NCBI GenBank assembly: GCA_963815195.1
Contig: CAWFGE010000005.1
Span: 1 to 64,000 of the forward strand
Length of the DNA: 64,000 nucleotides
Source of the DNA: an uncultured Planctomycetaceae bacterium
GTDB lineage: Bacteria; Planctomycetota; Planctomycetia; Planctomycetales; Planctomycetaceae
Direction of reading: 5' to 3'
The position numbers and the translations under genes are program-made. Of this stretch, positions 1 to 64,000 are shown one piece after another. The number at the start of each line of letters is the position of its first letter. Within the stretch, counting starts at the first letter, position 1. A model generated the notes under the pieces. The model saw only the letters and a list, made by a program, of their open reading frames with translations. It had not been told where the DNA came from and did not search any database.

Positions 1-39
1 ACACGGAAGAGGTCACAGGTTCGAGCCCTGTAGGGACCA
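1..39 (+). tRNA. 3' half of tRNA-Val (anticodon NAC, truncated by window edge); integration target
   Basis: ACACGGAAG-AGGTC-ACAGGTTCGAGCCCTGT-AGGGACC-A gives the end of the anticodon loop, the T-arm and the 3' acceptor strand. Confidence 0.85.
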
Positions 40-1352
40 TTAAATCCTTTAGCCACAAGGACTTTTGACTCGCCACAACTCGCCGGAATGTCCTGGTTTT
101 CGAGGGGTTCGGGCGGGTCTTTCGCATTTTGGCGAGTCCCTGCGTACACTGTCTGCACCGGATTTTGCACCGCATCTTGTGCATTTACTGCACCGGATTT
201 TGCACCGCTTTTTTCTCCCGCTCCGGTTGCCCGGTCAAAGTCGGCGTTGGTCACTTGGAGATAATGCTTGGTCGCAATCGTCGGCGTGTTCCCCAACCAC
301 GCGGCCACAACGTGAATCGGATGCTCCTTCACCAACTCCGTTTCGCGGGAAGCGCGGAGGTTGTGAAACAACCGGGGCCACGGGCTTAAACCCGCTCGCT
401 TGATGATGCGCTCAAATTGCGTCCGAAGATTGCAGTTTCGCCAACCACCGGGCGTTTGGGCCGCTTCAAGATAATTCCCGCCCACGACGTATTCCGTCTC
501 GTCCTCGGCCATCTCTGAGGCTTCCAAGAGAATCGGCAGTAATTCAGGAAACAAGGGCATCACGCGGCTTTCCTTGCCTTCGTGCCGTTCGGTTTTGGGC
601 GATTGCACCACGAGTCGGTTGGAATCCCACAGGACATGCTCCCATCGGAAGGAAAGCACTTCGGAGGGACAACGCATTCCACCATACCGGCAAAGGGCAA
701 TGATGGTTCGCCAGGTGGGATTGCTGACGGCCAACAGCTTTTCCGTGTCCTCCACGGTGATGAAATGCTGCCGGTCCGATGACGTTCCCGCGGGGACTCC
801 CACACCCGTGAAAGGATTTTCCGAGATGAGTTTTCGTTTTTTGGCCATCGTGAAGAACATGCGGGCGTTCTTCAATCGCTTGCTGATGGTGGCCGACGCC
901 AGCTTTTGGCCGATGAGGAACATTTTGAAATCTTCGGCGTCCCCCTCGGTGATGCCCGCCAGGTCGCGGTTTTCCCCGAAAAACTCTTTCAGGTTCCGCA
1001 CGGCATTTCCCCAACCGATTTTCGTGGCTTCCTTCACATCAATTCGCCGGGCCACATAATCATCAAGGAACGCTCCCAGGGCCGAGACGGCTTTCATCTC
1101 GCGCGATTCCACCAAACCCACCTTGGAGAGCTTGTCATGCAGGAAATCGTCAATCTCCCCCACCCATGCAGCCGTATCCGCATCGAGGGATTGCCGGGAG
1201 AGCTTCGCCGCCAAGAGACTTTCCACGCGGCTCTTGATGGCCTCGGCATTGCGTTGAGAGATTTTGCCCAGCCGAATTGAATGCGGCTTGCCGGTTTCGG
1301 CTGTGAACTGAATCGTCCGCCGGCCGTTTGCTTGTTTCGTGATGCTCGCCAT
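1..1352 (-). CDS. Tyrosine recombinase/phage integrase; reading frame runs through att into the tRNA antisense with no stop in the window
   Basis: Manual translation from ATG 1352 (MASITKQANGRRTIQF...); catalytic motifs GMRCPSE, FHNLRASRET, LGNTPTIATKHY. Absent from the ORF track because it has no stop. Confidence 0.92.
   Translation of the reverse strand, partial: MASITKQANGRRTIQFTAETGKPHSIRLGKISQRNAEAIKSRVESLLAAKLSRQSLDADTAAWVGEIDDFLHDKLSKVGLVESREMKAVSALGAFLDDYVARRIDVKEATKIGWGNAVRNLKEFFGENRDLAGITEGDAEDFKMFLIGQKLASATISKRLKNARMFFTMAKKRKLISENPFTGVGVPAGTSSDRQHFITVEDTEKLLAVSNPTWRTIIALCRYGGMRCPSEVLSFRWEHVLWDSNRLVVQSPKTERHEGKESRVMPLFPELLPILLEASEMAEDETEYVVGGNYLEAAQTPGGWRNCNLRTQFERIIKRAGLSPWPRLFHNLRASRETELVKEHPIHVVAAWLGNTPTIATKHYLQVTNADFDRATGAGEKSGAKSGAVNAQDAVQNPVQTVYAGTRQNAKDPPEPLENQDIPASCGESKVLVAKGFNGPYRARTCDLFR
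153..211 (+). repeat. Tandem 21-bp repeats CTGCACCGGATTTTGCACCGC (153-173, 188-208); putative integrase arm sites
   Basis: Two exact copies 35 bp apart; a third near-copy lies at 4879-4910. Confidence 0.7.
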
Positions 1353-1358
1353 TCTGTT

Positions 1359-1655
1359 TCACCTTTCCTGATTCAAGGTGTCCTGGTTCTGAGAAAATAC
1401 ACCATCGGAATTCCCGTTGCGAGACTGATTGCAAAAGTCGAGGGCCGCTCGCACATCGGCCACGGTTGCGGTTTGGGCATCGAGAACAATCTCCCCCGTC
1501 TTGAGATAGGCCAGTACCGCGGGTTTGTGGATCCGAAGCCACTCAGCCAAATCGGGAGTCAGGGCCGCCTGGGGAGCGTAACGCAGCCGCTCCCCATCGG
1601 CTTTCAACCGAATGCCCAACCGGGCCAACTCGGTCAACAATTGGGGCAAGGTCAT
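1359..1655 (-). CDS. Small protein resembling the TubC N-terminal docking-domain family
   Basis: LARLGIRLKADGERLRYAPQAALTPDLAEWLRIHKPAVL; ATGA overlap with the helicase stop. Confidence 0.7.
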   Translation of the reverse strand: MTLPQLLTELARLGIRLKADGERLRYAPQAALTPDLAEWLRIHKPAVLAYLKTGEIVLDAQTATVADVRAALDFCNQSRNGNSDGVFSQNQDTLNQER

Positions 1656-3257
1656 ATCGTCCCCCACTCGCCACCATCGGCTGGTTTGGTGGGGGAATCG
1701 TCGCAGAGTCCGCCAGTCTCGCCAGAGTCCGCCAAACTATTTTCCTTGGCGAGACTGTCCGATACTGGGGGAGATTGCATCACGATGACCTTTTCCGGCC
1801 ACCGCCAAACCCAGGGGCCACCGAACCCGTTCGGCTCGGCCACCACGCCGAACTTCTTTTTCGCCCGCTCCAAGGTCCGTTCCGCAATCCCATCGGCTTT
1901 GGCCTGTTCTTTCAATTCCTTGCCGGGCCGCGGGCCGCCGGCCAGGGCATTCTTGAGCCAGTCAATTGCCTCATCGAGGGCCGATGCGGTTTGCTCCCCG
2001 TTCCCATTCTCGGCCGCCAAAGCATCATCCGCGGAGATGTCCACGGGATCCCGCTCCCAGGCGATGCGGGCCGGGTCGGGCAGGATGGAAAATGCCAGCC
2101 CTTGCCCTTGCGCGGAGAGATTGTTTTTCCCCGGCAGCAGCAGCCGGCGGGATTTGTTTTCGCGGTCGCTGGAGAGATGCCAGACCGCCCGCGCAATTCC
2201 GGTGAACGCTCGGCTTCCGAGGGCGGTATCATCGGCCGTCCCGCCGGCGCTCTTGCGTCGATGGGCCACGACAACCACCGCCGGTCCGAAACGCTCGGCC
2301 AGCTTCGCCACCGGAGCCAACACCGCCCGCACTTCGTTGTCCCGATGGGCGTCGGTCCGGCCGCCGAGATAAGAACCAATCGGGTCGATGACCACAAGCT
2401 TGCAATCGGCCACGGTATCGAGGGCCTGTTCCAAGGCGGGCAAATCGGCCAGCGTAAAAACCCTTTCCTCCGGCTTGCCATCAGAGTTCAGATAACGGAC
2501 AGCCGAGAGCAAATGCACGCCGGCCACGTCCGCAAGGTGGGCATCGAGCCGCGGGCGGATTGTGTCCCCTGGGTCATCTTCGGCGGAAATGAAAATCACC
2601 GAACCCTTGGGGCAAGCGCTCCCATCGGGCCAGGGCGTGCCGGTCGAGACGCGGGCCGCCATGTCCGTCGTCATAAACGACTTTCCTTCGCCGGGCCGCC
2701 CCACCAACAGCGTGATGCGTCCCAATGGAACCCGTCCCGGCCACAGCCAGGAAACATCCTTGGGCTGCACATCGGCCAGACACGTTAGCACCGGGCCGCC
2801 GGTTGGCTTGGCCTCTTTCACCGGGCCGATGGGCTTGTTGATGTCCAGGGCCTGCGCGATTTGTTTCTTGCAGTCATCAATCACGCGCCGGCGCTCGGCC
2901 ATCGTCCGCACTATGCCAGCATAGTATACCGCATTTTTGGTGTTCGGTGTTGTCTCGGCAGCCTGCCCAATGGGATGCACATAATCCGCTCCCAAGCGCG
3001 TGCCAAGAGTCACCATATCCACCGGGTCACCCTGCGAGTGCATCGCAACAATCTCACGGCACATGCGGGCAGTTTGGAGATTGTAGAAGTCAGCCAGCCA
3101 TTTCCGTGTTTGAGAACGGTGGGAATGCAGCGCCAGTCGATTCCACCCACAGATGGATTGGCGCATCAGGATTCCAATGGAATGATGTTCGCTTGAGATG
3201 CAGCCATTCAAGAAATTCGGTGGGAGTCGAGGGATAGGGATAGGGTACGTCAGCCAT
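1652..3257 (-). CDS. AAA_25/RepA-like helicase with DnaB N-terminal-like segment (start uncertain, possible frameshift near 3095)
   Basis: Walker A GRPGEGKS, ISAEDD, Walker B LVVIDP, HRRK, ALGSRAF; DFY...DPVDMVTL upstream. Confidence 0.8.
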
Positions 3258-3451
3258 TGCCACGTTCCTGATTTCGTGGTTCCTGAATGAGAGAAGAAGC
3301 GCGGCGGGCCTCTCAGGTAAAGGTTTTCGGGCCGTCGCCCTAGCCGCGTTGAGGCCAACGATACCGCTTCCGGGCGCAACGTTCAACAAATGCTTCGCAT
3401 TTCGCTGGTCGGTTGGTTATGTTGGGGTTGTCCATATTTCCTGGAGAACCC

Positions 3452-4352
3452 ATGCCCGAAACTCGCCTCTGGCAATGCCCCGGATGTTCCAAAACCTACA
3501 GAATCCCCGTTGACCGTGCAGATCCCGCGATTTGCCCGACGTGTAAAGACGAAGAAGAAAACGCCATCGTTGTTGTTTCTCCGCCGCCTTTGTGGGAGGA
3601 ACGCCCACAGCGTGAGCAATCGCGCCAGCCCATCATCAATACGTTGGCCGTTGTGCTGGTCGCCGTCACGGGCATTGTCATTTTCCAGAGCCTCTTTGAT
3701 GATGGCGATGATCCGGTCAAACCGAATAATGGTCTGGCCCAGCCCCAAAAACCAGTTGCCGTCCCGCGCGATGCGATTCCCAGCGATGTTTCGTTCTCGG
3801 TGATTAATTCAACCACCGTTCCCGGCATCAAACGCAGTCTTACCGTCAGGCTAAACAAAAAGGTTTCCAAGAAGACCCTCGCGGCCATCGCTCATAAGTT
3901 GAAAGTGCAGGATCCGGGGGCTTACGATCGCACCTTCATTACCTACTATCTCCCCGGAATGGCGGTGGGCAGCGGCGCTTGGGCAACAACCCATTTCAAT
4001 CCTGACATTGACGTGAGGATTCTTGGCCTAACGGCTCAGAGTGAGAAAAAAAATATTGCTTTGCCTGCCCCAACCGCGGCCGAGGTCGTCGGGCGCTGGC
4101 TCGATAGCACCCTCTTTCGCGGGAGCCGAATCGTGATCTTCCGCAAAGGGGGAAGGCTATTCGTGGAACAGACTTTCAAGGATGGCGGCCGTCTCGAAAC
4201 ACAGGTTATTGAAAAAAAGTCACCGCTTGGTCGCCGATTCGACAAGGTGGAAGGTTCGATATCTCGGAGACCATTGGGTTCTAACCCCCAACGGTGATCT
4301 TCAAATTCGTGACAACGAAGGTCTGATTGGTACGGCCAGAAAGATTCAATAG
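3452..4352 (+). CDS. Zn-ribbon, single-TM hypothetical cargo protein (frameshift near 4265)
   Basis: CPGC...CPTC, TM segment LAVVLVAVTGIVIF; C-terminus appears to continue in another frame (GDHWVLTPNGDLQIRDNEG...). Confidence 0.6.
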
Positions 4353-4354
4353 GT

Positions 4355-4771
4355 TCAGCCAAACGCGGCATCCCACATTTCTTGAAGCTTTGACGAATGT
4401 TTTCCGTTTCTGGCCAGTTCGTCAGGATTCCCGCTGCCGATGGATTCCGGCTTGCCCGTCAATAACCCCATCCCTTTCAGCACATCCATCGCTGCTTTTG
4501 CATCGCCGTCCTCAATCGCCTTTTCGACCACTTCCGTTGCCCGCTGAGCCATCCTTACCAGCCGGGCCTGCATTGCATCCCGGAGTTCCCGCCGGCCCGC
4601 ATTGTATGCGGCTTGGAATGTGAAATCCTCCCGCATCCACCGGTGCACGGTTTCGCGGGCCACTTCGCCCGCAGCCGACGCCTGGGTGATGGTCTGGCCG
4701 CGGAGCAATTCGGCAATCACGCGCTCCTGCGCGGGCGTTGGTGTGGCATTCTGTGACGATTCGTGATTCAT
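4355..4771 (-). CDS. Phage-type helix-turn-helix protein
   Basis: QERVIAELLRGQTITQASAAGEVARETVHRW HTH pattern. Confidence 0.75.
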   Translation of the reverse strand: MNHESSQNATPTPAQERVIAELLRGQTITQASAAGEVARETVHRWMREDFTFQAAYNAGRRELRDAMQARLVRMAQRATEVVEKAIEDGDAKAAMDVLKGMGLLTGKPESIGSGNPDELARNGKHSSKLQEMWDAAFG

Positions 4772-4956
4772 TGCTCACCAACTTCAACAAGATCCAAGAT
4801 TCTGGCTTTCACAGCCGGAGAGAGGGCCGGCCATCGGTCGATGAGGGTCTGCAAATCGGCATCCATCGGGGCGGTTTCTGCATTAAGTGCACCGGATTTT
4901 GCAGCGCTTTCGGGAAAACATGCCGTTTCCCCCTTGTTTTCGAGGGGTGTTCGCAT
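4768..4956 (-). other. Detached in-frame C-terminal segment of the integrase (62 aa)
   Basis: Follows the att-encoded NGPYR in the same register as the integrase; its stop overlaps the HTH start (ATGA). Confidence 0.65.
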
Positions 4957-5012
4957 CCTGTAGGGACCATTCACCGTAAGTTAGGCCAAATCAATCACTT
5001 GCATACTACCGT

Positions 5013-5429
5013 TTGCTCAAGTTCTTTCAGCAGCCTTTTTTGATCACCGGCGGAAAGTTTCCGGGGATCCCTCGGGAACTCGCAGCGGTCGTACACGACG
5101 ATCCGAAGCAGCGGGCCGATTATGAACGCGCCGTTGCCTTCTACGCCCGGCTGACCAATCCGCTCGTCTCGCTGAGTTTGCTGAACGTGATGGACGCGGC
5201 CGATGCCGGGGCGCTTGCCGCAGCCCAGTTAAATGCCCACGCGCGTCCGGCCGTTTCCGTCTTCCCGGCCTCGACCAGCCGCGAGCGCCGGCTGTTCGAC
5301 CGGTTGTTTCCGCTGGGATTCCCCGAAAGGGCCGATTTTATGCAGGAGCTGATTCGGGCCGTTCAGAATCGCGATGTGGACCTTATGCCGGAACCGGAGA
5401 GCGGCGGTTATCGTCCCGGTCGCGATTGA
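5013..5429 (+). pseudogene. Possible gene fragment just outside attR
   Basis: Protein-like ORF with no clear start; function unknown. Confidence 0.3.
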
Positions 5430-5698
5430 TCCCAAAAGAAGCACGGCCCAATTGGGGAACACCGCGGGCGTGCGGCTGGATCGGCTGGAAGTCGCCTTCG
5501 AGAACGGTGTTCCGCCCTCGGTCCGTCCGGTTGGCTCGCAACCCGAATGGCTGTAGCCGTCCATTTTCTGCAAACTGGTGCTGCTTGATTTTGGTGGTTT
5601 GATTATGCTTGGGAGATCGAATACACCGGAACCGCGTCGGGAAAATCAGTGGCACAAAGTTTCAATCCCAATAGCGGCTCCTGCTTTCTGGTGCAACT

Positions 5699-6154
5699 TT
5701 GATGAAACGAGCCAACAAGGCACCCCTAATCGCCCTCATCCTCCTCCTGGCCGCAGCTTTTGTGGGGCGGGAAGTTGGGTTTGTTCCAGACTTTGGATCG
5801 CATCGCTCCCAGGTCGAAAGTGGCGACGATGCCGTCGCGTCGGCATTTGAGAGTCGGTCCAGCAACGTTCAAGTCTCCGGCACAGGCATCGTGATTCGAT
5901 TGCTTCCCGATGATAATGACGGACGCAAACATCAGCGATTCATTCTAAAAATGCCGTCGGGCCAAACGGTCTTGTTTGCCCACAATATCGATCTGGCTCC
6001 CCGTCTCAATGGTCTCAAAGTCGGAGACCGCGTGGAGTTCCATGGGGAATATGAATGGAACGCCAAAGGCGGCGTGATTCATTGGACACACCGCGATCCC
6101 CTAGGCCGGCATGAGCCAGGCTGGCTGAAACACAACGGCCGCCGCTATGATTAA
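5699..6154 (+). CDS. DUF3465-family exported protein
   Basis: Signal peptide; LLPDDNDGRKHQRF, AHNIDLAP, GEYEWN, HWTH. Confidence 0.85.
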   Translation: MMKRANKAPLIALILLLAAAFVGREVGFVPDFGSHRSQVESGDDAVASAFESRSSNVQVSGTGIVIRLLPDDNDGRKHQRFILKMPSGQTVLFAHNIDLAPRLNGLKVGDRVEFHGEYEWNAKGGVIHWTHRDPLGRHEPGWLKHNGRRYD

Positions 6155-6322
6155 CCCACCCGGTCGTGATTGAGCAGGCGTAGTGGTCGTCGGACCGATG
6201 ATTGACCTATCGTCAGCGAAAAAAATCCCGACACCGGACCACTTCCCTGCAAGAGGCCATTGCGATAATTCGACCGGCGGTCCTCCAGAAGAGTGACGAA
6301 AACAAGGCTGGCAGAGCCGGCC

Positions 6323-6607
6323 TTACATGCATGCCGGAAGCAGAACCAAAAAGTGGCCCAAAACCAAAAAGCCTTCCGTGATAAGACCATAACCGATGCG
6401 AACTGAGCGGCGAAAGCTTTTTATGGCGATGATTAACAGGACCAAAGGGCATACAAACAACGACAAGAGTGCTGGCAGCAGCAATAGGGTTAACTGATTC
6501 TCGACAAAACTCGATACGGAATCTGAGATGAACAGTCCCCGGTCCGAAAGTACAAGGATTGCGCAGAAAGCGACGCCGCATAGGTGTGAGTAAATACACG
6601 CCCGCAT
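6323..6607 (-). CDS. Small membrane hypothetical protein
   Basis: 94 aa with three hydrophobic segments, directly downstream of the peptidase. Confidence 0.45.
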   Translation of the reverse strand: MRACIYSHLCGVAFCAILVLSDRGLFISDSVSSFVENQLTLLLLPALLSLFVCPLVLLIIAIKSFRRSVRIGYGLITEGFLVLGHFLVLLPACM

Positions 6608-6611
6608 GATA

Positions 6612-8621
6612 TTACCGCGGCTTATCGAGGACGACTTTTAGGTTGACTTTTTTGCCTTCGCGCAGCACGGTGACTTCCACCTGGTCGCCGGCGTTGAAGT
6701 CGCGGAGGGCGAGGTCGAAGTCGTCGAGGCTGCCGATTTTTTGTTTGCCCATCTGCACGATCACATCGCCGCCTTTTAAGCCGCCTTTGTCGGCGGGGCT
6801 GCCGGGCGAAACGCCGGAGATGGCATAGCCCGCGGCCTCGCTGCCGAAGTCGGGAATGCTGCCGAAGTAAGGCCGGCTCCCGCCGCGCCCGATTGTCGCA
6901 GCGCCTTTGACGGCGATGTATTCGGGGCGGTCTTTGTTGTCCAAGGTGTTCTGCACGATGTCTTCCAAAAGGTCCACCACGCGGGTCATGCCGGGCACGT
7001 TGATCTTGTCCCAGTCATCCGATGGCCGGTGATAGTCGCGGTGCGTGTCGGTGAAGAAGTGCAGCACCGGGATCTTCTTCATGAAGAATTCCTGGTGGTC
7101 GCTCGGCCCCATGCCTTCGGGTTTATAAGCGAGATCGAAGCCGTGCTTCTTGCCGAGGTCTTCGAGCATTGGCTTCCAACGCTTCGCGGTGCCCGTGCCG
7201 TATACGATCAGCTTATCGTTCCGCAGCCGGCCGACCATATCCATGTTGAACATGGCGATCGTGTCCTTGAGCGGGAACACGGGGTTCTTGACATAATAGT
7301 TGGAGCCGATGAGTCCGCGTTCCTCGGCGGTGAACGCGATCAACACCAATCGGCGGGACGGTTTTTTCTTCATGGCCCCGAACCGGCGGGCAAGTTCGAT
7401 CAGGCTCACCGTGCCGGAGCCGTTGTCGTCGGCTCCATTGTGGACTTCATGCGATCCCGGCGCGAGCGATCCCGGCCCGCCCATGCCGACGTGATCGTAA
7501 TGCGCCCCGATGACGATCGTCTCGTTGGCGAGCGGGCCTTCTCCTTCCAACACGCCGATCACGTTTTTGACTTCGCTTTCGATCTGCTCGACCGAACCGA
7601 CGCCTTTGACATGCCAACCCTTGAGCACGCCCGACCGGGGTTTGAGGTCTTTATCGATCGCGTTTTCCACGTCCGCGAGCGATTCGCCGAGCGATTCTTT
7701 CAGCAAACGGTCTGCGACCGCTTGTTTGATGTGGAACACCGGAACGCTCTTCTTCCGCCCGTCGCCGCCGTAGCCGAATTTCATCAGCGTATCGTCATCC
7801 GCGGTCTCGGCCCGGTCTTCGAGGGTTTTCAAGTAGCGGAGGGCGTCTTGGTGCTTCTTGCTGATCGCGGCGAATTTTTCTTTATCGTTCTCGTCGGCTT
7901 GTTCCAATTGCTCGGCCACGACCGCAAGGTCTTTGGCCGCTTTTTCGATTTGATCCTGAAGCTGCTCGGCCTCGTGCTCGCCGGTGTAGGTGTCGTTGAC
8001 GAACAACACCGCCGCCGCGCCCCGCCGGAAGGCCTGGCTGATCTTCGTGGAGAGAGCCGCGTGCCGGGACACGCCGCCGTGGGCGTCGGCAAAGGGGCCG
8101 TGGGGATTCCCTTGCTGCGGGTTCCGCCGCATGATGATCGCGATCTTCCCCTTAAGATCGAGGTCTTTGGGAAAGTCGCTGTAGTCCTCGGCTTCGATGG
8201 CATAGCCCAAAAACACGAGGTCGCCCTCAAATTTCCCCGACCCGCCGAACGAGCAGGTGCGGAACTGCTTGTCGAATTTGAGCTCGATCTTCTCGCCGTC
8301 GTCCGAAGTGAATACCAGCGAGTTTTCTTTGCCCAGTTCGGTGCCCGTCACCAGCGGAAACGGCTGAAACGCCCCGTCATCGACTTCCGTCACATCCAGG
8401 CCGGCTTTTTCAAATTCCTTGCGGATGAACTCGGCGGCCTTGTTGATGCCCTTCGTCCCCACGCCCCGGCCCTCCAGTTCGTCCGACGAGAGGTATTTCA
8501 AATCGCTCAGCATGCGGGACTGCGTCTCGGTCAAGGCATCGGCAAACGCCAGCCGCGGACCGATTGCCAGGAGACCCAACACCAGCCAACTCATCAACCG
8601 CAGGGAGGACCGGAATTTCAT
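6612..8621 (-). CDS. M28 family peptidase with PA and PDZ domains
   Basis: GAHYDH, GADDNGSG, FTAEERG, SDH, YHRPSD; C-terminal PDZ (GSPADKGGLKGGD). Confidence 0.92.
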   Translation of the reverse strand: MKFRSSLRLMSWLVLGLLAIGPRLAFADALTETQSRMLSDLKYLSSDELEGRGVGTKGINKAAEFIRKEFEKAGLDVTEVDDGAFQPFPLVTGTELGKENSLVFTSDDGEKIELKFDKQFRTCSFGGSGKFEGDLVFLGYAIEAEDYSDFPKDLDLKGKIAIIMRRNPQQGNPHGPFADAHGGVSRHAALSTKISQAFRRGAAAVLFVNDTYTGEHEAEQLQDQIEKAAKDLAVVAEQLEQADENDKEKFAAISKKHQDALRYLKTLEDRAETADDDTLMKFGYGGDGRKKSVPVFHIKQAVADRLLKESLGESLADVENAIDKDLKPRSGVLKGWHVKGVGSVEQIESEVKNVIGVLEGEGPLANETIVIGAHYDHVGMGGPGSLAPGSHEVHNGADDNGSGTVSLIELARRFGAMKKKPSRRLVLIAFTAEERGLIGSNYYVKNPVFPLKDTIAMFNMDMVGRLRNDKLIVYGTGTAKRWKPMLEDLGKKHGFDLAYKPEGMGPSDHQEFFMKKIPVLHFFTDTHRDYHRPSDDWDKINVPGMTRVVDLLEDIVQNTLDNKDRPEYIAVKGAATIGRGGSRPYFGSIPDFGSEAAGYAISGVSPGSPADKGGLKGGDVIVQMGKQKIGSLDDFDLALRDFNAGDQVEVTVLREGKKVNLKVVLDKPR

Positions 8622-8860
8622 GCTTTTTTCATCCTTTCAATGTCACCAAGAACGCTGCCCGCCGTTGTCTCCGCCGGCGACAGATATGGACTTTCACTTG
8701 TGTATTTTAGGCGACCCGCCGCGAAAAAACCAAGGGCCAATGAATGACCAATGACCAGTTGCGCCGATGGTTGGAGGTTTTCATGGGCATTGGGATTTGG
8801 TCATTTTGCCGGAGGGTGCTAGGATTTCCATTATCGAAGTTGACCGATGGAGGCAGAGGC

Positions 8861-9721
8861 ATGCAGGTTATCATCACCGCCGTGGGGCCGGACAATGTTG
8901 GATTGGCCGATCCGATTGTGCATTACGTCACGGGGGCCGGGGCGAATATCCATGAAATCCAAATGTACGACCGCGATGATGAAAAACTGTTTGCGATGCT
9001 GCTCCGCCTGGAATGGCCGGACGATGGAGAGACCGTCTCCGTGTTGCGGGACCACATGAACCAGATCGGGTCTCTCAAAGGCCTTTCCATTCGCACCTGG
9101 TCGCGGGATGAACGACCCAACTTGCCCAAAATCGCCATTTGCTGCACGTATCGGCCGGAACCGGCTTTAGCTATTCTACGTGCGATTCGCGATGGGCGTT
9201 TGAAAGCCGAGCCCGCGGTGATGATCGGAAACCGCCCCGCCTGCCGGGGCGTCGCGGAGCAGTTCGGCGTCGACTGGCAGCAGATCGGCGACAACCAGGG
9301 CAACCCCGATAACGCCCGCCTCGTCGAATTGATCGATGGGCACGACGTGGATTACGTCGTGCTCGCCCGGTACATGCGCGTGCTGCCGCCTTCGATCTGC
9401 TGGCAGTTCGCCGGCGGCCGCATCATCAACCTGCATCACGGGTTATTGCCTTCGTTTCCGGGATTTCGGCCCTACGAAGACGCCTATTCGCACCGCATGC
9501 TGACCTACGGGGCCACGGTGCATTTTATCGTCCCCGAACTCGATGCCGGGAATCAGATCATCAATCAGAGCACGTTCACCGTGTTCCCCGGCACGCCTCT
9601 CGAGGCCGTCAAACGCCAGGGCGAAACCGACCACGAGCCGGCGTGCCTCGTCGAGGGCCTTCGCCGCGTGGTGGACCGCGAAGTCGAGCTGCACTTCCAC
9701 CGCGTGATCCGCACGCGTTGA
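8861..9721 (+). CDS. purU: Formyltetrahydrofolate deformylase
   Basis: N-terminal ACT domain, VLARYMRVL, INLHHGLLPSF, GATVHF. Confidence 0.9.
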   Translation: MQVIITAVGPDNVGLADPIVHYVTGAGANIHEIQMYDRDDEKLFAMLLRLEWPDDGETVSVLRDHMNQIGSLKGLSIRTWSRDERPNLPKIAICCTYRPEPALAILRAIRDGRLKAEPAVMIGNRPACRGVAEQFGVDWQQIGDNQGNPDNARLVELIDGHDVDYVVLARYMRVLPPSICWQFAGGRIINLHHGLLPSFPGFRPYEDAYSHRMLTYGATVHFIVPELDAGNQIINQSTFTVFPGTPLEAVKRQGETDHEPACLVEGLRRVVDREVELHFHRVIRTR

Positions 9722-9745
9722 GGATCGGGAAAAGAACACAACAAA

Positions 9746-9795
9746 GAGCCGCGCACAAAGTAAGAGGAACCTACGCCGCTTACTTCGTGCGCGGC
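9746..9795. repeat. REP-like palindrome family A, copy 1
   Basis: GAGCCGCGCACAAAGTAAG...CTTACTTCGTGCGCGGC; related copies at 23103 and 56215. Confidence 0.8.
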
Positions 9796-9933
9796 CGTTT
9801 TTCGAATTCATGCGACGGTGCGAGATTGCCGGTTAGGGCAAGTTGGCGGGTTGTGCTCAAGGTGCCGGTTTCGTTTCGCCGATTTGAACAGAAGATGATG
9901 CAGGGGGGTCTCGGATTCAAGAAACCGGCTGCC

Positions 9934-10704
9934 ATGATTTACGGTCTTTACCTGTCCGCCCAAGGCGCCCAGAACCAAACCTTGCGGCTGCAAACGATCG
10001 CCAACAACGTCGCCAATGCCGACACCACCGGGTTTAAGCGGGATCTCGCGGTGTTTCAGGATTATCTGCCCTACGATGTCGAGCACGGGTACCCGAACTC
10101 GCCGCCCGGCGATTTGAACAAATCCACAGGCGGGACCAGCATCGCCACGACCCACACCGATTTTACCGAAGGCCCGCTGTACCAGACCGATGTCCCGTTT
10201 GACGTGGCCATCACCGGTCCGGGCTTCTTGCAGGTCCGCCGGGGGCCTGAAACCTTTTTGACCAGAAACGGCGGATTGACCGTGAACGATTTGGGAGAAC
10301 TCGTCACACAGGATCAGGGTTTGCCCGTTTTGAGCACCCGCGGCTCGAGTGTGATCGTGCCCAAAGGAATAAAAACCGTCAATATCGGAACCGACGGCAA
10401 AATCACCGCCGCGAATGCCGAGGGCGAGAACATTGCCTTGGGGCAACTCAACGTCGTAAAGCCGGCTTCGCTGGCGAGTCTCGAAAAGGTCGGCGGCAGC
10501 CTGTATCGATCGAGCGGACAACTTCAACCCGCCGGGCCGGGCGTCCAACTCCGGCAGGGCTATCTGGAAGCGTCGGGCGTCAATCCGATTTCCGAAACGG
10601 TGCAGATGATCGAAACGAGCAGAGCCTTTGAAACCAACATCAACATGATTCGCTTCCAGGACGAGACGCTTTCCCATTTATTGCAATCGATGGCCAAGCG
10701 GTAA
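9934..10704 (+). CDS. flgF: Flagellar basal-body rod protein FlgF
   Basis: IANNVANADTTGFK, GYLEASGVN; position before flgG. Confidence 0.88.
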   Translation: MIYGLYLSAQGAQNQTLRLQTIANNVANADTTGFKRDLAVFQDYLPYDVEHGYPNSPPGDLNKSTGGTSIATTHTDFTEGPLYQTDVPFDVAITGPGFLQVRRGPETFLTRNGGLTVNDLGELVTQDQGLPVLSTRGSSVIVPKGIKTVNIGTDGKITAANAEGENIALGQLNVVKPASLASLEKVGGSLYRSSGQLQPAGPGVQLRQGYLEASGVNPISETVQMIETSRAFETNINMIRFQDETLSHLLQSMAKR

Positions 10705-10764
10705 TGACGGCGACAACATGCCGGACGGCGATTTCCGACGACCGAGGACTTGGGGGGATCACGA

Positions 10765-11565
10765 ATGAGTCTGCAAGCGCTGTATGCCGCGGCGACCGGC
10801 ATGGAGGCGAACCAGTTCAAGCTGGACAACATCGCCAACAACCTCGCCAACGCGGGAACCACCGGCTTCAAACGCCAGCGCGTCAACTTTGAGGACCTGT
10901 ATTACCAGCAGTTCAAGGCCCCCGGGGCTCAGGACTACCTGGGCCAGCTCACGCCCACGGGCATTGCGTTGGGGCTGGGAACCCGCGTGCAAAGCACAGC
11001 CGTCGAGTTCACCGAAGGCAACCTCGTCCCCACAAACCAGCAATACGACATCGCCATCGTGGGCAACGGCTTCTTTCAAGTCCAAGACGGAACGCAAATC
11101 CTCTACACCCGCGCGGGCAATTTTTCCGTCAACGACCAAGGACAACTCGTGCTCCAGTCCGCCGACCGCGGCCGACTGCTCGAACCGCCCATTCAGATTC
11201 CCCAGGACGCCGTCGAAGTCACGATCTCCAGCGACGGCAACGTCAGCGTGCTGCAAGCGGGGCAAACCACGCAAAACCTCATCGGCAACATCACCACGGC
11301 TTACTTCCTCAACCCGCAGGGGCTCTTGCAGAAAGGGGAAAACCTCTACTCTGCCACGAACGCTTCGGGATTTCCCCTGATCGGACAACCGGGCCTCGAA
11401 GGCCGGGGCCTCTTAAGGCAAGGCTTTCTCGAATCCTCCAACGTCGAACCCGTGCAGGAACTTGTCGATCTCATCAAGACCCAGCGAAATTTCGAACTCA
11501 ACAGCCAGGTCGTCCAAGCGGCCGACCAGACCCTGCAACTCACCGCCAACCTCCGGCGGTTCTAA
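10765..11565 (+). CDS. flgG: Flagellar basal-body rod protein FlgG
   Basis: ANNLANAGTTGFKRQRVNFEDLYYQ, YTRAGNF, LESSNV. Confidence 0.95.
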   Translation: MSLQALYAAATGMEANQFKLDNIANNLANAGTTGFKRQRVNFEDLYYQQFKAPGAQDYLGQLTPTGIALGLGTRVQSTAVEFTEGNLVPTNQQYDIAIVGNGFFQVQDGTQILYTRAGNFSVNDQGQLVLQSADRGRLLEPPIQIPQDAVEVTISSDGNVSVLQAGQTTQNLIGNITTAYFLNPQGLLQKGENLYSATNASGFPLIGQPGLEGRGLLRQGFLESSNVEPVQELVDLIKTQRNFELNSQVVQAADQTLQLTANLRRF

Positions 11566-11586
11566 AAACGTAAAGCGAAGAATTTC

Positions 11587-12650
11587 ATGATTCGGCGTCC
11601 GCCAATTCACTTTCTTTTGCCTTGGCTCCTGCTCCTGCTCCTTTCCGCGGAAGGAGTCTGCGGGATGACGGTTCGTTTTTATTCCGACGCGGACGTCTCG
11701 GGACCGATGATCCGCTTGAGCGACGTGGCGGAAGTCAGCGGCGGATCGCCCGAAGACATCGCCAGATACCAAGAAGCCAAGCTCGCTCCAAGCCCTCCGC
11801 GCGGCGGCAAGGTCTATTTGGATTTCGACACGATCCGCAACCGCCTGGCCGCGCTCGGCCTCAAAACGGCGGACGTCAACTTCACCGGCAAAAGCCAAAT
11901 CCGCGTCCGCCATGCAAACAGCGGACCGATTCTCAAAACCGCAGGTTCAAGCATTACCACAGTCTCCCACACCCAGCCGGCCTCCCAGTCCGCCATCCAT
12001 CAAGCCGAGCAAATCGTCATCGCAGCGATCCGCGACACATTGAGGCCTTATTGCAGCGAACCCGATCTGGCGGCGATGGAGATCACCGTCCGCATCGCTT
12101 CCGAAGATGCGGCCAGAATCCTGGGCACGATGCCGGCGGATTGGCGAATCTCCGGCTGGTCGTCCAGGCTGATGCAGCCCCATCAGCTCGTTCTTTCCGC
12201 CGCCGAAACAGGCCGGTGCAAAAACCGGTCGAGATCGCCTGCCGGATCAAACTGCCGCCCAAAGCATTCACTGTCCGCGATCCGCTGCCCATCGGCCAGA
12301 TCGTTCAGGCCTCCGACTTGCTGCCGATCCGCTCCTGGCAATCGAACGTCATCACCCGCATGGAAGACGTTGTGGGCATGGAGACATTGCACAGCCTCAA
12401 TCCCGGCAATCCCATTCAGCAAGCCGACGTCCGCTCAAAACCCTATGTGCGTTCGCGGGACATTGTCAGCGTGTATGTGAAAGTCAACGGGATCACCATC
12501 AAAACACGGATGCGGGCCCTCGCTACGGGGGGGCTTGGCGAAACCATCCCGCTCTCGACGCCCGACGGCAAAGAACGCATCTTTGCCAAGGTCACCGGAT
12601 ACCACGAAGCCGAGGTGACAGACCCGTCGGAGCTTGGATCGAGCCCATAG
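11587..12650 (+). CDS. flgA: P-ring formation chaperone FlgA (frameshift near 12210)
   Basis: Signal peptide; the second frame has a SAF-like C-terminus (VRSRDIV...RALATGGLGETI); lies between flgG and flgH. Confidence 0.8.
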
Positions 12651-12728
12651 CATTTGCAATACATCGTTTCTGGCCGGGGGGCCCGGTCCTAATATCTTAC
12701 TATATAAACAGCGATTGGAACCAGTTCG

Positions 12729-13541
12729 ATGTCACTGTTTCGAGATCAACAACCTTTAACGAAAAGAAGTTGGATCGCATTTTCCGCCCTGGTTCTTGGG
12801 AGCGTTTCCTTGGCGAAGGCTCAACAGTATCCGCCGCCCGGCTATTATCCTCAACAACGCATGCTCCGCCCCGCGCCGCCGGCAACAACTCTCCTTCCGC
12901 CGGGAGCGGCCCAGCAAGCCGTGCCGCCGCCGATTCCTCCCAACCAGTTGCCCGCGCCGCCCGGTTGCTTTATCGATTCGCCGCAGGTTTATGTCGTTCG
13001 CGATTACTCGTGGCATTACATCACGTCGCCCCAACCGCGGGAAATCAAACAGCAAGACATCGTGACGATCGTTGTGAAGGAGATTTCTCAGGTTTCCCTA
13101 AACAACCGGTTTAACAGGCAACGCCGGGGAACCTATCTTGCGCAGCTCAAGGAGTTTATCCGCATCGGCAAAACCGGCAATCTGGAAAACGCCGCCGAAA
13201 ATGAACCGTCGATCAGCGGCAATATGACAAACCGCCTGAATACCACGGGACAAGTGACGGAAAAGGAAGAGATCGTTTACCGCATCGCGGCCACGGTTGT
13301 GGCTGTCCTTCCCAACGGCAACCTCGTCCTCGAAGCGCATAAATACATCCAAACCGATGACGAGATGTGGAGATACACACTGACCGGCATCATTCGAAGC
13401 CAGGATATCAACCGCGACAACACGGCCCTCAGCGAGAACATCGCGAATCTCAATATCACGAAAGATTTGGCAGGCAAAGCCCGCGACAGCACAAAACGCA
13501 ACTGGGGAACAAAACTTTTCGACTGGTTCTTCCCGTTCTAG
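12729..13541 (+). CDS. flgH: Flagellar L-ring protein
   Basis: DIVTIVVKE, VLPNGNLVLEA, LTGIIRSQDI, C-terminal FFPF. Confidence 0.9.
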   Translation: MSLFRDQQPLTKRSWIAFSALVLGSVSLAKAQQYPPPGYYPQQRMLRPAPPATTLLPPGAAQQAVPPPIPPNQLPAPPGCFIDSPQVYVVRDYSWHYITSPQPREIKQQDIVTIVVKEISQVSLNNRFNRQRRGTYLAQLKEFIRIGKTGNLENAAENEPSISGNMTNRLNTTGQVTEKEEIVYRIAATVVAVLPNGNLVLEAHKYIQTDDEMWRYTLTGIIRSQDINRDNTALSENIANLNITKDLAGKARDSTKRNWGTKLFDWFFPF

Positions 13542-13556
13542 TAGATCTCTCACGTT

Positions 13557-14669
13557 ATGACTGACCGCAGTTTCATGCAATTCCCGACTCGACGACTCGC
13601 CTGGACCGGGCTTGGTCTCCTAGGCCTGCTGCTTTACCCCAACGTTCTCCAGGCGCGGGTGAAGTTGGAGAGCATCTGCACGGTCTATGGCCCCGAGGAA
13701 GTCAAGCTCACCGGTTTGGGATTAGTCGTCGGATTGGACGGCACGGGCGACGGCGGCAAGAATCTGCCCGCCATGCGCGCTCTGCAAGCCGTTTTGCAGC
13801 GGATGAATGCCCCGGCGGCTTTAGAGGAACTCAAGAATTCCAACAACGTCGCCGTCGTGTTGATTGAAGCCACCATCCCCCGCACGGGCCTTCGCAAAGG
13901 CCAGCGCGTGGATTGCTATGTCAGCTCGCTGATGGGGGCGAAAAGCCTCCGCGGCGGCCGGCTGCTGGTGTGTCCTTTAACGACCGCCGAGGTCAACGAC
14001 ACCCAAACCCCCGCGATTGCGTCCGGCCCGATTTATATCGAAAACGAGAACGTTCTGACCACGGGAAAGATCCCCGCCGGGACCGTTCTGAAAAGCAACT
14101 TTACATCGAACTTTATCGAATACAAGCGGGGCCGAGGCTACTTTGTGACGCTGATGCTGGACGAGCCGCACTCGACGTTTCATAGCGCGAGCGAAGTCGC
14201 CCGCGTGGTGAATGCCGAGTTTAGTTTTGAAGCCCGCACGAACGAATTGGCTAAAGCCATTAGTCCCGGCGTGATTGAAGTTCAAGTTCCCGACCAATAC
14301 CTCAAGGATCCCGTGCAGTTCTTGTCGCTGCTCTTGAGCGTCGGGATCGATAATCCTCATACCGAAGCCCGCGTGGTGGTGAACGTCAAATCGGGAACCA
14401 TCGTCGTCACAGGGGAAGTGGAAATCAGCCCCGTGGTGATTTCCCATAAAAACCTGTCCGTTCAAGTCGGCAGCCAGGTATTTCCCGAAGACATTCCCCC
14501 CGCCCGATTCGTCCCCTTGCTGGACCGGGACGCCACTCAATCGCCGCAGCGTTTGGACGATTTAATCAAAGCCCTCAATCAACTTCGCGTGCCCACGAGC
14601 GACATCATCGAAATTCTCCGCGAACTCAATCGCACCGGAAAACTGCACGCGATCTATAAGGAATACTAG
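13557..14669 (+). CDS. flgI: Flagellar P-ring protein
   Basis: GLGLVVGLDGTGD, AKSLRGGRL, SGTIVV. Confidence 0.92.
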   Translation: MTDRSFMQFPTRRLAWTGLGLLGLLLYPNVLQARVKLESICTVYGPEEVKLTGLGLVVGLDGTGDGGKNLPAMRALQAVLQRMNAPAALEELKNSNNVAVVLIEATIPRTGLRKGQRVDCYVSSLMGAKSLRGGRLLVCPLTTAEVNDTQTPAIASGPIYIENENVLTTGKIPAGTVLKSNFTSNFIEYKRGRGYFVTLMLDEPHSTFHSASEVARVVNAEFSFEARTNELAKAISPGVIEVQVPDQYLKDPVQFLSLLLSVGIDNPHTEARVVVNVKSGTIVVTGEVEISPVVISHKNLSVQVGSQVFPEDIPPARFVPLLDRDATQSPQRLDDLIKALNQLRVPTSDIIEILRELNRTGKLHAIYKEY

Positions 14670-14917
14670 CGACCGATCTAGAGAAAGATATCCGGTTTTT
14701 ATTCAAGAGTCGTCGTCCAAACACATCTGGAGTACGAAGATTTGTATGTGATGGTGGAAACTCGACAGCCGCCGCTTCGCGGCTTGGGCATGGCGATCGG
14801 GCCATTCGGAATGACACTAAAGCCCTTAGTCCTCGATTGTTCCTCAACGTAAGCTTTATTCTCCCGTGCAATTCAAGTCTCCGACATTACAATCTCTAGC
14901 CCTCGTCACATCCTATT

Positions 14918-15280
14918 ATGATAACTCCGACACAGGTTCCCACCGAATCTCTGCTTTCGACCGGCACGTCCGCTACCCTGGCACATTCGCTTCGCGCGAA
15001 CGCGTCCAAGCCGGGAAATGAACTTAAATCGACGTTTCAGGAGTTTGTGGGCGGCACATTCTACCAGTTGATGCTCAAATCCCTCCACGATATGCACGAT
15101 AAGCCGGCGTATCTGCACGGCGGGCGCGCGGAGGAGATTTTTCAAGGACAACTCGATCAAGAAATGGCCACCCATCTGGCCCAGACGTGCGGCAAATCGT
15201 TCTCAGACAGTTTATATCAGCAATTCCTACTGCAAAGATCTCAAAATCCGTCTACCGGTTTACCGATGAATAGGGAATAG
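14918..15280 (+). CDS. flgJ: Rod-binding FlgJ-like protein (no muramidase domain)
   Basis: FQEFVGGTFYQLMLKSL...GGRAEEIFQGQLDQE. Confidence 0.8.
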   Translation: MITPTQVPTESLLSTGTSATLAHSLRANASKPGNELKSTFQEFVGGTFYQLMLKSLHDMHDKPAYLHGGRAEEIFQGQLDQEMATHLAQTCGKSFSDSLYQQFLLQRSQNPSTGLPMNRE

Positions 15281-15284
15281 GCGA

Positions 15285-15776
15285 ATGGACGAAAGCCTGG
15301 AAAGCCTGCGGTGGCAAATCGAATGCTACTTGTGCGACTATGAGGCGGTTCAAAAGCATTGGACCGAACTCTTGGAGCAGCGGTTCGTTTTATTGGCCCT
15401 CCCGAATCCGGAGGAGTTGATGAAACTCTGCGGCCGAGAGGAAGACATTTCGGGGGCTCTTAAGGAATTGGTGGCGCGCCGATCGGAGCTTTTGGATCAA
15501 GGGAGTCGGCTCGGAATCAGCGCGAGCACTCTCCGCGAGCTTGTTTCCCGCTTGTTTCCCGCGGGCCAATCGATCACGGAGCGGATACAGAACTTGCAGT
15601 TCCATGCCGAGGCGCTGCGCCGCAAGAGTTGGTCGCAGTGGGTGACTTGCCAGAAATCGTTTCTTTACTATGGCCAATTGGTGCAACTGATCGCGAACGG
15701 TGGCCGCAGGTGTTCCTCCTACGGTTCCCACCGCCCCGCTGCGGTCGGCGGCGCCATTGTGGACGCCTCGGTCTAG
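15285..15776 (+). CDS. flgN: FlgN-like export chaperone
   Basis: Helical 163-aa protein between flgJ and flgK. Confidence 0.6.
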   Translation: MDESLESLRWQIECYLCDYEAVQKHWTELLEQRFVLLALPNPEELMKLCGREEDISGALKELVARRSELLDQGSRLGISASTLRELVSRLFPAGQSITERIQNLQFHAEALRRKSWSQWVTCQKSFLYYGQLVQLIANGGRRCSSYGSHRPAAVGGAIVDASV

Positions 15777-15877
15777 GCTCGAACGATTCAATTTTCCTAT
15801 TGTTTGACGATGCCATTCATAGATTTCGGTTGACTATTAGACTTCGTTCCTACGGCTTGTTTGCCGGGGTGATTATT

Positions 15878-17569
15878 ATGGCTCTAAATGCCACGCTCGC
15901 GACGGCGGGCCATTCGTTGGATGTGTTTAGCGCCGGGATCCAAGTCGCCGGCCAGAACGTTTCCAACGCGAGCACTCCCGGCTATATCCGCGAAGAGTTG
16001 CTGCTCGATCCGGGCGCAACTTATCGCAGCGGATCGCTGATCCTCGGCACGGGCGTCGTGGCCACCGGCGTGCAGCAGCAGATCGACCAGTATCTGGAGC
16101 AGCGAATCCACGCGGCAAACGCCGACGTATCCACATCGACCGTGAAGAACAACATTTACAAGCAGCTTGAAGGCGAAATCCAGGAGTTGTCGGACAAGGA
16201 CCTTTCCACCTCCTTTACGAACTTTCTCGATGCGATTCAGAACCTGTCGGCGCAGCCGGAGTCCGCGTCGTCCCGGGACTTGACGATCCAACAGGGAACC
16301 CAGCTCGCGACCGACATTCGCTCGCTGTATCAGCGGGTGGATGACATTCGCCAGTCGCAGACCGACCGCGCGAGCAGCCTCGTGAGTGAAGCCAACGACT
16401 TGATCGGTCAAATCGACAAATTGAATAAACAGATTGTCAAGCTGGAGTCTGCGGGGTTATCCACGAGTGATGCCGGGGCGGCCCGGTCGGAGCGGTATCA
16501 AGCATTATCGAGGCTTTCGGAAATCCTGCCGATTCAATATCGCGAGCAGGCCAACGGTTCTGTCGATGTGTTTACCGATTCCGACTACCTCGTGCTGTCC
16601 GGTTCCACGCAGCAATTACAAGTCGTCGGCACCGGAACGGGCACGGACGGCTATCGCATCGAGCTTTCCAAGACCGGGCATAATATCGCCCGCGCCGGAG
16701 GCGAACTCGCCGGCGTGATTGAAGGCCGGGACAATATCCTCGGCGGGTTTCTCAACAATCTCGATGATTTGACCGGGAACTTGATCTACCAGTTCAATCA
16801 GTTGCACGCCTCAGGAGAGGGACTTAAAGGTTATACATCGATCGTGGCGCAGAACCAGGTGGACGATACGGCGGTCCCTTTGAATCAAAGCTCGCTGCCG
16901 TTTGCACCGACGCATGGAAGCTTTAATGTGAAGATTGTCAACCAGCAGACAGGCCTTGCCGAGACGACGACGATTCCGGTCGACCTGGACGGGATTGGCA
17001 GCGATACGAGTTTGGAAGATTTGCGGTCGGCGTTGGACGCGGTGGGCAATTTGACCGCGACGATCTCTCCGCGAGGCGAGCTGCAACTTCAGACGGCCGC
17101 GGGATACGAAGTCCGCTTTTCGAATGATACGAGCGGGACGCTCGCGGCCTTGGGGATCAATACGTTTTTTACCGGCAAAGATGCGTCGAGCATCGATGTC
17201 TCCAACCTGCTCAAATCCGACAGCGACTATCTCGCCACCGGCCAAGGCGGCGGCCCCTCGGACGGGCGAAACATCAATGGATTTTCCGACTTTCTCGAAC
17301 AGCCCGTGGATGGCCTGGACGGCAAGAGCCTGACGGGGTTCTATCAAGAGACGATTACGCAGCTCGCTCAAGATTCCGCGGGGGAGCAGGCCTTAGAGTC
17401 GGGCCTCGCCACGTTTCGCGATTCCTTGAAGAACCAGCAGCAGCAGTTTACCGGCGTGAGTTTGGACGAAGAAGCTATCAAAGTGTTGGAATTGCAGCGC
17501 GGCTACCAGGCCTCGGCCCGGGTGATCAGCACCGTAAACGAACTTTTAACGACGCTATTGAATATGTAA
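15878..17569 (+). CDS. flgK: Hook-associated protein 1
   Basis: GQNVSNASTPGYIRE, GVSLDEEA...YQASARVI. Confidence 0.93.
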   Translation: MALNATLATAGHSLDVFSAGIQVAGQNVSNASTPGYIREELLLDPGATYRSGSLILGTGVVATGVQQQIDQYLEQRIHAANADVSTSTVKNNIYKQLEGEIQELSDKDLSTSFTNFLDAIQNLSAQPESASSRDLTIQQGTQLATDIRSLYQRVDDIRQSQTDRASSLVSEANDLIGQIDKLNKQIVKLESAGLSTSDAGAARSERYQALSRLSEILPIQYREQANGSVDVFTDSDYLVLSGSTQQLQVVGTGTGTDGYRIELSKTGHNIARAGGELAGVIEGRDNILGGFLNNLDDLTGNLIYQFNQLHASGEGLKGYTSIVAQNQVDDTAVPLNQSSLPFAPTHGSFNVKIVNQQTGLAETTTIPVDLDGIGSDTSLEDLRSALDAVGNLTATISPRGELQLQTAAGYEVRFSNDTSGTLAALGINTFFTGKDASSIDVSNLLKSDSDYLATGQGGGPSDGRNINGFSDFLEQPVDGLDGKSLTGFYQETITQLAQDSAGEQALESGLATFRDSLKNQQQQFTGVSLDEEAIKVLELQRGYQASARVISTVNELLTTLLNM

Positions 17570-17584
17570 TCACAGCGGGTGTTT

Positions 17585-19516
17585 ATGCCTATCGCACCTC
17601 TTTTGCCCGGTCGCATTCCTTCGTCGCTGCTGGCTTCACGATTGCAGCAGGATCTGTTTCGCAACAGCCTGTTGCTGTCGACGCTGCAAGAGCAGGCGGC
17701 GACGGGGCAGAAACTGTTTCTGCCGAGCGATTCGCCCGCGGCCGCGATTCGCTCGTTGGTGAACCAGCGCCAGTTGGAATATCAGGACCAGTATAAAACC
17801 ACGATCAGCACCGACAGCGGGTATCTGAGCGCCAGCGATCAAAGCCTGCAAACGATCTCCGATTTGCTGAACCATACGAAAGCCCTGCTGCTTCAGGGCG
17901 TGGGCGATACGGTGTCGTCCACGGAACGCTCGGCATTGGCGGACGAAGTCTCCTCCATCATTCACGGGGCGGTGAACGCGGCGAACACGACTTACAACGG
18001 CCGCTACCTCTTCGGCGGGAGCCAATCGAGCTTGCCCCCGTTTGAAATCACGGGCGACAACGTCGTGAATTACCAGGGGGACCGGCTGTCGATCGACACT
18101 TTGATCGAGCAGCACCTCCGCGTGGGCAACAGCGTGGACGGGGCGACGGCGTTCGGGGTTTTGAACCCGCTGCCTTCCAAGGACATTGACCCCGCGCTGT
18201 CCGCTGCGACGAAACTCTCGGATCTTTATCAAGGGGCCGGCGTGGAACCGGGTATTGTCGAAGTCACGCTGCAATCGGGGGCGACGGTCCAGAAGGTCTC
18301 GGTTGATCTGTCGTCCGCCCAGACGATCGGCGATGTCCGCACGCGGTTGGAACAGGCCTTCGCGGGAGGGCCGTTGACGCTGGCCGTCGATATCGACCCC
18401 TCGACCAATTCGGGATTGAGGCTCACGCCGTCCGCAGGCACCGTGGCCGTTGCCGATGTCGCCGGCGGCCGAATCGCGGCGGATTTTGGGATTGCCAGCA
18501 CCGGGGCCGCGGTGATCACCGGGGGCGACGTGAATCCGCGGCTCACCGAGCAAACCCGGATCGCCGACCTCAACGGCGGCGCGGGAATCGGCCCGGTCGC
18601 GGGGACCGGATTGCAAATCACGTTGGGCGACGAGGTCAAAACGATCGACCTGTCCTCCGCCGTGACCGTGGAGGATCTCTTCAACGCGATTCGGCAATCC
18701 GGCCTGGCTGTCAATGTGGGCATCAACGACGACGGCACCGGCCTCGCCATTTCCACGCGCGCGAGCGGCGTGGACTTTTCGATCGGCGAAAACGGCGGCG
18801 TCAACGCGACGCAGTTGGGCATTCGCACTTTCACCTCCGACACGCTGCTCTCGGATCTCAATCATGGTCGCGGCGTTCCGGTCGATGACGGCACGCCTTT
18901 GGAAATCACTCGCCGGGACGGTTCGACGGTGCAGATCGACCTCGCAGGCGCGAAAACCGTCCAGGACGTGCTCGATGCCATCAATGCGGTCGATCCCGGC
19001 GTCTTGGCGGCGTCTTTGAATTCGGTCGGGAACGGGATTTCCATCACCGATAACGACGGCGTCAGCACCGGGCCGCTCCAGGTGGCGGAGAATGTCGTCT
19101 CGACCGGGCTCGGAATCAATGGCGAAGAAACGGGCACCGATCCGACCGTGCCTTTGACGGGACGCGACACGAACCCCCAAGAGAGCGGCGGTCTGTTCAA
19201 TATTCTTTCTCGCTTGGAAAACGCCCTGCGGAACGGCGACGATGCGGAGCTGACCCGGCTCGATGGTTTGCTCAATCGAGAGGTCGGGCGGTTCAATCTC
19301 GTGCGGGGCGAGATCGGCAGCCGGTTGCAGAGATTGGACGACGTGAAAAACCGCATCCTGGACCGCGATGTGCTCTTGAAGCAATCGCTTTCGGATGATT
19401 TCGATACGGACCTGACCGAGACGGTCACGCAAGTCTCGCAGGTGCAGACCGCGCTTCAGGCAACGCTCCAGATCGCTTCGCGAACCAGCCAGCTCTCGTT
19501 GCTGTCGTTTCTATGA
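17585..19516 (+). CDS. flgL: Hook-associated protein 3 (long form)
   Basis: ATGQKLFLPSDSP, NGRYLFGG, C-terminal LSLLSFL. Confidence 0.9.
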   Translation: MPIAPLLPGRIPSSLLASRLQQDLFRNSLLLSTLQEQAATGQKLFLPSDSPAAAIRSLVNQRQLEYQDQYKTTISTDSGYLSASDQSLQTISDLLNHTKALLLQGVGDTVSSTERSALADEVSSIIHGAVNAANTTYNGRYLFGGSQSSLPPFEITGDNVVNYQGDRLSIDTLIEQHLRVGNSVDGATAFGVLNPLPSKDIDPALSAATKLSDLYQGAGVEPGIVEVTLQSGATVQKVSVDLSSAQTIGDVRTRLEQAFAGGPLTLAVDIDPSTNSGLRLTPSAGTVAVADVAGGRIAADFGIASTGAAVITGGDVNPRLTEQTRIADLNGGAGIGPVAGTGLQITLGDEVKTIDLSSAVTVEDLFNAIRQSGLAVNVGINDDGTGLAISTRASGVDFSIGENGGVNATQLGIRTFTSDTLLSDLNHGRGVPVDDGTPLEITRRDGSTVQIDLAGAKTVQDVLDAINAVDPGVLAASLNSVGNGISITDNDGVSTGPLQVAENVVSTGLGINGEETGTDPTVPLTGRDTNPQESGGLFNILSRLENALRNGDDAELTRLDGLLNREVGRFNLVRGEIGSRLQRLDDVKNRILDRDVLLKQSLSDDFDTDLTETVTQVSQVQTALQATLQIASRTSQLSLLSFL

Positions 19517-19611
19517 TGTGAACCGGGGCGAGCGCCTTGCGGCTGATGGATGCGACAACTTTCTATGATGTGAACCGGGGCGAGCGCCCTGCGGCTAATG
19601 GATGTGACAAC
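19508..19611. repeat. Two 52-bp tandem copies containing REP-like family B
   Basis: 19508-19559 and 19560-19611 differ at 3 positions. Confidence 0.85.
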
Positions 19612-19632
19612 TTGAGATGCTTCGCGGGATCG

Positions 19633-21352
19633 TTAACTCGCGGTGCGCTGGATGGGACGGTCGAGGGAGTTTTCGGCGGCGAGTTCGTGGAGCAGCTTGC
19701 GGGAAAAGTCCAGGTCGGGTACGAGGCAGGGGTGTTTGTATTGCTCGAAGGCTCCGCCGAGCGTGCGCTGCCGGCTTTCGGCGAACCGCTGCCAGGTGCC
19801 CTCCGGCAAGGGGCACCAGCAGAGCGATTGCAGCCGGCCGGTGCGGCGTTTTTCCTGATATTCGCAGTTGAGTTCCTGGAGGTTTCGGTCGGTGTGGTCG
19901 GCCAATGTCTGGCCGAGCGCGGGCGAGAGGATGTCCCGCTCCTCGCCGAGCAACTGATACCGCGGCGGCTCGTCCCACACCGGACAGACCGTGAAATGCC
20001 GAAGCTGCAAGCGCATCCGCTCCAGGCCGTTTCGCACGGCCTGGACGACTTGCGATTCGGACACCTTCTCGCCCGTGAGGTTCGAGATGTGCGCTCCCTT
20101 GTGCAGGAACTCCAACAGCGGCGTCGTGTGCAAGAATCCGGTGCAGCGGACCACATCGCAGATGTCGTAGCGATACAGCCCCGACGAGGTCGTCAGCAAA
20201 ATGTAATAACTCCGCCCCGCTTCGAGTTCGTGGGCTTCCAAGACGGTGGGGGATTCGGTCTCGTACTCTTCGACCGGAATGAACTCGAAGAAATGGCTGC
20301 TGATGTCCAGAACGCCGTCGCTACAGTTTTCGCGGAGCGGGATCGTCATGCGGCCTTCGCTGGCGGACAGGCCATGATCGCGGATCGGCGTTTCGCCGTA
20401 GTATTTTTTGAGCGAACCCAGATACACCCCCGCGCTCCCGCCGGTCCACACCGCGACGGTCGCGAGTTCCGGCCAATAATCCTTGGGGTGCAAATGCCCG
20501 GTGCGCTCCAGAATGTGTTCCAGTTCGCGGGCCCGCCGGGGGTTCTTTTTGGTGATCCGGCGGCCGAGCCCCATTTTGACCACCGGCGGGATGGGGATGT
20601 TCGTCGTCAGCGTGCCCTCGGCGATGTCGCGGATGAGGTTCGCAGCGTGGCTCTCGGCAAATTGTGCGAGCGAAATCAACGTGCTGGGATTGGCCGTCGT
20701 CACCAGTGCCGCCGACCGCTCGGCGAGAGCCAGGCGGAGCGTCGTGTACTGCTTGCTTTCCGCGTCGGGAATCTTCGCGACCAGCGCGGGCACGGCGTAC
20801 ATCTGGCGGACGATCCGCTTTTGCATCGCGGCGACGAGGCCGCTGATGTTCCCGCAGGGAATCCCGCCGTCTGTGCGGAAGCGGTCGTGATCGCTGCTGA
20901 ACTGCACGATCGACCGGCTGTTGATTTCCGGATGGGCGTCCAGAGTTTCGATGCCCCAAATCTGCCAGCCCCGGCGGTAGTCGTCGAGAAACTGCTGCGT
21001 GATCGGAATGAACTTCGACTGCGATGTGGTCCCGCTGCTGAGCGAGAACATGAGCAGCCGGTTTTTGGGGCCCAGAAGCGCCCCGTGCCGGCCTTGCTTG
21101 AGTTCTTCGATGACGGGCCGGAAGACTTCGTAATCGGACACGGGAAACCGCCCGCGGAAGTCGGCCACGCTTTGGACCGTGTCCAAATGGTGCTGCCTGC
21201 TGAACCCGCTCTCCGCATTGAGGGCCAAGAGCCGTTTGAGCACATCCCGCTGGGTCTCGCGGCAATCTCTCGTGGCGCGGACAAACCGCCGGGCCTGACG
21301 GCGAACCGTCGCCCGAGGCAACGCCCCCACGATTGCGCAAAGTATTCAGCAT
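19633..21352 (-). CDS. GH3 auxin-responsive-family acyl-adenylate ligase (likely frameshift near the start)
   Basis: LSSGTTSQSKFIP, SASEG, GLYRYDICD, GEKVSE. Confidence 0.88.
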
Positions 21353-21804
21353 GACCATCGGTTTTGATCGCCCCTTGGGTGAGCCCCGGTTGCGGGGACC
21401 AGTTCTTCCATCGTCAAGGATCGCACCCGTCGCGTGGCATTTTTCGGAAATTCCGGTTAGGCGGAATGTCGAAAGTCCTCTCCCGAACTGCCAATGGGCC
21501 TTGGTGAGCGGAGGGTTCGTTCAGCGGGGATGTTGCGAAACCTCAACGCAGAAATTATGGCATCCAAATGAATCACGGATGGGCGGAACTTGCCGAGCGT
21601 CCCGCCGCATCCGTGATTGGGGTGGCAATTGTAGGGCCAAACCCGATTAGTGCGGCTCCTCCAGGGGTCGAGCCAGAATCTTCGCACCAGGGCGTCAGCG
21701 CGAAAACGCGCGATGTCGGAAGATAGAGGATGGAAAATGCCGGCCGCGGTTCAATTCGGTATCGCTGAGACCGCATCGGACGATTCGATACGCGCTCCGA
21801 AGCA

Positions 21805-22011
21805 CTACTTCTCCTCGTCTTCCTTGGCTTTCTTTTTCTTCTTTTTGCCGACGACGGTTTTGATCACGCGGACCTTGGGCAGCCCGAGCGGACTTTGGCC
21901 GTCTTCCCAGCGGTCCTGGGCTTTCAGCTGCAAAATGCGTTCTTCCCGCTTCAAAACGTTTCGCGAACGGGACAAGCGGCCTTTGCGGCGTAAACTTTTG
22001 TCGATGGTCAT
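21805..22011 (-). CDS. PVC-superphylum small basic protein
   Basis: [26 protein letters not shown]...[10 protein letters not shown], Lys-rich tail. Confidence 0.9.
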
Positions 22012-22173
22012 TGGAGATTCCTGGAAAACCAACCGGGAGATTGGGCGATTATTTGAGAAGCCCGAATTGTAGGAGGTAAGCCCGAGCCTTGCAACCAGAC
22101 GCATGGTATTTCCGTCCGTCGTATTCTATGCTCAATTTTCGCCCCTGTGTGACCTTCTGAAGCGAGGCCGACG

Positions 22174-23091
22174 ATGTCCGGCGAGTTTGAATTCATCGAA
22201 TGGATCCGTTCCCAAGCCGCGGCCTATCCGCGGGTGCCCTTGGGCATCGGCGACGATGCGGCGATCCTCCGCTTTCCAGAGCCCGCGGATTGTCTGGTGG
22301 CGGTCGATACCTTGATGGAGGGCGTGCATTTCAATTACCCCGAAATGTCGGCGGCGCAAATCGGGCGGAAAGCCCTCGCGGTCAATCTTAGCGACATCGC
22401 GGCGATGGCGGGAAAACCGTTGGCGGCCGTCGTGGGGATTGTTTTCAACCGCGGAGAGGGCCAGCACTTCGCCCGCGAACTCCAAAAGGGAATGCTCGAC
22501 CTCGCGGAGACAGTTGACGTCGCGCTCATCGGCGGCGACACGAACACCTGGGACGGCCCCTGCGTGGTCAGCGTCACCGTGCTCGGCGAAGCCACCGGCC
22601 GGGGCGCGGTCCGCCGGAGCGGGGCGCAGGTCGGTGATTGGATCCTGGCGACGGGCGGTTTCGGCGGCAGCCTGGGCAAAAAACATTTCGCGTTTACGCC
22701 CCGTGTGAAAGAAGCCCTGGCGATTCATGAAGCCGCCCAACTGCACGCAATGATCGATGTCAGCGACGGCCTCGCGGCGGATCTCTATCACATCCTGGAC
22801 GAGAGCCAGGTCGGGGCCTCTTTGCAGGCTGATCACATACCGATCAGCCGAGAGGCTTATGACATAACGGATGAGCGTTCGCCTTTGGAACATGCCTTGG
22901 GCGACGGGGAGGATTTTGAGCTGCTCTTTACCGTCTCGCCCGAAGACGGAGATCGGCTGCTCAAAAATCCGCCGGTGGCGGTGCCGATTTCCAAAATCGG
23001 CGTGATCGTTCCCGCAGGGACGTATGAACTCATCGATGAAACCGGCAAAACGAAACCGCTGGAACGCTCGGGTTGGGTGCATGGGTTTTGA
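22174..23091 (+). CDS. thiL: Thiamine-monophosphate kinase
   Basis: GIGDDAA, NLSDIAAM, GGDT, DVSDGL, GEDFEL. Confidence 0.95.
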   Translation: MSGEFEFIEWIRSQAAAYPRVPLGIGDDAAILRFPEPADCLVAVDTLMEGVHFNYPEMSAAQIGRKALAVNLSDIAAMAGKPLAAVVGIVFNRGEGQHFARELQKGMLDLAETVDVALIGGDTNTWDGPCVVSVTVLGEATGRGAVRRSGAQVGDWILATGGFGGSLGKKHFAFTPRVKEALAIHEAAQLHAMIDVSDGLAADLYHILDESQVGASLQADHIPISREAYDITDERSPLEHALGDGEDFELLFTVSPEDGDRLLKNPPVAVPISKIGVIVPAGTYELIDETGKTKPLERSGWVHGF

Positions 23092-23102
23092 TGCGAAGCC
23101 CA

Positions 23103-23164
23103 AGGAGCCGCGCACGAAGTAAGCGGTCGCCCCTTTTCGACCGCTTACTTCGTGCGCGGCTCCT
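23103..23164. repeat. REP-like palindrome family A, copy 2 (perfect 27-bp stem) between convergent thiL and rpoN
   Basis: AGGAGCCGCGCACGAAGTAAGCGGTCG, 8-nt loop, exact reverse complement. Confidence 0.9.
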
Positions 23165-23189
23165 ATTCATAGCGTGACGGGACAGCCGC

Positions 23190-24679
<1,490 letters not shown>

Positions 24680-24833
24680 ATTGGGTTCTCTTTATGAGAA
24701 CAAATCCGATCGCCGGCGGTTTTCATCAGGCAGTGCCTGACACGAACGCGAAGCGTCAGAAAAGGGTAAAACAGGCGAAGAGCCGAACCGATCGTCTGGC
24801 TCTTTGCACTCCGCTCTTGGCTCTCCGCTTTCA

Positions 24834-25460
24834 TCAAAATTGCTGACGCCCGCGGAGGGCGTCCGCGAGCATTTCCTTATTGGCAAACTCTAGCACGCTC
24901 CCCGAGGCGATGCCGCGGGCGAGCCGGGTGATTTGAACATCTTCGTTTTCGAGGAGGTTCGAGATATACAGGGCCGTCCCGTCGCCTTCGAGCGTGGGAT
25001 TGGTGGCCATGATGATTTCCTTGACCCCGTCGTGACGGACCCGGCGGATAAGTTGGTTGAGCGTCAAATCCTCCGGCCCCACGCCTTCCAGCGGAGAAAT
25101 CCGCCCGCCTAGAACGTGATACACTCCCTGATAAACCCCCGCCGCCTCCAGCGAGACCACATCGCGGGGCTGCTCGACGACGCAGACGACTTCTTTATTC
25201 CGCTGCGGATTCCGGCAGATCGAGCAGACATCGTTTTCGGTCAAATTGAAACAAATCGAGCACGGCCGGACCGATGTTTTGACCTGGCGGATCGCCGACG
25301 CCAATTCCTCGGCTTCCGCTTCGCTCGATCTCAGGATGTGATGCGCCAGCCGCTCCGCCGACTTTTGCCCGATCCCCGGCAGCTTGGCTAATTCCTCGAT
25401 CAGATGGCTCATGGCGCGGCCGAAGGGATGCGGATTGGCAGGACGGGAGGAAGCGGTCAT
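24834..25460 (-). CDS. recR: Recombination mediator RecR
   Basis: [14 protein letters not shown]4 zinc finger, [12 protein letters not shown]. Confidence 0.96.
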
Positions 25461-25527
25461 ATTCGCGAGGACTTCGTCGGTGTGAGTTTCAACAGGATTG
25501 ATAAGGAAACGGCGGTCTGCCAATGAC

Positions 25528-25917
25528 TTACGGCGTCTCGTCGTCGTCCGGCGACTGCACGCCGAACTTGGACATCATTTCGCTCATGCCGGGCATGTTC
25601 CCGGTGAGCTTGGTCATTTCCTCGCCGGCGGCGGCTTTGGATTTTTCCAAGGCCTGGTTGACCGCGGCCACGAGAAGATCCTCGAGCATTTCCTTGTCGC
25701 CGTCGGCCAGCAGGGACGAATCGACGTTCACGCCGATGATTTTCTGCTGCCCGGTCGCCGTGGCGGTCACCAAGCCCCCGCCCGCGGTGCCTTCGACGTG
25801 CAGCTTGCTCAGCCGCTCTTGGACCTCCGCCATTCGGCCCTGCATTTCCTGGGCCTGCCGCATGATTTCCGGGGCTTGCTTGAGAAGCGACGCAATGTCG
25901 CCGAATTTGCCAAACAT
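25528..25917 (-). CDS. ybaB: YbaB/EbfC nucleoid-associated protein
   Basis: [22 protein letters not shown]; lies between dnaX and recR. Confidence 0.93.
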
Positions 25918-25935
25918 AATCGATTGACCCTTGTG

Positions 25936-27738
25936 TTATTCCGTTAAATCGACTTCGCCCGCTTCCTCGCGCGGCGCGGCGGCGGGTTTTATGAGGGACT
26001 CCACGTTCACCAGCGAGGCCCCAAACACTTCCATCACCCGGTTGACGAAAGGATGATCTTCCGGACTGGGCGAGGCGATGTTCCGTTGTTTCGGGCGATC
26101 CGATGGTGGCGGGGATGTTTTCGGTTCTTCGGGCAAAAAGCTGATCGAAATCTCAACCGGCCGGCCCGCGATTTGCGAAAGCACCCGCTTGAGTTGATCG
26201 CGGTTTTCCGGCTTCTCACAAATCCTCTTGGAGAAATCATAGCCTTTTGAGAACCGTAAATCCAGACGATTTGGCCCGGAAATTGCTATTGCACCCAAGG
26301 TTTTTACGTGGGTTTTGAGCCTATCTCCAATAGAATCAATAAGTTGCGGCAAAAGATTCTTCTGGAGATCTTCGGGAGATTTGCTCAAATCTTGGACAGA
26401 TCCGCCGGAATCGGCGTGGGATGGCAGTGATTGTTCAGCGTTTTCGTTTTTTTTTTCGGGTGCCGGAGATTCTGACGGCGCGGTTTTTGCTTCCTGGGAG
26501 GCCGGGGTTTTGCGGACCGGGGCTGGGGCGGATTCGGGGACCCCGGCCGGGAGATTGGCGGAGCCGGCGACGGGCAGCGTCAGTTTTCCGTTGGTCCCCG
26601 TGAGGGCTTTGATGACCTGCTGCAGTTCTTCCAGGTTTTCCAAGAGTGAAATCCGCACGAGCGCCATTTCCGCCAGGACCCGGCCGTAGGTCACGCGGGC
26701 CATTTGGCTGCGGGTTTCGGAAAGAATCTGCAGAGCCGCCATCACGGTGCTCAATCCCCACCGCCGGGCGTGCTCGGCTACCGCGTCGCGGTGATCGCCC
26801 GAGACGCTGCTGAAGTTCACGCCTTCCGCGCCGACCGCGATCACCATCACATCCCGCAGGTAGCGCAAAACCTGGTCGACCAACTCCCCCAACTGCACGC
26901 CTTCCGCGAGCGATTCGTCGAGTTGTTTGAGGGCGAAATCGCTTCGCCGATCGATCAAGGCGCCCACAAGACCAATCAGCCGATCGTCGCTGGCGGTGCC
27001 CAACAGCCGGTGCACATCGTCCGCGGTGATTTTTCCATCGGAAAACGCGAGCAGTTGATCGAACAGCGATTGGCTGTCCCGCATCGAGCCGTCGGCCCGG
27101 CGGGCGACGAGTTCGAGCGCCTCGCTCGAAACTTCAAAGCCTTCCGTTTTGGCGATTTCCGCGAGCCGGGCCATGATGTTCGCGGTCTCGATCGTGGCAA
27201 AATCGAACCGCTGGCAGCGGGAGAGAATCGTATCCAAGAGCTTATGCGGCTCGGTCGTGCAGAACACGAACTTGACGTTCGGCGGCGGTTCCTCCAATGT
27301 TTTCAGAAGTGCATTGAATGCGTCCGTGGTCAGCATGTGGACTTCGTCGATGATGTAAATCTTCTGCTTGGCCCGCATGGGTTTGACGTTGACGTTGGCC
27401 CGCAGCGAGCGGATGTCGTCGATCCCGCGGTTGGAGGCCCCATCGATTTCCAGCACGTCCACATCGTGCCCGGCCGAGATGCTTTGGCAAATGTCGCATT
27501 CGTTGCAGGGCACGCCATCTTTGACGTAGGGACAGTTGAGGGCCTTCGCAAGAATCCGGGCCATCGAGGTTTTGCCCACGCCCCGGGCCCCGGTGAAGAG
27601 GTAGGCGTGCGCCACCCGCCCGTGGCGGATCGCGTTTTGCAGAGCCTGAGCCACCGGCTGCTGGCCGATGACTTCATCAAACGCCTGCGGCCGAAACCGC
27701 CGGGCTAAAACGGTGTAATGGGCATTCAGTTCGGGCAT
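25936..27738 (-). CDS. dnaX: DNA polymerase III tau/gamma
   Basis: ARRFRPQ, GARGVGKTS, IIDEVHML, SRCQRF. Confidence 0.96.
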   Translation of the reverse strand: MPELNAHYTVLARRFRPQAFDEVIGQQPVAQALQNAIRHGRVAHAYLFTGARGVGKTSMARILAKALNCPYVKDGVPCNECDICQSISAGHDVDVLEIDGASNRGIDDIRSLRANVNVKPMRAKQKIYIIDEVHMLTTDAFNALLKTLEEPPPNVKFVFCTTEPHKLLDTILSRCQRFDFATIETANIMARLAEIAKTEGFEVSSEALELVARRADGSMRDSQSLFDQLLAFSDGKITADDVHRLLGTASDDRLIGLVGALIDRRSDFALKQLDESLAEGVQLGELVDQVLRYLRDVMVIAVGAEGVNFSSVSGDHRDAVAEHARRWGLSTVMAALQILSETRSQMARVTYGRVLAEMALVRISLLENLEELQQVIKALTGTNGKLTLPVAGSANLPAGVPESAPAPVRKTPASQEAKTAPSESPAPEKKNENAEQSLPSHADSGGSVQDLSKSPEDLQKNLLPQLIDSIGDRLKTHVKTLGAIAISGPNRLDLRFSKGYDFSKRICEKPENRDQLKRVLSQIAGRPVEISISFLPEEPKTSPPPSDRPKQRNIASPSPEDHPFVNRVMEVFGASLVNVESLIKPAAAPREEAGEVDLTE

Positions 27739-27934
27739 CGAAGAATTCTTCCGCAGTGGCATACCATCAGCAGGGGACAGCGAGACTTCGCCGCCCATCA
27801 TATCAACTCGGGAAGTGAGCGTTTAGCCGCCTGGCAGGATTTCTGGCGGAAAGAGGATGTGATGAAGAAGAGAACCCGGCGAACCCAGGAAGATTGCCGA
27901 TTCTGGGGCCAGCGAATCGACCCGGCCCGGGAAA

Positions 27935-28056
27935 GTGGAGAGTGGGACGCCACCCCCGCAGGCACCTGAGAGCGCGATGCGAGAGCTGCTCCGGTTAAGG
28001 CCTGACTCGGTTGACACGGCCCCCACCGCCATTGGAGGTGGCGTCTCACTCTCCAC
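27935..28056 (-). ncRNA. ffs: SRP 4.5S RNA
   Basis: Long terminal stem GTGGAGAGTG..CACTCTCCAC, helix-8 core TCAGG-CC-TTAACC-GG-AGCAGC, usual position upstream of dnaX. Confidence 0.85.
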
Positions 28057-28093
28057 GAATAGACTGGATTCCTCAGCCGAAATGCGAGGATGA

Positions 28094-28123
28094 ATCTTAG
28101 GGGAACGGGATGACCGCGGTCAA
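28094..28123 (-). promoter_or_regulatory. Putative sigma-70 promoter for ffs-dnaX
   Basis: TTGACC-N18-TAAGAT about 40 nt upstream of the ffs stem. Confidence 0.4.
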
Positions 28124-28309
28124 GGGCTTGCACGCCAACTCGGGCTTTGGTGCGGATGTTTAGAGAAGTCGCTACCCTCGTGGGGTGAAAACGTCGTTTC
28201 GCAATGCCGACGAATCCAGGAAGCGGCTCGCCGCACAGGGGGCAAGTCTTTCGGGTCTCCCATTCCAATGGCCGCACATGGGGCAAATCGCCATGTGGAG
28301 GCCCTCCCG

Positions 28310-29428
28310 TCAAGACTTGTCCGCCGGTCCGCATTGCGATTGCCACCTGAGCCAGTGGTCGGCGAGGGTGATGGCGATCATCGCTTCGGCCATCGGGATG
28401 AAGCGAGGCAACAGGCACGGGTCGTGGCGGCCTTTGGTTTGGATGGTCGTCGCTTCGCCGGCGCTTGTGACCGTGCGCTGCTCGATGGGCAGGCTGCTCG
28501 TGGGTTTGACGGCGGCCCTTAACACGATCGGCCGGCCGCTGGTGATGCCGCCGAGCATGCCGCCGTGCCGATTGGTGCGGGTGGTGATGTTCGGGTCGCC
28601 CGGTTCGAAGATGTCGTTGTTCTGGCTGCCCCGGAGTGCCGCGCAGCCGAAGCCGATGCCGTATTCCACGCCCATCACCGCCGGGAGGCTGAACAGGGCC
28701 TTGGCGAAGTCGGCTTTGATCTTATCGAACACCGGCTCGCCCAAGCCGGCGGGAACACCCGTCGCCACGATCTCCGCCACGCCGCCAATGGAATCGCCCG
28801 CTTTGCGGACGTCTTCGATGAGGGCGATCATGTTTTCCGCGGCGGCCGGGTCGGGGCAGCGGATGATGTTCGGCTCGCCGGCGGGCGTCGTTTCGACTTG
28901 TTCCAGCGTCACCGATTCCGGATGAGGAATCTCCGCGCGCACGTCGCCGACTTGGACGACATAACCCACAACCTTACCGCCGAACGCGGCCGCGATGAGT
29001 TTTTTCGCGACTACGCCTGCCGCGACGCGCACCGTCGTTTCCCGGGCGCTGGATCGGCCGCCGCCGCGGTAATCGCGCACGCCGTACTTGGCGTCGAAGG
29101 TGTAATCCGCGTGGCCGGGGCGGTATTTGTCTTTGATGTCGGTGTAATCCCGGCTGCGCTGGTCTTGGTTTCGGATCAAAATCGCCAGGCTCGTGCCGGT
29201 GGTTTTGCCCTCGAACACGCCGGAGAGAATCTCGGGCTCGTCGGCTTCCTGGCGCTGCGTGACGATTTTCGATTGCCCGGGCCGGCGGCGGTTCAAGTCG
29301 GCGAGCAAATCCTCCGCGCACAAAGGAAGGCCCGGCGGGACCCCATCAATAATAACGACGTTCCCCGGTCCGTGGCTCTCGCCCGCGGTGGTAATTCGAA
29401 ATGCTTGTCCAAAAGTGTTCCCGGCCAT
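28310..29428 (-). CDS. aroC: Chorismate synthase
   Basis: GESHG, RPGHAD, GGRSSARET, GRHDPC. Confidence 0.97.
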   Translation of the reverse strand: MAGNTFGQAFRITTAGESHGPGNVVIIDGVPPGLPLCAEDLLADLNRRRPGQSKIVTQRQEADEPEILSGVFEGKTTGTSLAILIRNQDQRSRDYTDIKDKYRPGHADYTFDAKYGVRDYRGGGRSSARETTVRVAAGVVAKKLIAAAFGGKVVGYVVQVGDVRAEIPHPESVTLEQVETTPAGEPNIIRCPDPAAAENMIALIEDVRKAGDSIGGVAEIVATGVPAGLGEPVFDKIKADFAKALFSLPAVMGVEYGIGFGCAALRGSQNNDIFEPGDPNITTRTNRHGGMLGGITSGRPIVLRAAVKPTSSLPIEQRTVTSAGEATTIQTKGRHDPCLLPRFIPMAEAMIAITLADHWLRWQSQCGPADKS

Positions 29429-29513
29429 TTTCCAATTCTAGCAGATTTCCCCTTTGGACAAACATTTCGAAAAATGAGTTCGGTGACTCGAGAGCCCGAA
29501 CGCTGCCCGAACG

Positions 29514-30158
29514 TTATTGGTTTTGATTTTGATTCCGCCGGCCGCGCTGCGGGAATTCGAACTTGTCGCCTTTCATCTTCTCGAAGTTTTCCTTCTGAGC
29601 GGGCGTCAAGACGGCGAGAAGCGCTGTTTCCGTTTTTTCCCGGCGCTCGCGGGCCTCGGCGAAATATTTTTGGCGCTCTTCCTGCGTTGCATTTTGGAAA
29701 TCGAGCCGCTCGGCCGGCTGATTGTCCGCGTCAATCTTCTTGATCTTTTCCTTTTGCGCATCGTCGAGACTCAATTTCTTGGCGACTTCCGGCCGGGTGA
29801 TCGCACTGGCTCCTTCGCGCTGCAGGCGCAACTCGGCGAGCCGTTTTTGCTGTTGTTCCGTCAGCACGCTCTTGACGGTTTCAGCCGTCTTCTTGGCCAA
29901 TTCCTCAATCCGCTTTTGCCGCTCTTCCTGGCTGAGATTCTGAAAGCTGCCCCGATCGGGACGCAGAGCCACCAGTTTCTCTTTTTGTTCGCTCGTCAGG
30001 TCCAATTCCTTCTGCACGGCCTCCATCTGCAAGAGCGCCGCATCGCCGCCGCGGCCAAACCCAAAACCCCGTCCTCCGCGCTGGCGCTGAGCCAGCGCCG
30101 TCGAACTGAACGAACTTAGCACCACCGCCGCCGCCATCGTTACGCAGAACCATTTCAT
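29514..30158 (-). CDS. Exported Spy/CpxP-like helical repeat protein
   Basis: Signal peptide, repeated LTxEQ motifs. Confidence 0.7.
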   Translation of the reverse strand: MKWFCVTMAAAVVLSSFSSTALAQRQRGGRGFGFGRGGDAALLQMEAVQKELDLTSEQKEKLVALRPDRGSFQNLSQEERQKRIEELAKKTAETVKSVLTEQQQKRLAELRLQREGASAITRPEVAKKLSLDDAQKEKIKKIDADNQPAERLDFQNATQEERQKYFAEARERREKTETALLAVLTPAQKENFEKMKGDKFEFPQRGRRNQNQNQ

Positions 30159-30370
30159 CAGCCGTCCCCTTTTTTGCGTGGACCCATTCGTTGCGAGCGC
30201 CGCACGACCATCGCGCGCCGTTATTGCCGGATTGAGCGGAATCGAAGCATCCGCCAGAATAACGCGCGGCGGGGGTGGGGTAAAGCACGCGGAAAGAAAC
30301 GCCTTGAGCATGAGGCGGGCGGGAAGAACTCGCGACGACGAGCGGCCGATTCGGGCGCGAGAGAAGCAAG

Positions 30371-30458
30371 CGGAAGGCATGGGATTCGAACCCACATCTC
30401 CGATGTCGGAGGCACGCATTAGCAGTGCGGCCCGGCCAACCCTATCCGGCTACCTTCC
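30371..30458 (-). tRNA. tRNA-Ser(GCT)
   Basis: CGCA-CT-GCT-AA-TGCG, long variable arm, GTTCGAATC. Confidence 0.9.
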
Positions 30459-30471
30459 AGTCTGTTTTCAA

Positions 30472-30547
30472 TCACCGAGGCGGGATTCGAACCCACAAAA
30501 ATCCCAGGTTCTCGGCCTCTTCGCGTTTCCAGTTTGCGTCCCCGGTC
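30472..30547 (-). tRNA. tRNA-Leu(GAG), degenerate
   Basis: AGG-CC-GAG-AA-CCT, GTTCGAATC; 1-72 mismatch and no U8. Confidence 0.6.
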
Positions 30548-30558
30548 AGAAGAAAAAG

Positions 30559-30627
30559 TAGCGGGTCCAGGGGTTGCACCCGGCGGGTGTGGCTTATGAG
30601 ACCTCACTGAGCACTGGCTCACCCGCG
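30559..30627 (-). tRNA. Compact tRNA with CAT anticodon (Met/Ile2), atypical
   Basis: CT-CAT-AA loop, minimal D-arm GAGC-CAGT-GCTC, T-loop TGCAAC, C1-U72 mismatch. Confidence 0.65.
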
Positions 30628-30702
30628 TCAAGTTTTTGAGTTTGCGCGTTTCGGCTTCACACGCTGAGAGGCTCTGTCAGAGCAAAAATTTGGGTTGAAA
30701 AA

Positions 30703-30765
30703 ATTAGCCGCAGGGGGGGCACCGCCCGCAGGGGGGCACCGCCCGCAGGGTGGTCCGCCCCGGTT
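30703..30765. repeat. REP-like family B copy with internal triplication
   Basis: ATTAG(CCGCAGGGGGGCACCGC)x~3 CCCGGTT. Confidence 0.65.
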
Positions 30766-30857
30766 TTCCTTGGGTTAGAGCGAGTCCGACCGAAAAGGTT
30801 CGCGCTCGCGCTTCGATTTCGTGGCGTGGAACGCTTGAGCCCTTTTCAACAATCGAG

Positions 30858-30938
30858 TGACCAAGGGGAGAGTTGAACTCCCACGCCCGAAGGCACGGCG
30901 TTCTGAGCGCCGCGTGTCTGCCATTCCACCACTTGGCC
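30858..30938 (-). tRNA. tRNA-Leu(CAG)
   Basis: CGGCG-CT-CAG-AA-CGCCG, variable arm, GTTCAACTC. Confidence 0.9.
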
Positions 30939-30946
30939 GAGAATAA

Positions 30947-31018
30947 TGACCCGTATGGGAATCGAACCCATGCCGCGAGATTGAGGGCCTCGCATCCTAG
31001 CCGCTAGAAGAACGGGCC
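30947..31018 (-). tRNA. tRNA-Glu(CTC)
   Basis: CGAGG-CC-CTC-AA-TCTCG, GTTCGATTC. Confidence 0.85.
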
Positions 31019-31058
31019 GAGTTGTTATCAGGATCAGCAATGACGGAGCGACGCGGAG

Positions 31059-31133
31059 TTGCGGGGGCAGGAATCGAACCTGCGGACGCGTGGTTCAAAG
31101 CCACGTATTTCTACCAGCAGAAACTACCCCGCA
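31059..31133 (-). tRNA. tRNA-Gln(TTG)
   Basis: CGTGG-CT-TTG-AA-CCACG, U1-A72. Confidence 0.88.
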
Positions 31134-31175
31134 TTCTGACTTCACACGCTGCTCGATTCGGCACGCCAATTTATT

Positions 31176-31277
31176 GAAATCCGAAGCACGAAATCCGAAA
31201 TCTCAAACAAATTGGGATTTGAAGATTTCCGAACATTGGAATTTGTTTCGGATTTTGGGATTCGGATTTCGGATTTT
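31176..31277. repeat. Heptamer-periodic inverted-repeat element
   Basis: (CGAAATC)-like units on the left, (GATTTCG)-like units on the right. Confidence 0.75.
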
Positions 31278-31320
31278 GCCGCACGGTGTTCGATGGACGA
31301 ATTCACGCCCGGTTTATGAG

Positions 31321-31392
31321 AGGGACGGGCGGGACTCGAACCCGTGCGCTGGTGCTTAACAGGCACCCGCTCTGCCGCTAAGCTACCGACCC
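31321..31392 (-). tRNA. tRNA-Asn(GTT)
   Basis: GGTGC-CT-GTT-AA-GCACC, GTTCGAGTC. Confidence 0.85.
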
Positions 31393-31423
31393 AAACAATT
31401 AAACTGTAAGTCGACAGTGGAGG

Positions 31424-31563
31424 GGGTGGCTGGGTGCAAAGGAATGTTCCAAGACAAAAGGAGATTTGAAGCCTGGGGCCGTGTGAGATTTTTCTCGCCC
31501 GGCCACAGCCCCAGCATTCGCAGTTCAAGCCTTATTCCAAGGGGATTTGCGCCCCAGCCACCC
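31424..31563 (-). ncRNA. Unidentified structured RNA within the tRNA array
   Basis: Terminal stem GGGTGGCTGGG/CCCAGCCACCC plus nested inner stems; strand inferred from the array. Confidence 0.55.
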
Positions 31564-31602
31564 AAACGCTTGGCGTTTGAGTCATCGTCCGTTGGCGAAA
31601 AG

Positions 31603-31677
31603 TTGCGGTGGCAGGAATCGAACCCGCGTCAAGACGGTTCAGAGCCGCCGGCCCGTACCAACACAGGCCCCACCGCA
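31603..31677 (-). tRNA. tRNA-Gln(CTG)
   Basis: GGCGG-CT-CTG-AA-CCGTC, U1-A72. Confidence 0.85.
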
Positions 31678-31681
31678 ATAG

Positions 31682-31753
31682 AGCACCCGGTGGGACTCGA
31701 ACCCACGTTGCCGCATTACGAGTGCGGTGTCCTCGCCGCTGGACGACAAGTGC
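31682..31753 (-). tRNA. tRNA-Thr(CGT)
   Basis: CCGCA-CT-CGT-AA-TGCGG, GTTCGAGTC. Confidence 0.88.
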
Positions 31754-31784
31754 CGGTTTTGGTGGAAAATCCATCCACCCGAAG

Positions 31785-31857
31785 CGCCTCGTAGGGGAAT
31801 CGAACCCCTGTCTGCGGATTGAAAGCCCGCTATCCTATGCCGTTAGAAGAACGAGGC
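31785..31857 (-). tRNA. tRNA-Glu(TTC)
   Basis: GCGGG-CT-TTC-AA-TCCGC, GTTCGATTC. Confidence 0.9.
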
Positions 31858-31875
31858 AAGTTGTCGAGTTTTGAG

Positions 31876-31947
31876 TGGGTTGAGAGGTGCTCGAACCCTC
31901 GTCTGCGGCTTTTCAGGCCGCCGCTTTACCGTCTAAGCTATCAACCC
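31876..31947 (-). tRNA. tRNA-Phe(GAA), first gene of the array
   Basis: GCGGC-CT-GAA-AA-GCCGC; slightly irregular T-arm. Confidence 0.85.
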
Positions 31948-31950
31948 AAT

Positions 31951-31980
31951 AAAAAGGCCCGATGCCAGATGACACCGGGC
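31951..31980 (-). terminator. Intrinsic terminator immediately upstream of the tRNA array (attenuator)
   Basis: GCCCGGTGTC-ATCT-GGCATCGGGC-C-TTTTT. Confidence 0.75.
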
Positions 31981-32011
31981 TGCGATGAGGATTCGCAAAA
32001 ATGCCAAAGTG

Positions 32012-32113
32012 TCACCGAACCCCAGCACCGTTCAGCCGCGGTTGGCCGCAAAACGGTGCGGGTTCTTGGCTTTCGAGCCGCGCTTCAGGTTGAAAGAATT
32101 GAAATCGCAACAT
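32012..32113 (-). CDS. Putative 33-aa leader peptide
   Basis: MLRFQFFQPEARLESQEPAPFCGQPRLNGAGVR*; the stop codon lies inside the antiterminator strand. Confidence 0.5.
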   Translation of the reverse strand: MLRFQFFQPEARLESQEPAPFCGQPRLNGAGVR

Positions 32114-32373
32114 GGGATTTGGTTTGAGTGAGAGATCGTTGTGGGTTGCTGGTGTTTTAGACGCCCTTGGCCGGGGGAGGTTCGCGCCCGTTTGCGTTTT
32201 TCTGTACGTTGGCCGGGTCGGAGATTTTCAGCGTTTTCAAGTTTCGGATGAGTTTTCGAGCCGGGCTCCCACGGGAAGCGAACCGCCCCGCGACCGCCGC
32301 GCTAGTTCTTCGCGGGGCATTGATTTACCATGCGCTTCAGCCAATGCAATCCCATCAATCCAAGGGCATTCTC

Positions 32374-34418
32374 ATGCGATGGTTATTTTGTTCGTTGAGT
32401 GTTTTGCTCGCCGGGCCTGTTTTGGGCGATGATTTGACGGTGCTGGAAAAGCCCCGGCCGCAGATGCTGCGGGATGTGCTCCGGGTCCAGGTGCATCAAG
32501 CGCTCGCTGCGAGACGGGCGGCTTATGAAGGTCGCACCGAGCCCGCGGCGATCCCCGAATGGCAGCGAGACTTGCGGGCCAGGTTCGTGGAAAGTCTCGG
32601 CGGATACCCCGAGCGCACGCCGCTCAAACCCCAAATCGTCGGGCGGTTCGAGTCCGATGGCTACCGCGTGGAGAAGCTCATTTATGAAAGCCGGCCCGAG
32701 TTTCACGTGACGGCCACGCTCTATCTGCCCAACGCGAAGCCGCCCTGTCCGGCGGTGCTCTTGCCCTGTGGCCATACGGAAAACGGCAAGGCCGCCGGGA
32801 CCTATCAGCGCGTGGCCATTCTGCTGGCGAAGAACGGGATCGCGGTGCTGTGTTACGACCCCGTCGGCCAGGGCGAACGAAAGCAAATTCTCAAAACCAA
32901 CAAAGCCGGCGAGCCTCTCGCCGCCGGGCAATTTTCATCGACCAGCGAGCATTCCATCACGGGAGTCGCACCGATTCTCTTGGGGCAGTGCCTGGCGAGC
33001 TATCGTATCTGGGACGGCATCCGGAGCATCGATTATCTTTGCTCCCGGCCGGATATTGATGCGAAGCGCATCGGCTGCACGGGGAACTCCGGCGGCGGTT
33101 TAATGACGAGCTATCTGGCCGCGCTCGATGAGCGGATCCAGGCCGCGGCCCCAGGGTGTTTCATCACCACGACCCGCATCAAAAACGAACGGCCCGGCCC
33201 CGGCGATGCGGAGCAGAACATCTTCGCCCAGACCGCCTATGGTTTGGACCACGCGGATTATCTGATGCTCGCCGCCCCGCGTCCGGTGCTGATTTGCTCC
33301 GCCACCGAGGATTTCGTGCCCGTCGAAGGCGCGTGGAATTCCTTCCGCCAGGCCAAGCGGCTCTACACGCGGTTGGGCGTTCCGGAACGGGTCGACCTGG
33401 TCGAGGCCGATGAAAAGCACGGCTTCTCGAAGCCACTCCGCCTCGCCGTCCTCCAATGGATGAGGCGGTGGCTGCTCAATGTCGATGAACCCGCGGACGA
33501 ACAAGAGTTCGAGGTGCATACCGAACAGCAACTCACATGCACGCCCCGCGGGCAGGTACTTCTGCTCAAGGGCGCGAAATCCCTCAACGATCTGTACCGC
33601 GAACAGGCGCGGGAACTGAAGAGCCAGCGCGAGAAGTGGAACCGGGAAATTCCCGCCGCGGCGCGGATCGCCAAGATTTGCGAACTCATCCGCGCCAAGG
33701 GTTGGGATCAGCTTCCGCCGCCCAAGGCCCGCACCGCCGGAAGGCTCGACCGCAACAGTTGCCAAATCGAAAAACTGATTCTCGCACCCGCCGAGGGCAT
33801 CGTTCTGCCCGCTTTGTTATTCGAACCTCCGGACGCGGGGAATAAGATCGTGTTGTATGTTCACGGTGAGGGAAAACACGCTGATGCGCAGGTGGGGGGC
33901 AGAATTGAACAGCTCGATGAAAAAAGGCCGGAGGGTGTTCGCGGTCGACCTGAGGGGTTACGGCGAAACCGAATCTCCCGCCTGGCGGTTCAACAAGACC
34001 TACATGGGCACGAATGCCGCGGAGTATTTCATCTCGTATATGCTGGGGCGATCGCTGGTCGGCGCGGGCGGAGGATGTTCTTTCCGCCGCCAAGTATTTG
34101 AAGCAGCGGTTTCCGAATGCCGACCTGGAACTCGTTGCGGTGAGCCGGGCCGGAATACCGGCTCTGCATGCGGCCGCGATTTCGCCGAATGCCTTTGTGG
34201 CGGTGCATCTCGATCAAACGCTGGACTCCTGGAGCCGCGTGATCGAAACTCCTGTCACAATCGACCAATTGGAAAACACCGTCCACGGCGCACTGCGGTT
34301 TTTCGACTTGCCGGATCTCGTGGACCTCGCGGGCCCCGGCAAGGTGACGATCACGAATCCTCAGGACGCCGCCGGCCAGCCCATTCGGTCCGAGCCGGCG
34401 GAAGCGTCGCAGCGATAA
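32374..34418 (+). CDS. Acetylxylan esterase-like alpha/beta hydrolase (frameshifts near 33915 and 34066)
   Basis: Signal peptide, PCGH, DPVGQGER, GNSGGG nucleophile, DLRGYGET in the second frame. Confidence 0.85.
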
Positions 34419-34420
34419 CC

Positions 34421-35561
34421 TCACGTCTCCAAGGCTTGCCGCATGTCGGCGACGAGGTCGTCGGGATGCTCGATACCCACCGAGACGCGAATCGTCCGCT
34501 CCGAAATCCCCGCGTTCCGGCGGGCTTCCAAAGTCATCGAAGCGTGGCTCATGGTTTCGGGATATTCCACGAGCGACTCCACGCCGCCCAGCGATTCCGC
34601 GAGTTGGAACACTTTAAACCGCTCCAAGACCCGCTCGGCGAACGCCCCGTCGCCCTTCACATCGAAACTCAGCATCGCCCCGAAGCCGTCCTGCTGGCGC
34701 TTGGCGAGTTCGTACTGGGGATGCGATTCCAAACCGGGATAATAGACGCGATCGACCTGGGGATGTTCCGCGAGCATCCGGGCGACCGCCATCGCCGCCC
34801 GCTGATGGGCCTCCATTCGCGGGCCCCAAAGTCTTGATGCCCCGCAGCACCAGCCAGGCATCGAACGGCGAGCATCCCAGGCCGAGAGCGTTCACGATAT
34901 ACGCCACGCGCTCGGCGTGCTCTTGCTCCTTGGTGACGACGCAACCGCCCACCACGTCCGAATGGCCGTTCAGATATTTTGTGGTGGAGTGAATCACAAC
35001 ATCCACGCCATGCTCGAACGGCCGCTGGAGATAGGGGGACAGGAACGTGTTGTCGGCAATGCTGATCGCCCCCTGCTCTTTGGCGATCTTGGTGATTGTG
35101 AGAATCTCCACGATGTTCAACAGCGGATTCGAAGGCGTTTCGATCCAGATTCCCTTGGTTTCGGGAGTAACGGCGGACTGCACGTTCTTGGGGTTCCCCA
35201 TGTTCACGAAGGAAAACATCAAACCCATTCGCGTGAAGACATCCGCAAACAGCCGATAGGTGCCGCCGTAAATATCATGTCCCGCAATGATGTGGTCGCC
35301 CGGCTCGAACAGGTGCATCACCGCGGTGATCGCCGCCATCCCGGTGCAGGTGGCCCGGCACCCGATGCCGCCTTCGAGCGAGGCGATGTTCTCTTCGAGA
35401 GCCGCCCGCGTGGGGTTGCCGCTGCGGGTGTAATCGAACCCCCGATTCGTCCGCAGATCGTCCCAGCGAAACGTCGACGTGGGATAAATCGGGGTCGTGG
35501 CGCTGTTATAAGCGGCATCTTTATTCACGCCTTCGTGGACGCAACGCGTTTGAAACTTCAT
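34421..35561 (-). CDS. Cystathionine gamma-synthase/lyase family PLP enzyme (frameshift near 34825)
   Basis: YTRSGNPT, ETPSNP, HSTTKYLNGHSD, AESLGGVESL, SVGIE. Confidence 0.9.
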
Positions 35562-35890
35562 GGCAGTTCGACGGGCTCCGTAAAGCAAGAGGAAAATACA
35601 ACCAACCGCGAAACCAGAGCCGTACCAGGCGGGGTTGGTTCGCGATCGATTGTCTTTTGAGGGGTGGATCTTTGTTGTGCTGATAAGCATCGGCATTGAT
35701 CGCGTAGAGTGTACGGGACGCTTCGGGCAGATACAACGATCTCTTCGCATCAATTTCGACGGCCGACCGTTCTGGCGGGCACGATTGGAATGCCGGGCGA
35801 AACGGATATACTGAAAAGCATGCGAACACCGGAAGGACGTTTCCCCGACGCCTACCTTTTGCCGCCGACTTCTCCAATAGGAACCTTGGC

Positions 35891-37318
35891 ATGAACGCTT
35901 GTTGCAACCGACTGGCTGTGTGCGCGGGAGTGCTGGTTTTGATCGCGGCGGCGCCGGCGTTCGCTGCGGATCCGCTTCGGGAACAGGCCGAGCAAACGTT
36001 GAAAAAAGCTGCGACCTATTACCGTACCCAAGTGGCTTCGCACGGAGGATATGTTTACCACTACAGTCCCGACCTCAGCCGCCGCTGGGGCGAAGGCGTG
36101 GCGACGGCGGATCAAATCTGGGTCCAGCCGCCCGGCACGCCGACGGTGGGGCTGGCCTATCTCGCGGCCTACAACGCCACGGGCGACACGTTCTACTTGG
36201 AAGCCGCCACCGCCGCCGCGGAGGCTTTGATCTACGGCCAACTCGAATCCGGCGGCTGGACCAACAGCGTGGACTTTAATCCGCAAGGCAGCCACGTGGC
36301 CCAATACCGCAACGGCAAAGGCCGGGGCAAAAACTATTCCTCGCTCGACGACGGCCAGACACAGTCGGCTTTGAGGTTTTTGTTTCACATCGATCAGGCG
36401 CACAAGTTCCAAAACGCCGCCATCCACGAAGCTGCGCTCACGGGACTGAAAGCCTTGTTGAACGCCCAGTTCCCCAACGGTGCCTTTCCGCAAGTCTGGG
36501 CGGGCCCGGTTTCCGCAGAGCCCATGTTGAAGGCCAACTATCCGGATTATGACTGGCGCACGGAAGGCAGAATCAAAGAGTACTGGAACATGTACACATT
36601 GAACGACGATCTGGCAGGATATGTCTCCGACACCTTGATCGGTGCTCATACGATCTACGACGATAAAAAACCGCTCGATGCGCTGTTGCGGTTGGGGGAT
36701 TTTTTGCTCATTGCCCAAATGCCCGAACCGCAGCCGGCGTGGGCGCAGCAATATAACTATCAAATGCAACCCATTTGGGCGAGGAAATTCGAGCCGCCGG
36801 GCGTTTCGGGCAGGGAATCGCAGGATGCGATGGACACGCTCCTCAAGATCACTCGCTATACCAATAACCCGAAATACCTCGAACCGATCCCGCGGGCGCT
36901 CGCCTACCTGAAAAAATCGCAACTCCCCGACGGCCGATTGGCCCGCTACTATGCGCTAAAAACCAACCGCCCGCTGTATATGTTCCGCCGCGGCAAGGTC
37001 TATAGCCTGACCTATGATGACAGCGATTTGCCGGACCACTATGGCTGGAAAACCGAATCGCGTTTGGATCAAATCGCCCGACAATACCAGGCGGCGAAAC
37101 AGAATAAACCATTAGAGGTAAAGACGGCCAAAAACCTCGAACCGGAGGTCCGGAAGATTATTAAGGCCCTCGATGACCAAGGCCGTTGGATGAGCCACTA
37201 CACCGGCGAACGCCTCGTCGGTCAGCCCAAATTCAAGAAGGGCGAAGCGTATTTGTCGAGTGCTGTTTTCAGCCATAATATGACGACGCTCAGCGAGTAT
37301 CTTATAAAGACAAAATAG
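35891..37318 (+). CDS. Secreted pectate lyase (PL10-like) protein
   Basis: Signal peptide, [25 protein letters not shown]. Confidence 0.75.
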
Positions 37319-37347
37319 CGACCGCCGCGAAGAGCGCCTTTGAAAAG

Positions 37348-37429
37348 GTGAGCGGTAGGCGCTAGCCTCCGGTTTCGTTGAACGGAGACACTTGAATCCA
37401 AGGCCGGCGGCTAGCGCCGTCCCGCTCAC
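37348..37429. repeat. REP-like inverted pair related to family B
   Basis: GTGAGCGGTAGGCGCTAGCCTCCGG...CCGGCGGCTAGCGCCGTCCCGCTCAC. Confidence 0.7.
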
Positions 37430-37493
37430 TTTGATGGAATGCACATTTTTGCCCACGTATCAGGTTGAGAACGAATCTCGCCCAGGTTTTTTT

Positions 37494-40466
37494 ATGAATC
37501 GACACATAATACGAGACACTCTCCTATTTCTTTCCGCCTTTATGACTACGACGGCACCGGGGGCGGAGGTGCACGATGTGCCCGAACCGTTGCCGGCCAA
37601 GGAAGCGGCCCAGAAGATGATTGTGCCGGAAGGATTTCACGTGACGCTGTTCGCGGGCGAACCCGCGGTGCGTCAGCCGATCGCGTTTTGCATCGACGAC
37701 CGCGGGCGGCTGTGGGTCGCGGAGGCTTATAACTATCCCCATCACGGCACCCGGCCCGGCGACCGGATTTTGATACTTGAGGATACAAACGGCGACGGGG
37801 CATTCGACAAACGCACCGTATTCTATGATAAGCTCAACTATGTGACGGGGATTGAAGTCGGTTTCGGCGGGGCCTGGGTCATGTCGCCACCTTACTTCTA
37901 TTTCATCCCCGACCGCGACGGCGACGATCGGCCGGATGCAGCTCCTAAAATCCTGCTCGACGGCTTCGGAAATCACGCCAACGCGCATAACCTCGCCAAC
38001 GGGTTTGCCTGGGGGCCGGACGGTTGGCTCTATGGCACGCACGGCCGCACGAACTGGTCGCTGCTGGGAAAGCCCGGCACGCCGGATGACGAGCGCATTC
38101 GCTTCGACGGCGGGGTCTATCGCTATCATCCCACCCGCCATGTGTGGGAACCGTTTGCCGACGGCACGACCAATCCCTGGGGCATCGACTGGAACGACTA
38201 CGGCGACGCCTTCGTGTGCAACTGCGTGAACCCGCATTTGTTTCAAGTGATCCAGGGCGCCGATTACGAGCCTTGGCGAAACCGCGAGTCCAGCCGGTAT
38301 GCCTACGAACGCATCCCGACGATTGCCGACCATCTGCATTTCGTGGGCGCGAGGAACGTGCGAGATGGTCTCGGCTCCCGCGAGGAAGATCTGGCCGGGG
38401 GCGGGCACGCGCATTGCGGCACGATGATTTACCTCGGCGACAACTGGCCCAAGAGCTATCGCAACACCCTGTTTACCAATAACATCCACGGGCGGCGGAT
38501 CAATAACGACATTCTCCACCGCGAAGGCTCCGGGTATCGCGCTTCGCACGGCCACGATCTGATGCAGGCGCGCGACCCGTGGTACATGGGCGTCACATTG
38601 GCTTATGGGCCGGACGGAGCCGTCTATGCCAGCGACTGGTCGGACACCGGCGAATGCCACAGCGTCCGCAACACCCGGCGGGAGACCGGGCGGATCTATA
38701 AGATCGCCTATAAAAAGCCCGAACCCGTCCAAGTCAACCTGGCGCAATCGAGCAACGAGGAGTTAGTCAAACTCCAACTCCACGAAAACGATTGGTACGT
38801 CCGCCACGCGCGACGGCTTTTAGAAGAGCGGGCGTTTCAGAAGCAGGATATGTCAGCGGTTCACCGGCAACTGGCCGCGATATTTCGCGAGCAAGCGGAC
38901 GTGCCTCGGAAGCTCCGCGCGCTCTGGGCACTGTATGTCACGGGCGGCGCGACCGACGAATTCTTAATCCGCGCCTTGGATCACGAAAATCAATATCTCC
39001 AGGGCTGGGCGATCCGCCTGTTGTGCGAGACCCGGCGGGTTTCGGATCAGGCGGTCTCTCGCTTCGTGGAACTCGCCGGCCCGGGAAGTTCGTCTTATGT
39101 GCGTTTGCAGCTCGCGTGCGCCCTCCAAAGACTGGAACCGAAACAGCGCTGGCCGATCGCGGAAGTTCTCGTCGCAAATCAAGAAGACGTTGCCGATGCG
39201 AATTTGCCTTTGATGATTTGGTATGGAGTCGAGCCGCTCGTCCACGCGGATCGAAAGCGGTTTATTCAACTGGCGGCCAAGGCGGAGATTCCGCGGATTC
39301 GCCGGCACATCGCCCGCCGGGTGCTGGCGAATCCCAAGGAAACCGCGGGTCTCGATCTTTTGGTGCAGTTGTTGGGGGAAGCCGGTGGAAATCAACGTCT
39401 CGAAGATGTGCTCTCGGGCATGCTCACCGGTCTTGAAGGCTCGCGCACGGTGAAGATGCCCAAGTCCTGGCCGGGAATCTATGAAAAACTCCATCAAAAT
39501 CAAGACGGCGAAGTCCGCCGAGGCGCTTTGAGGCTCGCGTTGAAATTCGATGATCCCGCGGCCTACGCCACGCTGCGGAAAATCGCAGAGGATGCCGGCG
39601 AAGCCAAGGCGAACCGGACCGAAGCCATCCAGGCGCTGGTGCAGAAGAAGCCGAACGATCTGCCGGACGTGCTCTTGAAACTCATCCGCGACCCCGCGAC
39701 GCAGGATGCAGCGCTTCGCGGATTGGCGGAATATACCGATCCGAAAATCGGCAAGACGATCCTGGCTCTCTATTCCTCTCTGAATGAAACCGGCCGGCAG
39801 AATGCCCTGTTGACCTTGGCGTCCCGCGGCGACTGGGCGATGGCGATGCTCGATCGCGTTGAGGCCAAAACCATCGCCGCCAGCGATTTGACCGCTTATA
39901 CCGCCCGGCAGCTTGAGAACCTGGACGATCCCAAGATCACCGCCCGGTTGAAATCCTTGTGGGGCAACGTGCGGCCGACCCCGGCGGAGAAAGCCCAACT
40001 CATCGCCAGGTTCAAAAAACGCTTGACTCCCGACACGTTGAGCGGGGCGGATCGCCAGGCGGGGCGGGCGCTTTTTCAAAAGACCTGTGCCAACTGCCAT
40101 AAGCTGTTCGGCGAAGGCGGCAAGATCGGCCCGGATATTACGGGGGCCCAGCGGACGAACCTGGATTATCTGTTGGAAACTCTGATCGATCCGAGCGCTT
40201 TGGTTGCGAAGGATTATCAGATGGAAAAAATCGCCACCACGAGCGGGCGGACGATTACGGGACTCGTGGTGGAGGAAACCGAAGCCGCGGTGACCGTGCA
40301 AACCGTCAACGAGAAAGTCATTATTCCGCTCGGCGAAATCGAACAGCGGGCGACCTCGCAGGTTTCGATGATGCCTGACGGATTATTGGAAAAGCTCTCG
40401 GCGGACCAAATCCGAGATTTGATGGGTTACGTGTCGGGATTAGATCAGGTGCCGTTAAAGAACTAA
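37494..40466 (+). CDS. PVC-type membrane dehydrogenase / heme-binding CxxCH protein
   Basis: Beta-propeller (FAGEP, DDRGRLWV, WGPDGWLY), HEAT repeats, CANCH, IGPDIT, SMMPDGL. Confidence 0.9.
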   Translation: MNRHIIRDTLLFLSAFMTTTAPGAEVHDVPEPLPAKEAAQKMIVPEGFHVTLFAGEPAVRQPIAFCIDDRGRLWVAEAYNYPHHGTRPGDRILILEDTNGDGAFDKRTVFYDKLNYVTGIEVGFGGAWVMSPPYFYFIPDRDGDDRPDAAPKILLDGFGNHANAHNLANGFAWGPDGWLYGTHGRTNWSLLGKPGTPDDERIRFDGGVYRYHPTRHVWEPFADGTTNPWGIDWNDYGDAFVCNCVNPHLFQVIQGADYEPWRNRESSRYAYERIPTIADHLHFVGARNVRDGLGSREEDLAGGGHAHCGTMIYLGDNWPKSYRNTLFTNNIHGRRINNDILHREGSGYRASHGHDLMQARDPWYMGVTLAYGPDGAVYASDWSDTGECHSVRNTRRETGRIYKIAYKKPEPVQVNLAQSSNEELVKLQLHENDWYVRHARRLLEERAFQKQDMSAVHRQLAAIFREQADVPRKLRALWALYVTGGATDEFLIRALDHENQYLQGWAIRLLCETRRVSDQAVSRFVELAGPGSSSYVRLQLACALQRLEPKQRWPIAEVLVANQEDVADANLPLMIWYGVEPLVHADRKRFIQLAAKAEIPRIRRHIARRVLANPKETAGLDLLVQLLGEAGGNQRLEDVLSGMLTGLEGSRTVKMPKSWPGIYEKLHQNQDGEVRRGALRLALKFDDPAAYATLRKIAEDAGEAKANRTEAIQALVQKKPNDLPDVLLKLIRDPATQDAALRGLAEYTDPKIGKTILALYSSLNETGRQNALLTLASRGDWAMAMLDRVEAKTIAASDLTAYTARQLENLDDPKITARLKSLWGNVRPTPAEKAQLIARFKKRLTPDTLSGADRQAGRALFQKTCANCHKLFGEGGKIGPDITGAQRTNLDYLLETLIDPSALVAKDYQMEKIATTSGRTITGLVVEETEAAVTVQTVNEKVIIPLGEIEQRATSQVSMMPDGLLEKLSADQIRDLMGYVSGLDQVPLKN

Positions 40467-40505
40467 CCCGGCCGATCGAGGGATGACTGTCTCGTTTCCG
40501 ATCAT

Positions 40506-41621
40506 TCAAAAACTCGCGATCAAAACGAGATTTGCGAACGGGCTTCGTGGGCGTCTTTTATCCCGGGAGGGTGATGACGAACTCCGCCCCTCGTTTCCGC
40601 CGTTGCCGACTTCGATCGTGCCGCGGTGGGCTTCGGCGATTCGCTTGACGATCGCCATGCCCAGGCCCATGCCTTGCGACTTGGTTGTGTAGAAGGCCTC
40701 GAACACCTTGCGTTTTTGTTCTTGGGTCAGGCCGGGGCCGTTGTCGCGAACGGCGATCCGGAGAGCCGAGCTGCCTGCGAGCGTCGTCTCCGCGCAGTGA
40801 ATTTCAATCCGCACCGGATCCGTGCAGGCGGCGAGGGCGTTCTCGAACAGATTCCGAAACACCTGCTCCAACCGGGCGGCATCGATGGCGCGGTTCAAGT
40901 CCACGCCGTTCGGGAATTCCTGAAATTCCACCATTCGCGTTTTCCAGGTCGCGTTGAGATTCTGCCAGGCCTCCCGCCAAACGGCGGACACGTCGGCGAG
41001 TTTCGGTTCGAGCTTGACCGGAGCCGAGAATCCGCGGACCTCCTCAAAATGGCTTTGAATCTCGTGGCTGGCCGCATGGATGCGTTCGAGGATATTCACG
41101 AGGTCCGGCGTTTGGCCGAGGCTCAGCCGCAAGACCTCGAGGCCCGCTTGAATCCGCTGAAGGGCGTTGCGGTTTTCGTGGGTGATGGCGGCGACCATCT
41201 GGCCGATCGCGGCGAGCCGTTCGGATTGCAGCACTCGCTTCTCGGCTTCCTGCAGCTTCATCACGCGGGCCAGGCTCATCCGCAGGGCCTCGGGGTGGAT
41301 GGGCTTTAGGATATAATCAGCCGCCCCATGCCTAAGGGCCGAGATCGTCCCGTCCATGTCCGCATAGCCTGTGACGATAATCACCGCCGCTTCGGGCGCG
41401 AGTTGTTTCAGCCGCGGCAAAAACTCGTCGGCGGTCCCATCCGGCAGGTTGCGATCCAAAAGAATCGCCGCATATTCGGACCAGCATTCGCGAGCCAAGG
41501 CCTCCTGGAGCGTGGTCGCGGCATCGACGCGGAAGCCGTCCAGTTCCAAGATGTCTAAGAGGTTGGCTTGCGTATCGCGATCGTCTTCGATGGAGAGAAT
41601 GTGCATAATGGTCCCCAGCAT
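40506..41621 (-). CDS. Hybrid receiver/histidine kinase (probable frameshift near 40588; true stop probably near 40558)
   Basis: IEDD, LLDRNLPDG, HENRNAL, NLFENA, DNGPG, GMGLGM; AEFVITLPG* in the adjacent frame. Confidence 0.88.
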   Translation of the reverse strand: MLGTIMHILSIEDDRDTQANLLDILELDGFRVDAATTLQEALARECWSEYAAILLDRNLPDGTADEFLPRLKQLAPEAAVIIVTGYADMDGTISALRHGAADYILKPIHPEALRMSLARVMKLQEAEKRVLQSERLAAIGQMVAAITHENRNALQRIQAGLEVLRLSLGQTPDLVNILERIHAASHEIQSHFEEVRGFSAPVKLEPKLADVSAVWREAWQNLNATWKTRMVEFQEFPNGVDLNRAIDAARLEQVFRNLFENALAACTDPVRIEIHCAETTLAGSSALRIAVRDNGPGLTQEQKRKVFEAFYTTKSQGMGLGMAIVKRIAEAHRGTIEVGNGGNEGRSSSSPSRDKRRPRSPFANLVLIASF

Positions 41622-41864
41622 CTCGTCGGGCCAACGATTCCAGCCTTTTTAACCCACGGCAGTAGCCCCTGGATGCGGCGCGGGCATTATAGATGCCGGG
41701 AAACGCCCCCTGCAACCGCCGAAACCCCTGCAAATCCTCGCGTTCAAGAATCCAGGATTTGACAGTTCCCGCTCTTCATTGCGAGAATGCCTTGGACGGA
41801 CGGCCAGAAAAACCATTTCAAGAAGCGGGCACAAAACAGAGGCACTCACAAGGATGGCGGGATG

Positions 41865-43388
41865 TCAAAAACATGAATCACAACGCGATTTCTCGGCTTT
41901 CGGAATGTAGTTCAGCGTGTAATAGCCGACGTTGTGCAAGAGCGGCAGGCCGGTTTTGGAGCGGACGCCCGCCATGTGGAGTTCGTGGACGTGGCCTTCC
42001 TGAAGGCCTTCGATCACGAGCCGGGCGGATTTGCCGTCTTCGCCTAGGCGGATGTCTTTGATCTTGGGCGTGGTGTGATCGACTTCGGGGCTGCCGTAGC
42101 TGGCTTGGAAGATATAGCAGTACGTTTCGAGCTTGTAGGATGCGGGATCCTTCGCCGTCGCGGGATCGATCGGCTCTGTGAAGGTCAGTTCAAAGCCGTC
42201 GGGCTTCGCGCGCATTTCGTGGACTTCAAACGGCGTCTTGCCGGTCCAAACCAGGCGTTCCAAAGCGAACGGCTTATGGCCGCGCGAGCCCCAACCGCGA
42301 TTGGTGCCGCCGACGATGAGCGATCCATCGTGGGCGAACTCGAGCACGAGATTCCCCGAGGCCCCGCCTTCCCGGAGCAGGAAGCAGGCGCCTTGATAAT
42401 GGCCTTGGATTTTTTCGAGATAGCAGCGCATCACCGTGCTGAAGCTCTGGTCGGTGACCAGCATCTGCCCGGCGAAGGGGCCGAACTTCCCGCCGGTGAG
42501 GTCGCAGGCAATCCCCGCGGCCGACTTGCCCATCTTGTCATACGGGAACAACACGGCGGGCGGTTCGTATTCGGGGATTTTTTTGGCTTCGGTCATAATC
42601 CGGCTGCCGCTTTCGGGCTCCTGGGGTTTTTCGCCCATCGCCTTTTTGACTTCCGGGAGATCGTACCAGCGGTTGCCGGCGGGATGGCCTTGGAACGAAC
42701 CGGGCCGCAGCCATTTGAGACTGCACGTGCCGTTCCAGGGGCCTTGGTTGTCGGTGAAGAACATATCGCCCTCGGCGTTCATGCCGATGCCGCCGGGCGA
42801 GCGAATCCCGCTGCAGGTGGGAATGGCGTGGCCGTCTTTGTCGATCCTGAGACACCAGCCGCGGTACTTGCTATTGCTGTTGAACGATCCCGTTAAACAC
42901 AGCACGACCCAGGCATGGCCGTTTTTGTCGAAGGGTGAGCCGAAGGCGTATTCGTGATAGTCGCCGTTGATCTCCCAGGCATCGCTGACGGTCTCCACGA
43001 TGTCGGCCTTGTCGTCGCCGTTGGTGTCTTTGAGGCGGGACAGTTCGCACCGCTGCGTCGCGTACAGCCAGCCGTCTTTTTCCAGCGAAAGGCCCAACAC
43101 TTCATGCAGGCCCCCGGCGAATTTGGTGAACTTGACCTTCTCCGGCGGATCGGCGAAGGCGCCTTCGATAACATAAATATCCCCCCGCCGAGTAGAGACG
43201 GCGATCTTCTTGCCGGGCAGTTCCTCAATCCCCCCGGCTTCCAGCACGATGCCTTTGGGAATCGGAATGTTGATCCACTTGAAATAGTCCTCTTCCGTCG
43301 GGGCTTTGTCCGCAGCGCAAAGACCGTTGGAAACGAGACAGACCGACGCCAACACCAAAAAGAAAAAACGATGCATGCTGAGTCCCAT
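41865..43388 (-). CDS. Secreted beta-propeller PVC-type hypothetical protein
   Basis: Signal peptide, [22 protein letters not shown]. Confidence 0.75.
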
Positions 43389-43415
43389 TTAATAACTAAT
43401 AGTATCGTCGCACTT

Positions 43416-43474
43416 ATTAGCCGCAGGGCGCTAGCCCCGGTTCGCCGAACAACCAGACGCTACCGCGTTCCGGC
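43416..43474. repeat. REP-like family B copy
   Basis: ATTAGCCGCAGGGCGCTAGCCCCGGTT is the reverse complement of 19573-19599 with one mismatch. Confidence 0.8.
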
Positions 43475-43480
43475 CGAAAA

Positions 43481-44797
43481 TCAATCGTTGACATGCGTTT
43501 CCAGGAAGCGGGCGAGTTTGTGGAAGTCGGATTCGATCTTGATGTACCGCACCACCGTCACGAGGTTTTCCGGGTTGACGAGTTTCTCGAACGGGACGTA
43601 GTGCAGATCGAGTTGGCCGGAGACCGAGACCATCACGCCGTTGAGCCGCTCTTCGACCAAAGCCCGAAAAGCTCCGACGCCGAGCTGGCTGCCGAGCATC
43701 ACATCGAACGCCTGCGGGCGGGAGCAGCGGGACTCGTACCCCAACTGAATTCCTTTCACTCGGCGTTTGACGCCCGTTTGCCGCTGGTATTCTTTCTGCA
43801 CGAGCCTCGCGAACATTTTTCCGAGATCGACGTGCGAGACGGAAATGTGCCCGTGGTCGTCGCGGGGGATGCCGTCGAGCATGTCGTCGGAAAGCAGCTC
43901 GGCGAGGCCTTCCGCGAGGACGATCACGCCGTATTCCTTGCCTTCCCGCTCTTCGCGGGCCCGCATTGTGCGGACAATCCGCCCCACGACTTCCTCGAAT
44001 TTCATAATCGTGCGGGTTTCGCCTTGGTTGTTGGTCTCCTGCTGGGCATATTTGCCGCGGATGTCCTCCACGCTGATGACGAGGCTGGCTTCGCTGGCGA
44101 TCGCCGCCCCATAGGCCAGCCAGCCCGCGCTTCGGCCCATTGTCTCCACGACGAAGTAGCTGCGGTCGGACTCGGCATCGGCCAGGAGGTTTCGCATCTC
44201 GCCGGCCAACTGCTCGACCGCGGTGAAATAACCGAAGGTGAAATCGATGCCCATGTAGTCGTTGTCGATGGTTTTGGGCACGTGGACGATCGGGATCGGA
44301 TGGCTGCCTGCGGGCAGTTTCTCTTGAAAGAGCTTGAACTTGTTGGCGGTCTTGAGCGTGTCGTCCCCGCCGATGGACACGAGCAAATCGACATCCAAAG
44401 ATTTCAAGGCTTCGTACACGGTGCTCAAGGGAGCGACGGCTTCGGGGTTGTTCAGATCGGCGGGCGAGCTGACGAATTTCCCCGGATTCGCGCGGGCGGT
44501 GCCGATCATAATTCCCGCGGTGTTGCGGGTCCGCTGCAGGCGACCTTGGTCGAGGATCACATAATCGTGGCCTTCCTGCATGGGATGGCCGGGGGAAAAT
44601 TCCATCAAGCGGGAATAGCCGTAGCGAATGCCCAACACTTCGATGTTGTTGCGGCGGAAGGACGCGGCGGCGGTGGAGATCACGGCATTCGCGGCGGGGG
44701 CCGGCCCGCCGGAAAACAAGATGGCGGCCCGGCGGAAATTGTGCGCGACCGAAGGCGGCGCGCCGATGGGAGATTGTTCAATCGAATCGGAAGACAT
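43481..44797 (-). CDS. 6-phosphofructokinase, probably PPi-dependent
   Basis: SGGPAP, GGDDT, PKTIDND, MGRSAG. Confidence 0.9.
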   Translation of the reverse strand: MSSDSIEQSPIGAPPSVAHNFRRAAILFSGGPAPAANAVISTAAASFRRNNIEVLGIRYGYSRLMEFSPGHPMQEGHDYVILDQGRLQRTRNTAGIMIGTARANPGKFVSSPADLNNPEAVAPLSTVYEALKSLDVDLLVSIGGDDTLKTANKFKLFQEKLPAGSHPIPIVHVPKTIDNDYMGIDFTFGYFTAVEQLAGEMRNLLADAESDRSYFVVETMGRSAGWLAYGAAIASEASLVISVEDIRGKYAQQETNNQGETRTIMKFEEVVGRIVRTMRAREEREGKEYGVIVLAEGLAELLSDDMLDGIPRDDHGHISVSHVDLGKMFARLVQKEYQRQTGVKRRVKGIQLGYESRCSRPQAFDVMLGSQLGVGAFRALVEERLNGVMVSVSGQLDLHYVPFEKLVNPENLVTVVRYIKIESDFHKLARFLETHVND

Positions 44798-45239
44798 GGC
44801 AGATCATCAGCGGCAAAGTGGTACAAGAAACTCGGGAACATTCCACCAGAGGGTTGTTGTTCCCACAAGGATTGATGGTAGTTCTTCCGCACGGCCGGTT
44901 CCAGGCAGAACGCCCCGACCCCGTGATCTGAGCAGCAATCGTGCTCCCGCACCGTAAGCGCTGCCGGATTCCACTTTCTCACTTTGGGCATCATCCCACC
45001 ACGCAGACCAACGGGAAGAAGAATTCCGCTCCGCAATGATCCGCATTGGCTGCCGCTCCCTTGCGTTCGAGGAAATCGGCGGTTTTTTGTCGTGATTCAA
45101 ATGAAAACACGGTCCCCGGGAATTCTCGGGGGAATACGCTGAACCGGAAATGTCAGCTTTTGTCACAGAGGGCAATTTCTCGCCACAGGGCCGGCATACC
45201 TACAAAGCGGGAGCCGCGCTGCCCGGCGGTTCGCCTGTT

Positions 45240-45701
45240 TCATGAACTTGGCAATGCGGATACTTCGAATTTCGTGGACCAAATTCGTTGAATCCAGATG
45301 ATCACCATGATGGAAGCGGTCATGGTGGTCGCCCCCGCGGCAATCAGGCTTATTGTTAGGGCGGAATACAGGCAGTGGGAGGGTTCCGGCCGACGTTCTT
45401 TTTCGAACCGAATTTGTTTGGGTTCCGTCCAATTTGACTCAGGCTGTTTGAGCACCAACTCGACACGGTCCAACCCGATGGAGCTTAAGTCCGGTTTGAA
45501 TTGTTCCAGGCGAAACCCCTGATCACAGTTTTCGAGCAACCGGTTAACCGCCTCAAGTGGGGACGTGCCCTTGCCGCCGAATCCGCGAGGCGAGCCCCCG
45601 TCGAACCGGGCCAGCCAGTTTTTGCTGCTTTGCTTTTCACAGATGATTCGGACCATCGTTGGCACCTTTCTGGATCGCAAAGTTAAATTGCATCCCCGCA
45701 A
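45240..45701 (-). CDS. Hypothetical protein
   Basis: 153-aa ORF with a C-terminal hydrophobic segment; no motif recognised. Confidence 0.3.
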   Translation of the reverse strand: MRGCNLTLRSRKVPTMVRIICEKQSSKNWLARFDGGSPRGFGGKGTSPLEAVNRLLENCDQGFRLEQFKPDLSSIGLDRVELVLKQPESNWTEPKQIRFEKERRPEPSHCLYSALTISLIAAGATTMTASIMVIIWIQRIWSTKFEVSALPSS

Positions 45702-46000
45702 AAAAACCCTACAACACGCGGAAGCGGTGATCCGATTTTTTTCCTACAACTGGATCAATTTCCCAGTCTTATCGGTTGATCGCGCGGAGCCTACTGCTTT
45801 TTCTGGATGCGCCGCGGTGCCGGATTCCTCGCGCCCACGTGTCCCGAGTTGCTCGGTCCGCGTACTCTCGGTGACGGCGGTACGCCCGACGGATAAAGTC
45901 TTTCTCCAAAACCGATAGGTTGTTTCTCGCGATTTCGATTTCCGGAATTCCCGCGAATCCTGTCCGCATTCTTTGGACGAGCGACATCTAATTGGCGGTG

Positions 46001-46037
46001 GGCCCCTCCTGTCGCAGGACAGGTTGGGCCTTTTTTT
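46001..46037 (+). terminator. Intrinsic terminator in the 5' leader of the RTX gene
   Basis: GGCCC-CT-CCTGTC-GCAG-GACAGG-TT-GGGCC-T7. Confidence 0.7.
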
Positions 46038-46086
46038 CGTCATGATCGGTCGAATGGCACGCCGTGCCGCCTCAAGGAGAGAAGTC

Positions 46087-49000
46087 ATGTTGCTGATCGA
46101 ATGGCTGTCGGGTCTTCGCAATCGTCGAGTCGTATCCTCTTCTCGCAACTCGCGCCGCCGGAGGCGTTCCAAACCGTTGGCGGTCCCGGCAGCAGCAGAA
46201 CTGCTTGAAAACCGTACACTCCTGTCGGCGCAGACCATTTTGCTTTCTCCCGAGGGGCAGCTAACGCTCACCGGCACCGAACAGGCCGACACGGTCAACG
46301 TGGAGATCGGAGACGACGGCCGGCTGCAGGCTTCGATCAAGACGGGGCTGGCCACGGAATCCGCCGACTTTGCCGCCGGCGATGTTTCGAGTATTCAATT
46401 CATCGGACTGGGCGGAGACGACATCTTCCGCAACAAGACCAATATCGCCACGACCGCGGACGGCGGACTGGGCGACGATCTGATTATCGGCGGCGGCGGC
46501 AACGACAACCTCGTCGGCGGCGACGGGAATGATGTCATCATCGGCGGCGGCGGAAATGATGCGATCCACGGAGACGCCGGTGCCGACAGGCTCTACGGCT
46601 CGCAGGGCGAGGACGCCATTGACGGCGGCATTGGCAATGATTTTCTCTCAGGTGGAGCGGGGCTGGATTCGCTCTCCGGAGGCGACGGTGACGATGAACT
46701 CCGAGCCGGTCTCGGGGACGATCTCCTCGACGGCGGAGCGGGAAACAATAAACTGGTCGCCGCGATCACTGTCACCACGCCGATCGCCGATTCATCCGTC
46801 GGGACGACCGAAGGCTCGGCTCTCAGTGACATTCTCTCCGCCGAGAACAAACAAGCCATTCGTGACGGCTTGAACTCTCTCGTGGCGAAGCTCACCGAGA
46901 CCACGGAGAACGGCACGGGCGCAGCTCGATCGGCTTTGGCGTTCACCCTTTCGGAAGGCCTTGTGGAAAATGTCAACACTTACCTCGACGATGCCAACGC
47001 CACAGCCGAGGGCCTCGCGAACGTGCTCCGCAACCTGAGCAGCACCTCGCCCGATGGCCTGTTCAGCGTCAACGTCGATGCGGACAACGTCAGCGTCACC
47101 GCGAACACTCAGGAGATTCGTTTCGCGTTGCGGGTCCAGGCGACGCGGATCGACTCGGCTTCCCTCGCCGACCTGACCAACGGGGTCGTTCAGGAAGTCA
47201 GCGACAATGTTTCGGTGGGCGGCCAACTGCAGGTGACAAACCAGATCGACTTGCAGCTGGCGTTCGGCGTCGATCTGACCGTTGCTGCGGAAACGCCCGC
47301 GGACCGGTTCTTCGTGGAACTCACGAATGCCGCCGTCGACACGCGGATCGAAGCGGAAGATCTGGACGTCCCCATTTCGATCAGTTTCATCGGTGCGGAA
47401 GCTTTCGACGGCTTTGTCCGCGTGAACTCCCGCGCGGCGGTGAACGCAACCAATTCCACCGGCGGCGCGCGGATTTACCGGAACCAGTTGGCGAGCGCGA
47501 ATATCTCCGCGAGCCTCACCGGGGCTTATCATGTGGAATTGCCGGTGAGCGTGAATGTGGGCAGCTTCTCGAAACAGACCGTGATCACGGCCATCAATGA
47601 CGACCTCTCCCTCAGCGATCTTCCGGACATCAACTTCGGCGATCTGAATCCGTTCGGCGGCGGGGCTTCCAGCTTCAGTTTCAGCTCGATCAACAAGGAG
47701 GCGATTCTCAATGCGCTGAAAAAGCTGAAAAACAAGCTGGCCGACGTTGCCAAGAATGCCTTGCTCGATACGCCTCTGCCTTTTGCCAAGAGTATCAGCG
47801 TGGCGGATGCGATTCGCATCGGTGACGCCTTCAGCGATCAAATTCTCGATCAATTGTCGAAGCCCGGTGCGAACGGGGACCTGGTTCCCGACTTCAACAC
47901 CGCTCAGGAGTTCGCCGAGAAGCTGGCGACCGCCCTCGGCGTCGATCCTTCCGAATACAGCGGCGACATCTACAATCCCGAGACCCAGGAACTGACGTTT
48001 GATATCAATTTCTCGAAAGCCTTCCAGCAAACGATCGATCTGGCGTTCGAAGCGGACATCGCCGGCGTTACGGACTTTCAACTGGGGAGCGCCGCGTCTC
48101 CGAATCCTCAATTGGTGCTGACGTCAAATGTGTCGGGCAGCTTTGTGTTCAAGGTCAACCTGGCCGCCGACGCCGAGACTCCGTTCGCGGTGGAGCAGGC
48201 CGACTTTCAAATCACCGTAAGCGCCGTCGCCGACGACATCGATGGATCGGCCCGCATCGGGGCGTTCGGAATCGACTTGGTCGACGGCAGTGCTTCGGTG
48301 AATCTCAGCGTCGGCGTGTCCGCGCAGAATCTGACCGATCTCGATCAACTCAGTCTGACTCCGACCTTGAGCGGCTCCGCCTCGGCGAGCGTTCCGGTGC
48401 AACTGGCCGCGGACATCGGTGGCATCGCGCTGCCCACGGGCACATCTTTGGCCTTTAGTTTAAGCGACGTCACAAATCCCGGCGGTCTGGTCGCGAACTT
48501 GACCTCGCAAGTTGAGGGCGAACTCGACGGACTCGTGGATTCCTTGGAAGCCGTTGCCGTCGCCCATGTGATCGATGGGATCGAGCAGCTTGTCGATTTC
48601 TTGAGAGACGTTCAATCCGGCGGCGTGTTCCAGCAGAAGATCCCCATCGTGGGGCAAAGCCTGTCGGACCTTCTGGACATTTCCGAACGGCTCGATGCCC
48701 TGGCCCAGGAACTCGATCAGAACCCGCCCGCAACGATTGATGAAGCCTTGGACCGCATCAATCAGCTTTTGGACTCTGTCTCTGTAAACTTCAGCGTGCC
48801 CGACCGGATACTGGAGTTCGATCTGAACTATGCCTTCGACAAGTCCGCGCAGGTGGATTTGAGCTTCGACCTCGACGATTCCCTGAATGCCGGCGTTCTG
48901 GAGGATTTTGTGACGGTCTCGGCGTCGGCACCGATCGAAGTCGGGATCAGCGGCACGGCGGCTTTGGGGCTGGTGATCGATCTGGGCGGCGCGGGGCCGG

Positions 49001-52000
49001 TGTTCGCGATCAAGGATTCCAGCCAGGTTCAGCTCGGGGCCTTGATCGACGCCCCGGACATCGACCTGGAAGCCTCGATCGGGCCCTTGGGCATCTTCGT
49101 GGAAAACGGCCAGTTGCATTTGGACAACGGCACCACCGGCCAGGCGGCGACGTTGACGGTGGGTCTCGAAAACGGCATCGATTCCCGCCACACGCTCGGC
49201 TCGGCCATCGATGCCGTGGATGTGAACTTCACCGGCCGCTTGGAAGCCGATCTGCCCGTTGCGTTCCCGACCCGGGACAACGCCCTGGGACCCATCGGCC
49301 TGTCGGTGGGGAATCTGGAGCAGATCGTCGCGACAACGACTCTCACGCAGCCCGACTTCAGCCAGATCATTGCCAGCTTCGATCTGTCGAACGCCCTCGA
49401 CCTGATCGTCGAAGGCTTCGATCAGATTCTGGGACGGGTGGAGCAGGGTCTCGAAGGCCGGGATTTGCCGTTAATCGGCAAGAATCTCTCCGAAGTGACG
49501 GGATTCCTCAAGGACATCCGCGAGAAGTTCGTCACCACGCTGGAAAACGTGGACACGTTGACTCAGGAGACAATCCAGCAGGCGATCTTCGACGCCTTCG
49601 GTCCGGCCGGCCTCGACATCCTCAAAGAACGGCTGGACGATCTGGACGATGCGTTGACCGTGGATGATGTGAAGCTGGATTTGATCACGGAGGCGGGGCT
49701 GTTGGAGGACATCACGTACGACTTTGACCTCGCCGGCGATTACACCGTCTCGCAGCCGATCAATCTGGACCTGGGCCTCGACGGATTGGGGCTCGATGTC
49801 GATGCGGACCTGCATCTCGACGTGGACTACGAGATTTCCGTGGGCTTCGGCATCAGCCGGGATTCTGGGTTCTTCATCAAGACCGAGACGCCTGACGGCG
49901 ATCCCGAGTTTCAAATCGACGTCGATGCCACGCTCTCCGATCCCAATTCCCCGACTCCCGCGCAAGTGACGGCGGACTTGTTCTTCCTGAAGTTCACCGC
50001 GACCGATCAGCAGGTGACAAGGCCCGACGGCTCGACGTCGGGCAGCTATTTTGCGGGGACCTTTTCGATCGATCTCACCGATCCCGGCCAGGACGACGGC
50101 CGATTGACGCTCTCGGAACTCAGCTCCTTCGCCGATGCGATCGATGTGGATCTGGAGGCAACCGCCCATGTGGCGTTGGGGCTCGAAGCGGGCGTCGGCA
50201 ATAGCACCGGTTTTCCACGGCTGGCGGCGGATTTCGAACTCCTTTGGCAGTTCGACACCAGCGATCCGAACCTCGACGGCTCGATCCAGCGGTTGGGATT
50301 CAACAACGTCCGGCTGAACCTGAACGATTTCGTGACCAACACGCTCAATCCGGTGCTTGAGAAGATCGATGACATCCTGTCGCCGATCGAGCCCATCGCC
50401 AACGCGCTCGGCACGAACATCCCGTTCCTGGCGACGCTCCGGGGCACCAGCACCTATACGCTCCTCGACCTCGCCCGAGATATTGCCACGAACGATGCCA
50501 TCAAGGAACTCTTCGGCGGAACGGGCGAATTCAGCGAGTCCACACTCGAGTTCGTGGACAGGATTCGCACCCTGAGCGACTTCCATACGCAGGTCGAGGA
50601 CTTGTTCAACACGATCGGCAGCGGTTTTGTGAGCTTCGGCGACCTGAAACTCGACGCGGCGGCGGCACTCGACGCCAACAACCTCGGCAAGTTGACGGCG
50701 GCGGCGGGTTCCGGTGCCGGCAGCGAATTGGATGCGGCGGATCAACAGAAAGTCGAGGACTTCAAAGATCAGACCGGTTTCTCGCTGCCGGTCTTGGAGA
50801 ACCCCGGGCAGTTGTTCGGGCTGCTTTTGGGGCAGGACATCGACCTGGCGACTTTCGATCTGCCGAAGTTGGACTTTGAATTCGGCTTCGACAAATTCTT
50901 CCCGATTGTGGGTCCCTTAGGTGTGCACGTTGCGGGCGACATTGGGGCGACCGCCGATTTGCAGTTCGGCTTCAACACGGCGGGACTGCGGCAGTTCGCC
51001 GACGGCGGCTATGAATCGCCCGAGCTGATCCTGAACGGCCTTTATATCAGCGATACGCTGAACGGCCAAAAGGGGGCCAAGGATATCCCCGAGCTCCAGG
51101 TCTTCGGCCAACTGTCGGCTTCGGCGGAACTCAATGCGGGCATCTTTTCCATCGGCGGCGGCGGAGCTTTGGTCGCGACGTTCACGGCCGACCTCCACGA
51201 CCCCAACCAGGACGGCCGGTTGTACCTCCAGGAGCTGGTGGGCGGATTTGACAGCGGCGGCCTCACGGGGTTGTTCGATTTGAGCGGCAACGTGACCGCG
51301 GAACTCAAGGTCTACGCGAAGGCCTTGTTTGTGACGTACGAACGGACGCTCGCCGACTTTGAATTGTTCAGCTTTTCCGACACGCCCGATCCCGTGCCCG
51401 CGCTTGGAACGGTGACCGGGGGAACGCTGACGTTGAACCTGAATGACGGGGCGGATGACACCATCGTCGTCACCCAAGGCCAGCAGCCGGGCGATGTGGT
51501 CGTGACGAGTTACTCAGGCGGCACGACGGTCTCGGAAAGCTTCACGGGCGTGACGCACATCGTCGGGAACGCCGGAGCCGGCAATGACAGCATCCGCATC
51601 GACGGCACGGTGACTGCGACTGTCGATTTGAGCGGCGGCTTGGGCAACGACACGCTCGAAGCCGGCGGCGGCGAGGCAACGCTCCACGGCAATGACGGCA
51701 ACGATACCCTGATCGCCACCATTACCAAGGCCAGCCTGTTCGGAGATGATGGGGACGATGTTCTGAAAGGCGGCTTGGGCGACGATACGCTCGAAGGCGG
51801 CAACGACAGCGACATGTTGGACGGCGGCGCGGGAAATGACACTCTCCGCGGCAGACAAGGAAACGACATCCTCCTTGGCGGGGCCGGGAATGATCGGCTC
51901 GAGGGCGAAGAAAATGACGACACGCTCGACGGTGGAGCCGGTAACGACCTTCTCATTGGCGGCGACGGCAACGACCTGCTGAAAGGCGGTGACGGAAATG

Positions 52001-55000
52001 ACACGCTGCAAGGCGACGCCGGCAACGATCTGCTGCAAGGCGACGCCGGCAACGATCTCCTGCACGGCGGGATCGGCGATGACACCCTCGAAGGCGGCCG
52101 GGAGGATGACCGGCTTGAAGGCGACGACGGCCTCGATCAACTCTTCGGCGGGCTTGGGGCCGACCTCCTGTTCGGCGGTCTCGACAACGACCGCCTCGAC
52201 GGCGGTCTGGGCAATGACAAGCTGTTCGGCGGCGACGGCGACGATTCCCTCCAAGGGAGCGCAGGGAACGATAAACTCTCCGGCGAGGACGGTTCGGACA
52301 TCCTCTCAGGCGGCGACGGCGACGATCTTCTCTTCGGCTACCTGGCGGCGATCGCCGCCGACGGACAGATCACCGGCGATAACGTCTCGCCTGACGGCGA
52401 TGATCAACTCGATGGCGACGCAGGCAACGACCGTTTGTTCGGCGGCCAAGGGAACGACCGGCTCGAAGGCGGCACCGGTTCGGATGTGTTGAGAGGCCAG
52501 CAAGGCCAGGATCGCATTGTCTACAACGTCACATTGAACGACCCGACCGGTGTGGACGACCTCTCCGGCGGCACGGATTTCGACACGATCGAGATCGAGG
52601 GGACCGACGCCGACGATGATTTGCAGGTTCGGGAATTGGAACCGGGACGTTTCGTCGTCGAACGCCGGGAACCCGGCACCGACAACGTGACCCACTCCTA
52701 CGAAATCACCCTGCCGGCGGACTTCCTCGACCGCGACATCGAAGTCTTGCAGATCAGCGGCCTCGGTGGAAACGACGTGATCCAGGCCTTTGGGAAATTC
52801 ACTGTCAACGAACTGAAGATCGACGGCGGAGCCGGGGATGACACCATCATCGGCAGCGACCGGGGCGATCTGCTATTCGGCTCGGGCGGCGACGACGTGA
52901 TCCACGGCGGCCTGGGCGAGGATGAACTCCAGGGCGGCGAAGGCAACGATGAACTCTTCGGCGAAGAAGGCACCGATGCCCTCTTCGGCGGCGATGGCAA
53001 CGATTCGCTCTACGGCGGCGAAGGCTTCGACATTGTCTACGGCGGCCTGGGACAGGATTATCTCGAAGCGGGGGATGACCTCCTCGGCGACCTCCTTTAC
53101 GGCGATACGGACGATGAAAGCATCGGCGATAACGACATCATCAAGGGCGGCGCCGGGATCGACTTCATCTTCGGCGGCGGCGGTGATGACGATATCGACG
53201 GCGGCGGCCTGGGCGATGTGATTCATGGCAACGGTGGGAATGATACGATCGTCGGCGGCGGGGCGCGACTTCATCGATGGCGGCGCAGGCGACGACTACC
53301 TGTACGCCAACACCACCGATCCGCTAGCCGAAAGCGTTCCTTCAACGATCAACTATCTTGAAATCCTGACCGAACTCAATAATCGCGAAAACGCATTGAT
53401 CGATGAGTTGGTCGATCTGGATGATCCCGACGACCCGAACGATCCCAACGATTTCGTCGGCCGGATCCACCGGTTGGAGCAGCAAATTGCGGTGCTGACG
53501 GACCTGGATCCGAATCATCCCGATCTGCCCGCACTTGAGGAACAATTAGCCGCGCTGATCGTGCAGAGAACGACGATCAGCAACTCGATCGTTTTCATCA
53601 ACAAAGCGAAGGAAGATGTGCTGCCTTACCAGACCATCAGCACCGATGTGCTGATCGGCCAGGAAGGGAACGATTTCCTGTTCGGCAGCTCGAACGTCGA
53701 TCGGCTTATCGGCGGCAGTGGCAATGACACGATCGTGCACTCGGCCGGCGATGACTTCGTCTTCGGCGGAACCGACCCGATCAAAGACGGCACCAGCATC
53801 GACAGCGAACGCGACGAATACCGCGTCCTCGGCACCCAGGGAGACGATGTGATCGTGGTTGAACTCCGACAAGGCGCTGACGGTTCGCCGGAAGTGTTCG
53901 TAACGGTCAACGGCGTTTCAACATTGGCGTCGCGGCTGGGAATTGAAGTCGCGGGCGTTGATGCCCTCGGTGGAAATGACCAGGTGACGGTCGAGTTCGG
54001 CAAGAATGCCGGACTGCCGGGTGGAATCGATATTCACGGCGGCGCGGGGAATGACACCCTCATCGCCGGCCCAGCGGCGGACGTCCCCGACAGTGAGTTG
54101 GCTCAAACGCCTGTCGTGATTTTTGGCGATGACGGCAACGACGCCATCACCGGCGGCAAGAGCAAGAACTTCCTCGACGGCGGCGCAGGCAATGACCTCA
54201 TCACCGGCGGGGAGATCGATGATTCGATCTTCGGCGGCGACGGCGACGACACCCTCATCGGCGGCGCCGGGATCGATAACATCGACGGCGGCGCCGGCAA
54301 CGACTCGCTCGATGGCGGAGACCAGGACGATACGCTCACCGGCGGCGCCGGCAACGATTCGCTCGCAGGCGGAATCCGGGAATGACACGCTCGACGGCGG
54401 TGCGGATGACGACCTCCTCGTCGGCGGGGACGGGGTGGACTCCTTCATCGGAGGCACCGGCATCGACCGCATCGTGGAGACCGCGACCTACAGCTATACC
54501 ACCCTGACGGATACGGTGCTCGAACAAAGGATTCTCTCGTTCCTGGCACCGGCCGTGAGCGAGTCGCTCAGCGGAATCGAACAGGCCGAGTTGACCGCGC
54601 CGGCGGCGTCGCAGACCTCGATCAATGCGGGCGCCTTCTCCGGCTATGTCAAGCTCGACGGCAGCCGCGCGACGTACAGCACCGACCTGAGGGCCGGCCA
54701 CGGCGGTTCGCTGCTCATCGGCAGTAACGGCAGCGACCAGCTTTACGGAGGCGACGGCGACGATGTCATCGAGGCAGGCAATGCCGGCGATATCGTCAGC
54801 GGCGGCCTGGGCTTCAATACCATCAATGCCGGTGACGACGGTGCGAGCGACCTGCTCGTCGAAATTCTGGATGTCAACTTCACGTTGTACGACACGGTGC
54901 TCTATATCACGGGCGGCCAGACGCTTTTGAACGGAATCGAACGCGCTTCGCTTACCGGCGGGGCCGGTAATAACATCATCAACGCCTACTACTTCTCCGG

Positions 55001-55895
55001 CGAGACGACCCTCAACGGAGGGGACGGCAACGACACAATCTACGGCTCCAACACAGCCCGCGATAACATCAACGGCGGCAATGGAGACGATTATCTCTAC
55101 GGCTACGGAGGCGACGATTACCTCTACGGCGACGGAGGAAGCGACCGGATCTACGGGGGCAACGGCAACGACTACCTCCATAGCGGGATCGGATTCGTGA
55201 CCGATTACCTTTACGGCGGAGCCGGCAACGACGCACTCTACGCGGCCGCCATCATCAACTACCTTTACGGCGAAGACGGGGATGATACGCTGCAAGCCCT
55301 CGACAACACCGTCGATAACCACTTCTACGGCGGGTACGGAAACGACTACCTCTACGGCAGTTACTATGCCGATTACCTCGACGGAGGCGAAGGATACGAC
55401 CGGCTCTACGGCTACGGCGGAAATGACACCCTCTACGGCCAGGGCGGCAATGATTACCTCTATGGCGGAGACGGGGACGACTACCTCAACGGCGGGGCCG
55501 ACAACGACTTCATCTATGGGGAGTACGGCAATGACACGCTCGTGAGCGGAGGCGGCTCCTACGATTACCTCATCGGCAGCTACGGCAACGATCGCCTGTA
55601 CGGCGGCTATTACACAACCAATTACCTCTACGGAGACGACGGAAATGACTACCTCTACGGCGGCAACTACAATGACTACCTCTACGGAGGGTCCGGCACG
55701 GACTATCTCTACGGCTACGGCGGCAATGACTATCTGCACGCAGGCTACGACAACGTCGCCGACTACCTCTACGGCGGCGACGGATACGACACCTATGTGA
55801 CGTACTACTACGTCTATGGTTACTTCAACATCCGAATTCGTCCGGACTCCATCAGCGACAGCACGATCGGCAGTCACTACGAGTATCAGTATTGA
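46087..55895 (+). CDS. Giant RTX/hemolysin-type Ca-binding surface protein, ~3270 aa (frameshifts near 53262 and 54378)
   Basis: AAGGAG RBS; N-terminal RRRR...ELLENRTLLS planctomycete motif; many GGxGxDxL nonapeptides continuing across three overlapping frames. Confidence 0.85.
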
Positions 55896-55926
55896 TTGGC
55901 CGATCCGAGCCGGCGTTGACCACGTC

Positions 55927-55968
55927 CCCCGCAGCGGCACCAAAAGCCGTTGCGGGGCTTTGTTTGTT
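55927..55968 (+). terminator. Intrinsic terminator after the RTX gene
   Basis: CCCCGCAGCGGC-ACCAAAA-GCCGTTGCGGGG followed by a T-rich tract. Confidence 0.7.
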
Positions 55969-56214
55969 CGCTAGGCAGAGAGACAAGTCGCCGGCCACCA
56001 TCCCCGTACAAAAATGAAACCGGTAGCCAGCCCGTGGAAATGCGGTTTTGTCACTGCATGAGGGAATTGCGGTGCAACGCGAGAGAAAAGACTGATTTCG
56101 GCCGATTTGGCTCGGTCAAGCACGGACTACTACGGGCGCAGTAAAAAGGAACCAGAGCTTTGATGCCGTCAGGCCGCTCGCCGCTCGCAATGCTTCAGGA
56201 ATCGGCCCGGGCCT

Positions 56215-56284
56215 GAGCCGCGCACGAAGTAAACGGCCTTGCGTTGTCGGAGTTCCTGAAAACCGCTTACTTCGTGCGCGGCTC
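56215..56284. repeat. REP-like palindrome family A, copy 3
   Basis: GAGCCGCGCACGAAGTAAACGG...CCGCTTACTTCGTGCGCGGCTC. Confidence 0.85.
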
Positions 56285-56589
56285 TTGAAACCAAACCAAT
56301 TTCCTGAGCTTTTTTGGAACTACGGAAATCGTAAAGCCTTGAATACGGCACTCTGAATGACTTTTGGCGACCGACCCCCTTCGGCAGAAGATGTTTCGAT
56401 GTTTCCTTCTCGATTTGACACCTTGGACTTGACTGCTTAAAATGCAACTGAACCGGTTGATGAACGACGGTCAAAACTCGGTCGTGACGGCCCCAGGTGC
56501 CATGTTGCATCCAGGGGCTTTTTTCATGCGCTGGTCGGTTGAAATGAATGTTGTCCCCAGATCCCCATTAGCACAAAGGAGTCCAAACC

Positions 56590-57174
56590 ATGCAAGTCCC
56601 CCTCGAAATCAGTTTTCGCAACATGGAGCATTCCCCGGAACTCGAAGCCGATGTTCGCGAGAAGGCGGCCAAATTGGATGAGTTTTACGACCGCATCACG
56701 GCGTGCCGGGTCGTCGTTGAAGCTCCGCATCAACATCATCAGCAGGGCAACGTGTATCATGTGCGGGTTTATCTTTCGGTGCCGGAGCACGATATTACCG
56801 TGGACCGGGATCCGGGAGCCCATCACGCTCATGAAGACGTGCACGTGGCGATCCGCGATGCCTTCGACGCGGCCCGCAGGCAACTCCAGGACGTGGCCCG
56901 CAAGCTGCGAGGCGATACCAAGTCCCACGAAACGCCTGCGCACGGTCGGATTAAGGAAATCTTCCCGTCGGCGATCGATTCCGAAGAAGGCTACGGTTTC
57001 ATTACGGCTCCCGATGGCCGCGAAATCTATTTTAATGCCCACAGTCTGTTGGACGCAAAACTAACGGATCTGGCTCCCGAAACCGAAGTCCGTTTCGTGG
57101 AAGAGGCCGGGGAAAAAGGCCCGCAGGCGAGTTCGGTCCGCTTAATCGGCCAACATCATCACATTGTTGATTGA
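56590..57174 (+). CDS. HPF/RaiA ribosome-associated protein fused to a cold-shock domain
   Basis: LEISFRNMEHS, AIRDAFDAARRQL, GYGFI...IYF, GEKGPQA. Confidence 0.9.
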   Translation: MQVPLEISFRNMEHSPELEADVREKAAKLDEFYDRITACRVVVEAPHQHHQQGNVYHVRVYLSVPEHDITVDRDPGAHHAHEDVHVAIRDAFDAARRQLQDVARKLRGDTKSHETPAHGRIKEIFPSAIDSEEGYGFITAPDGREIYFNAHSLLDAKLTDLAPETEVRFVEEAGEKGPQASSVRLIGQHHHIVD

Positions 57175-57180
57175 TCGGCC

Positions 57181-57644
57181 ATGTCGCGTTTTAAGACATT
57201 GATCCTCGTGAAATCCTGCCATCACGGGAACACCGCGAGAGTTGCGGAGGCCTTGGCCGGGCCGCTGGAAGCGACCGTGATGGATGCCGACGAGGTTTCT
57301 CCCGACCGCATCGGGGAGTTCGATTTGATCGGATTCGGTTCGGGGATTTACTTCGGCATGTTTCATCCCGCGTTGAAGCGCTGCCTTCGGAACTTGCCCG
57401 CCGGCCAGACGCCGCGCCGAGCCTTTGTCTATTCCACCTCGGGGCTGCCGTTCCTGAGCCGGCTTTGGCACCTCCCGCTCAAACGCCGGTTGCGGAAGAA
57501 GGGATTTGAGGTGATCGGCGAGTTTCGGTGTGCGGGGTATGACACGTTCGGCCCGCTCGGGTGGATCGGCGGAATCCACCGTGGCCGGCCGAATGATCGT
57601 GATCTATCCCGCGCCGCGCATTCGCCCAAAGCCTGCGGCATTAA
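57181..57644 (+). CDS. Flavodoxin-family protein (frameshift near 57620)
   Basis: SCHHGNTARVAE, IGFGSGIYFG, GEFRCAGYD. Confidence 0.8.
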
Positions 57645-57726
57645 GTTTTGGAACGAGAAGGTACTTCTTGGCAATCAGGCCGTCGCGACGCGATTTTCCT
57701 CCAAGTCGGAGTCCAGTCATGGCGGA

Positions 57727-57969
57727 TCAGTCTTCCGTTTCGTATCGTCCTTCCAGCGCCTGCGTGCCGGGAACGTCGCTTTCTTCGCTGGAATCGAGTT
57801 CCGCTTGCAGGGCCTCCAGAGCCTCGGAGGCATCTTCGTAGGAATCGAAGGGACCGGGATCGATCACTGTCCCGCCGAGACGATGGGCCGCATCTTCCGC
57901 CGTCCCGGCCTGGGGATGTTCGGCGATTGTCCAACCGTCGTCCGTTTCGATGATGCAATACATAGGCAT
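57727..57969 (-). CDS. Small acidic hypothetical protein
   Basis: MPMYCIIETDDGWTI...DPGPFDSYEDA, purine-rich upstream sequence. Confidence 0.65.
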   Translation of the reverse strand: MPMYCIIETDDGWTIAEHPQAGTAEDAAHRLGGTVIDPGPFDSYEDASEALEALQAELDSSEESDVPGTQALEGRYETED

Positions 57970-58099
57970 GGCATTTTTCCTTCCAGTAAAAAAGAAAACC
58001 CCCGAAGCGAAAAAACGCAATCGGGGGCACTCATAGCCGTCAATTCCATCCACCCATCAGAGGTGGAACTCAACCCATCATATCCACGGACCAGACATT

Positions 58100-58975
58100 C
58101 GTCAAAAGCATTTACGAGGATTCTCAGTTCATTGTTGGAGCTTTCCAGTTCATCAATCGTACTCTGCCGATCCTCGCGGGAGGTGTTCAGTTCGTATTCC
58201 AACTGCTGGACCAATGCGGATTCCTCTTTTTCCCGGCCTCCGCTTCGGTGATGCCTTCGGTCGCCGGATCCGTTTTCCGGTCCCGAAAAGTCACCAGCAG
58301 CAGCCCGTCGGCCTCGCGGGATTCGCTGACGGGCTTGACGGTGATCAGGCACGGCACATACTTGCCGTCGCGCAGCACGCGGGCTGGGGCCTCGGCAACC
58401 GTTTCGCCGCGAAGGATTCGATGACACGCCGCTCGGACCTTGATGCGCAATCCCTGCCGGGCCATCACCGTCAGGTCCTTGGTTGGCTCGCCGGTGGGGA
58501 ACGCCAGATAATCCGACGTGGGACCCAAAAAAATACAGCACCTCATACTTGCGGTTGATGAGCACGGCCGCGGGCGCGTAGTCGGCCAGCAGCAGCTTCT
58601 GCGTCAACTCAGCGAGTCCCTGAGGGGAGCGAGGCGTCGGCTCAACGGTCGGAACCTGAAAGCGGCGTTCCTCGGTGGCAAGGATCGGAATATCGACCAG
58701 ATCCCGCCGCGTAGGCCCTAGCCGCCGGTAAATCCGCCATTTCTTGAAATCGCATCGAAGAGTTCGGCCCGGCCGCCGATCGACTCCGATAGTCCCAGAA
58801 ACAAGAAGCCTTCTTTGTTGAGGGCAAAATGAAACAGCGAGATGATCTTTTCCTGGAGCTCCCGTTCCAGATAGATGAGCGGATCTCTGCAACTGATGAG
58901 ATCGAGCTTGGAGAACGGGGCGTCGCTGATGATGTTCTGCGGAGCAAACACGACCGGCTCGCGGAGTTGCTTTCA
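58100..58975 (-). pseudogene. Decayed CheR methyltransferase/PAS fusion fragment
   Basis: FAPQNIISDAPFSKLDLISCR, FLGLSESIG, YAPAAVLIN and LEYELNTSRE..STIDELESSN spread over several frames; no N-terminus. Confidence 0.8.
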
Positions 58976-59338
58976 TCGTGCAGGAATTCCTTCCCGACGA
59001 ACAGGGCCTCGAAGCCGTGAAGCACTTCGCCGGCGGGACCGCCATCCCCGCGATCGTAATCATCGACCGGCACAACGGCCAGTTGTTCGAGCACCCAGAA
59101 TCCGGTAACGTGTTGGCTGTGCTTCAGGAACCCGTGCGGTATTCGGGCCTGCTCCCAATCATCCCGCTCGCCATCCCGCAGTTCCAAAGGCTGAAGTCTC
59201 TCCGCGAAAGTCTGAAACAACTCAACGAGGAACTCGGCACGGCTGAATCCGACGACCAAAGTTGAACCATTTCTCCGTTTCGCCGATCCCAGCGAAGCGG
59301 AAACTCGCGACGTTGCATTTGAGAGGACGAGATCGAAG

Positions 59339-60181
59339 TTGAGCGGCGTCTATTTTGCCTATGACGGTTCGATCCACGGTGACTGGGTGTCGCACTACGC
59401 GGTTCGGCTGGCAGCGGGGCACGCGGAGAAGATTTTGCATCTCGTGCATGTTGCCGAGGAACAGCCCGCCGAAGTGCCTTTTGAGAAAATCGATCGTATC
59501 CGCGGGGAATGCCGACGGTTGGACGTCAACTTGGAATGGCATGCTCCCTCGCCGAGGGCAACATGGCTTCAAACACTTTTCTCGGCGGTTGCCCGAGGCC
59601 CCGACAGCTATCTTGTGTGCGGCATGCGCAGCCGGGAACGCAAACGCGGATTGCTAAGCGGCAGTGTTGCCGAACAACTGCTGCGATCCCGGTACTGCCA
59701 TGTGCTCGCGATCCGCGTCGTTCAGCCGGGACTCCTCGGCCTGCCGAGACAGTTTTTGCTGCCCGTGTCGGGGCATCCGCGCGGGTTTCGTTCCGGGCTG
59801 CCCTTCCTCAAACTCTTTACGGGAGGGCTCTCGCAGTTACATCTCCTGCATGTCCAATTGGTCAGCCGTTGGCGGTTTCGGATGCTCTCGCACGATGCCG
59901 CGGAAAAACTGCAGCGGCCAGGCCAAGCCTATTGCGAGCGGATTAAACGAGAAATCCGCGATCAGATCCCTTGGGAACCGGGCCTCCTCGATGCCCAAGT
60001 CGTCGTTTCGGACGACATACCCAAGGAGATTATCATTGCGGCGAACAAGACGAAATCGCGGCTGATCTACATGGGCGCATCGGAGCGGAATCTGACCAAG
60101 CGGTTCTTCTTCGGGAATCCCATCGAGCAAGTGCTTCGCAAGACGACATGCGATGTGGCGGTTTATCGGGGGCTCGAATGA
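59339..60181 (+). CDS. Tandem-domain universal stress protein
   Basis: AYDGS, LSGSVAEQLL, FGNPIEQVLRKTTCDV. Confidence 0.85.
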   Translation: MSGVYFAYDGSIHGDWVSHYAVRLAAGHAEKILHLVHVAEEQPAEVPFEKIDRIRGECRRLDVNLEWHAPSPRATWLQTLFSAVARGPDSYLVCGMRSRERKRGLLSGSVAEQLLRSRYCHVLAIRVVQPGLLGLPRQFLLPVSGHPRGFRSGLPFLKLFTGGLSQLHLLHVQLVSRWRFRMLSHDAAEKLQRPGQAYCERIKREIRDQIPWEPGLLDAQVVVSDDIPKEIIIAANKTKSRLIYMGASERNLTKRFFFGNPIEQVLRKTTCDVAVYRGLE

Positions 60182-62919
60182 CGGCCGCGCCGGGACAGAT
60201 TCACGAAGTCGCCGCCGAGGACGTTTTCGACCTGCTCCGCAGCCGGAAATCGGGACTGACAGACGAGGAGGCGGCGGCCCGCCGTCGCGAGGTCGGTTTG
60301 AATGAATTGGAGCCTCCCTCGCCGTTGCGCTGGGCTAAAGTGCTGGTCAAGCATTTGGTCAACTTTTTCAGCATCCTATTGGACATTGCGGCCATTGCCT
60401 GTTTTATCGCCGAGACGATTCAGCCCGGCGAGGGCATGGGAGTCTTGGGCTGGACACTGTCGACGGTCTCCGTTCTGAATGCCCTGTTTGCGTTTGCTCA
60501 GGAAATTCGGGCCGAGCGGGCGATGGAGGAACTTGGCAAATTCCTGCCTCGAATGGTTCGCGTCCGGCGGGCCCGTCGTGAACGGAAGATTTCCGTCGAT
60601 CAATTGGTGCCCGGCGATGTGGTGCTGCTCTCTGAAGGCGACCGCATTCCGGCCGATACCCGTGTGGTGGATTCAGAAGACCTGTTGGCCAACAATGCTC
60701 CGCTGACGGGAGAATCTCGCTCTCAGCCTCTGGTCAGCACAGCCGCCAAAGGCCGATTGGTGGACAGCCCCAACATCGCATTTGCCGGCTGCTCCGTACT
60801 CAGGGGTAGCGGGACCGCCGTGGTCTTCGCGACGGGACTCCGCACAGAGTTCGGCAAGATCGCGGCCCTGTCCCATGATGTGCGCCGCCCGCCTTCGCCC
60901 ATAGAGCGGGAAACGACCCGCATGATCCGCGTGCTGACGGGGATTGCCGTCGTGATGGGTGTTTTGTTCTTTGCCTATGGCGTAGCAACGGGCCGCTCGT
61001 TGTGGGTCAACATCGTCTTCATGCTCGGGATCATTGTTGCCAACGTCCCCGAGGGCCTTTTGCCCACATTTACCTTGGCGCTCTCGATGGCGAGCCTGCG
61101 AATGGCCAGAAAACAGGTGCTGGTGAAAAGCCTCGATGCCGTGGAGGCGTTGGGCGCGGTGCATGTGATTTGTACGGACAAGACAGGAACGCTGACAAAA
61201 AACGAACTCGCGATCGCGGGGATCGTGGCTCCCCTTTCCGGAGAACGCTTGATTGAATCAGAACAGTTGCGAGCGTTTCTCAAAGCCGCTGTGGTCGCGT
61301 CGGAAGTCCGCAAGACGGCGGAATCCCCTTCACGAGCCGAAGCTTTACCGCATGGAGGCCGCCGGTCGCGCTGGTCGGGCGATCCGTTGGATGTCGCGGT
61401 GGTGGAGCGCTATGTCGAGCTATTCGGAGAACCGACAAACCTTTTGGCCAAGACGCAGCGTCACTACCCCTTCGACTTGCAGAAACGGCGAGAAGCCGGC
61501 CTTTATGCCGGCGAGGGCGACATTCTGTTTTGCGTCAAAGGAGCCTGGGAATCGCTGCGAGCGCTGATTGCGTTTGTCGAAACACCGGCGGGAGGTGAAA
61601 TCGTACCGGCGGACTTTCATGTGCTGGCAAATTGTGACAATGTCGTCCATCAATTATCCTCTCGCGGGGAGCGCGTGATCGCGGTCGCCTGCCGCAAATT
61701 CGAGGCCATGCCCGGAACAGCCCTCAAGGAAGACTCGCTGGAACAGGCATTGGTGCTTAAAGGGTTTCTGGCCTTTGACGATCCCATCCGCGAGGAAGTT
61801 CCTGCCGCCGTCGGCCGTTGCCGCGCGGCCGGCGTCCGGATCATGCTGATCACAGGGGACCATCCGGTCACGGCCGACGCCGTCGCGCGGAAATGCGGGG
61901 TCCTCACGGAAGACGAATCGACGGAAAACCAAATTCTGCTTGGCGCGGAACTGGACAGCCTGGATGAAGCCCAATTGGTCGAGCGACTTCAATCCGGGAC
62001 CACGGTTTTCGCGCGGACCACCCCTGAGCAGAAAATGAAAATTGTGTCCGCTTTGAAACGTTTGGGACATGTTGTGGCGATGACCGGCGACGGCGTCAAT
62101 GATGCCCCCGCGCTGAAAGCGGCGGACGTGGGAGTCGCGATGGGAGTGAGCGGCACCGATGTGGCCCGCGAAGCCGCCGATATTGTTCTGCTGGACGATA
62201 ACTTTGCTTCGATCGTGGCCGGCATTGAAGAAGGCCGGGCCGTCTTCGCCAACATTCAAAAATTCACCACTTATGTGCTGACCAGCAACATTCCGGAGAT
62301 CGTGCCGTTTCTTTTGTACGTCATGTTGCCTATTCCTTTGGCGCTGACGGTGATTCAGATTCTGTCCGTTGATCTGGGGACCGACCTGCTGCCCGCCATC
62401 GGGTTAGGCCAGGAACCTCCAGAACGCGATGTCATGTCCAGGCCTCCTCGCCGGGCCAACGAACGGCTGCTCTCCGCTCGGGTGATGGCGACGGCCTATC
62501 TGTTTCTCGGCCTGATTCAAGCGGGATGGTCCCTGTTCCTGTATTTTGTGGTACTCTTTCAGGGAGGCTGGGTCTGGGGGCAAGATCTGCCGGAGAACAG
62601 TCCGCTCTACCGCTCGGCCACGGGCATTACCTTGGCGAGTGTTGTGCTGATGCAGATCGGCAATGTCGTTGGCCGACGTTCGCTCGCGTTTTCAGGCCTC
62701 GATGCCGGGTTAATTCGGAACAAACTGATTCTGCTAGGGGTCGCCGTTGAAATCGCGTTCTCCTGGGCCATCCTTTATTTCCCGCCGCTGCAAGGATTTC
62801 TAAAAACCGGCCCGGTGGCCTGGCAGATCTATGCCCTGGCCTGGCTGGGAATTCCATTGCTGTTCCTCGTCGATTTTGCACGGAAGAAAGCCATGAGATT
62901 CACGGAAGGTATGAAATAG
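60178..62919 (+). CDS. Cation-transporting P-type ATPase (P2C-like)
   Basis: TGES, VANVPEGL, DKTGTLT, TGDGVND, SNIPEI, DLGTD; ATGA-coupled to the USP gene. Confidence 0.93.
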   Translation: MTAAPGQIHEVAAEDVFDLLRSRKSGLTDEEAAARRREVGLNELEPPSPLRWAKVLVKHLVNFFSILLDIAAIACFIAETIQPGEGMGVLGWTLSTVSVLNALFAFAQEIRAERAMEELGKFLPRMVRVRRARRERKISVDQLVPGDVVLLSEGDRIPADTRVVDSEDLLANNAPLTGESRSQPLVSTAAKGRLVDSPNIAFAGCSVLRGSGTAVVFATGLRTEFGKIAALSHDVRRPPSPIERETTRMIRVLTGIAVVMGVLFFAYGVATGRSLWVNIVFMLGIIVANVPEGLLPTFTLALSMASLRMARKQVLVKSLDAVEALGAVHVICTDKTGTLTKNELAIAGIVAPLSGERLIESEQLRAFLKAAVVASEVRKTAESPSRAEALPHGGRRSRWSGDPLDVAVVERYVELFGEPTNLLAKTQRHYPFDLQKRREAGLYAGEGDILFCVKGAWESLRALIAFVETPAGGEIVPADFHVLANCDNVVHQLSSRGERVIAVACRKFEAMPGTALKEDSLEQALVLKGFLAFDDPIREEVPAAVGRCRAAGVRIMLITGDHPVTADAVARKCGVLTEDESTENQILLGAELDSLDEAQLVERLQSGTTVFARTTPEQKMKIVSALKRLGHVVAMTGDGVNDAPALKAADVGVAMGVSGTDVAREAADIVLLDDNFASIVAGIEEGRAVFANIQKFTTYVLTSNIPEIVPFLLYVMLPIPLALTVIQILSVDLGTDLLPAIGLGQEPPERDVMSRPPRRANERLLSARVMATAYLFLGLIQAGWSLFLYFVVLFQGGWVWGQDLPENSPLYRSATGITLASVVLMQIGNVVGRRSLAFSGLDAGLIRNKLILLGVAVEIAFSWAILYFPPLQGFLKTGPVAWQIYALAWLGIPLLFLVDFARKKAMRFTEGMK

Positions 62920-63177
62920 AATCCGCCTGGTTTGCTACAATATTGCAGCCGTCGTTTCAGATGATGTCAGGGGGCGGGCGGTATCGCCCTAGATGTTTAT
63001 TTCGTAAGTTTCTCGGCAGCTTTATTAGCCCGAAGCGCCAGCGGGTAGTCTGGCATGGAACTCAACTTAGCCAACCCTCAATCCCGCGCGAACCGGCTCA
63101 TCACCTATCACCCATTTCGGAATGCGGCCGCAATCGAATCGCGCTCAGGGGATTAGATAAAAGAAAGACCCATCGGC

Positions 63178-64000
63178 ATGTTTGAACCGCTGGTGAATTG
63201 GTGGACGGAAACGGCGAATCCCTGGATCGACCGCGTTCTGCCGGACCGCGAGATCTTCGGCAACGGCGTCGAACGCTGGCTGACGGCGTTCGGGGTCCTG
63301 TTGGGATTGTGGCTTGTGCTCCGCATTCTCAAAGGGATCGTTCACCTGCCGCGCAAAAGCTGGCCGAGCGGTTCCAATCGCAATGGGCGCAGGCCGTCGC
63401 GGATCTGGCCGTGGCGACCAGGTGGTGGTTTATCCTGGGCCTGGCGGTTTATCTGTCATCGCTGATTCTGGCGCTCGATGCCCGCGCGATCGCCGCCGTG
63501 CGCTCGCTGGCCGCGATCGTGCTGATCCTGCAGGCGGCGATTTGGGGCAACGTGCTGATCGCCTTCGGGATCACCTGGTATGCCAAGGACAACCGCATCG
63601 AAGACGCGGCCAGCGTGACCACGATGAGCGCCCTCGCGTTCCTCGCGAAACTCGTCCTGTGGACCATCGCGTTTCTGTTGGTGCTCGACAACATGGGCGT
63701 GGATGTCACCGCGCTCATCGCCGGCTTGGGCGTGGGCGGCATCGCGGTGGCGCTCGCGGCCCAGAACGTCCTGGGCGACCTGTTCGCCTCGCTGTCCATC
63801 GTGTTGGACAAGCCCTTCGTGCTCGGCGACTTTATTGTCGTCGGCGACTACATGGGCACCGTGGAGCACATCGGCCTCAAGACGACCCGCGTCCGCAGCC
63901 TCTCCGGGGAGCAGTTGGTGATTCCCAATCACGACCTCCTCACCAGCCGAATTCGAAATTACAAGCTCATGCAGGAACGGCGGGTCGTGTTCGGCATCGG
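63178..64000 (+). CDS. MscS-family mechanosensitive channel (frameshift near 63350; runs off the window)
   Basis: LIAGLGVGGIAVALAAQN, DKPFVLGD, GTVEHIGLKTTR, IPNHDL in the second frame. Confidence 0.88.

Follow-up and report, generated by a model that had tools for sequence, protein, structure and literature searches.

Where does an integrase gene end if its reading frame runs without a stop out of a mobile element and into the neighboring tRNA gene? This question is raised by one edge of the window (the whole 64-kb stretch of DNA analysed, C5:1-64000), because base 1 of contig C5 falls within the anticodon loop of a tRNA. Positions 1-39 match the 3′ half of a complete tRNA-Val(CAC) gene (G000:C10:31629-31667) at 100% identity. 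The window contains exactly two copies of the 15-nt direct repeat CCTGTAGGGACCATT, 27-41 and 4957-4971 (0 expected from 100 shuffles of the window), with a likeness that reaches 23 nt at 87% identity (19-41 vs 4949-4971), and the two copies flank a 4.9-kb element at the tRNA-Val gene's 3′ end. The features of this region are as follows.

1..39, plus strand: 3′ half of the tRNA-Val gene, cut by the contig start, the attB-derived side of the near junction (by identity to the C10 tRNA)
27..41: att core, tRNA-proximal copy (exact 15-nt repeat)
42..1352, minus strand: tyrosine integrase body and putative P-arm-coded linker, 437 aa up to the core (Pfam, PHROG)
96..108: second repeated motif GTTTTCGAGGGGT, P side, coded as PLEN (by repeat count)
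154-173 and 189-208 (within 154..208): two arm-type-like direct repeats TGCACCGGATTTTGCACCGC inside the integrase frame (by repeat count)
1359..1667, minus strand: small protein with a TubC_N-like domain (Pfam TubC_N, 9.2e-14)
1652..3379, minus strand: primase/helicase-like replication protein, start uncertain (Pfam AAA_25, 1.6e-35)
3413..4297, plus strand: opposite-strand frame of unassigned function, CxxC...CxxC near its N-terminus
4355..4771, minus strand: 138-aa HTH protein, small-terminase-like (Pfam, PHROG)
4768..4956, minus strand: detached integrase 3′ end, 62 codons and a stop, in frame across the core; a putative P′-arm-coded stretch followed by the helix-loop-helix DADLQTLIDRWPAL...ILDLV
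4888..4907: third arm-type-like repeat, P′ side, coded as AAKSGAL (by repeat count)
4936..4948: second GTTTTCGAGGGGT copy, 8 nt from the core, coded as PLEN (by repeat count)
4957..4971: att core, distal copy (exact 15-nt repeat)

The integrase frame that begins at ATG 1352 stays open to the window edge (450 aa). As integrated, it continues across 3-41 into the tRNA antisense and reads ...KGF NGPYR ARTCDLFR at the near att copy; at the distal copy, the same register reads NGPYR MRTPLENKGE ... GEQ and stops at 4768. When the two copies are joined by coordinates, the first stop is met at residue 504 (442 + 62), and TGA 4770-4768 overlaps ATG 4771-4769 of the 138-aa frame 4355-4771 as ATGA. The initial annotation had described this uninterrupted crossing of the near core, the joined frame of 504 aa and the ATGA overlap, and all of these sequence statements hold. 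Because the whole attP sits inside the 3′ part of the integrase frame, the excised circle would encode the 504-aa integrase. With a probability of about 0.8, 42-4956 is a 4.9-kb integrative element placed at the 3′ end of tRNA-Val, with its own tyrosine integrase spanning attP. The real stop of the integrated integrase is not readable, since the contig breaks off in the tRNA and the 5′ half of the latter was found at no other contig end of the genome; with the C10 tRNA copy as a stand-in, the frame would stop 5 codons further on. Neither the 42/4956 joint nor an excised circle or empty site was seen in the Logan contigs of four public runs, whose short, low-depth pieces are uninformative either way (the best run contained 0.33 of the element's words, and there was no RNA run among them).

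The site at which this gene is divided lies beyond its catalytic part. Pfam places Phage_int_SAM_5 (PF13102) at residues 94-181 and Phage_integrase (PF00589) at 197-368 (7.4e-10), and the PHROG 1 integrase family matches at 1.4e-32. The core, coded as NGPYR, lies about 70 codons past the KHYLQ motif and downstream of the catalytic tyrosine, and the catalytic domain (197-368) remains whole in the integrated copy. A structural model of P0075, a natural relative in which the two parts are joined, has strands at residues 2-6, 12-17 and 23-29 and a helix at 33-52 (pLDDT 96-97), and among known folds it matches that of full-length lambda integrase best (1z1b_A, E 8.6e-11). The integrase is thus predicted, from this homologue and not from the window's own protein, to be lambda-Int-like with an arm-binding N-domain. 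The likeness to lambda includes the three-domain build, as predicted here, and repeats on both sides of the core. The attP of lambda lies outside int. Lambda lacks the attP-coded linker of the window element and the tail that follows it.

An in-frame join at a single island could be a matter of chance, the locus then being an ordinary tRNA island with an integrase that reads into the tRNA; a shared register is expected in about 1 in 3 islands, and GC-rich genomes give long open frames, such as the 468-aa frame around the tail in locus L093. Relatives decide against this explanation. At E <= 0.001, the window integrase has 4794 homologues among 7999 scored, and a paralogous 13.2-kb island on contig C15 of the same genome carries an integrase 70% and a tail 67% identical to those of the window, at a different 19-nt core; its two core copies are offset by 13203, a multiple of 3, and joining them gives a frame of 509 aa. 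All 19 related islands in which a core could be identified have integrase and distal tail in one register, uninterrupted by a stop; they comprise six clean-core islands (from own-genome slices and 80 genome loci) and 13 further pairs from other Planctomycetota genomes. The frame was found to be kept in 6/6 of the former and automatically in 12/13 of the latter, and the remaining pair (G190) is in frame with the tail-adjacent core, because both of its frames read VGQAGLE. Two loci with weak or partial tail matches (L009, L061) had no core nearby even with 2 mismatches and were not counted. In L063 and at one junction in G396, an integrase abuts a tail in a different frame; these are read as putative tandem junctions, the elements being non-cognate. 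Of the 76 genome loci that could be assessed, 65 have an integrase frame that overlaps a tRNA gene in antisense, and 13 tRNA kinds are involved.

Joined forms also occur naturally as single frames: the 120 best integrase homologues include P0008 and P0075, the 150 best tail matches include P0168, and five of 25 IMG/VR loci are of this kind (L119, L120, L122, L123 and L130). L119 and L120 are two 35.7-kb contigs that are identical over 11.6 kb and have different start points. When their large frames were compared with PHROGs, L123 gave an exonuclease, methyltransferases and a weak virion protein, L130 matched several families of unknown function, and L120 matched none; these loci are accordingly called viral-collection contigs rather than proven phages. 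The 19/19 count across different cores and tRNAs, the 227 clusters of the tail family (see below) and the joined forms refute the chance explanation, the probability of which is close to nil. The claim of the initial annotation that the integrase gene spans attP, and that excision would restore a longer protein, stands on the same counts; loss of the frame in homologous islands had been named beforehand as the outcome that would overturn it, and the frame is kept in all 19. A search of the literature, subscription journals being outside it, found no paper on planctomycetotal integrases that span attP.

The sequence between the catalytic domain and the end of the joined frame falls into two parts of different character. 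In the first part, the arm-type-like repeat is present in 3 copies in the window (0.02 expected; D1 family), of which the TGCACCGGATTTTGCACCGC copies at 154-173 and 189-208 are translated in two different frames (SGAKSGA and AVQNPVQ); GTTTTCGAGGGGT has 2 copies (0.13 expected; 2 reached in 1/100 shuffles). Across the family, the positions of the third repeat use nearly one codon each (GCA, GAA, TCC). Between the window and C15, dS is 1.14 and omega 0.10 in the integrase catalytic domain, as against omega >1 and dS values of 0.31 (the linker around 154-208) and 0.11 in the two arm-coded stretches. The arm-type-like repeats, which lie on both sides of the core, are conserved at the DNA level, and their binding by the N-domain is putative. 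In the model of P0075, residues 387-463 have pLDDT <50, and the att-coded linker of this relative is predicted to be disordered. On this sequence evidence, the approximately 100 residues preceding the tail appear to be attP DNA (core and arm-type repeats) that happens to be translated.

It is conceivable that the same holds for everything past the core, the region being kept solely as the P′ arm of attP with its translation a by-product without a role. The reading of the repeats in two frames, the low dS (0.11-0.31) with omega >1, the single codons at conserved positions of the arm-coded stretches and the near identity of window and C15 DNA through WPAL are all in keeping with this explanation, and for the linker it is right. 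For the tail it is not. In the last approximately 30 residues, a helix-loop-helix with WPxL, conservation is of the coding type: the codon-position entropies over 38 tails are 1.17 / 0.83 / 1.61 bits, the second position being the most conserved and the third the most free, and 3 to 6 synonymous codons are found for each of the conserved Leu, Pro, Ile and Val, with 6 for the invariant Leu. The stretch before the helices has entropies of 1.34 / 1.22 / 1.41 in the same tails and nearly one codon per conserved residue. The window tail is modelled as two confident helices, at tail residues 39-46 and 53-66, and the tail helices of P0075 have pLDDT of about 88. The window and C15 tails differ by one change in about 44 nt up to WPAL, with dS elsewhere >1, and within this pair protein constraint is not distinguishable from constraint on the DNA itself or from recent exchange; the case for protein-level constraint therefore rests on the set of 38 tails. 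As an account of the whole region, a role of the DNA only is improbable.

The tail is widespread, with 227 representative clusters (50% identity) matching at E <= 0.001; Pfam and PHROGs have no family for it, and a search of the ESM Atlas with the helix part returned only unnamed planctomycete clusters, with scores <0.9. Past the second helix, the extreme C-termini differ in length and sequence and share no tag. Complex prediction of tail residues 30-68 against integrase body 1-380 gave no verdict (score 0.00). For alignment, A4 was used, from which orphan tails were left out, as MAFFT had placed the WPxL of the tail on the WPRLF motif of the integrase itself in A3. About nine more distant viral-locus integrases (e.g., L125-L127, L132, L134, L135 and L139) end with their own stop soon after the catalytic domain, so the tail is not required for the fold.

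Could such a tail instead be an independent small gene beside the distal att, the integrase merely having no stop before the tRNA and the two never forming one protein? Of the best 150 tail matches, 149 are called as short proteins of 49-212 aa, and many tails begin with M at the tRNA-derived core (e.g., MAEVHGNRT and MAGTGFE), which arises where the base after the tRNA CCA gives ATGG on the antisense strand. An independent gene, however, would not need to share the integrase register without a stop, as 19 of 19 cognate pairs do. Moreover, the stretch from core to helix is free of protein-type constraint, the tail start is not conserved (the only in-frame starts in the window are a chromosomal-flank GTG and an ATG, the latter being ACT in C15), and joined proteins occur as single frames in the viral-collection contigs. 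We regard a separate gene as very improbable.

The preferred reading, in which the tail is the detached end of the integrase, may be formulated as follows. The element would integrate into the 3′ end of tRNA-Val by means of its own lambda-Int-like tyrosine integrase. Its attP, about 280 bp in total, would lie within the integrase frame past the catalytic tyrosine and would consist of two P-arm repeats, the 15-nt core with a short second motif to either side of it, and one P′-arm repeat. The integrase encoded by the circle would comprise a folded body (about 372 aa), a linker coded by att DNA (about 100 aa), the NGPYR core and a tail (about 30 aa). Integration would cut the gene at the core: the resident copy would keep the catalytic domain and end in tRNA-antisense residues, and the tail, which lacks a conserved start, would be stranded at the opposite junction, 4.9 kb away. 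The two forms of the integrase may differ in activity or site preference, in which case the state of the DNA would feed back on recombination.

Myxophage Mx8 integrates into a tRNA gene. Its IntP/IntX, like that of Mx9, resembles the window integrase in being a bacterial tyrosine integrase with attP in the 3′ part of its own gene. As described for Mx8, integration makes a new 3′ end and alters specificity (PMC6070905), and the prophage copy provided with this end stays active (PMC6070905; PMC4383910, citing Tojo 1996); the Islander program, for its part, allows for integrases that extend across attP (PMC4383910). In the window, similarly, integration swaps the C-terminus for host-derived codons (NGPYR ARTCDLFR), and joining restores the 504-aa form. 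Mx8, which the initial annotation had cited as a precedent, is thus an apt one as regards attP within int (PMC6070905; PMC4383910). What is claimed is a likeness of layout rather than common descent, tblastn against 50,697 phage records having given no myxophage match for the integrase (E <= 0.001) or the tail (E <= 1). Unlike Mx8, the present integrases form a very large Planctomycetota family (4794 matches; 65/76 loci) with at least 13 tRNA kinds and a conserved helix-loop-helix tail.

SSV1, proposed alongside Mx8, fits poorly. Archaeal SSV-type elements (SSV1/2, pTN3, pT26-2; PF16795) likewise have the att site inside the integrase gene, as a compact module of integrase and site, but there the gene is divided between an N-part and a catalytic C-part, each of which is considered inactive (PMC8371274). 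The SSV sites thus separate off the catalytic part (PMC8371274), whereas the window cut falls after the catalytic domain, which is left whole (197-368), and the window protein matches only PF00589 and PF13102, with no Phage_integr_3. The statement in the same review that gene-disrupting integrases are exclusive to archaea (PMC8371274) is not contradicted by the window integrase. In integration-dependent immunity, as described for mycobacteriophages BPs and Brujita (PMC9262239) and corynephage CyranoPS (bioRxiv 10.64898/2026.10.29.762952), attP lies in a gene at a tRNA target, and integration also removes a C-terminal piece and changes the behaviour of the protein. According to these accounts, the gene concerned encodes a repressor, the piece removed is an ssrA-like degradation tag, and the sites are without arm-type repeats (PMC9262239; bioRxiv 10.64898/2026.10.29.762952). 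Here, in contrast, it is the integrase gene that is concerned, the C-terminal ends vary without a shared tag, and arm-type-like repeats lie within the reading frame.

On the joined circle, the primase/helicase, the small protein, the integrase and the small-terminase-like gene would form one packed minus-strand operon that integration breaks, the junctions being ATGA, 6-nt and ATGA. The first of these is the overlap of the likely ATG of the small protein, at 1655, with the preceding gene's stop. The 1652..3379 protein has a weak DnaB N-terminal match and matches PHROG DNA polymerase/primase and primase/helicase families; the opposite-strand frame 3413..4297 has no Pfam or PHROG match. The protein encoded after the tail, previously called HTH, is an HTH protein that scores as small-terminase-like rather than as a plain HTH, by Pfam Sf6_terminase (2.4e-6; 28.0 bits against a cut-off of 27) and three PHROG small-terminase families (2e-4 to 8e-4). 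The suggestion that recombination controls the expression of this HTH gene is an inference that the family does not bear out. A downstream frame starts at -4 to +5 nt from the tail stop in about 13 of 42 tails, none of these coupled frames matches the 138-aa protein of the window (phmmer, E <= 0.01), and Pfam finds HTH_17 in only one of 14 downstream frames; tight coupling of the tail to the downstream gene is not conserved, and the genes differ.

A further possibility, which we consider rather unlikely, is that the tail is a built-in directionality device and that, in this 4.9-kb element, circle formation also switches on the small-terminase-like gene. Only excised DNA can encode the full-length integrase, and the element would in this way sense its own topology: the tailed form would favour integration, the tail-less resident form would favour excision or stay quiet, and no separate directionality factor would be needed. 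If so, the rebuilt operon would time the hijacking of helper-phage packaging in the manner of a satellite.

Integrases that span attP (Mx8, Mx9, SSV) have been treated so far as oddities. In a family of thousands across Planctomycetota, in phage-like contigs as well as small islands, this layout is the rule. Gene callers give such an integrase a false tRNA-antisense end and report its tail as an orphan 'hypothetical protein', which island mappers could instead use as a precise marker of the far end. The family also constitutes a natural series, both for the effect of a C-terminal module far from the catalytic core on a tyrosine recombinase and for the manner in which a reading frame tolerates protein-binding DNA sites, with the same 18-mer in two frames.

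An integrase gene that spans its own attP is a real feature of this element, and it represents a new, very large group within a known kind. Contig C5, one of 25 in a genome of 8.87 Mb, provides the window with its first 64 kb, and its first base falls inside a tRNA-Val gene, in the anticodon loop. Window bases 1-39 are identical to the 3' half of a complete tRNA-Val(CAC) on contig C10; the missing 5' half was absent from every contig end of the genome. Five frames lie between the two copies of the att core, and the features concerned are as follows.

27-41 and 4957-4971: att core, the 15-mer CCTGTAGGGACCATT; no other copy in the window, and none expected by chance
ATG at 1352, minus strand: tyrosine integrase
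1359-1667, minus strand: small TubC_N-like gene
1652-3379, minus strand: primase/helicase-like gene (AAA_25, 1.6e-35)
3413-4297, plus strand: frame of unknown function
4355-4771, minus strand, at the far end: 138-aa HTH protein, small-terminase-like by score
4768-4956, minus strand: tail, the detached 3' end of the integrase gene

The 4.9 kb of the region 42-4956 hold an integrase, a primase/helicase, an HTH protein that is small-terminase-like, and two small unknown genes, a set more like that of a phage satellite or of a small integrative replicon than that of a prophage. In the primase/helicase gene (1652-3379, minus strand), the first ~95 codons of the long frame are overlapped in another register by a 99-aa frame beginning MADVPYPYP (3090-3389), so that the gene may contain a frameshift or truly start further in. 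Nine tRNA genes (Ser, Leu, Glu, Gln, Asn, Gln, Thr, Glu and Phe) are clustered on the minus strand at 30370-31947 and are unrelated to the island.

The integrase frame has no stop ahead of the core, reads the core as NGPYR and then runs into the antisense of the tRNA. At the distal core the same register again reads NGPYR, followed by 62 codons up to a TGA at 4768, and joining the two core copies by coordinates gives a 504-aa frame. The tail's TGA and the start codon of the 138-aa gene overlap as ATGA. All of these sequence statements, namely the unstopped integrase frame, NGPYR at both cores, the 504-aa join and the ATGA overlap, had been made in the initial annotation and are correct. An ATGA overlap also joins the primase/helicase stop to the ATG of the small TubC_N-like gene (1652-1655), whose stop is separated from the integrase ATG by 6 nt (1353-1358); this packing is of the same style as that at the tail/terminase-like junction. 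Because of these three junctions, the four genes of the minus strand would lie closely packed in a single array on a circle.

Conservation of the frame in related islands had been named as a test of this arrangement. A tail model was built from the 150 best tail matches and an integrase model from the integrase alignment, and both were run over 80 genome loci of relatives and slices of the own genome. Tail matches were found in nine sources, in six of which a clean direct repeat lies beside the integrase end and the tail; all six are in frame with no stop, giving joined frames of 504, 509, 502, 524, 510 and 479 aa. A core was looked for and not found at two loci with weak tail matches (L009 and L061), and at a further locus (L063) the tail lies 11 nt past an integrase stop in a different frame. 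When tail and integrase matches were paired in 401 Planctomycetota genomes, and 13 pairs on the same contig and strand were taken, 12 were in frame by automatic scoring. For the thirteenth (genome G190) the script chose a longer repeat upstream; at the core abutting the tail both frames read VGQAGLE, and the pair is in frame. The frame is therefore kept in 19 of 19 cognate pairs, with various cores and tRNAs, and the arrangement withstands the test; the genomes are related, so these are not independent samples. Island length ranges from 3.7 to about 21 kb, and for two islands retrieved in two pieces each (G156 and G118b) it is taken from genome coordinates.

The two out-of-frame adjacencies, L063 and one in genome G396 (integrase A beside tail B), resemble places where tandem, non-cognate elements meet. 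At L063 and L148 (G396:C39:70600-82000) an integrase adjoins the tail of another element in a different frame, and the two integrases of G396 read one core in different registers (IFPRGF vs YSREDS), which suggests tandem islands in which each tail is co-adapted to the register of its own integrase. At two other loci, L017 (direct repeat of 104 nt) and L153 (in G190; about 90 nt with one indel), the end repeat stretches well past the tRNA-derived core into the 3' coding part of the integrase, and it looks as if the element had inserted next to what was left of an older relative. The tails at L150 (genome G041) and L155 (G343) keep the arm-coded part, with an unrecognisable helix part (…GWMLARPCP… and …LAWMLSEPRG…), and may represent a divergent tail type or decay.

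A second island of the same genome (C15:260707-273928; loci L002 and L007) carries an integrase 70% identical and a tail 67% identical to those of the window. Its core, of 19 nt, differs from that of the window; its two copies are offset by 13203 nt, which is divisible by 3, and the joined frame has 509 aa. The core at both ends of this 13.2-kb island, AAAAGCGGAGAGAGGGGGA, resembles the antisense end of tRNA-Ser; ARAGORN found no tRNA at either end, and a frame with a serine-recombinase-like N-terminus begins about 200 nt past the integrase end. The island may occupy a secondary site or be what is left of a tandem array. This genome has two further integrase paralogues of the family (42-44% identical), at C20:232000-233166 and C10:224458-225597, and the searches run gave no tail match on these contigs.

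Integrase homologues number 4794 at E <= 0.001 among 7999 scored, those with names being mostly from Pirellulales metagenome-assembled genomes, and most of the best 120 have C-termini of the kind that antisense tRNA T-arms encode. At 65 of the 80 genome loci ARAGORN detects an antisense tRNA gene that the integrase frame overlaps with its 3' end; at the other 15, the tRNA ends <=60 nt from the frame (4), lies within 200 nt and is not overlapped (4), or is absent (7). Thirteen kinds of tRNA are targeted across the genome loci. At E <= 0.001 the tail matches 227 representative clusters in a set of 1.84 billion proteins, and its model matches 88 of the 401 Planctomycetota genomes; 149 of the 150 best tail matches are short called proteins with N-termini that read the same core peptides. 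Body, core and tail stand in one frame in three database proteins, P0008 (490 aa), P0075 (496 aa) and P0168 (504 aa), and at 5 of 25 IMG/VR loci (L119/L120, L122/L123 and L130). L119 and L120 are 35.7-kb contigs from two samples, identical over 11.6 kb but with different starts, which points to a genome that is circular or permuted. Phage-like genes are present at L123, and L120 gave no PHROG match.

Around the core there are two layers of constraint, and the repeats and the comparison of the window with the C15 island are as follows.

TGCACCGGATTTTGCA(C/G)CGC: 20-mer, three copies in the window, two on the integrase side and one on the tail side of the core (0.02 expected)
GTTTTCGAGGGGT: second motif, one copy on each side of the core
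Catalytic domain, window vs C15: dS 1.14, omega 0.10
Linker before the core, window vs C15: dS 0.31, omega 1.7
First 33 tail codons, window vs C15: dS 0.11, omega 1.6

By these values, the two stretches flanking the core are constrained as DNA and not as protein. Within the integrase, one 20-mer copy is translated as SGAKSGA and the other, in another frame, as AVQNPVQ, and the repeat is read in two frames also in C15 and L063. Among 38 tails, each conserved position ahead of the helices is encoded by almost a single codon. In the last ~30 codons of these tails the entropies are 1.17, 0.83 and 1.61 bits at codon positions 1, 2 and 3, and conserved Leu, Pro, Ile and Val each have 3 to 6 synonymous codons, a pattern that, on codon usage, is the signature of selection on protein. 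Between the window and C15 the DNA identity continues through WPAL, and this pair alone does not separate the two layers.

The model of P0075, a natural joined protein (mean pLDDT 82.7), shows an N-terminal three-stranded sheet with a helix, then core-binding and catalytic domains, residues 387-463 without confident structure, and tail helices at 466-473 and 480-495 (pLDDT near 88). Its best fold match is full-length lambda integrase (1z1b_A, E 8.6e-11), followed by the Tn1549 integrase. The domain build and this match thus predict a lambda-like heterobivalent integrase. The window's tail modelled alone has helices at 39-46 and 53-66, following 37 poorly predicted residues. All of the attP, which spans about 280 bp (from 208 across the core to 4888), is coding sequence.

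The ATGA overlap of the tail with the HTH gene is real in the window, but the proposed coupling is no feature of the family: about 13 of 42 tails have tight downstream junctions (-4 to +5 nt), and the genes differ. None of the frames at those junctions matches the window's 138-aa protein (phmmer, E <= 0.01), and 1 of 14 downstream frames scanned against Pfam is HTH_17. The 138-aa protein itself has weak matches to Sf6-type and PHROG small terminases, and its putative circle-dependent expression is a reasonable idea for this element only.

Of the two precedents named in the initial annotation, that of Mx8 is apt, because its IntP/IntX has the same layout as the window's integrase, although with no detectable sequence kinship. 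That of archaeal SSV1 fits poorly, since suicidal integrases split the catalytic part away (PMC8371274). Integration-dependent immunity follows a similar logic, but its gene, tag and site structure differ from those of the window (PMC9262239; CyranoPS preprint). The authors of Islander already allowed for integrases extending across attP (PMC4383910). No prior description of this integrase family or its tail was found in the literature searched, which took in few subscription journals.

By its sequence, the excised element encodes one protein comprising the body, the translated attP and the tail, and the integrated element encodes the body with a host-derived end, leaving the tail without a conserved start. 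Since the extreme tail ends vary, the tail is unlikely to act as a degradation tag. Some more distant integrases at viral loci stop soon past the catalytic domain, and the tail is therefore accessory. In Mx8, integration creates a new 3' end and alters enzyme specificity (PMC6070905). By analogy, the tail may alter activity, assembly or site choice, and recombination would then depend, via the tail, on the element's own state.

What the first reader, a model, noticed from the sequence alone, without database searches (positions are those of the whole stretch)
31948..32113. Leader-peptide attenuator gating the tRNA array (candidate translation-stress switch)
Seen: a 10-bp terminator with U5 ends 3 nt before the first tRNA. 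Upstream, a 33-codon ORF ends in CGG-TGA-CAC, and GGUGACAC (32016-32009) is complementary to GUGUCAUC in the terminator 5' arm and loop. A further hairpin, TGCGA..TCGCA (31981-31997), lies between them. A ribosome reaching the stop would mask the antiterminator, whereas earlier stalling would allow read-through. The peptide has 4 Phe, 4 Gln (all CAA) and 3 Glu (all GAA), matching three of the first four tRNAs. Known: this is classical attenuator logic, and the cryptic tRNA operon of Anabaena PCC 7120 is induced by translation inhibitors. Inference: a ribosome-sensing attenuator that releases backup tRNAs and an ncRNA; I know of no description of this arrangement.
Basis: partly seen in the sequence, partly recalled or inferred. 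Interest (0 to 1): 0.85.

Follow-up and report, generated by a model that had tools for sequence, protein, structure and literature searches.

The report
Leader-peptide switch gating spare tRNA genes
A tiny translated reading frame and a stop/go RNA switch sit in front of a block of spare tRNA genes, here and in about half of the related planctomycete genomes searched, so these tRNAs are probably made only when ribosomes falter.

Summary
A 10-pair terminator with a T5 run ends 3 nt before tRNA-Phe. A 33-codon uORF ends CGG-TGA-CAC, and that stop region is complementary to the terminator's 5' arm.

The element is not a one-off. The same cassette precedes tRNA arrays in 56 analysed instances from public genomes. 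It consists of a GAACC-N16/17-CGTCTA promoter, a 30-44 codon uORF (some 63-69), a TGA stop inside an antiterminator strand, and an intrinsic terminator. A covariance model finds it in 73 of 151 genomes of the window's family, including a second copy in this genome.

The uORF frame is open in 56/56 instances, against 29/56 and 23/56 for the other frames. The stop-region:terminator-arm pairing appears in 55/56 nascent folds, against 13/71 controls, and shows compensatory changes. A further helix (early uORF codons with the stop region) covaries and completes a trp-like 1:2 / 2:3 / 3:4 layout.

My reading is a ribosome-mediated transcription attenuator that opens the arrays when ribosomes stall in the uORF (about 0.7). 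The Phe/Gln/Glu codon match is not conserved, so sensing looks general. The window's copy is divergent: it has no SD-like motif, its region 1 is unclear, and its free-RNA fold favours the antiterminator. No expression data were available. I found no description in the literature searched. Earlier notes from this scan report analogous switches before phage tRNA arrays.

The parts
32157..32183 (-). Promoter-like box: GAACC (32183..32179), 16-nt spacer counted from GAAC, CGTCTAA (32163..32157). The expected transcription start is a few nt downstream, near 32150 (inferred).
   Evidence: The sequence is. The same box (consensus yGyGAACC(T/A)TTT-N-GCGTCT(T/A)A, spacer 16 or 17) was found by regex at about -200 to -250 from the hairpin in 40 of 56 leaders. 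It also stands before all three tRNA arrays of this genome. That it resembles ECF-sigma promoters is recalled, not tested.
32115..32123 (-). Candidate segment 1 of the window's subtype: ACCAAATCC just 5' of the start codon, predicted to pair with GGGTTCGGT (32022..32014).
   Evidence: This comes from an RNAalifold consensus of the window with its two same-genus orthologues. There are 8 pairs, two of them with changes on both sides, but only 3 sequences, so the support is weak.
32012..32113 (-). Leader ORF (uORF): ATG at 32113, 33 codons, TGA at 32014..32012.
   Evidence: Across the leaders, the frame upstream of the TGA is open for at least 30 codons in 56/56, against 29/56 and 23/56 in the other two frames. 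An in-frame ATG lies at -165..-115 in 47/56, against 1/56 and 0/56. Lengths differ by whole codons. Codon-position entropy is 1.39/1.28/1.51. There is no SD-like motif in the window's copy.
32009..32026 (-). Segment 2, the antiterminator 5' strand: GCTGGGGTTCGGTGACAC, containing the stop codon.
Evidence: In 55/56 leaders the nascent-RNA MFE pairs the stop region with the terminator 5' arm (at least 7 pairs), against 13/71 unrelated hairpins. The window is the one exception by that register.
31981..31997 (-). Spacer hairpin TGCGA-ATCCTCA-TCGCA between segments 2 and 3.
   Evidence: It is present. Its energy is -4.3 kcal/mol against a shuffled mean of -2.1 (p about 0.1). Across the family, 36/56 spacers fold at -3 kcal/mol or better, and only 2/56 beat 95% of shuffles.
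31957..31980 (-). Segments 3 and 4: the intrinsic terminator stem-loop (5' arm 31980..31971, loop ATCT, 3' arm 31966..31957).
   Evidence: It is the RNAalifold consensus of 55 leaders, and the two outer pairs, which lie outside the search pattern, covary (AU:35/GC:12 and GC:43/AU:8).
31951..31955 (-). T5 run of the terminator, followed by ATT and then tRNA-Phe.
   Evidence: Leaders found without requiring a T-run (L005, L006, L007 through tRNA-Phe similarity) also carry one.
30370..31947 (-). The gated tRNA array: Phe-GAA, Glu-TTC, Thr-CGT, Gln-CTG, Asn-GTT, Gln-TTG, Glu-CTC, Leu-CAG, Ser-GCT.
   Evidence: ARAGORN finds all 9. Rfam's tRNA model reaches its gathering score for 7 of the 9. Every anticodon has at least one further copy elsewhere in the genome. 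The five array tRNAs compared are 59-72% identical to the stand-alone isoacceptors.

Best explanation
This is a ribosome-mediated (leader-peptide) transcription attenuator that gates a redundant tRNA array.

Proposed mechanism:
1. Transcription starts at a GAACC-N16-CGTCTAA promoter about 200 nt upstream of tRNA-Phe.
2. The leader RNA carries a 33-codon uORF whose UGA stop lies inside segment 2.
3. Segment 2 can pair with segment 3, the 5' arm of the terminator. That forms an antiterminator.
4. Segment 2 can instead pair with an upstream segment 1. In most family members segment 1 is codons 3-9 of the uORF. In the window's subtype it is probably the 9 nt before the AUG.

Expected outcomes:
- If a ribosome runs unhindered to the stop codon, its footprint covers segment 2. 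Segments 3 and 4 then form the terminator, and RNA polymerase stops at the U-run 3 nt before tRNA-Phe.
- If no ribosome loads, 1:2 and 3:4 form, and transcription also stops. For the window's own copy this is uncertain.
- If a ribosome stalls or lags inside the uORF, segment 1 is masked or unwound while segment 2 stays free. Then 2:3 forms first and polymerase reads into the nine tRNA genes.

The peptides carry no run of one codon, so the switch most likely reports general elongation trouble, such as tRNA shortage or damage, starvation or translation inhibitors, and answers with a second set of tRNAs.

Shown: the sequence elements, their conservation, the open frame, the alternative pairings and their covariation, and the exclusive link with tRNA arrays.
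Inferred: translation of the uORF, termination at the U-run, the direction of the response and the signal.
For: Anatomy in the window.

Conservation:
- Orthologous and paralogous arrays in relatives share the layout.
- A second copy lies in this genome at C8:352909-353018.
- 56 instances from a pattern scan and relatives were analysed.
- The covariance model R1 matches 73 of 151 genomes of the family, in 54 of 92 genera, often with 2-5 copies.

uORF:
- Frame 0 is open for at least 30 codons in 56/56, against 29/56 and 23/56 for the other frames.
- An in-frame ATG is present in 47/56, against 1/56 and 0/56. The instances fall into 32 clusters below 70% identity.
- The stop is TGA in 56/56, and again in 28/28 model-derived hits.
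- Length variants differ by whole codons.
- Third codon positions vary most. A conserved Gly codon has entropies 0.31/0.37/1.71.

Antiterminator (2:3):
- It is present in 55/56 nascent folds against 13/71 controls.
- 89.8% of cells pair, against 18-45% when the partner columns are slid.
- Of 65 instances scored, eight (L007, L012, L064, L083, L136, L137, L138, L162) carry a changed Watson-Crick pair, and 40 single changes go to G-U wobble. L183 and L188 show further examples by my reading of the sequences.

Helix 1:2:
- 70.3% of cells pair, against 32-39% when slid.
- 61 cells change on both sides, against 30+-5 in shuffles (0/500 reach the observed value).
- Its position shifts with uORF length.

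Folding with masks:
- Free leaders fold to the terminator in 43/47 and show 1:2 pairing in 42/47.
- Leaders with the stop region masked fold to the terminator in 47/47.

Link to tRNAs:
- tRNAs follow within 700 nt in 51 of 53 assessable pattern-derived leaders.
- tRNAs follow in 26 of 26 assessable model-derived leaders.
- The third array of this genome has the same promoter directly before its tRNAs and no leader, which marks the leader as an inserted control module.
Against: - No expression data exist for this locus, so translation, termination and read-through are all unobserved.
- The window's copy is a divergent member (49.9 bits against 77.5 for the C8 copy). It has no SD-like motif.
- Its nascent MFE uses a different antiterminator register from the rest of the family.
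- Its segment 1 rests on three sequences.
- Its free full-leader MFE is the antiterminator, one of 4 such cases among 47.
- With the first 15 codons masked, equilibrium folding still gives the terminator in 36/47. The stall-to-read-through step therefore depends on co-transcriptional kinetics, which I did not model.
- SD-like motifs are only modestly enriched (14/47 against 4-5/47 in control windows).
- Duplex energies for 1:2 are not better than shuffles on their own (median z -1.06).
- The pattern used to collect most instances fixed the terminator arms and the T-run, which limits observable covariation and makes those features circular for that set.
- Related sequences inflate the shuffle statistics.
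- Two leaders (L023, L086) have no tRNA within 1500 nt.
Confidence: 0.7

Rival explanations
1. A peptide-specific arrest sensor. The conserved C-terminal residues (consensus ...P-L-R-L) and the invariant UGA would make the ribosome pause at termination or at a defined codon, in response to a particular small molecule, release factor 2 level or antibiotic. This would resemble TnaC- or Erm-type leaders rather than a report of general elongation speed.
For: Some residues are conserved at the amino-acid level with free third positions: Gly column 0.31/0.37/1.71 and Arg column 0.45/0.72/1.43. The stop is TGA in 56/56 and 28/28, and is followed by C in 51 of 56. There is no run of any single codon.
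Against: Much of the apparent peptide conservation coincides with RNA helices. The SSL codons are segment 1, and LRL plus the stop are segment 2. The window's subtype keeps the frame but not the peptide, sharing only PF(C/A)GQP with its orthologues. A ribosome held at the stop would mask segment 2 and favour termination, so this would tune the switch rather than replace it.
Confidence: 0.12
2. A small-protein gene with its own terminator that merely lies upstream of the array. The tRNAs would be made by leaky read-through or from another promoter, and the peptide would be the functional product.
For: The ORF is conserved and partly conserved in sequence. A strong terminator follows it. Two leaders occur without tRNAs downstream.
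Against: - The stop codon is embedded in a strand that pairs with the terminator arm in 55/56, with compensatory changes.
- A further competing helix covaries.
- In the window only 3 nt separate the T-run from the tRNA, and no sigma-70-like promoter was found on this strand in 29500-33500.
- The peptide matches no Pfam or NCBIfam family and varies freely between orthologues.
- tRNAs follow in 51/53 and 26/26 assessable cases.
Confidence: 0.08
3. A structured non-coding leader, for example a protein-, tRNA- or ligand-binding riboswitch-like element or a processing signal, in which the open frame is incidental.
For: The leader has several conserved helices. SD-like motifs are weak or absent, and none is present in the window.
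Against: The frame-specific openness and the start codon (56/56 and 47/56, against 23-29/56 and 0-1/56 in other frames), the whole-codon length changes and the codon-position pattern are not expected of a non-coding RNA. No Rfam family, T-box included, matches at E up to 10.
Confidence: 0.05
4. The window's copy is a decaying relic of the family that no longer regulates anything. Either it terminates constitutively or it is always open.
For: It is a low-scoring member, lacks an SD-like motif, has an atypical antiterminator register, and its free-RNA MFE is the antiterminator. Rfam's tRNA model misses two of the nine array tRNAs. A truncated leader exists in a relative (L011).
Against: The frame, the TGA, the terminator and the promoter are all intact. 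They are shared with two same-genus orthologues at 75-89% identity, including an in-frame 9-nt length difference.
Confidence: 0.05

Closest known systems
trp/his/pheA-type leader-peptide transcription attenuators of Proteobacteria (trpL, hisL, pheL). I saw abstracts only for PMC1183508 and PMC3082878. The mechanism as stated is textbook knowledge, recalled.
   Same: A short translated leader ORF. Four RNA segments with mutually exclusive 1:2, 2:3 and 3:4 pairings. An intrinsic terminator before the regulated genes. A stop codon placed so that a terminating ribosome blocks the antiterminator.
   Different: There is no run of regulatory codons. The regulated genes are tRNAs, not amino-acid biosynthesis enzymes. 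The leader is 30-44 codons, longer than trpL (14 aa per the abstract of 10.1101/606483). The promoter is of a different type. The family is confined, as far as searched, to Planctomycetota.
whiB7 5' leader of mycobacteria (uORF-mediated antitermination). PMC10274678, abstract read.
   Same: [quoted passage not shown] That makes it a general translation-stress sensor, which is the logic proposed here.
   Different: It controls a transcription factor gene, not tRNAs. Its uORF is enriched for alanine, whereas no such enrichment for one residue is seen here beyond Ser, Leu and Arg. There is no sequence relation and the phylum is different.
Antibiotic-responsive uORF attenuators of Firmicutes (vmlR, PMC9226507; bmrCD, PMC4191407). 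Listings and abstract starts only.
   Same: Ribosome-mediated transcription attenuation in a leader that carries a uORF and an intrinsic terminator.
   Different: They gate resistance proteins. No antibiotic link is known or tested here.
Anabaena sp. PCC 7120 trn operon (long tRNA array). PMC8421152, passages read. PMC10272220, title and abstract start from the listing, plus a word search of the text.
   Same: A redundant tRNA array that is silent in normal growth and induced when translation is impaired. This is the same physiological idea.
   Different: [quoted passage not shown] The title and abstract of PMC10272220 name the repressor TrcR. The words attenuat, terminator, leader and uORF have 0 occurrences in both papers. 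Here control would follow initiation, through a leader peptide.
Leader-ORF plus terminator cassettes before phage tRNA arrays, noted earlier in this scan (e1-5725793, e1-6107749, e1-5824790, e1-5749140). These are unchecked AI notes.
   Same: A short ORF, a terminator and a competing pairing directly upstream of a tRNA block. I saw one such case myself on a 357-kb viral contig (L199).
   Different: Those are phage elements with other promoters and ORFs of 31-50 codons. Homology to the planctomycete family is not shown (L199 scores 31.5 bits with R1).

Membership tests
Leader-peptide (ribosome-mediated) transcription attenuator | A short ORF in the leader that is translated | tested here: inconclusive
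   The comparative signature of coding is strong: frame open in 56/56 against 23-29/56, ATG in 47/56 against 0-1/56, whole-codon indels, and entropy 1.39/1.28/1.51. Translation itself is not observable here. SD-like motifs occur in only 14/47 and not in the window.
Leader-peptide (ribosome-mediated) transcription attenuator | An intrinsic terminator between the leader ORF and the regulated genes | tested here: met
   A 10-pair stem plus T5 run ends 3 nt before tRNA-Phe. It is the consensus structure of 55 leaders, with covarying outer pairs.
Leader-peptide (ribosome-mediated) transcription attenuator | An antiterminator that uses the terminator's 5' arm and would be blocked by a ribosome at the end of the ORF | tested here: met
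   Present in 55/56 nascent folds against 13/71 controls. 89.8% of cells pair against 18-45% slid. Compensatory changes are seen. In the window two alternative registers both lie within about 15 nt of the stop.
Leader-peptide (ribosome-mediated) transcription attenuator | An anti-antiterminator (segment 1 pairing with segment 2) | tested here: met
   Met for the family: helix 1:2 pairs in 70.3% of cells against 32-39% slid, and both-side changes number 61 against 30+-5. For the window's own subtype the evidence is a 3-sequence consensus, and the free-RNA fold does not show it.
Leader-peptide (ribosome-mediated) transcription attenuator | A cluster of regulatory codons for the amino acid of the regulated pathway | tested here: not met
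   No single residue is clustered. The F/Q/E richness of the window's peptide is not shared (F at least 3 in 8/47, E at least 3 in 2/47). This lowers membership in the amino-acid-specific class, not the mechanism.
Leader-peptide (ribosome-mediated) transcription attenuator | Read-through changes with ribosome progress | not testable with these tools
   This needs Term-seq, reporters or in vitro coupled assays, and no RNA data could be used.
whiB7-type general translation-stress uORF attenuator | A uORF plus Rho-independent terminator in the 5' leader, induced by many kinds of translation stress | tested here: inconclusive
   The architecture is met (see above). Induction is untestable. The feature list is taken from the abstract of PMC10274678.
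whiB7-type general translation-stress uORF attenuator | Lies upstream of a whiB7/wblC gene in Actinobacteria | tested here: not met
   tRNA genes lie downstream, and the related records are titled Planctomycetota.
TrcR-controlled tRNA operon (Anabaena type) | [quoted passage not shown] | not tested
   No repeat search was made at the promoter. The promoter box here is GAACC-N16-CGTCTAA, and no sigma-70-like site was found on this strand.
Any Rfam family (including T-box leader) | A match to a curated covariance model | tested here: not met
   There is no family at gathering score in the leader. Only chance-level matches appear at E up to 10 in the window's leader and in the C8 copy.

The most novel reading that the evidence does not exclude
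Planctomycetes of this family run a translation-surveillance circuit. A dedicated alternative-sigma-type promoter, found in this genome only at its three tRNA arrays, together with a four-segment leader-peptide attenuator, releases a complete second, foreign-looking set of tRNAs only when ribosomes stall. That could happen after attack on the housekeeping tRNAs by anticodon nucleases, or under translation inhibitors. Phages carry the analogous switch before their own tRNA blocks, so the cassette may be a shared and possibly exchanged tRNA emergency module. The roughly 200-nt terminated leader could additionally act as a small RNA.
Probability: 0.3. Interest if true: 0.9.

Novelty: new variant of a known kind. 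Interest (0 to 1): 0.78.

Why it matters
Bacterial tRNA arrays are common, but what they are for remains an open question in the survey and Anabaena papers I consulted. The only regulatory mechanism I found in the searched literature is the Anabaena repressor.

A leader-peptide attenuator in front of tRNA genes would link tRNA supply directly to ribosome performance. That feedback loop has, to my knowledge and in the searched library, not been described for tRNA genes.

The family is large: 73 of 151 genomes of one family, with several copies per genome. It also carries natural sequence variation in all four segments. That makes the hypothesis directly testable in cultivable Pirellulaceae-like strains and gives a ready alignment for a new RNA/leader family.

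It also gives a handle on transcription-translation coupling and promoter types in a phylum where, to my knowledge, both are poorly studied.

Tried and rejected
- RNA evidence: the look-up of sequencing runs for window:31500-32400 listed no RNA holder.
- Earlier notes at this place: none.
- Promoter regulon: a strict promoter regex in the own genome gave 22 hits. Only the arrays (C5 and C12, plus the C8 variant seen by eye) looked genuine. The three other GCGTCT hits I inspected (C7:205938, C7:211761, C10:357313) lie in GC-rich, apparently coding sequence, and their downstream ORFs do not look like sigma factors by eye. No family scan was run on them. No candidate sigma factor was identified.
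- Phylum-wide model search: 23 of 151 genomes had a hit at E<=0.001. Of the 29 hits I examined, only the nine in genomes of the window's own family or genus (G043, G109, G134, G157, G002, G003) were followed by tRNAs. The other 20 lacked downstream tRNAs, and many were terminator-only partial matches. Presence outside the family therefore rests on record titles from the pattern scan (Schlesneria, Planctomyces, Thermoguttaceae, Kuenenia). MAG labels can be wrong.
- Energy statistics for helix 1:2 (duplex energy against shuffles) were not significant on their own. Position and covariation carried the argument.
- Spacer hairpin: not significant.
- Codon-matching idea: rejected as a family trait.
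- Pfam and NCBIfam scans of four leader peptides: nothing.
- RNAalifold on the uORF region of 32 majority-type leaders returned only the 1:2 helix, not the internal hairpins I thought I saw by eye. I make no claim for those.
- One search failed on an out-of-range coordinate and was repeated correctly.
- Literature searches for a described attenuator before tRNA arrays found none. The library lacks most subscription journals, and I did not open supplements.
Full report
1. What is in the window

On the minus strand, nine tRNA genes run from 31947 down to 30370: Phe-GAA, Glu-TTC, Thr-CGT, Gln-CTG, Asn-GTT, Gln-TTG, Glu-CTC, Leu-CAG and Ser-GCT.

The next gene upstream points the other way. It is an alpha/beta-hydrolase ORF on the plus strand (Pfam Peptidase_S9/AXE1). 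By my reading, its likely ATG is at 32374 with a signal-peptide-like start. So 31948-32373 is a divergent intergenic region, and whatever transcribes the array must start inside it.

These are the 10-pair terminator 31980..31957 with T5 at 31955..31951, three nt before tRNA-Phe. There is also the 33-codon uORF 32113..32012 ending CGG-TGA-CAC, the complementarity of GGTGACAC (32016..32009) to GTGTCATC in the terminator arm and loop, and the small hairpin at 31997..31981.

2. It is one member of a large family

A blastn search of 40 relatives found arrays starting with tRNA-Phe in several genomes. Reading their upstream regions side by side showed the same order of parts in three same-genus genomes, another genus and another family:
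- a GAACC...CGTCTA box;
- about 45-90 nt further, an ATG-initiated ORF of 30-34 codons ending in TGA;
- about 35 nt further, a hairpin CCCGGTGTCA...GACAyCGGG followed by a T-run.

The window's own genome holds 97 tRNA genes. These include three arrays: 9 on C5, 13 on C8 and 22 on C12. The C8 array has a second, better-scoring copy of the whole cassette. The C12 array has the promoter box about 20 nt before its first tRNA and no leader.

After orientation and tRNA calling:
- 50 instances, counting the window, the C8 copy and five loci from the relatives search, were followed by a tRNA within 500 nt. The records for nearly all the public ones are titled as Planctomycetota.
- The other 78 hits were ordinary terminators in many phyla, and these served as controls.

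A covariance model built from 55 leaders (R1) matched 73 of 151 genomes sampled from the window's family. That is 59 of 120 high-quality genomes and 54 of 92 genera, at E<=1e-6, often with several copies per genome.

In a phylum-wide sample of 150 genomes, 23 of 151 (counting the window's genome) had a hit at E<=0.001. Among the 29 hits I examined from that search and from loci fetched earlier, only nine were followed by tRNAs, and all nine lie in genomes of the window's family or genus. The other 20 had none, and many were terminator-only partial matches.

Rfam has no model for the leader.

3. The ORF is under selection to stay open

In 56 analysed leaders the stop is always TGA, 28-42 nt before the hairpin.

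| Measure | Frame 0 | Frame +1 | Frame +2 |
|---|---|---|---|
| Open for at least 30 codons upstream of the anchor | 56/56 | 29/56 | 23/56 |
| ATG at -165..-115 in the open stretch | 47/56 | 1/56 | 0/56 |

- The uORF bodies fall into 32 clusters below 70% identity.
- Lengths of 30-44 codons, and 63-69 in long forms, all keep the frame.
- The window differs from its two orthologues by an in-frame 9-nt length change.
- In a peptide-guided codon alignment, entropy is lowest at second positions and highest at third positions (1.39/1.28/1.51). A conserved Gly codon has an almost free third base.
- A replicate set of 28 model-derived hits from other genomes, some of them the same species as earlier loci, again gave TGA in 28/28.
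- SD-like words upstream of the ATG are only modestly enriched (14/47 against 4-5/47), and the window has none.

4. Three competing helices

(a) Terminator (3:4). This is the RNAalifold consensus. The two outer pairs lie outside the search pattern and covary.

(b) Antiterminator (2:3).
- I folded the RNA from 12 nt before the stop up to just before the terminator's 3' arm. This gives at least 7 pairs between the stop region and the terminator's 5' arm in 55/56 leaders, against 13/71 control hairpins.
- On the alignment, 89.8% of cells pair, against 18-45% with slid partners.
- The search pattern froze the arm, so variation is limited. Where either side varies, it mostly stays paired: 40 changes to wobble, plus changed Watson-Crick pairs in L007, L012, L064, L083, L136/L137, L138 and L162. 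By my reading of the sequences, L183 and L188 add two more.

(c) Anti-antiterminator (1:2).
- Before segment 3 exists, the stop region is predicted to pair with codons 3-9 of the uORF. The partner position moves with uORF length.
- On a 45-leader alignment this helix pairs in 70.3% of cells, against 32-39% slid. It has 61 both-side changes against 30+-5 in shuffles (0 of 500 reach it). Pairs such as AU:15/GC:11 show the covariation.
- Relatedness inflates such numbers, but the slid controls keep relatedness.

Whole-leader MFE folds:
- Free RNA gives the terminator in 43/47 and 1:2 pairing in 42/47.
- RNA with the stop region masked gives the terminator in 47/47.
- With the first 15 codons masked, the equilibrium fold is the antiterminator in only 11/47. 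The stall response therefore has to be kinetic: 2:3 can form before segment 4 is made.

5. The window's own copy

It belongs to a divergent subtype shared with two same-genus genomes.
- Its peptide shares only PF(C/A)GQP with theirs.
Both lie within the footprint expected for a ribosome at the UGA. The footprint size is taken from general knowledge.
- A 3-sequence consensus pairs ACCAAATCC (32123..32115, just before the AUG) with GGGTTCGGT (32022..32014).
- Its free full-length MFE is the antiterminator.

So the no-translation state of this particular copy is uncertain, and it may be leakier than typical members.

6. What it probably senses

In addition, the Gln-CTG tRNA (fourth in the array) does not match CAA by its anticodon. 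The peptides are enriched in Ser, Leu and Arg, but part of that reflects the RNA helices.

I therefore favour a general sensor of elongation, as proposed for the whiB7 leader (PMC10274678, abstract).

All nine array anticodons are duplicated elsewhere in the genome. The five array tRNAs I compared are only 59-72% identical to the stand-alone ones. This fits a separate spare set. One paper describes such clusters in planctomycetes as degenerate and horizontally acquired (PMC4807772, passage).

7. Known or new

In the passages I read of PMC8421152, the Anabaena array is controlled through promoter repeats. The title and abstract of PMC10272220 attribute control to the repressor TrcR. Neither text contains the words attenuat, terminator, leader or uORF.

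The tRNA-array survey PMC4758250 mentions Planctomycetes once and gives no regulator in the passages I saw.

Seven full-text searches found no description of a leader-peptide attenuator before tRNA genes. The library omits most subscription journals.

Earlier notes from this scan report similar cassettes before phage tRNA arrays. I saw one on a 357-kb viral contig: a 41-codon ORF ending TGA 33 nt before the hairpin, with eight tRNAs after it.

The mechanism is of a known kind. Its target, its breadth in one bacterial family and its pairing with an array-specific promoter are new, as far as I could check.

8. Verdict

- Confidence that this is a conserved leader-ORF/terminator cassette dedicated to tRNA arrays is about 0.95.
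- Confidence that it works as a ribosome-mediated attenuator opening on stalls is about 0.7.
- No expression data exist, so the function remains inferred.

Noticed in passing
window 32157-32183 (-); own genome C8 near 353100 (-) and C12:573172-573198 (+): A GAACC-N16/17-CGTCTA box precedes all three tRNA arrays of this genome. With a strict regex, the only convincing sites in the genome are at the arrays. It looks like an alternative (ECF-type) sigma promoter, a resemblance I recall rather than tested. No sigma gene was identified.
   Followed up: partly
own genome C12:573209-575422 and C8:349717-352883: Together with the window's array, 44 of the genome's 97 tRNA genes sit in three arrays, forming a near-complete second set. 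The arrays include anticodons not seen among the stand-alone genes, such as Ile-TAT and Arg-GCG.
   Followed up: partly
window 30370-31947 (-): The five array tRNAs compared are only 59-72% identical to the stand-alone isoacceptors. Rfam's tRNA model misses two of the nine (Gln-CTG at 31602-31677 and Ser-GCT at 30370-30458). Gaps of 180-400 nt inside the array (31134-31319, 31393-31601, 30459-30856) were not examined.
   Followed up: no
L199:1046-1227 (IMG/VR contig of 357 kb): A viral contig carries a similar cassette: a 41-codon ORF ending TGA 33 nt before a CCCGGTGTCA...CACCGGG-T7 hairpin, then eight tRNA genes. An upstream GTAAC...CGTAT box resembles the planctomycete promoter. R1 scores it 31.5 bits.
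   Followed up: partly
L011:1380-1503 (G001:C15): This is a decayed leader. The promoter box and the first codons of the uORF are present, with a premature TAG, but the rest of the uORF and the terminator are missing. tRNA-Phe follows directly.
   Followed up: no
L023 and L086: Two leaders have no tRNA within 1500 nt downstream. Unrelated ORFs follow instead (PQQ/BamB-like beta-propeller; HEAT repeats). They may be orphans left after loss of an array.
   Followed up: partly
L012:1378-1485 (G003:C9): This leader copy lies inside an array, with a tRNA-Arg upstream on the same strand. Some arrays may therefore have an internal gate.
   Followed up: no
L031, L038, L062, L080, L085, L118, L133: Long-form leaders of 63-69 codons keep the same C-terminal end and stop context. 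L038 looks as if a first stop had been lost and a second unit added.
   Followed up: no
window 3282-3350 (-): Rfam int-alpA RNA match (41.8 bits, gathering score 35.8). It hints at an integrase or mobile element about 28 kb from the array.
   Followed up: no
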